DNA of 64,000 nt from assembly GCF_009914755.1 (NCBI RefSeq), contig NC_060946.1; one strand, written 5' to 3'. Below, piece by piece: positions 1 to 64,000 of this stretch. Below the pieces are notes generated by a model. It made no database searches. It was not told where the DNA came from and saw nothing but the letters and a program-made list of their open reading frames with translations. This DNA comes from the human T2T-CHM13v2.0 reference genome, Homo sapiens. The position numbers and the translations under genes were made by a program. Each line of letters opens with the position of its first letter. The first letter of the stretch is position 1.

Positions 1-1325
1 GGGGACAGCATCCACATAGGAACTGGGAACCTGCCTTCCCCTGCAGGTTCACTTACCCAACATCACCTGGTCCTTCCAGAGGGTCTGGAGGGGCCAGTGT
101 CTGCCCCTGCCCCCAGCAGTCACATGAAAGCCTCTCAGGCTATTTTCCCACAGATTTGCTGAGCCAAACTTTTCCCTCAGCTCTGTACCCCTCCTGGGCC
201 ACATTCCCATGTGTAGTCCCTGGCCACAGTCACACCTGCTTGCTTCTCAAAGATGTGTACCCAAAGCCCCGCATTTCCCACTGGGCCCAGCCTCACAGCA
301 CCTCAGCTCACTCCTCCAGGGTCTCCCTGGTCACCTGTCCTGCCATGGGGGTTGCTAGATGCTTCCTGGACACTGCCCTGGCCCAAGCCCTCATGTCCCT
401 CTTCTCCAGTGGCTCCTGCGGAACAGGGACGCCATCACATGCAGTGGTTGCCATCCCAACCCACCGGCACTTGGGGCCCACATGTTTTTTTCATCTTGCG
501 CTCAAATTCCCATTCAATCACGTGTGCTCCTTCGCAGGGTGAACGGGACAGACCCCTGGCTGTGGGCACAGCTCGTCTCCCCGGGCTCTCACAGACTCAC
601 TAACTCTGTCGTCCCCGAAATCCCCCATGGGCCTGAACTCTGCTTCACTGACCTCAAATCCATCCATACGCTTGTCATTTGTGCCTAGGCAGACCACAAC
701 CTCTATGAGGTCACTACCTATTCTCATCCACCTCCACAGGTGTCTACGAGTGGCCAGGGCTCCCTAGGTGAAGGACTGACAGCCTCTGTGAGCTATAGGG
801 CCAAGCCCCAGGTCCTCCCCAACCCCCTTGCCTCACACACAGTCTGGGTCATGGAACCTCCAAGCTGGATGACAGTTCTGAACAGGGCAGCACCCACATT
901 ACCGTAAGTCCCAGGCCTCTGTGTCTTCAGCTCCTTCCTTAGCACTGGGCCCTGCAGAGTGGGGGTGAACCGGGCCACTGCAGAGGCCTCACGACTCCAG
1001 CTCTTCAAACCAGGGCCGAGCACAGAGCCTCCAACACCAGAGAACTTGTGACACCTCCACCACTGGTGGGGAGTCTGGCCAGCCCAGGCCACATGCCTCA
1101 TTCTGACACACAGCCACACCCCACTCCCACAAGCCAGGCTAGTCTGCAAAGCCAGGGGCCAGGCCAGGCTGGAGGCTGATCTCTGCCTCCCTCAACACAG
1201 GGGCTTCACTCTGCCTGAAACTAGCCTCTGAGTCACCTGCAGCTGGGCCCAGCCAGCCCCTTGCTTTGCCAGGCGCAGACACGCACTCCGGGCAGGGGAA
1301 GGGAATGAACGAGCACAGCCAGTAC

Positions 1326-1412
1326 TTGGTAGGTGTGGAGGGCCTGGAGGTTGGGCTGCCGGGGGCTGTGGTGGGCACTGGAGACACAGAGTCGGTAGTG
1401 CAGCACCTCCAG
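1326..1412 (-). pseudogene. SMPD4P1: SMPD4-like exon (LEVLHYRLCVSSAHHSPRQPNLQALHTYQ)
   Basis: 87 bp within ORF 1233..1709; ctctctcag acceptor, gtact donor. Confidence 0.88.
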
Positions 1413-4359
1413 CTGAGAGAGTGAACAGAGAGAAGCCGGAAGAGGCAGAAGAGAAAAGCATGAGAGGACAGGGTGGTGAAGGAGAGACATGGTACCGGAC
1501 ATGGGAGGGGGAAGTGGAGAAAGAAAGCAATGAGAACGAGCCCAGAAGTGAGGAGAAAAAAACAACAAAAGCATGGTCAGTGACCATCCAAACAACTGCA
1601 GTCCCAGCAGCTGTGACCAGCGCAGCACCCTCCTCGGCAGCCAGGCCAGAGCTGTGACAGCACTCTCCTCAGCCTTGGAGGCTGGGGGCGGATAGACCCT
1701 CCAGGTCACCTGGGTGGCCTCTCAATGTCGCTGGGGCCTAAAGGCCTCTCCAGCTCATTGGAAGGGCCCAACTCACTGCCCTTCCAGATGGGACCCGCTC
1801 TCCCCAGTGACTCTGAGGCCACACCGTGTGTGCCATGTGCACACCACAGCCCTTCAAGTACCCAGGGCCTTCTCTCTGGGACATGCTGTCAGCCACCAAG
1901 GCCTCAAGATCCTGAGGCCCAGAAAATAAACTGGCAAAGCATGTTCTAGGAGGAGGACTCTGCCTAGAGAAGACACATATGTAATTGACTGGATTTCCCT
2001 GGGTTGTTTTGAGAAATTTATCAAATTTGTATATGACATGATCAATTCCTATGTCTAAAACCCAATCAATGTCCCCTCCATGAGTGGATCTCTCTGAGAG
2101 CTGAGGATGAGGACAGGTCCCCAAGGGTAGCACAGGCTCAGGCCCCCAGGCCCTGCCCTCCGCACTCCCCCAGCCTGGAGGTCAGCCGAGGTGGTGTGTG
2201 CATCAGCTCTGACTCCAGGAGGCAACCTCTCCTACCGCATCAGGAACTCCCACCCTCCAGATATGGAGGGCTCCCAAGGGCAGGAGCCCCCGAGGACCTG
2301 GCCACAGCCACACACACCCAGAGGCAACAGGAAACTGAGGCTAAGCTGGCCCCCAGCCAGGACCCTCCAATCTACCACCCTGCAGCGCTGCAGCCTCCGA
2401 AGCACCCCTTCGGCCCAGCATAGCCAGAGCTGGCCTGGTGCATATCCTGCCCCGTGAGCGCCATGCCTCCTGCCCAAGTAGCACGACCACTGGGCTCCAC
2501 ACAGGAGACATCAGAACACACCTGCTAGATGTCACAACACGCAGAGCAGGGCGGGAAGGAGCAGGGCAGAGAGATGTTGCCCTTCACAGCCTTCCTCTGT
2601 GCCAGACCTAGGGCTCAGGCAGGAAACAGACACACAGTTCTCCAGTGCGTCTCTGCCCTTGCCTAAGGAACACGGTGGCTTGTGGGGCCATTGGCCATCT
2701 TTATGGCCCACGGGGCCACCAGGGAGCAAGCATGCACCTCGGATTCAACCAGGGTGTGGAGGGCAACCCTGGGAGCCTCACTTCCTGCATCTGAAAATAA
2801 GAGCTAGCAGAGACAGGCAGGGATTTCTGTATGGCAGGAGCAGCATAGGCCTGGGCAAGCGGCAAAGGGCCAGGGGCCTTGGGGGCCCCGACCTCCACAG
2901 CTGCCTTTCTCTGACCCCCACCCACCCAGTTTTCTCACGTTTTGTTTTTTGCCTCAACTGGAAGAGGCAAAAAGTGGAGCATCTCTGGGCACTTCGTCCC
3001 ACCACTGCAAGTCATTCTGAGCAGGACTCACGCAACCCAAGGTCTGGCCAAGAGGAAGCGAACATTGAGAAGAGGGGAAAGGCACCTCCTGCCCTCTGCA
3101 GGGACGACGCCTTGCCAGTTCCCCTGACCCATGAGGACACAGAATCCTCACAGGTGACAGCCCAGAAGAGCCTTTCTGGCTTGCCCTTGAAAGTAGGTGT
3201 GTTTCCACTCACTCAGTAGGCAGAACCAGCAGATAGGAAGGTGACACAGTGCAGCGGCCCCTGCCCCTGCCAGGTCAAGCCACATGCAAGAGCGCTGAGC
3301 AAGTGTTCTAGGGCGCCAGGGAGAAGCGGGGCCCTAGGAACCAACCAGCCCCCCAGGCACCAGCCAGGCATATGCAGTAAGTCTGCTCTGGAAGCGGGAA
3401 GGGCACTGCAGGCTCTTTGTGACTCAGGAGGCCCAAGATGGGGTCCCCAACTTTTCCTTGTGCTCCTTCCAGGTGATGCTGAGGGTGAGGATTTGGGGGA
3501 ACCTATGCTCTGAGAGAGCCTTCACATGGCAAAGCATGGGGCCACAGAACTGGCTGCAGAGGCTGTGGCAGAAACAGACCCACAGCTCTTCTCCAGAACC
3601 GGAGGAAAAGTGACAGGAGGCTCTTCTGAAGTTTAACTCCATCACCCACAGATCCTTCATTCTGGATGAAGCCTTCTGGAACTTTGTCAGCAATAAAGGC
3701 AAAGTCTCCCATGCATAGACGCCACGGGCACCGGACTACAGGATGTGTGCCCAGGGCATGCTGCCTAGAGAGAGAGTGGGGAGAGGCGAGGCGGAGGGGG
3801 AGGAAGCAGGCCAGGCTGCTTGTAGGAGGGCGCCAGGCCCCACACACCATGAGTATGGCGGCTTGCTCATGCTCTGGAGGAGGTGGGGGAGTGGGGGGCA
3901 GACAAAGGAGGCTAACTATGGTGCCACTATGGTGGGCATGGGTCTGCCCTGGGCCATCACTTCATGGGAAAGCACAAAGGCACTGCTGATGGTGGAGGAG
4001 ACAGACGAGAACGCGGCTCCCAGAGGCATTGCAGCTCCCCCACCCCCACAGCAAAAGTGCCACAACCTCATCTGTTCCTGTTGCCAGGGAGGGGGCTCCG
4101 GAAGCTGCACAGGAAAGGCCCTGGAGAGGCCAGACCTCCAGGCCTCAGTGTCCACATATCAGGGTGCAATGCCACCTGCTCCTCATCGGGAACTAGAGAA
4201 CTATGCCCACTTCTTATTCAGCTTCTGAATGAAGGGTGGGTGGTGGATTTCTGCTTCCCACCATCCGGTCTGTGAAAACTCACTCAAATGCAGGATAAGA
4301 AGCAGCAGGCTGAGCATGGTCAGAAGCAGGAGGTGGGAAGAAAAACTATGGAAACCTAC

Positions 4360-4432
4360 CTTGGCATGAGGGGAACTGCATTTTTTGGTACATCTCCAGA
4401 GAATAGTGTTGAAGCCACATTTCGACAAAAAC
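4360..4432 (-). pseudogene. SMPD4P1: SMPD4-like exon ([19 protein letters not shown] / SPHAK), 1-nt insertion
   Basis: 73 bp; ttttgcag acceptor, gtaggt donor; extra T in CAGTTCCCCT. Confidence 0.88.
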
Positions 4433-4772
4433 CTGCAAAAGAGCATTACGTAGTCAAATCATTCTCGATAACTGCCAAGACCATTCAGTGGGGAAAGGAC
4501 AGTGTCTCCCATAAGCAGAGCTGGGAACACAGAACACCCTCATGCAGAACAGTGAAGCTGGGCCCTGCCCTCACACCATCGACAAAAACTAACTCAAAGT
4601 GGGTAAGCGGCCTGAGGATAAGAACTAAGACCATAAACTTACAGAAGAAAACATGGGAGAAAGCTTCATAACACTGGATTTGGCAATGATTTATTAGATA
4701 TGATGCCCAAATCACAAGCAACAAGCAAAAAAATACAGCATCAAAAGATACTACTGATAGAGTGAAAAGAAC

Positions 4773-5085
4773 CAGCGGGCATGATGGCTCAGGCCTGTCA
4801 TCCCAGTGCTTTGGGAGGCCGAGGCAGGTGGATGGCTTGAGGCCGGGAGTTCAAGACCAGCCTGGGCAACATAGCAAAAAGTTGTCTCCACAAAAAGCAC
4901 AAAAATTTGCTGGGTGTGGTGGGGCACAGCCATAGTCCCAGCTACTGGGAGTCTGAGGTGGGAGGATCGCCTGAGCCCAGGAATTTGAGCTGTAGTGAGC
5001 CAAGATCATGCCACTGCACTCCAGCCTGGGAAACAGAGCGAGACCCTGTCTCAAAATAAATAAATAAATAAATAATAAAATAAAA
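4773..5085 (+). mobile_element. Alu with (TAAA)n tail
   Basis: Dimeric Alu consensus motifs and A-rich tail. Confidence 0.9.
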
Positions 5086-5401
5086 ATAGAAGCAACTCCA
5101 GTGTTCACTGAGAGATGAATAGATAAACACAACATGGTACATCCGCACAAGGGAACACTATGCAGCCTTAAAAAGGAAGCAAATTCTGACACATGCTGTA
5201 ACATGGATTAATCTCGAATCCATTATGCTAAGTGAAGCATGCCAGTCACACACAAAGAAGTACTGTGTGCTACAGAAAAATGCTTTAGATATGAGATCTA
5301 GGAGTCAAACATATAGAAACAGAAAGCAGAATAGTGGTTGCTAGGGGCTGCGTGGGGAATTAATTGTTCAGTTTCTTTTTTTTTATTAAAAGAGATGGGG
5401 A

Positions 5402-5763
<362 letters not shown>

Positions 5764-7005
5764 TCAAGCAATCTTTCCCACCTTGGTCTCCCAAAGTGCT
5801 AGGATTACAGGAGTGAGCTCTCATGCCTGGTCGGTTCAGTTTCAGTTTTGCAAGATTCTGGAGATTGGAAAGGAAGCAAATTCTGACACATGCTGTAACA
5901 CGGATTAATCTTGAATCCATTATGCTAACTGAAGCATGCCAGTCACACACAAAGAAGTACTGTGTGCTACAGATAACAACAACGTGAATGTATTTAATAC
6001 TACTGGCTGTACACTTGGAAATGGTTAAGACAGTAAATTTTATGTTATGTATATTTTACAATTACAGTTTTTTTCTTAATTAAAAAAACGAAAAGCATTA
6101 ATGCTTTGGTCCAGGAAACAGCAGAACCTTCCAGTTCTGTCCTGTTGTAAGCTTGTGTCATGGTCTCCTGCCCTCTTCACAGCCAGCACATCCCATGGTC
6201 CACACAGCCAAGAGCCATCTGGGTATCATGGTCCCCTCTGGGGACCATGCCCCTCCCAGGGACAATGGTCCCTATCATTCTAGCACCCGAGGTTGTTGTG
6301 AAATGGTGTGGAGGCTTCAAAAAGCACGGCACCCCACATATTAGGAGTTATGTACAAGGTCGGAGACAGAATCCTATCTTATCTACTTCCCAGGTGTCAA
6401 CGGCGAGGCTGTGGCTACCAAGTCAGTCCTAGGATCCAGTGTCAGGAGCAGCACCTGCCAAATCTCTCCAAGTTATGCTCAGAAGACACAGCCAGGACCT
6501 GGTGGATAGCACTCAGGGAGTGAGCCAGTCCACACCATCGTGAGAGGCTGGAGCCCCCCAGGACAGACAAGGGACTCTGTCACCTACTATTTGGATCCCC
6601 TGAATCAACAGAAGGCCTGTGGAGGCTGCACAAACCCCTCACCATTCCGTGTCACAAAAGTGCTACTGGGGCAACGCTTAATATCCACATGATGGTAATC
6701 ATAGGAAGCATCTCCAGCAACACGAGAGACGGACACCAAGAGACCGCAACAATTATATCACAATGGGCAAATGAAACGACTCCGATGGACAGGGGATCCT
6801 GGGATGAAAAACACCATGAATGACAAGTAAGTTAGGTGGGTGGGCAGACTTATATTCATGTTTTCTAAATGTCATACCAGGAAAATGCCAACAATTTAGA
6901 ATCAGCCCTGGGCTAAGCGGCCGCCTCTGGGACTCTGACCCATATAGTGGAAGATGGCTGACCAGTTTCTTTTGAAACAGACGTTGAGACCAGCTCAGCT
7001 CTCAC

Positions 7006-7138
7006 CCGGAGCAGAGTTTCTGACCTCCAGATCTCCTGGGAGGCGGGGTCTGCATTCACAGACATCTGATGAGAGAAGTGTCGCTTCAGGGGGCTAGTGT
7101 GCTGGAGGCTACAGGAAGCAAAGGGCATGGCTGGTGTC
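7006..7138 (-). pseudogene. SMPD4P1: SMPD4-like exon ([44 protein letters not shown])
   Basis: Overlaps ORF 6913..7128; ccctcag acceptor, gtgaga donor. Confidence 0.9.
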
Positions 7139-7433
7139 CTGAGGGAGACACGGAAACAGGCCCAAGGTAGGAGCTCCTGCTGGCCAGGCCAGGGGCGATC
7201 TGGACATCAAAATCAATGACAGCAGGGACGTATTACAACTTGTTCAATTGCACAATGCACAAACCTCACCCCTGCCCCAAATCCACACTGATACACCTGA
7301 ATAAACAAATAGCAAAGAGAAAAGTCTTCCTTCCCGCAGAGCGACCACTGACCCAATACAGGAAGAATGAAGTTAGGGAACCACCACTTGGCAACTGCCC
7401 TATTAATAGCTTATTTGGTCAAGAATCAAGTGA

Positions 7434-9105
<1,672 letters not shown>

Positions 9106-9859
9106 TCATTACTATTTAATCTGGGCACGAAGTACTTATTTTACAGTGGACAAACCTGGCCGACACCCTTTCCACCCAGTGATAAAGCTAGCATCACCAG
9201 TGATGGGGCAAAGGGGCACTGCAGGCCTCCTGATGAGACACCTGGCAAGGACCAGGTGTCCCCGCTGCAGTGCTCCTGCCAACAAAGCCCAAGCTATGCC
9301 TAATCACCAGCAAATACAAGACAGCCCAAGGGGTGGCCACATGCTTTGGAGGGGTCAAGGTCAGGAAAGACAGACAGGCTGCAGAACCATTCCGGACTGA
9401 AGGGGACTAGAAACATCACTGCATGCAGTGGGTGAGCCTGTGCTGAAACCCAGCCAGGTAACGGGCATGAGTGGGGTAGCTGGTGGTGAACCCCGAGGTC
9501 TGATGACTAGGTGTAGCCTGGTGGCAATACTAACTTCCTGGTGTGGTGGCATGTGCTGGCTTGCACATGCCAGCAGATCTGGGGTGGGCCAGCATCTGCA
9601 GAAACGGGCCTGTATGCAGCCTCCTGGGGAAGGCAATGGGGCAGCAAGATTAAGGAGGGTCAGAGGAGCACACGCACTGTGACTATATAAGATAATGCAT
9701 TCACTTTTAGGAAATACACTGACATATTAAGAGGCCAAGGGGTGTCCTACCTGTAGTTTATTCTTATTGGCTTAGGGGAGAAAAAACATATCATAGAAAG
9801 GGGATAAAGCAGATGCAGCAAAGTGTTAATTTGGAAATCTGGATGAAGGGTCTATGAAC

Positions 9860-11000
<1,141 letters not shown>

Positions 11001-11957
11001 TCTAAAAGAAAAAATTAAATTACAAAAAAACTCAAAAGCTGGGCATAAAAACCACTTGGCAACTGAATTGTACATCTGAGAGGGTGTGAATCCACCTCAC
11101 CTCCAAGTCCTCCACAGCATCAGCAACATTTCAGGGTCACTGACCACTGCCGCCACCCAGGCAGCCTCTCCTCCTTGCTGCTCCCTTTCTCCCCTCCACC
11201 CTCTGGGGCATCTGTCCACACATGTGAATTGTAGGTAGAGGCCTGTCCTGGCTTGCACATGCCAGCAGATCTGGGGTGGGCCAGCATCTGCAGGAAGGGG
11301 CCTGCACGCAGCCTCCCAGGGAAGGCGATGGGGCAGCAAGATTAAGGAGGGTCAGAGGAGCACAGGCAGCTGCTGCCTGTGCAGAGGGTCTCCTGGGAGG
11401 TCCCCAGAGGGTCTCCTGGGAAGTCAGCCAAGAGGCCCTGGGTTAGGGCCCACTGAGACCCCAGCACAGCTAGGCACAAGAGCCCCTGGTTCACACTTCC
11501 CACCTGTGCAGTCACCAACAGGCTCAGCTTGTTTGGACTGACACACAGGCTCTTTGGCCCAGGGCCTCCCCTTCAAGACCTGGTCCTGGGGCCCAGAGAG
11601 ATTTCCATTTTTTTTTCCCCCATAGAACAAGCCTTCTGCCATGCTCACCACCTCAGACACTGCATGTGGGGAGGGCTGCTTCATGCAGAACACAGCCCAT
11701 TCCCATGCAGGCCGTGGAGGCCTCCAGAGACCTGATAGCTTCAGTGATGGCCACAGACATCGAAAACTAAAGGACAGATCACCCTCCTCACCCCCACCCT
11801 CCAGTCTGTGCTAAGAAAGCTGGAGGTGGGGAATGAGGCATAAGACAAATTTGGGAACCCTGGACAAAGGGTGGCACCATTGTCCTGGTGGGTGATTCAA
11901 CTGACCAGGCCACTCCCTTATGGAAGGGCCAGGTCTTCACAATCAGGGTAGCCTTAC

Positions 11958-12112
11958 CTGGGAGCAGGTGAGGGACTGGCCCATCCTGGGCTGGAGGACA
12001 GTGAGGGTGGTGGCAGGCTGCCTTTGGTGGGCAGGAACCATGACAGGTACCTGTCCACCAGGAGGAAATAGGTACAGTCTGAAATATGGACATGGAGAGA
12101 CACAGGGAGTGG
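11958..12112 (-). pseudogene. SMPD4P1: SMPD4-like exon ([52 protein letters not shown])
   Basis: Lies within ORF 11954..12139; ttttccag acceptor, gtaagg donor. Confidence 0.9.
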
Positions 12113-12236
12113 CTGGAAAACCAAGCTAGTTCTTAGCATGGGGTCTGGGCACTGCCTGGCCCCAGAGCACTGGCAAGTGCAGGGAAGCCCCGGGCCATGC
12201 CCCCACCCCTCCCAGCAAGAGGCATCCCTTCCCTAC

Positions 12237-12289
12237 CTTTAGTGTGTTGAGGCTCAAGGCAAAGAAGCATATGTAATACTCGAACGGAT
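12237..12289 (-). pseudogene. SMPD4P1: SMPD4-like exon (PFEYYICFFALSLNTLK)
   Basis: 53 bp; donor gtaggg. Confidence 0.88.
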
Positions 12290-12393
12290 CTGATGGCAGC
12301 GTCAAGGGCAAATACACAGGGTTGCTGGGAAACCCCCAGTGTTGAGAGCTGAGCCACCCACAACCTTCCTACCTCAAGGCCACCAAAGGATAC
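12290..12393 (-). other. U12-type (minor spliceosome) GT-AG intron, 104 bp
   Basis: 5' splice site GTATCCTTT; branch-site-like TGCCCTTGAC (12310-12301) about 11-20 nt before the terminal AG; no polypyrimidine tract. Confidence 0.85.
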
Positions 12394-12496
12394 TCAAGGC
12401 CAGGTTCAGGCCAAGGCCCTTAGTTGGGCGGAACTGGATCTTGTGTTACAGAGGACTGTCAAGGACGCACTCCTGGATGGATGCCTTCACGAGACC
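12394..12496 (-). pseudogene. SMPD4P1: SMPD4-like exon ([33 protein letters not shown]) with in-frame TAA
   Basis: Acceptor ctctctgcag; donor GTATCCTTT; TAA at 12448-12446. Confidence 0.88.
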
Positions 12497-12708
12497 CTGC
12501 AGAGAGAGGCAGCAAGGCTTGTGGGCAGGCACTGGCGTGTAGTGCCCGGTACGCAGTGCCCCACATGCACAGCAGCCCTTTGGGAAAGCTGCTGGGGAAG
12601 AGACCCGCACACAGAACTCACCTGTGGGGACAGTGCCCTGCTCCTGAGCAGTGCCTCAACAAGAGTCTTTGCTCAGAACTTCCACCATCTCATAAAAAGC
12701 TGCAGACA

Positions 12709-13080
<372 letters not shown>

Positions 13081-13179
13081 TTAATTTGCCCTCAGAGGAC
13101 CGGAGGAGACTGCCCGTCACCACTGGGCTGTGCAAGGTCCACTGCCCGAGCACCACTCTCACCACTGTGGTTTACTTAT

Positions 13180-13254
13180 GGGCAGGTAGGAGATGGGAAA
13201 GTCAAACTTAAGTCTTCAGCTTGAAGCTTATAAACCAACTTCATCATTGGGCCG
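13180..13254 (-). pseudogene. SMPD4P1: SMPD4-like exon (GPMMKLVYKLQAED / KFDFPISYLP), 1-nt deletion, donor GT>AT
   Basis: Acceptor ttcag; the exon is followed by ATAAGT instead of GTAAGT. Confidence 0.88.
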
Positions 13255-13331
13255 CTGAACATGAAATTGAACAAACAAAAACAGGGTATATGAACTGCAA
13301 ATTATCTTGCTTTGATTGTATCTTAACCTTA

Positions 13332-13670
<339 letters not shown>

Positions 13671-13904
13671 TCAGCCCTGCGCTCAAAGGAACCCTGGTGC
13701 GGTGATGCCAATGAGAAGAGCAGCTTTGGGTTCTTTCACTGGGGTACGTGGCTTACCAAGCAGTGCTGCTTTAGACGTGGGCCAGTTAAGTAAGTCAGCC
13801 TCTGATCAAAATACATTTTTTGTGTGTGATAAAAGCCTAAATTAAGGGAAAAAAAAAACAAAAAAATGAAAAAATGAAAAATAAAATAAAATAAACAAAA
13901 TACC

Positions 13905-14190
13905 TATTCTTTTGAGACAGGGTCTCATTCTGTTGCCCTGTCTGGAGTACACTGGCGCAATGCACAGCTCACTGCAGCCTTGGCCTCCTGGCCTCAAGCA
14001 ATCCTCCTGCCTTAGCCTCCTGAGTAGCTGGGACTGTGGGCACACACCACCACGCTCAGCTAATTTTTAGATTTCTTGTAGAGATAGGGTCCCAGTATGT
14101 TGCCCAGACTGGTCTCAAACTCCTGGCCTTAAGTGATCCTCCCACCTCAGCCTCCCAAAGTGTTGAGATTACAGGCATGAGCCACCACAC
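13905..14190 (-). mobile_element. Alu (J-type)
   Basis: Reverse-complement Alu motifs. Confidence 0.88.
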
Positions 14191-14393
14191 CAAAAGATTT
14201 TTTTTTTAATGTCAGAAACTTCTGATGGATGCGAAGGATGCTCTATTAGAAAGGAAAGCAACACCCTTCCCAGAGTGAAGCCCTTAAAATCTAACTGACC
14301 TGTTGTCATTTGGTATTAACTCCTTGTCTAGGCCAGCTTCCTGGGCTTGACAATTCCAGGTGTGATTTAAATACATATTTTTAGCATTTACAT

Positions 14394-14616
14394 CAGGGTT
14401 CCTCAACGTTGATGCTATTGACATTTTGGGCTGGATTCTTCTTTGTTGCAGGGAGCTGTCCTGTGCTTTGCAGGATGTTTCCAGCATCCCTGGCCCCTAC
14501 TTACTAGATGCCAGTAGCACACACTCCCCATCACCCCCAGTTGTGATAATCAAAAATGTCTCTGATATTGCCAAGTGTCCCCTGAGGGACAGAGCACCTG
14601 TGGTTAAGAACTCCTG
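14394..14616. mobile_element. MER20-like hAT DNA transposon relic
   Basis: CTATTGACATTTTGGGCTGGAT...CCCTACTTACTAGATGCCAGTAGCAC...CAAAAATGTCTC matches the recalled MER20 consensus. Confidence 0.75.
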
Positions 14617-14793
14617 ATCTGCAAGTTCACATATTTAAATGTGTCCATAAACATGACGGTCATGATAATGGGCCAGGACTCTGTGCCAGGCAGTGCTTGG
14701 AGTGGGGGTGGTGGGGGGAATTAGGAATTATAATAAAGTTTTTAAAGGAATGTGTAAGACATGCTCCAAAGAGAGATGTCAGCAGAGCTATAC

Positions 14794-14880
14794 CTCTGCT
14801 GGAAAATCCTCAATGACTTTAACCAAGTCTTGGCATCACTGTGCAAAGGGCTTATTTACAGAGTCAGCTTTCAGGGTAGC
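14794..14880 (-). pseudogene. SMPD4P1: SMPD4-like exon ([28 protein letters not shown]) with in-frame TGA
   Basis: 87 bp, ag/gt flanks; TGA at 14838-14836. Confidence 0.9.
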
Positions 14881-15429
14881 CTAGAAGGTAGAACAAAGTG
14901 AAAAAATCATGAGGACATTCACTGCAGCTTTTAGTGATACTCTGGCTTGAGTCAAACAGAAATCCAAGTGATAGGTTATGAGTCAGACACATAACCACTG
15001 GCGTGATTCCCCAGCCCCTCATGTGTGTCAGTGGCCCAAAGGATGCTACTAGGAGAGGCTGTGGTTCTATGCACTCTGGACCAGGAACTCTCAGGCTTGC
15101 TTCCCAGTACCAACTCAGCGTGCTGCTCATCATCAGAACAGGACTGACTTCCACCAATCCATAAGTAGGGGTTGGCCCCAGGGTCAGCCCCAGAGCCAGA
15201 AGAGGATCTCGATTGTGTAAGGGCACCTCTCACAGACCACAGAGTACTACTGAGTTCGTACGCATCAAATGGAAATTTCCCACCTGATGGACCATCATGA
15301 TTACACAGTTGTGATCATCAGTAAGAATGCCCAACAAAATCAGGGCTACAGCATCCTCTCTTAACTGAGCTGTCTTTTATTCAGCAGACAGTGAACCTAC
15401 TAAACCAATGACCTTAAAACACAGGGCAG

Positions 15430-15908
<479 letters not shown>

Positions 15909-16790
15909 CTACAAGGATAAAAATAGCGTCTGTGCAAATGGACTCACATCAGGAGAAACTGCTAGAATCTGTCTACCTCCAAATGCCTTGTCTACCTCCA
16001 AATGAGGGTGGATTTCACAGGATTTGAGACAAGAGATGGAGACCTGAGTTGTCTGGCCATGTGGCAGACCTGGTGGCTCTAGTGGGGTGCCCTGGGGAGG
16101 AACGTCCTTCCACATACATATTTACAAAAATACCTCCTAAGAACTAAAATTAGGAACTTTCATCACCAATACTTGCTCATACCTAACTTCTCGCTTCTCA
16201 GTATCATTTTTTCTTTTTTTTTTTTTTGAGTCTTACTGTGTTGCTCAGGCTGGTCTTAAAACTCCTGGGCTCAAGTAATCCTCCTTCCTCGGTGTCCTTA
16301 GTAGTTAGAACTACAGATACGGACCATTACACCCAGTTCTCAGCACCATGTTTAATAGTTAAAGTGCTAACCTAGCACCCCCTCAGAACATAAGAGTGTC
16401 TCCATTTTTCACTAATGACAATTATGATTATCAGAATGTTTCATGTCTGTTTAAGAACTTACAGATCATGAACACTCTGATGTACATCATTCTCATTTGC
16501 TCCTCCCCCTCCTCCTCCTCATACCCCCTTGGGAAGTAGAGAAAATAGAACTTGAATGAATTTGTCTTGTATGGGAAAACCCAGAGCCCAGAGCCCAGCG
16601 GTTGAGTAACCCCAAGGCCCTGTAGTAATAAGGGGGCACAGTCAAGCTTAAGGAGTCTGGCATTGCTTCCATCACACGCTCCTAAAAGACAACCACTAGA
16701 GAATTCTTCAAGTCAATGGGAAGAACATTCAAGTCCCACAGCTACAGAGCTGTGGCCACACTGACACTCATCCAGACAGCTGATATTTAC

Positions 16791-16874
16791 CAGTAGAAAG
16801 CTGGGCCGCTGCAGGTGAGGGAACGCCATAAAAGCCTCCAGTGGAGAGTTGAAAATGGCCTTCTTAGCAAACCA
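16791..16874 (-). pseudogene. SMPD4P1: SMPD4-like exon ([28 protein letters not shown]) containing the MAFPHL ATG at 16829-16827
   Basis: Acceptor tttttccacag and donor gtaaat intact; 84 bp, in frame. Confidence 0.9.
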
Positions 16875-16924
16875 CTGTGGAAAAACAGAGACAAAATCTC
16901 AACATCTGCAGCACAGCAGAATCT

Positions 16925-17696
<772 letters not shown>

Positions 17697-18414
17697 TAAT
17701 GCTTGTACAGCACTTGCTGTATGCCAGGACTTGCTCTATACACCACACACACTGTCAGTCCCCAGGAGGGGAATGTGGTATGTGATGCTTCATAAACACA
17801 TTGAACTCTTTCTGCCAAGGAACAGCCATTAACACCTTGGGGTTACTTGCAACTCACCTGTGGACTGTTGGTCTGAGCTATTGTCCATCACTTGCAACTC
17901 AGTGTACACAGGTTCATCAGAGCTGGTCCCAAAAGCAAGTCCAAGCGCTGGAGAGCATGAGTGGGAAATCTCACTTCCACCTCGGATGGAGAAAAACTTC
18001 AGCAAGATTGTCATTTTATCTTTCCGACCCAGATGGACTCCATCTTGACTCAAAGACAACCAGAACATCACCAAGCATCTCCTACAGGGCAGGCTTGGTA
18101 CTAGGTGGTTTTATTTAGATTATTTCATGGAATGTTCAGGAGAATTGCTCCCTCTTCACTCCTGAATTCTTGATGCAGTTCTTCCACTTTCGCCCTTTCT
18201 TCTCGTCTCTGTCTCATTCAGCTCCCTCATTACAAACCTTCCAACTGGCTGGATGGCGCAGTTGCTCAACCAGCAGAGAGCACTGGGGTAGCCCCAAATA
18301 AATGTTCATGTCATCTCCAAATTACCAGCACTATTCCCAGGTCCCAATTCAAGACAAAACCTTATCAGCCTCATCAGTGAGAGCACGTTTTCACCGAGCT
18401 GAGTAAAAACTTAG

Positions 18415-19260
<846 letters not shown>

Positions 19261-20662
19261 CAACTCACCTCATCCTGGTCATCTTGGCGTCTTCATGATT
19301 ATGAGCATGAGGACTTCTAGAATTCTCTCTCTCTGTCCCCTGTCCTCTCTAGGATTCCACAGTCTTCCCAGGTGACCAATACTTGGGATCCACCTTTCAG
19401 GCAAGGTCCTCTTCTTACCCATGGGGCTTACATATCTAATCCAGTGGTTCTTACCCAGAGCTGTGCACTGGCACCAGGACACCCCAGGCACACTTGGGGC
19501 AGCCCCTAGAGATTCGGTTGGTCTAGTTTGGAGTCTTCTTCCACAAACGCGACTGTGATTGATTTACATCTGTGACTGAATCCCTAGTGAAGATGCCTAA
19601 TTGCAGCACAGTGACCTCAGTGACGCTAGCCCTAAGCATAGCCACCCAGAAGAACAGGGCATTTGGCCAAGCGAGAGTGGTGTTCTGAGGAGGGTCCTGG
19701 TCACACACCTCCATCTGTCTCCACACCTGTCTGGCCATCTGGGCCCAGCTAATCGGAGTCCAGTACCTCTTTTCTTGGTCTCAGGCCCACACAGCTTCAC
19801 TCTTCGCATGTAAGCCATGCCCCTCTGAATTTCTGATGCCACTATCTTATCTCCAGTGCTGGAGTTACTACTTCTTTCAGGGAACATCACAATTCTTTCC
19901 GCATTTGAAACTTCCCACTTTCAAAAGTTTTGTCTTTCTCAGTGTCACCTCCTCTGTCTAAGGGTAGGGCCCAGGTGTGAGAAGCAGGGAACTAAGAGAA
20001 CCATCCTGACTCTCGGGGAGCTGTTCTGCCTTGGCCCGTTGCTGTGAGGACACACGTCCATGGTACTGAGACAGCCAACAGCCCTGGGAACCAGAAACCT
20101 CACCCTCCTATGAGCAGGTCATGGCAGGTAGACACAAGCCTTGTTCTGGGGGCCAGGCTAAGAATGTCCCATGGATTGAACAGTAGAGACATTGACCCTG
20201 TTTGAGGTGTGAATTCTAGATTTGAGCTCCAGCAGTGCAGTTAGAAGCAGCCGACCTGCCTCTAGTTCCTAAGCCCTCGTACCCATCACACTGTTCTACA
20301 GAAGTGGCCACTTGATCCCCTAAAGCTGTGCCCTCAATGGACACTTTGTTCACATTTAAGTGAATATGATCCTTTTAAAAATTAAAAATACATATTTTAA
20401 AGATAGTCTTACCCTGTCACCCAAGACGGAGTGAAGTGGGATGAACACAGGTCACTGCAGCCTCAATTCCTGAAGTTGAGGAGTCAACTGCCTCTGTCTC
20501 CAAAGTAGCTGAGACTACAGGCGTACACCACACCTGGTTTCATTCAGGTGAATATAATCTTTGCTGCCAGCATCTCACCCTTTGATAGTAATCACATCCT
20601 CTTAAGAGGGCTTTGGAAACAATTGGCCTTGGCTAGCCAATCCCAGGTTTTCGCTTCCATGA

Positions 20663-21063
<401 letters not shown>

Positions 21064-21194
21064 AAGGTATTGCTTCTTTAAGAATGGAGCTGTTAATACT
21101 GCTGGTACCAGAAACATTAAAAAAGAAAAATCCTGCATGAGGGCCAGAGGAGGAGTACAGGAGAGTGAGATGGAGTGGAATCCTCCAGTGGGTG

Positions 21195-21323
21195 ATAGAT
21201 GGATGGACAGACAGATGAATAGACAGACGAACAGATGAACAGACGGACAGACATGAATAAACAGGTGGACAGACAGATGAATAGATGAACAGACAGATGG
21301 ACAACTGGATAGATGGACAGATG
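21195..21323. repeat. Degenerate (GATG/GACA)n tetranucleotide repeat
   Basis: Directly visible. Confidence 0.85.
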
Positions 21324-21811
21324 AAACTAATAATCTGAGAAATCAGAAAAGCTTCATGAAAAAAGTGGGACTGAGCTGTGTCTCCACGGATAGATATAAA
21401 AGCAGAGGACTATCCACTTGAGTTGAGAATGACCCAGTGTCCTGATCCAGAGAGGAAGCCAGCCTGGCTTGACTGGGAAATTTGTGGGAGGACTCAGAGG
21501 CCCTTAAAATGAGGCCAGGTGAGGTTGGGCTGATCCGAGCCAGCTCAGGACTCCTCTGCCACACAGCACAGCTGCCTTAGGGGACACATTACTCAGGGAG
21601 TTGCTGGGACCTACTGGGCCCAGCATTGCCACCAGCACCAACAGCTTCAGAGAGGGGGGACACACACTTGGGGTGACTCCAAGACTGTGGGTGGCACCTG
21701 CCTCAAACAGGGGACAGGCACAGGGACACCTCTCGGGGTCTGGCACCCCCACGCACTGTGCCTAGGTCCCAACAACGCCCACTGCAGCCCTGTGCCCATC
21801 ATGCCCAGAAG

Positions 21812-23628
21812 GTTTCCGCTTCAGCCTGGCCCCTGTACTGGCCCCAGGAATTTGGACCCAAGCCTCAGTCACTGGGTAAACAGCAGTGGGAACCAGCTCA
21901 TTACTCTAGGTAAGTGGCTCTTACAACCTTCCCCAGCCAGTTCCACCCTCTGTTGTCTCTGGAAAATATGTTTTCTCTCCCTGGGGTGGCTTCTCCTCTG
22001 CCCTCCCAGCCTTAATCACTGACCCCTACCTTTCTCTATGGGTCCTGGGGGAGGTGGGTTAGTCTTGAGGTAACCAGCAGAAGGGCCCCAGGTTCCAACA
22101 GCCAGACGCAGCCTGGTCCCGGGGCCTGGGCTGGGTTTAGGCAAGGTCAGAGTTCCTTCACCTCTTTCAGGGCAGGCACCCGAGGTGCGGGGCAGAGGCC
22201 AGTTCTGACTGGCACACTGCAGTAGCATCAGAGACACCCCCCGGACCCCAGGGTCTAGGCTGATGGCTGGATGCCCATCCAGCCTGGGAAGGCCACACGG
22301 GGGCCTGGGGACAAAGGGGTCACCATGAGGTGACATCAATGCAGGTGCAGAGAGGGCTCTGGGTCTAGGCTGCAGCTCTCTGGCCTCTGCTGGGTCATGA
22401 GGACACAGGGACAAAAAAAGAGGATGGGTCAGATGGGGCAAGATGGCCAGAGCCCAGCCCTCCCAGAATAGTCATCAGAGAGGAGCAGATCCCTTAGGGC
22501 AGAGACATATTTGTCCCTGGAGCCCCTTCACCCCTGGGGCCTGGCGTCTCACTGTCCATGGGTCAGTCTCCCACCTTCCTCAAAGGGCACGTTAGACTCA
22601 GGAGGTGACAAGAGGGGAGCGAATGGGGGGTGCAGAGGACTCTACGGCAGCCAGCTGAAGTCTAGACTTGTCAGAGTCCGTGGAGGCAGGCATGGGGGGC
22701 TGCTGTGTCCCGTGGTCCAGGGGAGCAGCCCCAACACCACAGTGGAGGTGAAGGGTCCTATGGTTGGGGTGGTGGGGACAAGGGAGGTGAAGAGCGGTGG
22801 AGGAGCCCCGGGGCTTGTCTGGGTGCAGCCCACCCTTCATCAGGAAAGCTGAATGGGATGGGCTGGGGCAAAGCCTGGTGCCCCAGGGGACAGGAAGCTC
22901 CAGGCCCCACCAGGCTTGGGCCTTTCCACACTCTGCCAGGATAGTCCTGTGGGCTGGGCGGGGACGTGCAAATTCCAAACTCAGACTCCAGAGACCAGAG
23001 AGGAGGGAGCACAGCCTGCCCTGGGTACACACAGGGAAACAGAGGCTGCAGAGGAGGGCTGGGCCAGGGCTCCTAGAAAAGGTGACTTGGGAAGAGCTCC
23101 TAGGAAGGTGCGGGGCTGGCTGCTCTGCAGAGGTCTTGAGTGAAAAGGAGGGGAATGAGGAGGGAAGAGGCAGCCCCGGGTGGACTGGACAGCCATGCCG
23201 TGAACCTCACAGAGACTTTAGACAGAGAGGGGGCTCTACAACACCCCAGTACTCCCTCTGCCTCTCTTGCCCCCTCCTCTGTCCACACAGGTCTGCCCAA
23301 GGCCGCCCCTTTGGACACTCTGAGGAACTCCAAGCCAACAAGATGCCTCTCATTAGTGACTTCTACCCTGATGCCGTGATGGTGGCCTGGAAGGCAGAGG
23401 GCACCACCATCACCCTGGGCATGAAGACTGCCACACCCTCCAAACAGAGAAACACAAGTACACGGTTAGCAGCTACCTGAACCTGACGTCTGACCAGTGG
23501 AGGTCCCCCAGCAGCTATGTTCTTAGGCCCCTCACCCCACCCACAGCAGCCAGGAGCTGCAGGATCCCAGGGCAGGGGTCTCCCCTCCCACCCCAAGGCA
23601 TCCAGCCCTTCTCCTTGCACCCAATAAA
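21812..23628 (+). pseudogene. IGLL4P: Immunoglobulin lambda-like pseudogene fragment (J-containing exon + C-lambda exon + polyA signal; no first exon seen)
   Basis: J-like exon 21812-21909 (RFPLQPGPCTGPR...SSGNQLITL|gtaagt). C exon from 23291 (GLPKAAP...LQANK...[18 protein letters not shown]...TPSKQ...[13 protein letters not shown]), ending TGTTCTTAG at 23526. AATAAA at 23623-23628. Several deletions and frameshifts. Confidence 0.88.
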
Positions 23629-24372
23629 CCCTCAGTAAATATCCTCATTGTTAATCAGAAATTCTGCTCCCTGTCTTCATTTCTTACCTTTCATATAATT
23701 TGACACTTCCCCCAGGTTCTCAGTGGGGGATGGGGGAATCCTGACACTCAGTGGGAAAATAGCTTGTGGGAGAGGCTCCCAGGCTCCCAGGGGCATCTGC
23801 TGGAGAAACAGGCCAGGCAAGGAGCAATCTGATCACTGAAGACCAGTCCCTCTGCCCTCTCCCTCCTCCAATTCCCCGCTGCAGCACTCCCTCCCCCAAC
23901 CCCCCGCCACTCCCTGCCTCCTTTCTGGATGGAGCTGTCCCTGGCTGGGCCTTCAGATATGCCCTCTGTCCTTGCCCTAGTAAAGACACTCTTCCCACCT
24001 ACGACCTCTTTTTCCTCAGCCTGGAAGTAACACTCTGGGCCTGGAGTTCCTCTGCCCGTGGCCCTGGCCCCTGGAATCCCCTCCTCCCTCTCTGCCCAAC
24101 TCCCCACCCCTGAGAGCTGGACTGTCCAGAATACTCCAGCACCTTCAAATTCATGAGCTGTTAAATTTGGGGCCCACCTCGATTCTTCACCTGCCAGCAG
24201 GTTCACAGGTGTAAGAAAAATCGGAGGAAGGCAAGAAGGAAACACACACAAAAGGCTTGCAGGAGGCTCAGGACACTTGCCAAAGATAGGCTCTAAGCTC
24301 CCCAGGAACCAGAGCAAGAAGGGTAACAGGAGCTCCATCATTTCTATGAGATTTAACAAAGCCTTTGCTTGA

Positions 24373-24750
<378 letters not shown>

Positions 24751-27700
24751 GCAGTGGGGATGTGTTTTACCCAATCCCTTAGTATTGATTGGATTTGGGC
24801 TCCGACACCTGCACAGGTGACTGCCTGGCAGCCCCAGAACACGGAGATGTTCTCAAGTGTGTGGCACAGAAAGTCACTGGCTGCCTTTGGGGGGCATTCT
24901 TTTTGGGAAACACCTCTCCATTGGATCCTGGGCCTCAGGTGGAAAACCAGGTCCTGCCTCGGGACTTTCTCTGTGAGGCTCCCTGGGTCTGGGGCTCCAG
25001 CCATTCTCCGAGAGGAAGGTGCCAGGAGAGAGAGCAAGGCCCAGCCCCACCTAGTCTTTCCTGCATGGTCCCTGCTCTGGTAGAGACAGGGTTTGGCCTG
25101 GCTGGGTTCCACACCTGCTGAAGGATGCACAGATGGTAGATGCCCAGTCTGACCCTGGGTCTACCCAGGGCTAACCCCCTTCCCTGAGGCCAGACTGAGG
25201 AGGCTGAGCCTGCCCAGGTCCTGCAGGTGTTCAGGGCAGCACAGACAGTGGGTGCCCAGGCCCCTGACCCAAGGTCACCCTTCCCTCTTGAGGCTGTGCT
25301 AGGCAGGGCCAGGAGACAGTACTGAACACACCAATCCCCTTGTGGCTCTGTGGGGTTGGGGACCTACACTCCTCAGTCTACATCGAGCCGGTGTAGGAGA
25401 CAGGCAGAAGCAGGAGGGTCCTCGGAGTCCACAAAGCAGAGCAGGGGCAGGTGCTCGTGTGCCCATTTCACCGAAGAGAGAACTGAGGCTCCACGGGAAG
25501 GGAAGTGACCTGCCCGGGTCAACATGGTGAGCTGCTGCCTGACCCACCCCCAGCCTCTTTCCACAGCTCCTCAGTCCTTCATTCATTCACTCACACACTC
25601 ATTCAGCAAACCCTCAGTGAGCACAGCTGTGGGCCAGGTGCTGGTGCAAGACCAGGACCACCTGCCCTGGAGAAGCTCATGAGCTGGAGGACAACAGGGA
25701 GACACCACTGCACCCCCCTGTCCTCAAGTCCCCAAGGTTGGAGCTTGGCCCAGGGAGCGCCTGGGGCAGCAGGGGCATCTCCCCCTACTTAGCAGAAGAT
25801 TTAACTGAAAGAACCATCTGACGGAGCCCCAGCTGTCATCCCTGGGCCACAGTGGGAACATCACAGTCCCTCATCAACCCTCACAGTGACCCTGAGGCCC
25901 AGGGCAGCCATGGTCCACCTCACATAGGGCAGGCCGACCATGAGGAATGCACCACGGTTGCCTCATAGCGACCCTGAGCTCTAGAGCTGCCATTGCCCAC
26001 CTTATAGAGGGGATGCTGACCAGGAGGGAGGCACCAACCAGGGCCACCCAGGCTCCGGCCAGCCTGAGAGTGGCCCAGCTGGCCCTGTGCCTGCACTGCC
26101 CTGCACCTGCTGCCCTGCCCAGCTCAGACCCTGGTCATATCCTCAGGAGTGATGGCCCCACAGCACCAGGGCAGGGTAGGTCCACACTGGGAGAGCCCCT
26201 AAAGGTACAGAGAAGAGCACTGGAGTCCAGGGAGGAGGGATTGTCCCGGCCCTGGTCCTGCCTCGCTGTGACCAGGGCTGAGGCATTTGCTCTAAATCAG
26301 ATGGGGGAGGGGCATCTGTGGCTTCCTCTACAGCCAAAACCAGAGCCCCAAATAGCCCCGGTGGGTATGGAGGGGCCTTGGGGGAGGGGAGGAAATGGGA
26401 GGGGAGGTGGCTGCTTGGGGCTCTGGGTGAGGGCTAGGAGCTCCTACTGAGCTAAGCGGATGACTCTCCTATCTGACCTGGCCCCCCATGGGGCCTGCAA
26501 AAGCACCAAGAGAGCATCCCCAGCCAGGCCTGTGGAGGGGCCCTTGACCCCTCATACTCACTGAGCCCAGTGGTGGGAAGAGGGGGCTGGTCCCCGGCCA
26601 GTATTCTCCTGAGGACACCGACACTCACTGGTAACAAGCAAACCAGACCCAGATGCTCCAAAAAGAGGCCACTGGATCCCAGCAAGCACCCACTCCCCCC
26701 AACACGAAGGTCCAAAACCAAGCTTCAGCCAACTAGAATGTGGGAACTTCCCGGGAGGTAGAGGAAACAAGTCACTGTCCACTTGCAATGCCCACCGGTT
26801 AGTGACGCAGCACAATGACAGTCACACCTCTCAGAGGGGGCTCTCCCTCGACTCTCCTTCCTGACACATCAACAAGGACAGCCTTACCAAGGGCCACACC
26901 TGGGCAGTCACCATGGGGTTCGTGGTCTCACGTGGGCCCTGCTTAAAGCCCCTGGGGATAAGCTCACTCCAGCTCATGAGAGGCCGGGGGTGACCCTGAC
27001 CCCATTTTCCGATCAGCGATAGCACAGCACATGTGGGGACCAATGAGAAATGAGTCTGGGGAGACCACGGGCTTCAGGGAGAATGTTTCGATGAGGCAAG
27101 TACAAGAGCCAGTGAGGGACTGGGTGACTTCTGTGGCCTGTGTCACAGAGCTGGGGCCATCAGATGCCCCATGTCCACTCTGAGGACAGAGTAGCCCATG
27201 GTTAGGATGACCCACCAGCCAGGCCTGGCCAGGGCACCCACAGGAGACAGGAAGGCTGTGAGGGCCCGGGGGCACGGAGCAGCTCTGAAAGGAAGGGGTG
27301 CTGGGTCCCGGGGCTCCTGGGCAGAGTGGTTGAAGAAGGTGAGACCCCAGACCAGCCAGATGGGCCCACTTCTCAGGGGACCCTGGTCAGACAAGGGAGC
27401 ACCTCCTGCTCATGGAACACAGCAAGGGGCAAGGTAGGCACAGCCAGGCTCGGAGAACTCGTATTTGGGGGAGATGTAAATCAACCCAATAGACAAGGGA
27501 GCGATGTGGTGTAGGAGATGGGGTTTGTGCTGGGGAGAAATAAGGCAGAGAGTGGGGAGTAGAGAGCACCTGTCTGGGGTCTCAGGAGGAGCGATGTCCC
27601 AAGACTGGAGGCGGCCAGGGGCTGAGGAGCCCTGACTGGGCCAGGCCTGTGGCTGGAGCTGGAGGCTCGGGTTCAGCCTCAGTTTCCCCTCTGTGAAGCT

Positions 27701-27959
27701 AGGTTCATAATAATGGAAATTGACTTTCTGGGTGGCTGGAGAGACATTCAGATGGAAAATGGATATTCTATTTTGTCTCTGTCCTTGGTTGTTGTCATCT
27801 CAGGCTGTTCCAGCCCCAGTTAGCCTCGGGTCAGCCCCCTGCCCATGTTGGTCTCCCCATGAGCTCAGGCACCTCATCCCCAGCACAGCTGGCCTGGAGA
27901 AACCAAGATTCCCTGAGGCTTAAAATAGCTGGAAAGCCAGCCCAGCTGCAGGTGCCTCC

Positions 27960-28890
27960 CTGTAGGATAAAATGTAGGAGAAGATCTTCAGGAGCTAGGA
28001 CTAGGCAAAATTTTCTTAGACTTGACACCAAAAACATAGTCTACAAAAGGAAAAATTGCTAAGCTAAGTTTCATCAAAATTTAAAAATTTGTTCTGCAAA
28101 ACACCTTGTTAAAAAGATGACAAGTTACAGACTAGGAGAAAATATTTTCAAACAACATATATGAACAAAGCACTGTTATCTTGAGTATATAAGGAACTTG
28201 CAAACTCCACACAAAAAATCAAACAATCCAATTAGAAGATGGGCAAAAGACACGAGCAGACATTTCACCAGAGATGATACACAATGGACAAATAAGCCCA
28301 TGAAAAGATCTTCAACTTCACTAGCCATTTGGGAAATGCAAATTAAAACCACAATGAAATATAATTTACACACATCAGAGTGGCTAAAATAAAAAATAGT
28401 GACAAGACAAAACTCTGCTGAAGATATAAGTGTGAATCACTCATATATTGCTGGTGGGCATATAAAATACCACAGCCACTGCAAAAGTGTGGCAGTCTCT
28501 TTTTTCTCTTTAGAGACAGGGTCTCCCTATATTGCCCAGGCTGGACTCAAATTCCTGGGCTAAAGTGATCCTCTCGCCTCAGCCTCCAGAGTAGCTGGGA
28601 CTAAAGGCACATGCTACTGTTGATGTTTGGCAGTTTCTTATACGACTGAACATGGAACTACCGTATGACCTAGCAATTACATTCTGACTCATCTATCCCA
28701 GAGAAATGACAACCTGTGCTCATACAAACAACCGTACGTGAATGTTCATTACAGCTTTAATAGCAATAGCCAAAAATCTAGAAATAACTCAGCCATCCAT
28801 CAGCAGGTGAACAGTTAAACTGTGCTACATCCATCTTATGGAATAGCACTCAGCCATCCAAAGGAATCAACTCTTGATACACTCAACCAG
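27960..28890 (+). mobile_element. Old L1M ORF2 3' fragment with a small Alu piece (~28500-28620)
   Basis: AACAATCCAATTAGAAGATGGGCAAAAGAC...GAAATGCAAATTAAAACCACAATGA motifs. Confidence 0.8.
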
Positions 28891-30036
28891 CTCAACCCTC
28901 CCCAGAACGCACCTGGGTGGGAAGGTGCACAGCAGATTGGGCCACTAGATTTACCCAGTGTGGAGGAAACAGGTACCTCCTCCTAGATTTTGTTCTTGGC
29001 AGAGATAAACCAGTGCTTCTCAGTCATTTTTGCTTTTTACTAGCCATGGGAGGTATTTTCCAGTAAAGGCTTCTATGACCAAATGCATTTGAAGGAATGT
29101 TCCATATGCTCTCCCACACGCCTTCAATTTCCTGAGAGTGACAAGAATACCAGAATAGCCAAGGTTCTAAGATATCCTTCAGGATACCTGTTTAACTTAA
29201 ACTTCCCCAAACTATTTGATTATGAGACTCTTTTCAAGCATAAACATTTTCCTTCCAGGAACATTTGTATTCTTATAAGAAAATATTAGAAAGCATTCCA
29301 GGTGACTTACCTAATGGGAGAACCTCAGGCGCCAAGCCAGATGAGATAAAAGTTTCAAATAGTGCTGATAAGGTTTTCTTGGTTCAGCTGCCTCCCTCCA
29401 ACTCAGCTGCTGTCACACTTCTAGGCAGTTTTGACTGGACTGTAAATTCCTTCTGGCTGGGGCCATGTCTCAGCACCTTGTGCAGGAGTGATACAAACTA
29501 ATGCTTCATAATAAATACTTACTCACTGACTTTCTCTTTATTCATCCCAGGTGAGCATGTTTTCCATCCCCTTCAATCTCCACACTCACGGGCAAAAGTG
29601 AGTTGTGGGTCTTGGAACTCTCAAGAAGAGGAGGAGATCTTCAATTTGCATATGCAGAATCCAAACAAGTCATCTTGAGTCCCCACAAGTAGGTGGGCTT
29701 ATTTCTCACATAACAAAATCGCCCCTCCTTTGCAGCCTCTGCACCACTGCAGATCAAGCCCAGCTAAACCTTGCTGTGCTATCCTGAAGGTATTGCTCCC
29801 AGATCCCGGCTGTCAGCTCCTGTCCAGCATCACAGGGCAAGTCCAGAGACATGATCATGTAATTGACCAGGGATGACAAATGGGTCCTCGCAGTGGACAG
29901 GTGTCTGCAGTAGGTAAGCCCTGTCAGGAGAAGAAAGAAAAGCATCATCATCTACCACCTGATACCCTTTGCCCTGTCTTATGGAGTCCCCAAAGTGCTG
30001 TCCCACACTCCCATCTTTATTTTTTTATTTTTCTGA

Positions 30037-30183
<147 letters not shown>

Positions 30184-30479
30184 TAACCCCTCCTTTTCTT
30201 CACAAGGAAAGCAAGGCTTGATGTCACTTGCTGGCTGAATGGCTTAATAGCTCTACAACCCTAGGGAAGTCTTATCACCTTGCTCAGCCACAGTCAGGGT
30301 GATGCCATCCTCCTCTGCTGGAAGCCAAAACATTTAATTGATAGGCTGGAGGCAGAGAAGGGACAGGAAAGAAGGTGGCCAATGACTCTGTGGCCTTGCT
30401 GTGCCTTTGTCTGCCTCCAATCCATACACAGAGAAAGACACTGTGAGATGTGGACAACTTTCTTTCAAATATCAGCTGA

Positions 30480-31155
30480 ATACAGGTATTCATCCAAAAG
30501 AAAGGAAATCAGTACATCAAACAGTTATCTGCATGCCCATGTTTACTGCAGCACCATTAACGATAGTACAAAATCAACCTATGTGTGGAGGAATAGTACA
30601 GAATCAACCTAAGTGTCCATCAATGAATTGACAGTTAAAGGAAATGTGGTATATGTATGCAATGGAATATTACTCAGCCATGAAAAAGGATGAAATCCTG
30701 TCACGTGCAGTAACATGAATGGAACTGAAAATCATTATGTTAAGTAAAAAAAGTGAGGCACAGAAAGACAAATATCACATGTTCTCAGTCATACATGGAA
30801 GCTAAAAAAGTATTTCTCATGAATGCGGAGAGTAGACTGGTGGTTACCAGTGGCTGGGAAGGGAAGAGTAGGAGGGGAATGAAGAGAAGTTGGTTAATGG
30901 TACAAAAATCCAGTTAGATGGAATTAAGTTCTTGTATATTATAGTAGGAAAAATATAATTAACAGTAATTTATTGTATATCTCAAAATAGCTAGAAGAAC
31001 TGTAAAGTTCCCAACATGAAGAAAACATAAATGTTTGAGGTGATGGATGTTCCAATTACCCAGACTTGATCAATACGCAGTGGATCTATCAAAATACTAC
31101 ATGCACCCCCAAAATATGTACAACTACAGTATATCTATTACAAATTTTTTTAAAA
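30480..31155 (+). mobile_element. L1MA/L1PB-type 3' end
   Basis: CCAAAAGAAAGGAAATCAGTACATC, CAACCTAAGTGTCCATCAATGAAT, GTTTGAGGTGATGGATG...CCCCCAAAATATGTACAACTA. Confidence 0.8.
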
Positions 31156-31162
31156 AGAGGGC

Positions 31163-31841
<679 letters not shown>

Positions 31842-32094
31842 TCAAAAGCACACCTACCAATGTGCCACCCCTTATCTGTCACACCCTGTCACCTGGAGGG
31901 TGTTAGGCAAAGTGCCTCAGCAAACGCCAGCCCGTGCTGTTTGCTCTGGCTGTGCCCTTTCCTTCTGGCGTTCCCCAGCCATTTCATCCTCAATTCCCAG
32001 TGAGAACCCTGGACATTTTGCAGCCTGGGGACTAAATTCTAACAGGAGGGTCAATCATAGCAATGATGATGATGATGATGACCACGATGATCTA

Positions 32095-33240
32095 ATAGCT
32101 AATACTTACACAGTACACACTATGTGCCAGGGAGCTGTTAGCAGAGTTTGCATAACTCAGTCTCGCCACAACCCAAGAAAGCAGGCGCTACTGTTATTTC
32201 CATCTTATGGATGGGGTAAGTTGAGGCCCAGACTGGTTATGTCACTTGCACAAGTTACATAACTGGAATCTGAAACCAGATCACCTGGCTCCAAAACCTG
32301 GGCTCTCAACCACCATCAGCCATGAGCCACATCATCTGATGACATTATTCCAGACCCGTATCAACCCCCAACCCTTCCTGCAGGAAGATATTTCATTTGG
32401 GTCCAAAAATACTTGCCCAATGCCTGCTCCACGCCAGCCCCTGCATTAGGCAAAAACGTGGATTGTAACGGAACAGGCAAAACCTTTGTCCTAGTAGAGT
32501 CACGCTCTCCCCGCCTCTGCAGCACTCAGGTGAGCTGCACTGTGGTTTCACAGGCCCATGCAGGTGTGTGTATAGCTGCAGGTTTTATTTCCCTAGCCTC
32601 ACAGCCTCAAGAGGAGAGATAAAATGTGTATATTCAGGGATGGAAAACACACACACATTTTCTCTCTCCCATCAAGGCTGTGAGGCTACGGAAATAAAAC
32701 CTGCTAAGAATAAATATACGGAGAAGAAAAAACAAAGCCTTGGAGTCAGGCCAGAGTCTGAGTCCCAGCTCTGCTGCTTGGTAGCTGTGTGACCTTGGGC
32801 AAGTCACTTTGTCTCTCTGTGCCTTAGTTTCCTCATCTGTTAAGTGGGAACAATCAGAATACAGATACTAGGAATTTAATTTTTAAGTTTTGGGGGAGGC
32901 ATAACGTCACTTTACTCTTCTGCTTCTGCCCATGACAGAAGGAAACTGACATTTACTGAGCACCTACAGTATGCAAGACTAGCTGCCAGGGGCTTTCTAC
33001 ATGCTCCTCACTTAATCCTGAAAACAAACCCTCCACTGTGGCACCTGGGGGTACAATGGTGATTTAATGAAACCTCTGTCCCCAGGGGTCCCCATTGTTC
33101 ACTGCCCTCTCTTAGGACTCAGGCATAAAATTTATCCCCAATCTGTAGATGATGAAACTGAGGCTCAGAACGGTTCATGTAAATTCACTGAAACCAGGCA
33201 TTCAGGTAATAGAGGAGGAGAGGTTCAAGCTCCAAAGCCA
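32095..33240. mobile_element. Several MIR fragments
   Basis: GCTGTGTGACCTTGGGCAAGTCACTT...GTTTCCTCATCTGT, GATGAAACTGAGGCTCAGA, ACATTTACTGAGCACCTAC. Confidence 0.65.
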
Positions 33241-34008
33241 GTATCTCCTGGTATCGCTGACATAGAGTAGGCACTGATAACTGCCCCTCGGAGACTACAC
33301 GGCAACAAAGACCTATGTACATCCATAGAAGGCTCTGCAGAGGATCTGGTACTTCATATTGTCACAAGAGAAGTTTCTGGGGAGCCCTGCAGGCAGAGAA
33401 GGAGGGAGATGCTTAGAATAGATTCAAACACAGCCCAGGTTTTTTGGAGAGGAGCACAACTTGTTATCTCTAGAGGGTAACTGAAATCAGCCAGTCATGA
33501 GGAGTGCAGGGAGGGTGCTATTACCTCCACCTTTACAACATCACCTCTTCCACTACCAGTGACCCAGTTTGCCCTTGAGAAATCACTCCGTCCACAACTT
33601 TCTGTCTCCGGTTTCTAAAGGGATGACTCTACCCATTATAGGACCAAAGCTGGAGTCATAGTAATGGAAGCGGAGATTGTCATATGACCCAACCTGAGCC
33701 AATGAGAATTAGGCTTGGGACTTTCATTGTAACTACCAGGAAAAAGTCTTTTTCTGCTTCAGTTTCTAAACCAGTGGGATACAGGACAGTAGCTCCTAGG
33801 AGCTATCTTTGCCACAACATAAAAAGGGCCTGCCTGTGGATGGAACCATCACAGAGGGAAGCAGAGCCAAGAGCTGAAGAAACAGAGATTCCCGTCTTGA
33901 GCATCTGAGCCTGAAGCCACTATGACTCTAAGCTTCTGTTATGCCAACAATTTTTTTTACCTGAACCAGTCTGAAGTGGGTTTCTATCACTTGCAGAAAG
34001 AGTTCTGA

Positions 34009-34308
<300 letters not shown>

Positions 34309-34636
34309 GAAAGAGTTCTGATTTCTAAAGTGACCCAGCTGAACCAAGAGCCAAACTGGGATTCAGTATCTGGCTGTTTGCTAAGTAGGTGATGCCTCAA
34401 GGATTCTCCCTGCATGGGAATTTGTGGCAACTTTTTTGGCTGAAAGAGGCAAGAGGAGTAAGGTACCAGCATTGCTGGATAAATCCAGGACTGCTGAAGG
34501 GAGTGTTGTACGCTCTTGCAATGAACAGAATGGAAGAATATCGGCATATTTATTCTCAGCACATCCCAAAGGACATCCAGAAAAATCCAGGGAGACTGGG
34601 GTGGGGGAAACATAGCCGAAGTCCTCTAGTTAGACA

Positions 34637-35091
34637 TGTGAACTCCAAATATGAGAGACAGGTCTCAGTTAATTTAGAAAGTTTATTTTGCCAAGGTTGA
34701 GGATGTGCGCCCACGGTACCGCCTCAGGAGGCTCTGACGACATGTGCCCACGGTGGTCAGAGCAGTTTGGTTTTATACATTTTAGGGAGATATGAGACAC
34801 CAATCACCGATCAATGTATGTAAGATGAGCATTGGTACTGTTCAGAAAGGCAAGACAACTTGAAGTGGGGAGGAGGCTTCCAGGTCATAGGTAGATAAGA
34901 GACAAACAGTTGCATTCTTTTGAGTTTCTGATGAGCGTCTCCAAAGGGGACAATCAGATATGCATTTATCTCAGTGAGCAGAGGGGAGACTTTCAATAGA
35001 ATGGGAGGCAGGTTTGCCTTAAGCTGTTCCCAGCTTGACTTTTCCCTTTAGCTTAGTGGTTTGGGGCCCTGAGATTTACTTTCCTTTTACA
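34637..35091 (-). mobile_element. Solo ERV1 LTR, MER4A-like
   Basis: TG...CA termini; minus strand begins TGTAAAAGGAAAGTAAATCTCAGGGCCCC and carries TATAAAA and AATAAA; 4-bp TSD-like GACA/GGCA. Confidence 0.8.
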
Positions 35092-35340
35092 GGCACATGG
35101 AGGCATTGAATACTGAAGTGTCCCACTTTGTGCCCTCAGGTTGGTGAGGCTTACAGTTGCTCAGGTTACATGAGAATAGGGTCACATAAACAGCTGTCCC
35201 ACTGTGGGCTTGGTTTTCTGCAAGGTACTGAGTTCCCCATTATGCCAGGTGTGTAAGCAGACGCTGTAACAGGAGAGAGGGCAGTAAGTTATGGCAGCAT
35301 TTTTTTTCTTTTTTCTTTTCTTTCTTTTTTTTCTTTTTGA

Positions 35341-35493
<153 letters not shown>

Positions 35494-37507
35494 TAGGTTA
35501 CAGCAGCATTTCTCACTGGTCCATGGACCATCAGCCTAACAGTTACTTGCAGTTGCTCCAACATGTGTATTCCTGGGCCCTGCACAGACTTAATCAGAAC
35601 TTCTATGAAGTAGTCTAGGAGCTGGCATGTTTTGCTACCTAGCCCAGGGGATTCTGATGCACAATAAGAGAATATCCGGTAACATTAGCACTTCTCAATC
35701 TTAAAAGTACACACATGGTCTTGGGACTACGTTAAACACAAATTCTGATTCAGAAGGTTTGGTATAAGAGACTGACCATCTGCCCGGTGCTGATGCTGGT
35801 TCACAGGCCACAGTCTGAGGAGCCAGGAGCTTAGATGATGACTTCAACAATGTAATGCCAGCCCTCACACCGTACACTCCTATGGCTGAAGACTGGACCA
35901 CACACTGGTACAGAAGACCAGCAAGGACAATAGGGTTCCATTCTACCAGGCAAGGCCAGGAGGAAACAAAACCAGTCTCATGAACTGGCTGAATAGTTCC
36001 AAAGAGACAAAAGCTCTATGGGCAAAGAGAGAGATGCGCCTGAGATTTAAGTTTACATGATAAAATGGTAACTGTTATTTACTGAACAGTACTGTGTGCA
36101 GGTGGCATATTCTGGCCACTTTAAACCATTATCTGAGCTGGCATTTACCATAGCCATATAAAGTAAGCACCAGAATCTCCACTGTGTGGAGGAGCAAACT
36201 GAGATGAATGTGGTTGACATTAAATAATATTTGAGATTATTCTGCCTTCTAGGCTCATGGTAGGGCTGCACTTCCTGGCTCCTTGTGGATGGGGCCAATG
36301 AGCTGTGGGTGGGTATGACATGCTAATTTTGGGTGGGGCCCTTTTATTGTGGGTTCAAGCCCCTCCAATGCTACCTTTCCCTGTCACTGTGACTGGCAAC
36401 ATTCAAATGATGGCTGCTCCAACAGCTGGACCCTTTGGTGTGGAAAAAACAGAGCCTCACCATTTGACCTATGAGAGACACACAGCATGCATGATAAATA
36501 AAATTTGTTGTAAAAAGCTGAGTTTTAGGACTGTTTGTTACTGCACCATATAACCTTGTATAGCCTGACTAATACACATAAGTTTCAACAGCTAGGATTT
36601 CACAAGGCCAGGATTTAACCTAGATCTGGTTGACTCCATAGTCTATGTTCACTCAATTCAATGTAGGGAAAGATACTGGCATCCACAAATCTCAGCCGAA
36701 CCACTCTGTCAACAGAATGAGAAGGACGATTTCCAGGAGCTGGGCTGACATAGGAATGAGAGGTTACTCATGGAGACATCCATCAGATCCTGGGGGACTG
36801 TGGTGAGTAGAACAAGAGCCCTGGTCAAGCCTATGTGGGTCACAGAAACCTCATCCCAGAGCAAGCAGCTCATCCCCAGGCCAGCACAGGGATAGGGAAA
36901 GACCCTGGAGGTGACAGCAGAAAACAGCAGCCCCAATTATAGTCTGACCCAGGCTATTGAGCCCACCTGACCCAATGAAAGCCACCACCAAAATCTGGGG
37001 GCTCCAACAGATAGGCAGAACTGATGACAACTGAAGAGAGAGGAAGAGAACAGAGAGAGACAACAGCCAAGAAAACAGGCCCTATCCCAGAGCAGGCCAA
37101 GCCTCACCATGTTGTCACTTAGTCATGCTCAAAGGATGCTACAGGAAGGAAGGGGCACCTGCTGGGTGCTTCTGTAGAAGAGGCAGGCCTCATGGGGTAC
37201 GATGAAAGGGAGCCTGACTCAACAGATGAGGCAGGGCACCCATGGGCAAGAGACCCAGTGGAGCCGCTGCTAATGAAAGAAAAGGGTACTTGCACTATCC
37301 ATGGTTCTGAGGCTAAAGCTGCTCCACCAAGTGGGTCTCAAACATATTAGTGACAATAGCTGTCGCTTTGTACTGAGTGCAGGTACCATCATTATACCCT
37401 TTTCCAGATTAGGAAGCTGAGACATGGAGAGTTTAAACAACACGCCCAAGGCCACCCAACTAACAAGTGGTGGAGCCAAGATCCCAGCCCAGGGGATTTG
37501 ACTCTTC

Positions 37508-40601
<3,094 letters not shown>

Positions 40602-41789
40602 TCAGAGGAGATGCGGCCCTGGATCAGATACTAACATCTTATGTCTTCCCTTGAGTGCTGGGAAAGGGGAGGTTGGAGACTGGGAAACATTTTGCCATTT
40701 GCAGTCTTAGGAGATCTTTGTAAAGATTTCTCCCTCTGGCTGGTTTTGACCAGGATATTGCCAAATTCCACGTCTTGGTTTCTGGATCCTCCCGAGCCTT
40801 TGAGTTTCCCGTGAGGCCACAGCTGTAGGGAGGCTGAGCCAAGTGGCCATAACAACCAGGCAGAGTAGCAGGAAGAAGCAGGGGCAGGGTACAAACCTCC
40901 CCCTCAGGAGGGGAACTTCCCTGTGCCAAGGGGAATGAAGGGACCCAGGAGATGCACAGCAGACCCAGTGCCCTACCTCTTTTTATAGTCCAGGTCCCCC
41001 ACAGACCCCTTTATCAGCTGGCTTACTGTTCACTCCAAGGTCACGACAGTGGCTGTCTGATGCAGGGACAGAAATCCCTGGCACAGCCTCCATGTTGTCC
41101 CTCTGCAGAGACAGGAGGACTCAGGCCTGGCCATGATGCTGGAGTCACCGTGGATATAGGCCCTGGCCCATTTGACTCAAGAACACATACATAACTGGAA
41201 CCAAGAGGCTGGCGAATCCTCTCAAGACCCTGGCCACTTGGAAGACCCTAAGCCTCCTTGCAGGTGGCCATACTAAGCAAAGTCACTTGCAGCCACCCTT
41301 CCACGATGCGTTCTACATCACCCAGCTGTGAAAACCACCCACCCCCATCCCCATCCCCTTCACACTCATGCCTTCCTCCTGAGCTCAAGGGGCCCTGGCC
41401 CAAGGTTCCTTTAGAACCAGGAAGGAGGTTTTGTCCCTCTGAAAATCATCCTTTTCAAACAGAAGGCATTTATCTTGGCCAGGCTTAAAAGACAAAAAGA
41501 TGATAGCTGAGCTCTAGGGCCCATCCCACAGACAATATCCAGAAACCTTCTCCCCACAATTCCCACACCAGCCTCCCAGCAGCTGGATCTTTTCTCCACG
41601 GGATTTGCCTACAAGACTTCTCTCCGGCTTTATCTCAGGCGGGTTTGTCAGGGGAGCAATGTCACCATCCCTCCACCAAATTCACCTCAACAACATTTAC
41701 TGAGCACCAAGTGTGTCCCCACCGTGGCTCAGCCTTCCCACGCACTGTCCTGATTTAACCCCACGTGCTTATAACCCAAGGGAGAATCA

Positions 41790-43267
<1,478 letters not shown>

Positions 43268-45987
43268 AAAAAACCAAACAAGGGGACTGCCATCAGCAAC
43301 AGCCCCAAAGCCCACTGGGCTCCTTGGTGGGTTGTGAGTTCAGCAGCCTCAGCAGGGTGCATCAGTCGAGCACAGCTAGGACTCCCCACAACATGCGTGT
43401 CCCAGGCTGGCACTGAGACACAGCGCTGATGTTGCTGCCGGGGGCTGCTGATGGCACTGGTGCTGGTGCTGGGGTGGCTGCTATGGGTGAGGGGGCGTCA
43501 AGGAAGAGCACAGTAGTGTGTAGATGTGAACCAGGGTCCCCAGGTGGTCGCCTTTGAATGGGCCAATGTCCAAGACCTGTACATGATTGTGCTCTGCATC
43601 CTTGCAGCCAGCCTGGCCAAGACTGGTTCTACCTGTCCCACAAGGTCACCAGCATAGTCCCTGAGAGCACCCTGCTCATCATCCTGGGCCTGGTGCTGGG
43701 CAGCATCATCTGGGTGGCCAAACACATAACATCCTTCATGATGATGTCCCTCATCATGCTAGATGCCAGCTACTTCATCCCCAACTGGCTCTTCTTCGGC
43801 AACCTGGGCACCATCCTGCTGTACAAGGTCATCAGCACCATGTGGAATGCATCCACCACCATCCTGTCCCTCTATGACGTCTCTCTTAGTAGGCTCATGG
43901 GCTACCTGCAGATAGGGCTGCTGGACTTCCTCCTGTTCGGCAGCCTGATCACCACTGTGGACCCAGCAGCTGTCCTGGTTGTGTTTGAGGAGGTTCATGG
44001 CAATGAGGTCCTGTTCATCATCATCTTCAGGGAGTTGCTACTGAATGACTCTGTCATCATGGTTCTGTACAATGTGTTTCAATCTTTTGTGACACTGGGT
44101 GGTGACAACGTGACCAGCATGAACTCTGTGGAAGGTGTAGTCTCCTTCCTTGTGGTGAGCCTGGGGGGCATGCTGGTGGGAATGGTCTTTGCCTTTCTGT
44201 TGTCACTGGTGACCCACCTCACCAAGCATGTGCACATCATCGAGCCTGGTTTCATGTTGGTCATCTCCTACCTGTCCATTCTGATGTCTGAGAAGCTGTT
44301 GCTGTAGGCCATCCTGGCCATCATCTTCTGTGGCATCTGCTGCCATAAGTACATGAAGGCCAACATCTCAGAGCAGTTGGCCCCCACCATGTGCTACACC
44401 ATGAAGATGCTGACCAGTGGCACCAATCCCATCTTCATGTCCCTGGGCACCTTAGCCATGAACCTGCTCATCTGGACGTGGAACAAGGCATTCATCCGCC
44501 TGCACTGGCCTTCATCTTCAGGTACTGAGGCCATCAGTGTCATCCACTCCTGGCTCCTGGACTGCTATTGGATGGTGTGGCTGGAGATCATAGGCCAGGT
44601 GGTCATGTCCTGTGGAGGCCTGCATGGGGCCATGGCTTTCATCCTGGTCATACTTCTGAATGGAAACAAGGTCAAGGAGAAGAACCTGTTTGTCAGCACC
44701 ACCGTCAACATCTTCAAGGTCATCTTCTGGGGTCTGACCATCTAGTCCCTGGTGCAGTGGCTGAAGGTGAAGAGGAGTGAGCACTGGGAGCCTAAGTTCC
44801 ATGAGAAGCTGCAATGCCACCCTCTCGACCACATCCTCTTGGCCATCAAGGACATATCGAGGCATATCAGGCACAATGATCTCAAAGACATGTGGTCCCA
44901 CTTTGACAGGAATTTCCTCAGTGGAGTCCTCATGAGAAGGCTGGCCCAGAAGTCTCCAGAAGGGATCCTCAATGTCTTCCATGCACTGAACCTGAAGGAT
45001 GCCATCAGCTAAGTGACCAAAGGAGAGTGCCTGAGATCCCTGGCCTTCATCGGCTCCCCAAGTACTGATAACGTGGTAAACGTGGACTTCACACCACGAT
45101 CGTCCACCATGGTGGCCTCTGTCTCCTACCACCTGAGGGAGAACATCAGCACCGTCTGTCTAGACATTCAGTCCCTGGAGCAGCATGGCAGAGCATTCGG
45201 TACGGGGAGGACACGGTCATGCACCACATGCTGCAGCAATACCTGTGCAAGCTGGGGAAGGAGTATATGCATCGCTACAGCCACACCAGCTGAGGACAAG
45301 AAGCAGGACCGAGATATCTTCCACAGGTCTATGAGGAAGCACCTGGAATCCTTCAAGTAGACCAAGCTCAGGATCACCCAGAACAAGAAGGCGGCCAAGC
45401 TGTACAAGCCAAAGCGTGCCCAGAAACAGAGAACTCCCAAAGCTCTGTACCCGCTCCAGCACAGCTGCACTAATGCCAACCCAGGCCAGGGCCTGGGCCT
45501 GAGCGGCCATCCTACACTGCTGAACAAAATGAATTTGCAAAAGTGATACCCCAGGCAAGGCTCCAGGCCCCTCCCAGCCCAGCATCTCTCCCCAGCACGG
45601 TGGGGTGCATCCAGAGTGCCAGGACTCAGGGCCTGACCCTGGAGTGGCTGCAGGCCCAGCAAGTGGCCCAGGCTCAAGTGCTATTTTCAGGTCCTTAGCA
45701 GTTTGTTGAACTGCTGGGTCACCTCGTGCGCTGCAGGTAAAGTTGCAGGAATGTCTTCTGTTTGCTCAGCACTTGCGATTTAGACTCCTTGAACCAGCAC
45801 CTGCCCCCTTTCCCTCCCAGTTACCATCCTGCCCTTGCCAGCTTTGGAGGTGGAAGCTCTGGGTGGCTGCCATGCAAATGCCTCTTCTGGATCTGGTATC
45901 GCAAGGGGGGATAGAGGGATGAGGCCTGAGGTGACCTTGAGGTCATTTAAATTTTCTAAATTAGACAAAACAATTAAAAAAAAACCA
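43268..45987 (+). pseudogene. SLC9A3P2: Processed pseudogene of Na+/H+ exchanger 3 (SLC9A3/NHE3)
   Basis: Intronless NHE3 homology ~43435-45435 ([64 protein letters not shown]). Stops at 44305, 44743, 45010 and 45358, plus frameshifts. A-run at ~45976-45984. Candidate TSD AAAAAACCA at 43268-43276 and 45979-45987 after a TT|AAAA site. Confidence 0.93.
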
Positions 45988-46029
45988 TATTCCCATGCCT
46001 TTTAAAAATCAAAAACACGTACTGTTTCT

Positions 46030-47275
<1,246 letters not shown>

Positions 47276-47451
47276 CCTTAGTACTGTTCCCCTTGTAAAG
47301 ATGGATAAATGGAGGCACCATGCATACTGTACGGAACCCGCCCAGGCAATGCAACCTGGGATAGCATGCCCAACGTGCCCCCGTGGAGAGCAGTGCAGAC
47401 CCAGATACCACACCTACCCTGCTTCCTTTTCTACCACTCTGGCCATACTCC

Positions 47452-48111
47452 CACTGTGGGCTGCCCTCCTACCGCTCTCCCCGCTGCAGTCTCCATGGCC
47501 ACCACCAACCTCAGCTAAGCGAAACACGTTGCCACACGCTCAAGCCTACCGCATCCAGCAGGCGTCTTACCCTTCTCCTTCTCTAAGCTGGGCACCGAAC
47601 ATCAGGGTATGCAGACACAGGAGAGCCCGGTAATGGCCTGATTCCTTGCCCCCTCAGCCGGCTTTATATAGGGAGGTTTTGCAACTGAGTGCCTGGACTA
47701 CATATTCTGATTGGATGAGAGAAAACGTCTAGGCCTACTCTGATTGGACTTTATTGTCATGTTCTGATTGGTTGCCTTAAGAATTGCTCTCATCCAATCA
47801 GAACATGATAATAAAGTCCAATCAGAGTAGGCCTAGAGGTTTTTCTCCCATCCAATCAGAACATGTAGTTCAGGACCCAGTGGTGTAACTTCCCTATATA
47901 AAGTATGCTGAGGGGACGTCAGGCCATTGCAGATTCTTTACTGTTTGCCTCCTCAGCGGCTCTTGCCCGGCTTAGAGGAGGAAGAGGCGAAAGGAAAGAC
48001 ACCTCCCTCACTCTGGCCTAAGGCACCACGGCTCACCTCACTGCTGTGGTTGGTGGTTGCTGCCACGGAGACTGAAGAGCCACCGGAGTAGTAGGAGGGT
48101 GGCCCACAGTG
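47452..48111. promoter_or_regulatory. Inverted repeat with bidirectional TATA/CCAAT promoter architecture and two head-to-head first-exon-like arms
   Basis: Left arm 47452-47771, 22-bp spacer, right arm 47794-48111. ATTGG at 47710, 47743, 47767; CCAAT at 47794, 47818, 47852, all in a CCAATCAGA context. TATATAAAG at 47670-47662 (minus) and 47895-47903 (plus). TCAGGCCATT downstream of each TATA. The palindrome is directly visible; promoter function is inferred. Confidence 0.75.
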
Positions 48112-48249
48112 CAGGAGCTGCTCAGTGCCCGGCTTAAAGGAGGAAGAGAAGGGGAAGACCCCTGTCCCAAGCTGGAGGCTGGAGCTCTTGGCACCTCGGC
48201 TGGCCTCTCTGCGATTGGTGGCTGTAATGAAGACTGCAGCCCCGCCTGA

Positions 48250-49646
48250 GCATTAAGAAGGAGAAAATAGTTTTTGGGTAAATGGAGGGAGAAAAGAGAG
48301 TGGCAGGTGGAAGGAGTACAGAGAGAGTAGTAAAGGGGGGAAAACACGGGGGCGAGCAAGAGGGAGAGGAAGTTTTGCGAAAAGAGAGTGGGGAGAAAAG
48401 TTTTTGGGTAGATAGAAGGGGAAAAGAGGGTGGCAAGCAGGAGCCATAAAAGATGGTGGGGAAAAGAGTGGGGGAAAAGTTTTTGGGTAGATGGAGGGGG
48501 AAAAGAGGGTGACAAGCAGGAGGGGGGAAGGAGGGTTGGGAAAACGACGACGGAAAAATAGTTTTGGGGGGCAGATGGAGGGTGAAAAGAGGGTGGCGTG
48601 TGGGAGAGGGGCGGGAGTGGGGAAAAGAGGTTGTTGAGCAGGAGCAGGGAGAAGGCTTTGTGAAAAGATGGTGAGGGGGGAAAGACAAGAAAAAGGTTTT
48701 TGGGTAGATGGAGGGGGAAAAGAGGGTGGTGAGTAGGAGGGGGCAAGAGTGGTGAGCGAGGGAGACAAGGTTTTCCAAAAAGACCATGGAGGAAAATGTT
48801 TTTGGGTAGATGGAGGGGGAAAAGAGGGTGACAAGCGGGAGAAGGAAAAGGGGTGGTGAGCGGGAGGGAGAGAAGGTTCTGCGAAAAGAAGGAAGACAGA
48901 AAAGAAAGATGGTGCAGAAACAAAAAACGTGGGTAAAAAGCTTTTGGGCAGATGGAGGGGAAAAAGTGGCAAGTGGGAGGAGAAGAGAGGGTGGCGAGAG
49001 GGAGGTAGGGAAGAGGATTGGGAAAAAGATGATGGGGAAAATAGTTTTGGGGTAGATGGAGGGCAAAAAGAGGGTGGCAAGCAGGCTAGGGGAAAGAAGA
49101 GGGCGAGCGGGAAGGAGGAAGGGCTTTGTGAAAAGACGGTGGGGAAAAATTTGGGGGGTAGATGGAGGGGGGAAGAGGGTGGCGAGCCGAAGTGGGGAGA
49201 AGGCTTTATGAAAAGACAGTGGGGAAACGTTTTTGGATAGATGGAAAAGAGCGTAGCAAGGAGGGGAAAAAAGACGATGGGGAAACAGTTTTTGGGTAGA
49301 TGGAGGGGGCAAAGAGGGTGGTGAGTAGCAGGAGTAGGAAAAAGGCTTTGGGAAAAGATGGAGGGAAATGTTTTTGGGATGATGGAGGAGCAAAAGGCTA
49401 ATGAGAGCGGAAGGGGGAAAAAGAGGGTGGGTAAAAACTGTGGGGAAGTTTTTGGGTAGATGGGGAAAAGAGTGGTGAGTGGGAGAGTAGAGAAGGTGTT
49501 GTGAAAAGACGGTGGGGAAAAAATGATGGGGAAGAAGTTTTGGGGTAGATGGAGGAAGAAAAAGGATGGCGAGAGGGAGGGGTCCGAAGGCGGTCAGGAA
49601 AAGAAGGCAGGGAAATAATGATGGGGGAGAAAGCTTTTGGGTAGAT
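48250..49646 (+). repeat. Degenerate purine-rich tandem array, ~15 copies of a TTTT(T)GGGTAGATGGAGGGGGAAAAGAGGGTGG-like motif
   Basis: Motif copies near 48271, 48401, 48480, 48562, 48697, 48799, 48942, 49045, 49150, 49230, 49289, 49371, 49449, 49538, 49635; spacing ~60-145 bp; plus strand strongly depleted of C. Confidence 0.9.
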
Positions 49647-52631
49647 CTTTTTCTGATTTTTAAATCAGATTATTTGCATTTTTGTTTTTGAGTAGTTCTT
49701 GTCTTCTTTATATATTTTGTGTATTAACCCCTCGCCTGATGCATAGTTTGCAAATACTTCCATTCTCTGGATTATTTCTTCATTCTATGGATTGCATCCT
49801 CTGCTTTGCAGAAGTTTTGAAGTTTAATGTAATTCCATTTGTCTATTTTTGCTTTTTCTGCTTGTGCTTTTGATGTCTATTTGAAAATTCCTTGTCCTAA
49901 CCAATTTCCTAAAGTATTTTTCCTATGTTTTTTTCTCTAGTAGTTTCATAGTTTCAGATCCTATATTTAAATCTTTATTTTGAGTTGATTTTCTTACATG
50001 GTAAGATAACAGTCTAGATTTATTCTTCTACCTGTGGGTGTTGGGTTTTCCTAGCACAGTTTATTGAAGAGATTGTCCTTCCTGAATGTGTGTTCTTGGT
50101 GCCTTTGTTAAAATTGAGTTGACTGTAAATGTGTGAATTTATTTCTCAGTTCTCTATTCTGTTTCATTTGTCTATGTGTGTCTGTCTGTCATTTGTCTAT
50201 GTCTGTCTCTCTGTCTCTCCCCGCCCCCCCCCTTTTCTTGCCAGTACCATGCTGTTTTGGTTACTATAGATTTGTAGTATATTTTGAAATCAGTGTGATG
50301 CCTCCAGCTTTTTTCTTTTTATTCAACATTCTTTTGTTTATCTGAAGATATTTTGCATTTCCATGTGAATTTTAGGCTGGTTTTTTTTGTATTTCTATGA
50401 AGAACATCTTTTGTAATTTAACATGGATTGCACTGACTCTGTAAGTCATATATTGGGTGACACAGATATTTTAACAATATTCTTTCTAGTGCATGGACAT
50501 AGGATAGCTTTCTATTTACTTGCATTTGCTTTAATATCTTTCATCAATGTGTTTTATAGTTTTCATTGTGGGATCTTTTGCCTTTTTGGTTAAGTTTATC
50601 CCTAGGTATCTTTTTTTGGTGAGTACTGTTAATGAAATAGCTTTCCTGATTTTTCTTAGGTGTTTCACTATTGGCTCATTGGTGTGCTACTCATTTTTGT
50701 ATATTGATATTGTGTCTTGCAATTATACTAAATTTATTATTTCTAGTAAGATTTTTAGTGGAATCTTTAGGGTTCTCTATTATATGATCATGTTACCTGA
50801 AGACAGAGAAAATTTGACTCCTTTTTTTCCAGTTTGGATGCCTTTTATTCATTTGTCTAATTGCATTCTCTTGCCTAATTGCTGTAGTGAGGACTTCCAG
50901 TACTATAATGAACAAAAGTGGTAAAAGTAGCCACGTTTGTTCCAGATTTTAGAGGAAGAGCTTTTAAATTTTCCCCATTGATTATGATGTTAGCAGTGGG
51001 TTTGTCATATATGGCCTTTATTGTGCTAAGTAATGTTTCTTTTGTATTCATTTTGTTGAGTTTTTATCATGAAAGAATGTTGAATTTTATTTTTTTCAGC
51101 ATCTACTGAAACGATTACATGGTTTTTGTTGTTGATTTGCTGAATATGATGTATCACATTTATTTGTTTATTGAATCATCCTCATTTTCCTCAGATGAAT
51201 CTTGCTTGATCATGGCAGATTATCTTTTTATTGTATTGTCAAATGCAATTTTCAAGTATTTTGTTGAGGATTTTTTTGCATCTGTGTTCATCAGGGATAT
51301 TTGTCTGTGGTTTTCTTTTTGTGTTGTGTCCTGGTCTAGTTTTTGTACCAGGGTAATGCTCGCCTTATAGAACAAGTTTGAAAGTATTCCTCTTCATATT
51401 TTGGGGAATATTTTGAGTAAAATCGGTATTCGTTGTTTTAAAAATGTTTGGCAGAATTCAGCAGTAAAACCATGATTCGTGTGTTTTTCTTCAATTGACA
51501 GGAGACTTTTTATTACTGCTTTAATTGCATTACTCATTATTCGTCTCTTCAGGTTTTTTATTTCTTTATCATTCTATCTTGGGAATTTGTTATATGTCCA
51601 GAAATTTATTCATTTCTCCTACATTTTTCAATTTGTATATAAGTGTTTTTAGTAATCTCTTAGAATACTTTGTATTTCTGTGTGATCAACTGTAATGTCT
51701 CCTTTTTCGTCTATCATTTTCAGTTTTTCTTAGTCTAGTTAAAGCTTGTCAATTTTGACTTTTTTCCAAAAACAAAAAAACCCCAGCTTTTGGTTCCGTT
51801 TGACTTTTTGTATTTTTTTTAGTTTCAATTTTTAATTTTTTTCTAATCTTTATTATTTTATTTCTACTAATTTGATTTTTCTTGTTTTTCTCATTACTTG
51901 GTGTATTGTCAGGTTGGGTATTTGAGATCTTTCTACTTTTATACTGCTGTGTTGACTTCTTTACCCTTATATAATTATCTTTCTAGTTTTTCTTTTTTTG
52001 ACTTAAAGTCTATTTTATCAGATATAAGTGTAGCTACTCCTGCTTTTTTGTTTCCATTTGTATGGGATATCTTTTATCATCCTTTCATTTTCAGTCTATG
52101 TATGTCTTTATAGGTGAAGTGAGTGTCTTAGTCAGTATATAGTTGGGTCTTGTCTTTTAATCCACTCAGCCACTTTGTCTTAATTGGAGAATTTAATTCA
52201 TTTATATTCAAGATTATTACTAACAGGTAAAAACATACTGTTGCCATTTTTTACTTGTTTTCTAGTTGTTTTGCTACTCTCTTTTTTTGTTCTTTCTCCT
52301 TTCCTTTCTCTTCTCTCCTCTCTCTCTCCTTTCTTCCTTTCTTTTCCTTCCTCTTTCCCTTCCTTCCTGTCTTTATTTGTAGTGAGGTCATTTTCTCTGG
52401 TAGTGTGTTTTAATTTCTTGCTTTTTTATTTTTAGGGTGTCTATTACTGATTTTTGTTTTCTGGTCAGCATGAGGCTAAACAACATAATTATAACGAGTT
52501 ATTTTAAACTGAAGAAAACTTAACCTTGATTGCAAAGAACAAAAAAGAGAGAAACAAAAAAAACTAAAAACATTTACCCTGTAACTCTATCCCCCGCAAC
52601 ACACACACATTTTGTATTTAGATGTCTTTCA

Positions 52632-52663
<32 letters not shown>

Positions 52664-55600
52664 GAGACGGAGTCTCGCTCTTTGGCCCAGGCCGGAGTGC
52701 AGTGGCGCTATCTTGGCTCACCGCACGCTCCGCCTCCCAGGTTCACACCATTCTCAGCCTCCCGAGTAGCTGGGACTACAGGCGCCAGCCAACGCGCCTG
52801 GCTAATTTTTTGTATTTTTAGTAGAGATGGGGTTTCACCATGTTAGCCAGGATGGTCTCGATCTCCTGACCTTGTGATCCGCCCGCCTTGGCCTCCCAAA
52901 GTGCTGGGATTACAGGCTCAGTATGTTTCTATATTGCCTATCCCTTTAAAAATTGTTGGGTTATATTATTATTTTAACAATTTTGTATTTTAGCCTTCAC
53001 ATGAAAGATATAGGTTGCTTATACATCACAACTATAGTATTATTCTAAATTTATCTGTGTACTTTTAGTAATGAGATTTATACCTTCAGATGGTTTCTTG
53101 TTACATGTTAGCATCATTTTCTTTCAGACTGAACAACTCCCTTTAGCATTTCTTGTAAACCAGGTTTGGTAGTGATGCATTTCCTCAGCTTTTGTCTGGG
53201 AAAAGTATTTATCTCTTCTTCATTTTTGAAGGATCTATTCTTTGGGTGTGGTTTTTTTCATTGGTATTGTTTTTCTTAAGCACTTTGAATATGTCATCCC
53301 ACTTCTCCCATAGGAGGGAGGCCCTCAGCCTGTTTAATTTTTGCTGAGAACTCTGCTTCCTGACATATCAAAGGTCCTCAATATGTTGTTTGATTCACTT
53401 CTCTTGCTGTTTATAGTATCCTCTTTGTCCTTGACATTTGGAGTTGGATTATTATATGCCTTGGCATAGTTTTTTTTTTTTTTTCCTTGAGATGGAGTCT
53501 CGCTCTTGTTGCCCAGGCTGGAGTACAGTGGCACAGTCTTGGCTCACTGCAACCTCTGCCTCCTGGGTTCAAGCAATCCTCTTGCTCAGCCTCCCAAGTA
53601 GCTAGGATTATAGGCACCCACGACCATACTTGGCTAATTTTTGTATTTTTAGTAGAGATGGGGTTGCACCATGTTGGCCAGGGTGGTCTCGAACTCCTGA
53701 CCTCAAGTGATTCACCTGCCTCGGCCTCCCAAAGTACTTGGGATTACAGGCCTGAGCCACCGCACCTGGCCACTTTGGCGTAGTCTTATTTGGCTTGAAT
53801 CTGCTTGATGATCTTTGGTCTTCATGTACCTGGATATTTATATATTTCTCTTGAATTGGAAAGCTTTCTGTTACCATCTTTTTGAATAAGCTTTCTACTC
53901 TTTCTCTGCTTTCTCTTGAAGACCAATGACTCTTAAATTTGCTCTTCTGATACTATCCCATAGATTTCCTAAGCTGCCTTCATTCTTTTTTTTCTTTTCT
54001 TTTTTCTCCTATTGTGTATTTCAAATGGCCTGTGTGAGCTCACTGATTCTTTCTCTGTTGGATCAGTTCTGCTGTTGAGGCCCTCTCATGCATTTTTCAG
54101 TGCATCCATTATATTTTTCAGCTTTGAGGTTTTTGTGGTCTTTTAAAATTATTTCAATCTCTTTGTTAAATTTCTTTGATACATTTCCGAATTAATTATA
54201 TTTTTAAAATTGCATTGATTTTCCTCAAAACAGCTATTTTTTACCTCCCTCTCTGAATAGTTTAACATCTTTATCTCTCCTAGGTTAGTCACTGGTGACT
54301 TGTTTATTGTTTGGTGAGGTCATACTTCCCTGAATGTTCTTAATGCTTTTGGGCCTATGTTCATGCCTGGGAATTGAATAAGTCAGTATTTATTCCAGTC
54401 TTTGTAGTCTGGTCTTGTTTGTACCTGTCCTCCTCTAGATGGTCTTCCAGAAATTCCAAGGGTACTGACTATTGAGTTCCCTAAGGCTGGGGTCACTGAA
54501 GCTGTTTCAGCACCAGGGTGCCCTAAGCTCAGGTTCACTGTGACTCTTGCAGGACTGAGGTCCCAGAGGGCCCTGATGGACTTGGAGAAGATAAGGGAGG
54601 GGTTCCCTGGGTTCCCAGGCAAAGTGCTTCATTCACTTCCCTCTTCTTCCCATTGGAAGGAGTCTGGGTACTAAGCTTTGTGGATCTGGGAGAAGGGTGG
54701 CTTGGGCACTCCCATGGCCACTGCAGCTGGCACCACATACCCGAAGCCCACAGCCTCTAGGACCAGAGCAGCACTGGGGCTTGTCTGAGTCCTGTGGCCA
54801 CTACTGCCTGACTGCTGCTGACTTATGTAGGTCTTGAGGCCGAGCTACTCTGCTGGTGGTGAAGCTGGCCAGGGTTTAGGTCCATCCCGCCAGGGCAGCA
54901 GGTTCTCTTCTACCTCCAGGCAGGTCTAGAGGTGTCTGGGAGCTCCTGCCTGGGATCAGGGCCACTGTGTTCTGCCTGATGCTGTGTCCACCGTGGTGGA
55001 GCCTGGACTGGGTTCTCCTCTTTCCTGCATAGGAAAGGAGTTCTCCCGGCACTGCACTGCCTGGAGTTGGGATTAGGGTAACACAGGCAGCCCTGTGGCC
55101 ACTGTAGCGGATGTCATATATGAAACCCACAGCCTCCCATACCAGCACATCATTGGTTGCTGGGGCTCACCCAAGGACCACAGTGGCTATGGCCTGCCTG
55201 CCACTGAAATTTATTCAGAGCCTGAGGCCACTTTAAACAGCTGGTGGTGAAGGAAGTCAGGACTCAGGTTTGTCCCACCGGGCAGTGGATTCCCTTCTAG
55301 CCCAGGTCATGTCTAAATGCTCTGTCTGTGGGCACCGGCCTGGAATCAAGGACCATGGGGTTCTGCCCAGTGCTGTGTTTTACTGTAGCAGAGCTGGTAC
55401 TGGGCTCCAAGGCAAAGTTTAATGCACACTCTCTTCTCCCTCCTGGAAGTGGACACATTGTCTCTCTGCACTGCCTGGGGTTGAGGGAGGGATGGTATAG
55501 GCACTGCAAGACTGTCTTTTCCACCCTGTTTAATGTGTCTTTTCTTGTTTTTAAGCTAAAACCAGGTTCTGTGATCTGTCACCTGATTTCTTTGGCTCTT

Positions 55601-55704
55601 GTGAAGGTATTCTCTTGCTTAGATTGTTGGTGGTTCAATTTGATGTTCCTGCAGGGAGACAATCTTGTAGAGTTCTATTCTGCCATCTCGCTCCACCACT
55701 TCTC
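49647..55704 (-). mobile_element. Old L1 (L1MA/L1PB-like) with 5'UTR, ORF1 and ORF2 remnants; 3' end missing; nested Alus at ~52635-52915 and ~53470-53771
   Basis: T-rich antisense ORF2 motifs; minus strand begins GAGAAGTGGTGGAGCGAGATGGCAGAATAGAA, typical of an L1 5' end with a YY1-like site. Confidence 0.8.
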
Positions 55705-55709
55705 ATTTA

Positions 55710-57640
<1,931 letters not shown>

Positions 57641-58532
57641 AAAAATTTTATATTTGGTTAATTAAAATTTAAGTTGATTTTGGGGTATCAACGCTTCTCT
57701 TATATGAAAATAAGAGCATGAATCAAGAAATAATGGGTTCCCAAATACTGCAGTGGAAACACATTTTTTTGGGGGGGTACAAAACAAGTATCCATGTACA
57801 TATAGTCCTTGGTTCCCCAAGTCATTGAGTCAACTTAGTCAAAATAAGTAGCCTCTCATTTCTTATCTCATGAGGGTGGTCTTGCCTTGCTTGGAGACAT
57901 TATAATGAATTCACTTGATGTAGTTACTTTTAAGCATACCAGTTTACTTCATATCCCATTTTCAACCAGTTATCGTACCCGGAATAATTGCTAGAATCAA
58001 ATTCCATCATGCACAGGTAAATAAGTAAATTCTGTCATTTACTATCTAAATTAGATATATAATTATTTATAGATACGTACATATATTTTACTTGTAATTC
58101 AGTGAACATAAGGCTTTGTATGCTCTGTCTAAAATATGCTGTCTATATTAATTCTCATGATAGTAAAGAATAGAGTGATGGAGTCTATATTTTACATATA
58201 TCTTCCATTTAGTAGCAGAAATAAAATCCTTGTACTTGATTTGGTAAATTCCTCCATTTAAATTAAGATGTTACTTCCCGGAAACAAAATTTTTTTTTCT
58301 TTTTTTTTTTTAAATTTTAAATCTTTAATTTCTGTTTTCACATATTTTCTTTTTGCTTCCAAAAGGAAAGGAGTGCGTAGCTCTGTTGACTGTGTACATC
58401 GTCCACAGCCCCTGGGTCGGGGCAGGGTCCCCTAGGCCGCCCGGGGGTCCACATGCAGCCCCTGGGGGGCCGGCGCGGGGTGAGGTCCGGGGGCCGCCTT
58501 ATTGCTGAGGTCCGGCCGGTTGGGGCCCGCCG

Positions 58533-58935
58533 CTAGGCGCGCTGGCTGGGCAGCTCCTGGGAGATGAAGCGACGCAGGCGCTCCAGGTACTGGCTGTAGA
58601 GCTCGATGTCGTTGTGCCCGGCGCCCTCCACCCACAGCGGCTCCACCGCCTTGGGGCAGCGCTCGTAGAGCGCCAGCCCGTGTGAGAAGTCGATCACCTC
58701 GTCCTCCATGCCGTGGATGATGAGCACGGGCGACGTGATCTTGGACACCTTCTCGATGTTAGGGAAGGCGTCGAAGCAGTAGGTCTTGGTGTCGGGGAAG
58801 GCGACGCGCATGCCCGAGGTGAGCGGCGAGTGCAGCACCACCGCGGCACACTCGTAGCGCGAGGCCAGGTCCACGGTGGGCACCGTGCCGATGCTCTGCC
58901 CGTACAGGATGATGCTGTCCGGGCTGATGCCGTAC
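58533..58935 (-). CDS. ABHD17AP4: ABHD17A-like ORF, second coding block ([16 protein letters not shown]...HGMEDEVI...AGHNDIE...ELPSQRA*), open
   Basis: 403 nt in phase with block 1; spliced total 927 nt = 308 aa + stop. Translation in vivo unknown. Confidence 0.55.
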
Positions 58936-61175
58936 CTGGCGGCGCCGGAGCAGGGTCAGCCGCGGCCTCCGACGCGGGCGCACCCTTCCCACCAGCGGGC
59001 GTCCCCGGGCCCAGCTCCGGATGCGACCCTCCAGTCTCCCCACTCAGCTAAGTCAGTGGGTCAGACCCAGGCTCCACACCAGTCCCGAGGGCCACCCCCA
59101 GCCCCCAACACCGCGGCGGTGGGCGAAGCCAGCGGCCCCGCCCTATTCCCTGGCGCTGCCGTTCACTGGCGTTTCCTAGCAAGGATCTGCAGGGATCCCG
59201 CCTACAGAGTGCCCCTGGGGCAGGGGTAGGGGAGGCCCTGGCACCTCTCCTCCTCCTGGTCACCCCTAGGTGCACACTGGGAACTGTGTGCCCCCTACAT
59301 TCTGAATGCTTCACGCCTCCCTGCCCGGGTTAGAAAGCCGTTCCTGGTGCACTGGCCAGGACAGCAGACACTCTTCCTCCCTGCAGCCTTTGCCCACCCC
59401 CTTGGCCATGAGGAATTCAGGCAGCTGTGTCCCCAAATGTCTCCACCCGATTTTGGAGTCTCGGAGTCCCCACGCCCAATGAGATGCCAGTGCAACCCAG
59501 GTCAGCATCGAGGGTGGTGGCTGCGGAGGTGGCACCCCCTCCCACCAGCACCTTCCCTTGGGAGTGGACAAGTCCTCGGCCACCTCAGCACCACCAGCTC
59601 CCACCCAGGGGCACCCCCACCCCCAGGTCACTGGTGTGCGGCCCCTGACCCAGCTGATCCAGCAACAGTTACAAGGCCTCCTCGTGCCCAATCCCAACCA
59701 CGCGGGACCCACCTGCCACCCTGCCCATGCCGGGACCCCACAACTCTCCTCCCACACGCTCCAGGCTCTGATCCCAGGCAGACGCCCTCTTGCAAGGCAG
59801 GAGCATGGGCAGGTGTGCATCCCCTCTGCCTGGCATTCGGACTCCACCAGCGGGCTGTCCCCGTCCCTGGCCTGGAATCCCAGCCTCCTGGCAGCACTCC
59901 ACGGCTCGCCACTCACCCATGCCCCAAAGGATGCTGCCTGGCTGGTGCCTGTGGCCCCAGCTCTGCCTCGGCCTCCCCGGCCTGCTCCCTGGCAGCCATG
60001 GTCAGTAGTGTGCTGAGCCAGCCCAGCCCTACCACCTGCTACAGGCAGGAGCCCCCAGCTGCCACCTGGATGTCACCACTCAAAGGAACGGGACACATCC
60101 CCAGTGGAGGCCCTGGGCACGCTCTGGCCTCCCCCTCACAGCTCTGGGCCTAGGTTCCTGCAGGACAAAGTGGCAGCAGGACAGATGGCCGAGCAGACAG
60201 AGCTCAGAGCTGGCCATGGCGGGTGTGACTCTGCCAGTGGCCCAGGCAGTAGAGACAGGAGGGGCCGAGGAAGTCGCATGAAGTGGTGATTGGTGTCAGC
60301 GCCCCACACTGCTGGGAGGCCCCCGGAGCCAGGGTGGTGCCAGGGGACCAGCTCCCAGGCCCACAGCAGGGACCGCCTGCAATATCACCAAGGCAACGAG
60401 GACCCCACCTCCCCAGGGCCTCTGACTTCTCAGAGTTGTGCCTGGTCCCCTGCGGGAGCAGGTCAGACCAGTGGGCTGGGCAGGGCCAGGACGAGACAGC
60501 CCCAGTGGATGGCGAGCAGGAAAGGCCACCAGAGGCCCACCCGGGTCTCCTCGTCCAAAGCAGCACTGGCCCGGGCGGTGCTCAAACACCGGTGAAGGGC
60601 CCAGGCAAGCGCAGGGCTGGGGACCTGGATGACTAGGAGGGCTGGATCTGGAATCGAGGCTGGCCCAGACCTCGGGTGTGTGCTGGGGGTCTGCACCTTA
60701 CCCTGCAGGCCCTGCCCCAGGATGGCCAAGCTCCGCAGCCACAGGGCCTCATGGGCCAGGCCTCGGGACCTGGATGCAGCAGCCTCGCCTCACTTGGCCC
60801 CAAGTGCTGCCTCCGCAGATGGGCTCCCAGCCACACGTGCACAGACCCCCAGACCACCACCCACTCCCGACTGCCGGGTGGCATCCACGCCCCTGTGATA
60901 AGCTCAGCCCCTTCCCGTCCTCAGGCCAGGGGTTCCCAGGGAGCCTGGCTCCACAGGCCAGGGTGTGGGAGGACCGCCTGGCCACACCTCAGCCATGTGG
61001 AGGCGGCACCTGCACACCCAAGCTCGCCTGTCCGGCTCTCTGGCCCTGTGCATCCACTGTGGCTCCCCTCCTGCAGGGCCGCCCAACTTCCTCCCAGGGA
61101 AGCCCGCCCCCCGGCCCCCGGCTTGGTCCCCTCTTGGGTGTGCCCAGGCTGAGCTGCCCCCAGGGTCGCCCTCAC
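58936..61175 (-). other. Retained 2240-bp intron inside the ABHD17A retrocopy
   Basis: GTGAGG donor, CTGAC branch-like motif and ...CCGCCAG acceptor interrupt the codon in LRTR|YGISPD; the coding sequence on either side is uninterrupted. Confidence 0.9.
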
Positions 61176-62050
61176 CTGGTGCGCAGCGCCTGCCAGGCGG
61201 CGTCGATGTCGGCATAGAGGTTCCACTCGGAAGGCCTGCCCGCGCTGGCACCGTAGCCGGAGTAGTCGTAGATGATGTTGCAGTGGAGGCGGGAGTTCAG
61301 CCCAGTGTAGAAGCTGCTCATCTGGCCCAGGTCCACCGCGTTGCCGTGCGAGAAGAAGACCGTGTACCTGGCACCAGGCACGCAGCGAACATACATGCAG
61401 GAGACGCGGTTGCCGTGGGCGCTCTTAGTGGGGAAGACCTCGATGGTGTCCAGCTCGCGCTGGCTGTACTGGAAGTCGGCGAGCTCCGTCAGGTGCAGCT
61501 TCCAGCGCCCGAGGAGGCCCGCAGGGTCCCCAAGGGGGCGGCCCCGGCCCCACCAGGCCCCGGCCCCACCAGGCCCGGGCTCAGGCACCAGGGAGTAGGT
61601 GGCCTCCGGCGGCAGGAAGGCGAGCTTGGCAGCGATGCGGCCGGGGCAGGGCGGGTAGCAGAAAAGGCAGCAGAGCTCACTCAGCGACAGCCCGTTCATG
61701 GCAGGCGCCTCCCGGGCCGGGCCTCCACCGGGGCCCCCGCCAACAACGCCGCCCGGCCTGGCCGGGCAGGGGAGGGGTGGGGGTGCTCCGAGTCGCGGGC
61801 AGGGGTGAGAGCCCCAGACGGCAGCCCCATTAGGAGGCCAGGGCCCAGCCCCATCGCGGTCCAAGCCGCCCCAGGGAGCCTCGCAACCACAGGTCTCCAT
61901 GTCGTGCCGTGGGAAGGCCACCCCGGCCCGCGCCCCCGGGCCCCAGGGCCGCGCTCCATGGCTCCCGACCGCCCGCCCGTGCATCTGTCGGTCCCTCCGC
62001 GCCCCGGCCCGGCCTCCTGCACCGCCACCGCCGCAGCTCCCCCACGAACG
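61170..62050. promoter_or_regulatory. CpG-island-like sequence imported with the ABHD17A retrocopy 5' end
   Basis: Very high GC and abundant CpG against AT-rich flanks; a second CpG-rich block lies at ~58420-59170. Confidence 0.6.
61176..61699 (-). CDS. ABHD17AP4: ABHD17A-like ORF, first coding block ([20 protein letters not shown]...AWQALRT), open
   Basis: 524 nt from the ATG at 61699 to AG|GTGAGG; no stop (ORF 61172..61984). Translation in vivo unknown. Confidence 0.55.
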
Positions 62051-62557
62051 GAAGCAAAATTTTTCTTAACGGGATGATAATTCACTAGTTTACCTCTAAT
62101 GAGTCTCAGTATTTAATCTATCATGAAATTACGCGGCACCAAAATAAAATATAATTAGTTAAAACACAAAAATTATTTTATTGATTAATTTAGACATCAG
62201 ATGTTTACATTATGAAATCAAGGTATTTTTTGGTTTTTGTTTTGTTTTTAGAATATTAGCAAATATTACCAAACATGAACCATAGTAAAAGTTCTTCAGT
62301 AACACTTTACCATTCCGTTTTCAAATAACCTGAATTTATGTGCCAGATTGAAAAGCTTTTAGATGAGTGACCTATATTTCTGTATGTATCCAAATATTTG
62401 TATATCATGTAGACAAGCCAAGAAAATACGCAGATATGTAAGCCATTGCATAGAATGGTAAAGAATACATTCTTAATAAGATGCATTCGCTTAATGCTCC
62501 AAACAGGTCTCTAGTATCTCAAATGCAGCATTCACCCACTATTTCCAAACATATCAG

Positions 62558-62872
62558 GGCCAGGTGCCATGGCTCATGCCCATAATCTTGGCACTTTGGG
62601 AAGTTGAGGTGGGTGGATCACTTGAGGCCAAGTTCCAGACCAGCCTGGCCAACATGGCAAAACCCTGTCTTTACTAAAACTACAAAAAAAATAAAAATAG
62701 CTAGCCATGGTGGCACACTACTATAATCCCAGCTACTCAGGAGACTGAGATACAAGAATCATGTGAACACGAGAGGCAGGGGATGCAGTGAGCTGAGCCG
62801 AGATCACGCCACTGCACTCCAGCCTGGGCAACGGAGCGAGTGAGACTCTGTTTCAAAAAAACAAAACCAAAA
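62558..62872 (+). mobile_element. Alu
   Basis: Dimeric Alu motifs and A-rich tail. Confidence 0.88.
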
Positions 62873-64000
62873 GCATTGTATCATGATATGTGACTAAGCT
62901 GAATTTAAAACACTGTAACATAAACTAGATGAAAAGTATTATACAAAATTTTTCTTTGTATTTCTATTTGTTTTGAATTTACCAACAATTCAAATCTTGC
63001 TGAGAATATTTGCACTATAAATATTTCTGTGATTATTGGTTATATTCAAATTCGCTCATTTTCAAAGCTACCTGTATAAAATTATTAAAATTGTACATAG
63101 CTTGGAATAAGAGTATGTTGAATATAATTGCCATGTGATACATTTATATTTAATAATTAAAGGCATATTACAACACTTACGCCTCATCTTAATGTTACTT
63201 AACCTTAGAAACAGAGTAAATGATAGGAATAATATGGGAGACAAACTGTGGAAAGCCACATTCTGTATATCTCTGTTGTTTTTATTAAACTTTTTTCCTA
63301 CTGCACTTTAAATTTGTCATAGACCATTATTTTAGTAATTATTAATGTAATCTTACGTATGTATATTCTCTACCATCTTAGCAGGTTGAATAAAATACAT
63401 GATTAAAGGCAAAAATGTGTGCAAGGAAAATATAGAATATTTAAGTTACAAAAAGCTACTCTTACTGAATCTCTTAAATTACAGCTTATAGCTAAAGAGT
63501 ACAAACTATTGTAAAAGTTTTCTCCCATTTGTAAGTAATTACACATATAAAGTATCTCCCCATTCAGTAGATCTTATATTTCTTTCAGAAACATATATTA
63601 AATATAAAATATTCTGAATTCTAAATTGCATTTAAAATTGTTCATCATTGGTTATATTATGTAATTATAAGCAAGTACATTTAATGACTACATACTGTAA
63701 ACTTTCTTTACCACGTGGCACAAATAGTTAATTTACCTTTTTTTTCTGTCTCTGTCTTCTATGTCCTAGGCTATTTCAGTTTTCTCACGAGTAGCCATTA
63801 TTTTCAATGAACTACCAAAAAGTTATAAGGCAGCCACGATCAAACAAAAATGTTAGTAATATAGTATAGTATAAAGGTTTTTTATTTCTTAATTTATATT
63901 CCAAATTGTTAAATAATTTTATCATCCAGTCTTGATGTCTGAAAACATCTTAAAATAGAGAAGTTCACAGTATTAGATGCTGTATCTTTCTTCATCTAAT

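What the first reader, a model, noticed from the sequence alone, without database searches (positions are those of the whole stretch)
47571..48250. Arms resemble BAGE-family first exons: a portable cancer-testis-type promoter module
Seen: both arms share GCCC(A/G)GCTTAGAG..GAGAAGG..AAGAC..GGTTGGTGGT..GGAGACTG..GTAGGAGGG..GCCCACAGTG. The right arm repeats this unit at a 162-bp period (47964 and 48126). From memory, the first exon of BAGE mRNAs has very similar blocks (CCCGGCTTAGAGGA..GAGAAGGGG..GCTGGAGGCTGGAGC..TAGGAGGG). BAGE genes arose when such a 5' module was joined to duplicated KMT2C/MLL3 fragments. Inference: this is a member of a dispersed promoter/first-exon duplicon that lends transcription to whichever gene fragments lie next to it.
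Basis: partly seen in the sequence, partly recalled or inferred. Interest (0 to 1): 0.7.

Follow-up and report, generated by a model that had tools for sequence, protein, structure and literature searches.

The report
Palindromic BAGE-type promoter repeat (REP522)
This is one of more than 50 human copies of an old mirror-image DNA repeat, most likely the known repeat REP522, that also forms the start of the BAGE tumour-antigen genes and likely works as a two-way promoter, though activity of this particular copy is untested.

Summary
Window 47448-48117 is a degenerate palindrome with six CCAAT boxes between two outward-facing TATATAAAG boxes, flanked by ~160-bp GC-rich units. At least 50 other copies exist (85-92% identical in the core of the 40 full ones), many near centromeres. 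At loci matching Pfam BAGE the same core lies directly before the exon-1 region (75% to the window's left unit), and the BAGE coding exon is another copy of the unit (76%). Two published anchors (BAGE locus, miR-5701) and the published description point to REP522, already reported as enriched at cancer-activated promoters; I could not compare with its consensus. The module is not self-mobile: copies share both flanks at the same divergence as the core, so it spread in old segmental duplications. This copy lost 3-4 kb of its left arm, including the BAGE coding-exon homologue, so it is no BAGE gene. It keeps all six CCAAT and both TATA boxes (7 of 41 copies do), but RefSeq lists no transcript here. 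Verdict: a known repeat; the promoter anatomy and repeat origin of the BAGE reading frame were not found in my literature searches.

The parts
47448..48117 (.). Degenerate palindrome centred near 47782
   Evidence: I1-I4, I18; score 184, shuffles max 33
47692..47874 (.). Inner core: near-perfect inverted repeat (53-bp inner arms 94% complementary, 16-nt spacer) with ATTGG at 47710, 47743, 47767 and CCAAT at 47794, 47818, 47852
   Evidence: (fold z -21)
47662..47670 (-). Left TATA box (TATATAAAG), facing left
47895..47903 (+). Right TATA box (TATATAAAG), facing right; start site predicted about 30 bp on, near 47926 (inferred)
47751..47769 (+). 18 of 19 match to mature miR-5701, in the central hairpin
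47448..47635 (-). Left GC-rich unit, homologous to the exon-1 region of a BAGE-type locus (114 of 152 aligned bases); donor-like sites at 47570 and 47417
47950..48111 (+). Right unit 1
48112..48260 (+). Right unit 2 (162-bp offset); 99 of 130 aligned bases match the BAGE coding exon and its 3' flank
47324..47447 (-). Remnant of the left arm, ending at a deletion junction near 47324 that removed about 3-4 kb
46511..47324 (.). Left flank: multicopy repeat (537 candidates for 46975-47324; ERV-like by recall only) interrupted by a masked repeat at 46644-46971; lies 3-5 kb from the core in other copies
48250..49650 (+). Degenerate G/A-rich array that follows the right arm in most copies examined
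49650..52400 (.). Right flank, T-rich, L1-like by recall; its junction with the array is shared by 22 of 32 copies tested

Best explanation
The feature is a truncated copy of a palindromic repeat with more than 50 human copies, most likely REP522, whose six CCAAT boxes between two outward-facing TATA boxes likely form a two-way RNA polymerase II promoter. Shown: the anatomy, the copies, the homology to the 5' region and coding exon of BAGE-type loci, the shared flanks and the deletion in this copy. Inferred: an ancestral palindrome of up to about 6 kb (long arms survive at two chr22q12 loci) was spread in segmental duplications roughly 30-45 million years ago (10-14% divergence, recalled primate rates). 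NF-Y likely binds the CCAAT boxes in either direction, TBP likely sets a start about 30 bp past each TATA, and the units then serve as first exons that can splice into whatever gene fragment lies downstream, as at BAGE. The family is likely kept off in soma by H3K9me3 and DNA methylation and released in germ cells, 8-cell embryos and tumours (published for BAGE and REP522, not for this copy). I put the REP522 identity at about 0.9 and activity of this copy in some tissue at about 0.3.
For: Six CCAAT boxes and two TATA boxes in mirror order. 40 full and 10 partial copies among 52 loci tested. Core directly upstream of an ATG, splice donor and Pfam-BAGE exon in L034. BAGE locus said to contain a large REP522 region and H3K9me3 in liver (PMC3560060, passages). 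miR-5701 said to overlap Rep522 (10.1101/2021.12.09.471935, passage); its mature sequence is exact only at two chr15 copies of this palindrome. REP522 described as ~1.8 kb, largely palindromic, enriched at cancer-activated promoters (PMC4896275, meeting abstract) and up at the 8-cell stage (PMC6545021, passages). Flanks as similar as the core, 86-93%. CpG counts 3-9 per 250 bp over 47250-49750 against 0-1 in the non-Alu flanks shown. CCAAT columns change less than other core columns (0.63 vs 1.13 per column, p=0.008).
Against: No REP522 consensus or RepeatMasker track was available, so identity rests on two anchors and a description. RefSeq lists no transcript here; one of seven listed enhancers has no coordinates in the table. 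The CCAAT conservation is not significant once CpG columns are removed (p=0.12) and the core is hardly more conserved than the flanks. The six BAGE-type copies aligned (L055-L060) have lost the TATA on both arms by my pattern, so a TATA is not needed for the known activity. CpG observed/expected over the palindrome is only 0.37, not a CpG island. NF-Y and TBP binding were not tested.
Confidence: 0.72

Rival explanations
1. Same family, but this copy is a silent relic; its motifs survive because it has drifted little (short branch) and not through use.
For: No RefSeq transcript; 3-4 kb of the left arm lost; core barely more conserved than flanks; non-CpG test of CCAAT columns not significant; right arm leads into a G/A array and an L1-like stretch with no donor or polyA signal found by my pattern in 47920-51500.
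Against: All six CCAAT and both TATA boxes intact, true of only 7 of 41 copies; CpG retained relative to flanks; donor-like sites on the left arm.
Confidence: 0.5
2. The point of the palindrome is a hairpin RNA: a miR-5701 paralogue or other small-RNA precursor.
For: 187-nt hairpin at -132 kcal/mol, z -21; 18 of 19 match to miR-5701.
Against: No arm-to-arm homogenisation across 18 non-redundant copies (own arms 0.162 vs other copies' arms 0.159, p=0.70); both TATA boxes point away from the hairpin; 10 of 50 copies have lost part of one inner arm; no Rfam family reaches its cut-off; miR-5701 is listed among putative miRNAs overlapping repeats. The window's own arms are the most symmetric of the 18 (0.072), which this reading would welcome.
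Confidence: 0.07
3. A self-mobile element (transposon or LTR-like) that inserts its promoter beside new genes.
For: More than 50 copies on at least 13 chromosomes; CCAAT/TATA content typical of LTRs (own knowledge).
Against: Copies share flanks on both sides: 24 of the best 28 non-self matches to the left flank lie 3-5 kb from a known copy, and 22 of 32 share the right junction. Independent insertions would have unrelated flanks.
Confidence: 0.04
4. A BAGE gene or pseudogene.
For: Left unit 75% identical to the BAGE-type exon-1 region, with an ATG in the matching position.
Against: No Pfam BAGE match in the window; the coding-exon homologue of the left arm is deleted; no KMT2C-like PHD exon nearby; the window copy falls outside the clade holding the BAGE-type and 5q35 copies (support 0.98).
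Confidence: 0.03

Closest known systems
REP522 (Repbase/RepeatMasker repeat)
   Same: Largely palindromic, interspersed, present at BAGE and at miR-5701.
   Different: This copy has a truncated left arm; homologous arms reach about 6 kb at one chr22q12 locus, beyond the ~1.8 kb described; 'mostly telomeric' (PMC6545021) does not fit the mainly pericentromeric copies found here.
BAGE (B melanoma antigen) 5' region, Pfam PF08180
   Same: Same core, unit order and orientation; 78% identity over 419-444 aligned bases for either arm.
   Different: BAGE-type copies lack the TATA boxes and have an expanded ATG/donor repeat, an intron, a coding exon and a downstream KMT2C-like fragment; the window copy has both TATA boxes and none of the downstream parts.
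hsa-miR-5701 (15q11.2)
   Same: Central hairpin, 18 of 19 bases of the mature sequence.
   Different: One mismatch; not annotated as a miRNA here; exact sequence only on chr15.
NF-Y multi-CCAAT promoters such as LTR12 and G2/M gene promoters (recalled, no call)
   Same: Tandem CCAAT boxes, outer pairs 33-34 bp apart, ahead of a TATA box.
   Different: Here duplicated head-to-head as a palindrome and spread by segmental duplication; no sequence comparison with LTR12 was possible.

Membership tests
REP522 | Sequence match to the REP522 consensus or model | not testable with these tools
REP522 | Largely palindromic | tested here: met
REP522 | Interspersed, low-copy | tested here: met
   73 candidates; 50 of 52 loci tested carry the core
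REP522 | Homologous to loci published as REP522 (BAGE on chr21; miR-5701) | tested here: met
   the papers give no coordinates in the passages read
REP522 | About 1.8 kb long | tested here: inconclusive
   Palindrome 0.67 kb here, 2.3 kb with arm remnant and G/A array, up to about 6 kb at L048; limits of the consensus unknown
REP522 | Promoter activity in cancer cells | not testable with these tools
   Published for the family; no data for this copy
BAGE genes | 5' promoter/exon-1 region homologous to BAGE | tested here: met
   exon 1 is placed from the ATG, donor and Pfam exon in genomic DNA, no mRNA was available
BAGE genes | Coding exon matching PF08180 | tested here: not met
   None of 21 matches lies in the window
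BAGE genes | Downstream KMT2C/MLL3 fragment | tested here: not met
   PF13771 exon 40-57 kb downstream of 7 of 11 strong BAGE-type loci, none near the window
BAGE genes | Cancer/testis expression | not testable with these tools
   No expression data
miR-5701 / microRNA gene | Hairpin carrying the mature sequence | tested here: inconclusive
   Hairpin present, 18 of 19 match; no Rfam family over cut-off
Autonomous or non-autonomous transposon | Independent insertions with unrelated flanks | tested here: not met

The most novel reading that the evidence does not exclude
REP522 is the remnant of an old ~6-kb palindromic, two-way NF-Y/TATA promoter cassette that has acted as a gene nursery: its ~160-bp unit supplied both the first exon and the antigen-coding exon of BAGE de novo, copies sit 3 and 12 kb upstream of two RFPL-type genes, and the window copy, among the few with every promoter box intact, is an unannotated germline/tumour promoter in 22q11.2 that splices leftward into the same-strand SGSM1 pseudogene 6 kb away.
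Probability: 0.2. Interest if true: 0.55.

Novelty: already known. Interest (0 to 1): 0.3.

Why it matters
REP522 was called little known, and its cancer activation is reported without a mechanism in the passages I could read. The anatomy here gives a testable one: a palindromic six-CCAAT, two-TATA promoter that explains two-way starts and predicts which copies can fire. It also suggests that a human tumour antigen's reading frame arose from a repeat unit, and that miR-5701 is the centre of a promoter palindrome. For this locus alone the value is low unless transcription is shown.

Tried and rejected
Rfam scan of 47000-50000: 7 matches, all generic hairpins below cut-off. ORF list: nothing BAGE-like; the long minus-strand frames are low-complexity readings of the G/A array. 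Arm-to-arm gene conversion: not detected. A DUX4-type motif (recalled pattern) was found in 0 of 41 cores. A copy upstream of the third chr22 RFPL-type gene: none in the 5.6 kb examined (L054). FAM153 exons lie about 57 and 63 kb from two chr5 copies, too far to interpret. The one-mismatch 16-mer scan is a poor census (306 hits vs 162 for the reversed control); L072, picked from it, was a chance hit. Papers not held: Kaczkowski 2016 and Ruault 2003; their text and supplements may already list this copy or describe the repeat origin of BAGE exons. PMC8524813 gave no REP522 passage. A search for neighbouring pseudogene names gave 16 papers, none on this element by listing; one was opened and concerns ABHD17AP4. 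Long flanks were seen for only 8 copies; most others were seen as 1-3.5 kb stretches.

Full report
Observation. The sequence 47448-48117 is a degenerate palindrome centred near 47782. The inner arms (47722-47774, 47791-47843) are 94% complementary; the whole arm alignment scores 184 against at most 33 in 300 shuffles. Each arm, read outward, has three CCAAT boxes, a TATATAAAG and a GC-rich unit of about 160 bp; the right arm has a second unit 162 bp on. A G/A-rich degenerate array follows at 48250-49650.

Copies. A search of the own genome with 47440-48260 gave 73 candidates, of which 40 were scored, with 116 matches, nearly all on both strands at each place. I held DNA for 52 other loci: 40 carry the full core (85-92% identical to the window), 10 a partial core, 2 none. 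These are lower bounds; several places seen were not fetched. In six of the partial copies the sequence runs from the first right-hand CCAAT box straight into the part after the third, which fits deletion between the direct repeats (D17). So most copies are palindromic and a minority are collapsed.

BAGE link. Pfam PF08180 gave 11 strong and 10 weak matches, none in the window. In L034 the core is followed by a unit, an ATG with a GT donor, about 1.1 kb of intervening sequence and the AG-flanked Pfam exon. I had no mRNA, so 'exon 1' is inferred from that layout. The window's left unit matches this region at 114 of 152 aligned bases (score 104, shuffles max 46), and the second right unit matches the BAGE coding exon and its 3' flank at 99 of 130 (score 71, shuffles max 36): the coding exon is itself a copy of the unit. 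A PHD-type exon like one at chr7:153.4 Mb (KMT2C by recall of position) lies 40-57 kb downstream, same strand, of 7 of the 11 strong loci and nowhere near the window. [quoted passage not shown]

Identity. I recalled REP522 as a candidate and tested it through papers. A search for the name gave 14 papers. A meeting abstract describes it as ~1.8 kb, largely palindromic, and strongly enriched at cancer-activated CAGE promoters (PMC4896275). PMC3560060 (passages) places a large REP522 region at BAGE, under H3K9me3 in human liver and active in Tc1 mouse liver. A preprint (passage) says miR-5701 overlaps Rep522; the mature sequence, taken from an inhibitor listed in the supplement of PMC9365560 (two rows seen), is exact at only two places, both chr15 copies of this palindrome, and the window has 18 of 19 (7 matches within one mismatch, reversed control 2). 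Passages also report REP522 up at the 8-cell stage without demethylation (PMC6545021) and expressed in lung cancer cells (PMC6925957; PMC11353194).

How it spread. The left flank 46975-47324 is a multicopy repeat (537 candidates), but 24 of its best 28 non-self matches (24 of 39 listed) lie 3-5 kb from a palindrome copy known (my count). The junction from the G/A array into the right flank is shared by 22 of 32 loci tested (some misses may reflect short loci). Flanks and core are about equally similar, 86-93%. This is segmental duplication of a block, not insertion of a free module. In the window the left flank lies only 0.46 kb from the centre, so 3-4 kb of left arm was deleted at about 47324; all 8 long loci still hold the block before the BAGE coding exon. 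Two chr22q12 loci keep long arms on both sides (2.2 kb at 75%, 1.1 kb at 73%), likely nearer the ancestral form. Pfam RDM matches lie 3.1 kb and 12 kb from two of the chr22q12 copies (RFPL3 and RFPL2 by recall); no copy was found in 5.6 kb upstream of the third.

Mechanism. Mirror-image CCAAT triplets before outward TATA boxes are the layout of a two-way NF-Y/TBP promoter (own knowledge; binding not tested). CCAAT columns change less than other core columns (p=0.008), but not significantly without CpG columns (p=0.12) (18 non-redundant copies). Against a strict need for TATA, the BAGE-type copies lack it. The window is one of 7 of 41 copies with all six boxes and both TATAs. Its left arm has donor-like sites at 47570 and 47417 and points toward the same-strand LOC100421121 pseudogene 6 kb away; its right arm points into the G/A array and an L1-like stretch. 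RefSeq lists no transcript, and I had no expression, methylation or binding data. No arm homogenisation was seen, which weakens a hairpin-RNA function.

Novelty. The family and its cancer-activated promoters are in print, so this is a rediscovery of a known repeat. I did not find the six-CCAAT/two-TATA anatomy or the unit origin of the BAGE coding exon in print, but that rests on eight searches of an open-access library (one search returned 0) and the key papers were not held. PMC12767296 (passages) does not mention REP522. Interest 0.3.

Noticed in passing
L031-L041, position 1501 onward: The BAGE coding exon is a diverged copy of the same ~160-bp unit that forms the exon-1 region; T2T-CHM13 holds 11 strong BAGE-type loci, including chr15, chr22 and chr5:181.8 Mb.
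   Followed up: partly
L048 1917-8305; L053 2550-7304; L022: Long-armed versions of the palindrome at chr22:32.59 and 32.67 Mb; copies at 32.67 and 32.82 Mb lie 12 kb and 3.1 kb upstream of RFPL-type RDM exons, on arms that have lost the TATA box.
   Followed up: partly
L012, L061, L055 (tree): BAGE-type cores group with copies at chr5:176-179 Mb (support 0.98), suggesting a 5q35 origin of the BAGE branch; 183 columns only.
   Followed up: no
L052, L065 (chr15:19.73 and 18.86 Mb): The annotated miR-5701 sequence is the centre of this promoter-like palindrome, which casts doubt on it as a true microRNA.
   Followed up: partly
L021 1145-1493 vs 2789-3125: In the chr22:25.14 Mb copy the left arm is replaced by an inverted piece of the right-flank L1-like sequence.
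   Followed up: no
window 48250-49650: G/A-rich degenerate array with GC skew up to 0.84 and retained CpGs; possible G-quadruplex or R-loop former; origin unexplained.
   Followed up: partly
window 58312-62054: A candidate imprint control region (ICR_1358) is reported to overlap ABHD17AP4, about 10 kb from the element (PMC9665137, passage).
   Followed up: no

What the first reader, a model, noticed from the sequence alone, without database searches (positions are those of the whole stretch)
47452..48111. Mirror-image bidirectional promoter built from a 660-bp inverted duplication
Seen: two ~320-bp arms around a 22-bp spacer. Reading outward, each arm carries three CCAATCAGA boxes (spacing 24 then 33/34 bp), TATATAAAG 43-44 bp after the last box, and TCAGGCCATT with its A 31-36 bp from the TATA. 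A MYB-type CAACTG sits at 47682-47687. Established: CCAATCAG is the NF-Y core, and divergent TATA/CCAAT promoters exist (e.g. histone H2A/H2B pairs), but they are not usually literal palindromes. Inference: one promoter plus first exon was duplicated head-to-head, giving two divergent Pol II starts near 47634-47640 (minus) and 47926 (plus). I recognise no protein-coding gene or TE family here.
Basis: partly seen in the sequence, partly recalled or inferred. Interest (0 to 1): 0.85.

Follow-up and report, generated by a model that had tools for sequence, protein, structure and literature searches.

The report
Palindromic REP522-type repeat with promoter boxes
The 660-base mirror-image stretch is real, but it is one old copy of a dispersed human repeat family that was already palindromic, most likely the known REP522 repeat whose copies act as promoters in cancers and early embryos.

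Summary
Two arms of about 320 bp (47452-47774, 47791-48111) face each other across 16 bp, and each carries three CCAATCAGA boxes, TATATAAAG and TCAGGCCATT at the stated spacings.

The palindrome was not made at this locus. The same genome holds 39 other loci on 13 chromosomes with the same mirror layout, at 71-87% identity. Arm-to-arm identity within a copy (0.836) equals that between copies (0.833), so the inversion predates the spread.

The family is most likely RepeatMasker's REP522:
- One paralogue (L036, chr15) holds the exact miR-5701 primer sequences, and a preprint places miR-5701 in Rep522.
- REP522 is described in print as about 1.8 kb and largely palindromic.
- It is also reported as strongly enriched among cancer-activated CAGE promoters.

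I could not run RepeatMasker.

Each arm has histone-H2B-like grammar: CCAAT, about 29 bp, octamer, about 16 bp, TATA. The window copy keeps 6 of 6 CCAAT boxes and both TATA boxes but has lost both octamers. I found no sign of purifying selection, and the hub table lists no gene here.

Verdict: a known repeat with latent bidirectional promoter capacity. Low interest.

The parts
47452..47774 (-). Left arm of the palindrome. The arm is cut off at 47452 compared with fuller copies.
47775..47790 (.). 16-nt unpaired centre of the palindrome (CCTTAAGAATTGCTCT), with a near-identical sequence in most family copies.
47791..48111 (+). Right arm: CCAATCAGA boxes at 47794, 47818 and 47852, a decayed octamer (AGTGGTGTAA, 47879-47888, where relatives read ATTTGCATAA), TATATAAAG at 47895-47903 and TCAGGCCATT at 47919-47928.
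47718..47848 (.). Near-perfect central hairpin (inner arms 53 nt, 94% complementary). It is the paralogue of the MIR5701 hairpin. The 19-nt homologue of mature miR-5701 lies at 47751-47769 (+) with one mismatch, a CpG-to-TpG change at 47760.
48112..48270 (+). Second tandem copy of a unit of about 162 bp from the outer right arm (23-nt match 47964-47986 / 48126-48148, 96%). The chr5 relatives L037 and L042 have one copy.
   Evidence: (D13)
48250..49700 (+). Degenerate G-rich tandem array (core GGGTAGATGGAGGGGGAAAAGAGGG, 16 copies of family D1). It lies on the right side only here and is shared in line with the palindrome at most related loci.
49700..51873 (+). Non-array segment that stays collinear with the palindrome and array at other loci (for example L026/L033 to 51316/51331, L021 to 51873, L037/L042 to 50945). 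This shows spread by segmental duplication of a block of at least 4.4 kb. From recall, the ORF translations at 50547-51370 look like old LINE-1 3' sequence.

Best explanation
The stretch is one old, half-truncated copy of a dispersed, ancestrally palindromic primate repeat, most likely the family that RepeatMasker calls REP522. The family core is a head-to-head pair of promoter cassettes. Each cassette holds three NF-Y-type CCAAT boxes, an octamer about 29 bp after the last box, a TATA box about 16 bp further on and an initiator-like TCAGGCCATT. This is the grammar of a histone H2B promoter. The pair formed once, before the family spread. It was then copied together with a G-rich array and further flanking DNA by duplication into pericentromeric, acrocentric and low-copy-repeat regions, LCR22 among them. 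Family members can fire as promoters when heterochromatin fails (cancers, 8-cell embryo). Read through, their centre gives the miR-5701 hairpin. The window copy keeps six CCAAT boxes and two TATA boxes but has lost both octamers and most CpGs. I infer that it is a normally silent, latent bidirectional promoter. I do not think it is a working gene start made at this locus.
For: Shown:
- The palindrome and its motifs are real.
- 39 other loci on chromosomes 2, 5, 7, 9, 10, 13, 14, 15, 17, 18, 20, 21 and 22 match, each on both strands (85 matches, 40 of 72 candidates scored).
- All 39 align over the core, and 36 have both arms.
- Same-arm identity between copies is 0.888 (left) and 0.855 (right), against 0.836 for left versus right within a copy and 0.833 across copies.
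- Collinear homology runs to 51873 on the right side only.
- Fuller copies are palindromic over about 2-4.9 kb.

Link to REP522:
- The miRNA-specific parts of the miR-5701 primers printed in a preprint match only L036 among 42 loci, side by side, at the place homologous to 47751-47769.
- Another preprint says hsa-miR-5701 overlaps the Rep522 repeat.
- REP522 is described as about 1.8 kb, largely palindromic and interspersed, and as strongly enriched among the most cancer-activated CAGE promoters.
- A large REP522 region lies at the BAGE locus on chr21. BAGE loci sit on chromosomes 9, 13, 18 and 21, and the family has copies on all four.

Grammar:
- In 3 of 3 H2A/H2B intergenic regions taken from the same genome, CCAAT to octamer is 29-30 bp. 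In family arms with an intact octamer it is 28-29 bp.
- Octamer to TATA is 16 bp in 1 of those 3, and 16-18 bp in the family.
Against: - No RepeatMasker or Dfam run was possible, so the name REP522 rests on an indirect chain: a miR-5701 paralogue, the printed description and the BAGE chromosomes.
- The hub's list of the longest masked stretches does not include 47452-48111. That list also omits the L1-like 50.4-51.9 kb segment, so I take it to be incomplete.
- The window copy is symmetric for only 660 bp, not 1.8 kb.
- For function, nothing here shows transcription or factor binding at this copy.
- The inner core diverges from relatives as fast as the neighbouring downstream DNA (0.110-0.144 against 0.112-0.131 for 7 untruncated loci).
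- The TATA/start parts diverge faster still (0.301-0.365). Over all 55 pairs, the inner core is less diverged than the downstream DNA in only 14.
- Both octamers are lost in the window. No copy of 40 keeps all ten motifs.
- CpG observed/expected is 0.39.
- The H2B likeness is one of motif order and spacing only. Local alignments reach significance only over the octamer box.
Confidence: 0.8

Rival explanations
1. One reading: this locus is an active bidirectional Pol II promoter with unannotated divergent transcripts starting near 47634-47640 (-) and 47926 (+), at least in germ cells, early embryos or tumours.
For: All six CCAAT boxes and both TATA boxes are intact, which is true of all six boxes in only 21 of 40 copies. 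The window copy is among the most symmetric: its arm-to-arm identity is 0.917, reached by 7 of 54 cross comparisons. At family level, CAGE promoter activity in cancers and 8-cell expression are in print.
Against: No gene or transcript is listed between 45433 and 58312 in the hub table. Both octamers are lost. CpGs are depleted, as expected for a germline-methylated sequence. There is no excess conservation. No conserved ORF or exon lies downstream.
Confidence: 0.25
2. It is a transposable element: a non-autonomous DNA transposon with long terminal inverted repeats, or two inverted solo LTRs.
For: It is dispersed on 13 chromosomes. Some copies (L022, L031, L036, L039, L008/L009) share only the palindromic part with the window. 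The outer ends here read CACTGTG...CACAGTG.
Against: The palindromic spans end at different places in different copies (171-767 bp in single alignments, up to 4.9 kb in chained ones). I saw no common termini and no flanking target-site duplications in the printed ends. Many copies share more than 3 kb of one-sided flank, which points to segmental duplication. There is no poly(A) signal after the TATA and start region and no TG...CA ends, as an LTR would have.
Confidence: 0.05
3. It is a microRNA gene, a paralogue of MIR5701, whose central hairpin is processed when transcribed through.
For: The hairpin is very stable. The 19-nt homologue of miR-5701 at 47751-47769 differs at one base outside the seed.
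Against: The two cassettes point away from the hairpin, so it would need read-through from elsewhere. The stem of about 55 bp is much longer than a usual pre-miRNA. All Rfam matches are below the gathering scores and are to unrelated plant or insect hairpins. A preprint lists miR-5701 among miRNAs that merely overlap repeats.
Confidence: 0.08
4. Its relevance is structural: a cruciform-forming palindrome that promotes breakage or rearrangement in LCR22.
For: Single-strand DNA folding gives -104.9 kcal/mol, z -21. It lies in a 22q11.2 low-copy repeat (hub table).
Against: Only the inner 53 nt are near-perfect, the centre has a 16-nt spacer and the outer arms are 75-85% alike. The copy has survived for a long time, with about 12% divergence from its relatives.
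Confidence: 0.04

Closest known systems
REP522 (Repbase/RepeatMasker family, class 'Satellite/telo')
   Same: It is interspersed and multi-copy, and largely palindromic. Copies lie in pericentromeric, acrocentric and duplicated regions, including the chromosomes that carry BAGE loci. A paralogue carries the miR-5701 hairpin, which is said to lie in Rep522. Promoter use is reported from CAGE.
   Different: There was no direct match to the consensus, because no tool for it was at hand. The window copy is symmetric over 660 bp only, with its left arm cut at 47452 and the array kept on the right side only.
Histone H2A/H2B divergent promoters (H2B side: CCAAT, octamer, TATA)
   Same: The motif order is the same and the spacing nearly so. 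CCAAT to octamer is 29-30 bp in 3 of 3 H2B promoters and 28-29 bp in family arms. Octamer to TATA is 16 bp in 1 of 3 H2B promoters and 16-18 bp in the family. The octamer flanks are also alike (CCTCATTTGCATA).
   Different: There is no histone gene and no ORF on either side. Both halves are the same cassette, not an H2A and an H2B half. No homology was detected beyond the octamer box. The window copy has lost both octamers.
MIR5701 loci (chr15)
   Same: The central hairpin is homologous. The window has the miR-5701 19-mer with one mismatch.
   Different: The exact mature sequence is found only in L036 of the 42 loci held. Nothing is known about processing of the window copy.
LTR12/HERV9-type NF-Y-bound repeat promoters (recalled, not tested here)
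   Same: These are also repeat-borne CCAAT-box promoters that are silent in soma and reactivated in germline and cancer.
   Different: This is not an LTR. It has no LTR termini, no poly(A) signal and no internal retroviral sequence, and it is palindromic.

Membership tests
REP522 repeat | Largely palindromic unit | tested here: met
   The window arms align at 83% without gaps. 36 of 39 other loci have both arms. Fuller copies are palindromic over 2-4.9 kb.
REP522 repeat | Interspersed, multi-copy in the human genome | tested here: met
   39 other loci on 13 chromosomes. This is a lower bound, since 40 of 72 candidates were scored.
REP522 repeat | Unit of about 1.8 kb | tested here: inconclusive
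   The window is symmetric over 660 bp. The shared unit, including the array, is at least 4.4 kb on one side. Other copies span 2-4.9 kb.
REP522 repeat | Significant match to the Repbase/Dfam consensus (RepeatMasker call) | not testable with these tools
   No repeat library was at hand. The hub's list of longest masked stretches does not include this stretch, and it gives no family names.
REP522 repeat | Holds the MIR5701 hairpin (stated in preprint 10.1101/2021.12.09.471935) | tested here: met
   Primer parts match L036 only. L036 aligns with the window core.
REP522 repeat | Present at BAGE loci (chr21, and the chr9/13/18 paralogues) | tested here: inconclusive
   Family copies lie on chr9, 13, 18 and 21, and the papers place REP522 and BAGE there. 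No BAGE ORF turned up within 3 kb of L035, and I had no gene coordinates.
Bidirectional NF-Y/TATA Pol II promoter | CCAAT boxes and a TATA box on both strands at promoter-like spacing | tested here: met
Bidirectional NF-Y/TATA Pol II promoter | Capped 5' ends and NF-Y/TBP occupancy at this copy | not testable with these tools
   No expression or ChIP data were at hand. Only a family-level CAGE statement is in print.
Bidirectional NF-Y/TATA Pol II promoter | Transcription units on both sides | tested here: not met
   No annotated gene lies between 45433 and 58312 (hub table). The ORFs of 70 aa or more in 47000-52600 lie in the repeat array or in L1-like sequence.
Histone H2B-type promoter | Octamer ATTTGCAT between CCAAT and TATA | tested here: not met
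   The window has neither octamer. The family has it in 18 of 40 copies (left) and 5 of 40 (right).
LTR / DNA transposon | Defined termini, target-site duplication, and for an LTR a poly(A) signal after the start | tested here: not met
mir-5701 microRNA gene | Hairpin carrying the exact mature sequence | tested here: not met
   The hairpin is present, but the 19-mer has one mismatch on the plus strand and two mismatches in the 13 nt tested on the minus strand.

The most novel reading that the evidence does not exclude
The REP522 core is a fossil pair of H2B-type (NF-Y / Oct-1 / TBP) promoter cassettes, fused head to head tens of millions of years ago. It has since travelled with pericentromeric and LCR duplications as a portable bidirectional promoter that seeds cancer-testis and early-embryo transcripts (BAGE-region RNAs, lncRNAs, the miR-5701 hairpin). 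The LCR22 copy in this window still has all six CCAAT boxes and both TATA boxes. On this reading it fires unannotated divergent transcripts when heterochromatin is lost.
Probability: 0.25. Interest if true: 0.4.

Novelty: already known. Interest (0 to 1): 0.2.

Why it matters
The result explains a striking-looking palindrome as a copy of a little-studied but catalogued repeat, so it should not be counted as a new regulatory element of 22q11.2. Three findings may still be of use:
- The motif grammar of the family core: three CCAAT boxes, an octamer and a TATA box, mirrored.
- The palindrome predates the family's spread and shows no arm-to-arm homogenisation.
- The miR-5701 hairpin is simply the centre of this promoter palindrome.

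I found none of these in the 8 papers I opened of the 14 that name REP522. The primary CAGE papers (Kaczkowski 2016, Horie 2017) were not held, so these points may already be in print there.

Tried and rejected
- Rfam scan of 47300-48300: only sub-threshold matches to unrelated long-hairpin miRNA families (best MIR6288, 56 bits against a gathering score of 74). These reflect the perfect stem and are not homology.
- BAGE exon near the truncated chr21 copy L035: of 13 ORFs of 38 aa or more in 1-3400, none was recognisable. I dropped this line.
- Test for selection on the motifs: the whole inner 190 bp is uniformly about 90% like the consensus rather than box by box. It evolves at the same rate as the downstream DNA. 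I therefore make no claim of constraint.
- Test for arm-to-arm gene conversion: none seen.
- Search for transposon termini and target-site duplications: none seen.
- Homology to real H2B promoters: only the octamer box aligns. L002 and L005 against L045 beat 300 of 300 shuffles; 6 of the other 10 pairs were reached by 2 to 17 of 300 shuffles and 4 by 27 to 284. I keep this as an analogy only.
- Case-based repeat masking in the window file: none is present.
- Kaczkowski et al. 2016 could not be opened.
- A search for bidirectional promoter + CCAAT + palindrom + segmental duplication found 0 papers. A search for 'largely palindromic' + repeat + promoter found 4, and only the FANTOM5 abstract was relevant.

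Full report
**1. Observation**

The repeat finder gives four collinear inverted pairs. The inner one (47722-47774 / 47791-47843) is 53 nt long and 94% complementary, with 16 nt between the arms. The outermost (47452-47477 / 48086-48111) is 85% complementary.

A global alignment of the reverse-complemented left arm (323 nt) with the right arm (321 nt) has 248 matches, 52 mismatches and 44 gap columns. CCAATCAGA occurs six times in the 64-kb window, all of them here, three on each strand. Shuffles give 1.02 on average and never six (0 of 100).

As a single strand, the centre folds far better than shuffles. The 131-nt RNA gives -89.9 kcal/mol (z -18.3) and the 286-nt DNA gives -104.9 kcal/mol (z -21.2).

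**2. It is a family, and the family was already palindromic**

A search of the window's own assembly with the 660 bases gave 85 matches; 40 of 72 first-look candidates were scored, so this is a lower bound. Besides the window itself, the matches fall at 39 places on chromosomes 2, 5, 7, 9, 10, 13, 14, 15, 17, 18, 20, 21 and 22. Identity is 71-87%, and each place matches on both strands. Many of these places lie in pericentromeric, acrocentric short-arm or duplicated regions.

I fetched all 39 and aligned their cores with window 47614-47940.
- All 39 align.
- 36 show the full mirror layout: TATA, three CTGATTGG, centre, three CCAATCAG, TATA.
- Three (L023 chr13, L032 chr18, L035 chr21) break off after the first right-hand box.

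The head-to-head arrangement was therefore not created in LCR22.

A comparison of arms confirms this. Over 28 non-redundant untruncated copies, the left arm (reverse-complemented) is as like the right arm of its own copy (mean 0.836) as the right arm of another copy (0.833). Left arms of different copies are 0.888 alike and right arms 0.855. The two arms had diverged before the copies spread, and there is no sign of arm-to-arm homogenisation since. The window copy is among the more symmetric: its identity of 0.917 is reached by 7 of 54 cross comparisons.

**3. Extent and mode of spread**

Homology between the window and other loci continues on the right side only:
- a second copy of a 162-bp unit (48112-48270);
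- a degenerate G-rich array (about 48250-49700);
- non-array DNA at least as far as 51873.

This is seen in L021 (49264-51873), L026/L033 (48691-51316/51331) and L037/L042 (48114-50945). The translated ORFs at 50547-51370 look, from recall, like old LINE-1 3' sequence. A shared junction of palindrome, array and flank over at least 4.4 kb points to segmental duplication rather than transposition.

Some copies share only the palindromic part with the window (L022, L031, L036, L039, L008/L009). Three of them are palindromic over a much longer span, with arms reaching about 1.0 kb (L036), 1.26 kb (L031) and 2.45 kb (L039) from the centre. The window's left arm is therefore a truncated one. I saw no common termini or target-site duplications, and there are no LTR features.

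**4. Name**

I recalled the Repbase family REP522 as 'largely palindromic' and looked for evidence.

[quoted passage not shown] A preprint states that hsa-miR-5701 overlaps the Rep522 repeat (10.1101/2021.12.09.471935, passage). Another preprint prints RT and reverse primers for miR-5701 (10.64898/2026.05.26.727855, passages).

The miRNA-specific parts of those primers match exactly one of the 42 loci held, L036 on chr15. The two matches lie next to each other on the same strand. They sit at the column that aligns with window 47751-47769, where the window differs by one CpG-to-TpG change.

[quoted passage not shown] It is covered by H3K9me3 in human liver and active in Tc1 mouse liver (PMC3560060, passage). 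BAGE loci lie on chromosomes 9, 13, 18 and 21 (PMC3084872, passages), and the family has copies on all four.

This chain makes REP522 the likely name; I put it at about 85-90%. It is not a RepeatMasker call, which I could not make. The hub's list of longest masked stretches omits this region. It also omits the L1-like stretch, so I do not weigh that omission heavily.

**5. What each arm looks like**

| Motif | Copies of 40 with it intact | Window |
|---|---|---|
| Each of the six CCAAT boxes | 29-38 | all six intact |
| All six CCAAT boxes together | 21 | yes |
| TATA, left arm | 24 | intact |
| TATA, right arm | 20 | intact |
| Octamer, left arm | 18 | lost (reads TTGCAACT) |
| Octamer, right arm | 5 | lost (reads AGTGGTGT) |
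| All ten motifs | 0 | no |

I took three H2A/H2B intergenic regions from the same genome. In 3 of 3, the H2B side has CCAAT 29-30 bp before the octamer. In 1 of 3 the octamer lies 16 bp before the TATA box. In family arms with an intact octamer the figures are 28-29 bp and 16-18 bp. The flanks of the octamer are also alike.

Local alignments beat all 300 shuffles only for L002 and L005 against L045, and over little more than that box. I therefore say that each arm works like an H2B-type promoter (NF-Y, an octamer factor, TBP). I do not say that it descends from one.

**6. Is this copy functional?**

I found nothing here that shows it. The hub table has no gene between 45433 and 58312. CpG observed/expected is 0.39.

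Against the 7 untruncated loci that also keep the downstream segment, the window's p-distances are:

| Region | Window coordinates | p-distance |
|---|---|---|
| Inner core | 47692-47874 | 0.110-0.144 |
| Downstream segment | 49800-50380 | 0.112-0.131 |
| TATA/start parts | 47614-47691 and 47875-47940 | 0.301-0.365 |

Over all 55 pairs of the 11 rows, three truncated copies included, the inner core is the less diverged in only 14. The core therefore shows no purifying selection, and the parts that would hold the start sites are the fastest-changing.

About 12% divergence implies that these copies separated some tens of millions of years ago. This is an inference from usual primate substitution rates. 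It fits the statement that miR-5701 is restricted to primates.

Family-level expression is in print: cancer-activated CAGE promoters, a peak at the 8-cell stage (PMC6545021, passages), and RNA in ES cells and lung tumours (PMC11353194, passages and tables; PMC6925957, passages).

**7. Verdict**

It is wrong on origin and on novelty. The stretch is a truncated copy of a catalogued palindromic repeat.

My best reading is a normally silent, latent bidirectional promoter (confidence 0.8 for family copy plus latent promoter). I give about 0.25 to this particular copy being active somewhere.

The motif grammar, the age of the palindrome relative to the spread, and the identity of the miR-5701 hairpin with the promoter centre are small additions. 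I did not find them in the papers I could open: 8 of the 14 that name REP522, with further searches. The primary CAGE papers were not available, and they may already contain these points.

Noticed in passing
window 48250-49700: A degenerate G-rich tandem array follows the right arm. Its motif is GGGTAGATGGAGGGGGAAAAGAGGGTG, with 16 copies of a 47-nt family. TRF resolves only a 79-bp period at 48385-48595. The array travels with the palindrome at most related loci. I did not examine its G-quadruplex or R-loop potential.
   Followed up: partly
window 47955-48270: The outer right arm holds a tandem duplication of about 162 bp (23-nt match at 47964 and 48126, 96%). The chr5 relatives L037 and L042 have a single unit.
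   Followed up: partly
L039 (G000:C22:32665883-32672181), L031, L036: Three relatives are much longer palindromes, with arms reaching about 2.45 kb, 1.26 kb and 1.0 kb from the centre. Their outer arms share no alignment of 250 bp or more with the window's array. L036 carries the exact miR-5701 sequence.
   Followed up: partly
L023, L032, L035 (chr13, chr18, chr21): These three copies lose the right arm at the same point, after the first CCAATCAG box, and continue with a shared unrelated sequence. This is one rearrangement that was later copied between the chromosomes where BAGE loci are reported.
   Followed up: partly
window 50547-51370: ORF translations here look, from recall, like old LINE-1 3'-end sequence. 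The segment is shared with related loci at about 88% identity, yet it is absent from the hub's list of longest masked stretches.
   Followed up: no
window 47324-47452: The left flank beyond the arm is shared only with L002 (chr22:22.54 Mb) at 72%. No locus anywhere in the assembly matches the 660-bp palindrome at more than 87%, so this part of LCR22 has no recent paralogue.
   Followed up: no
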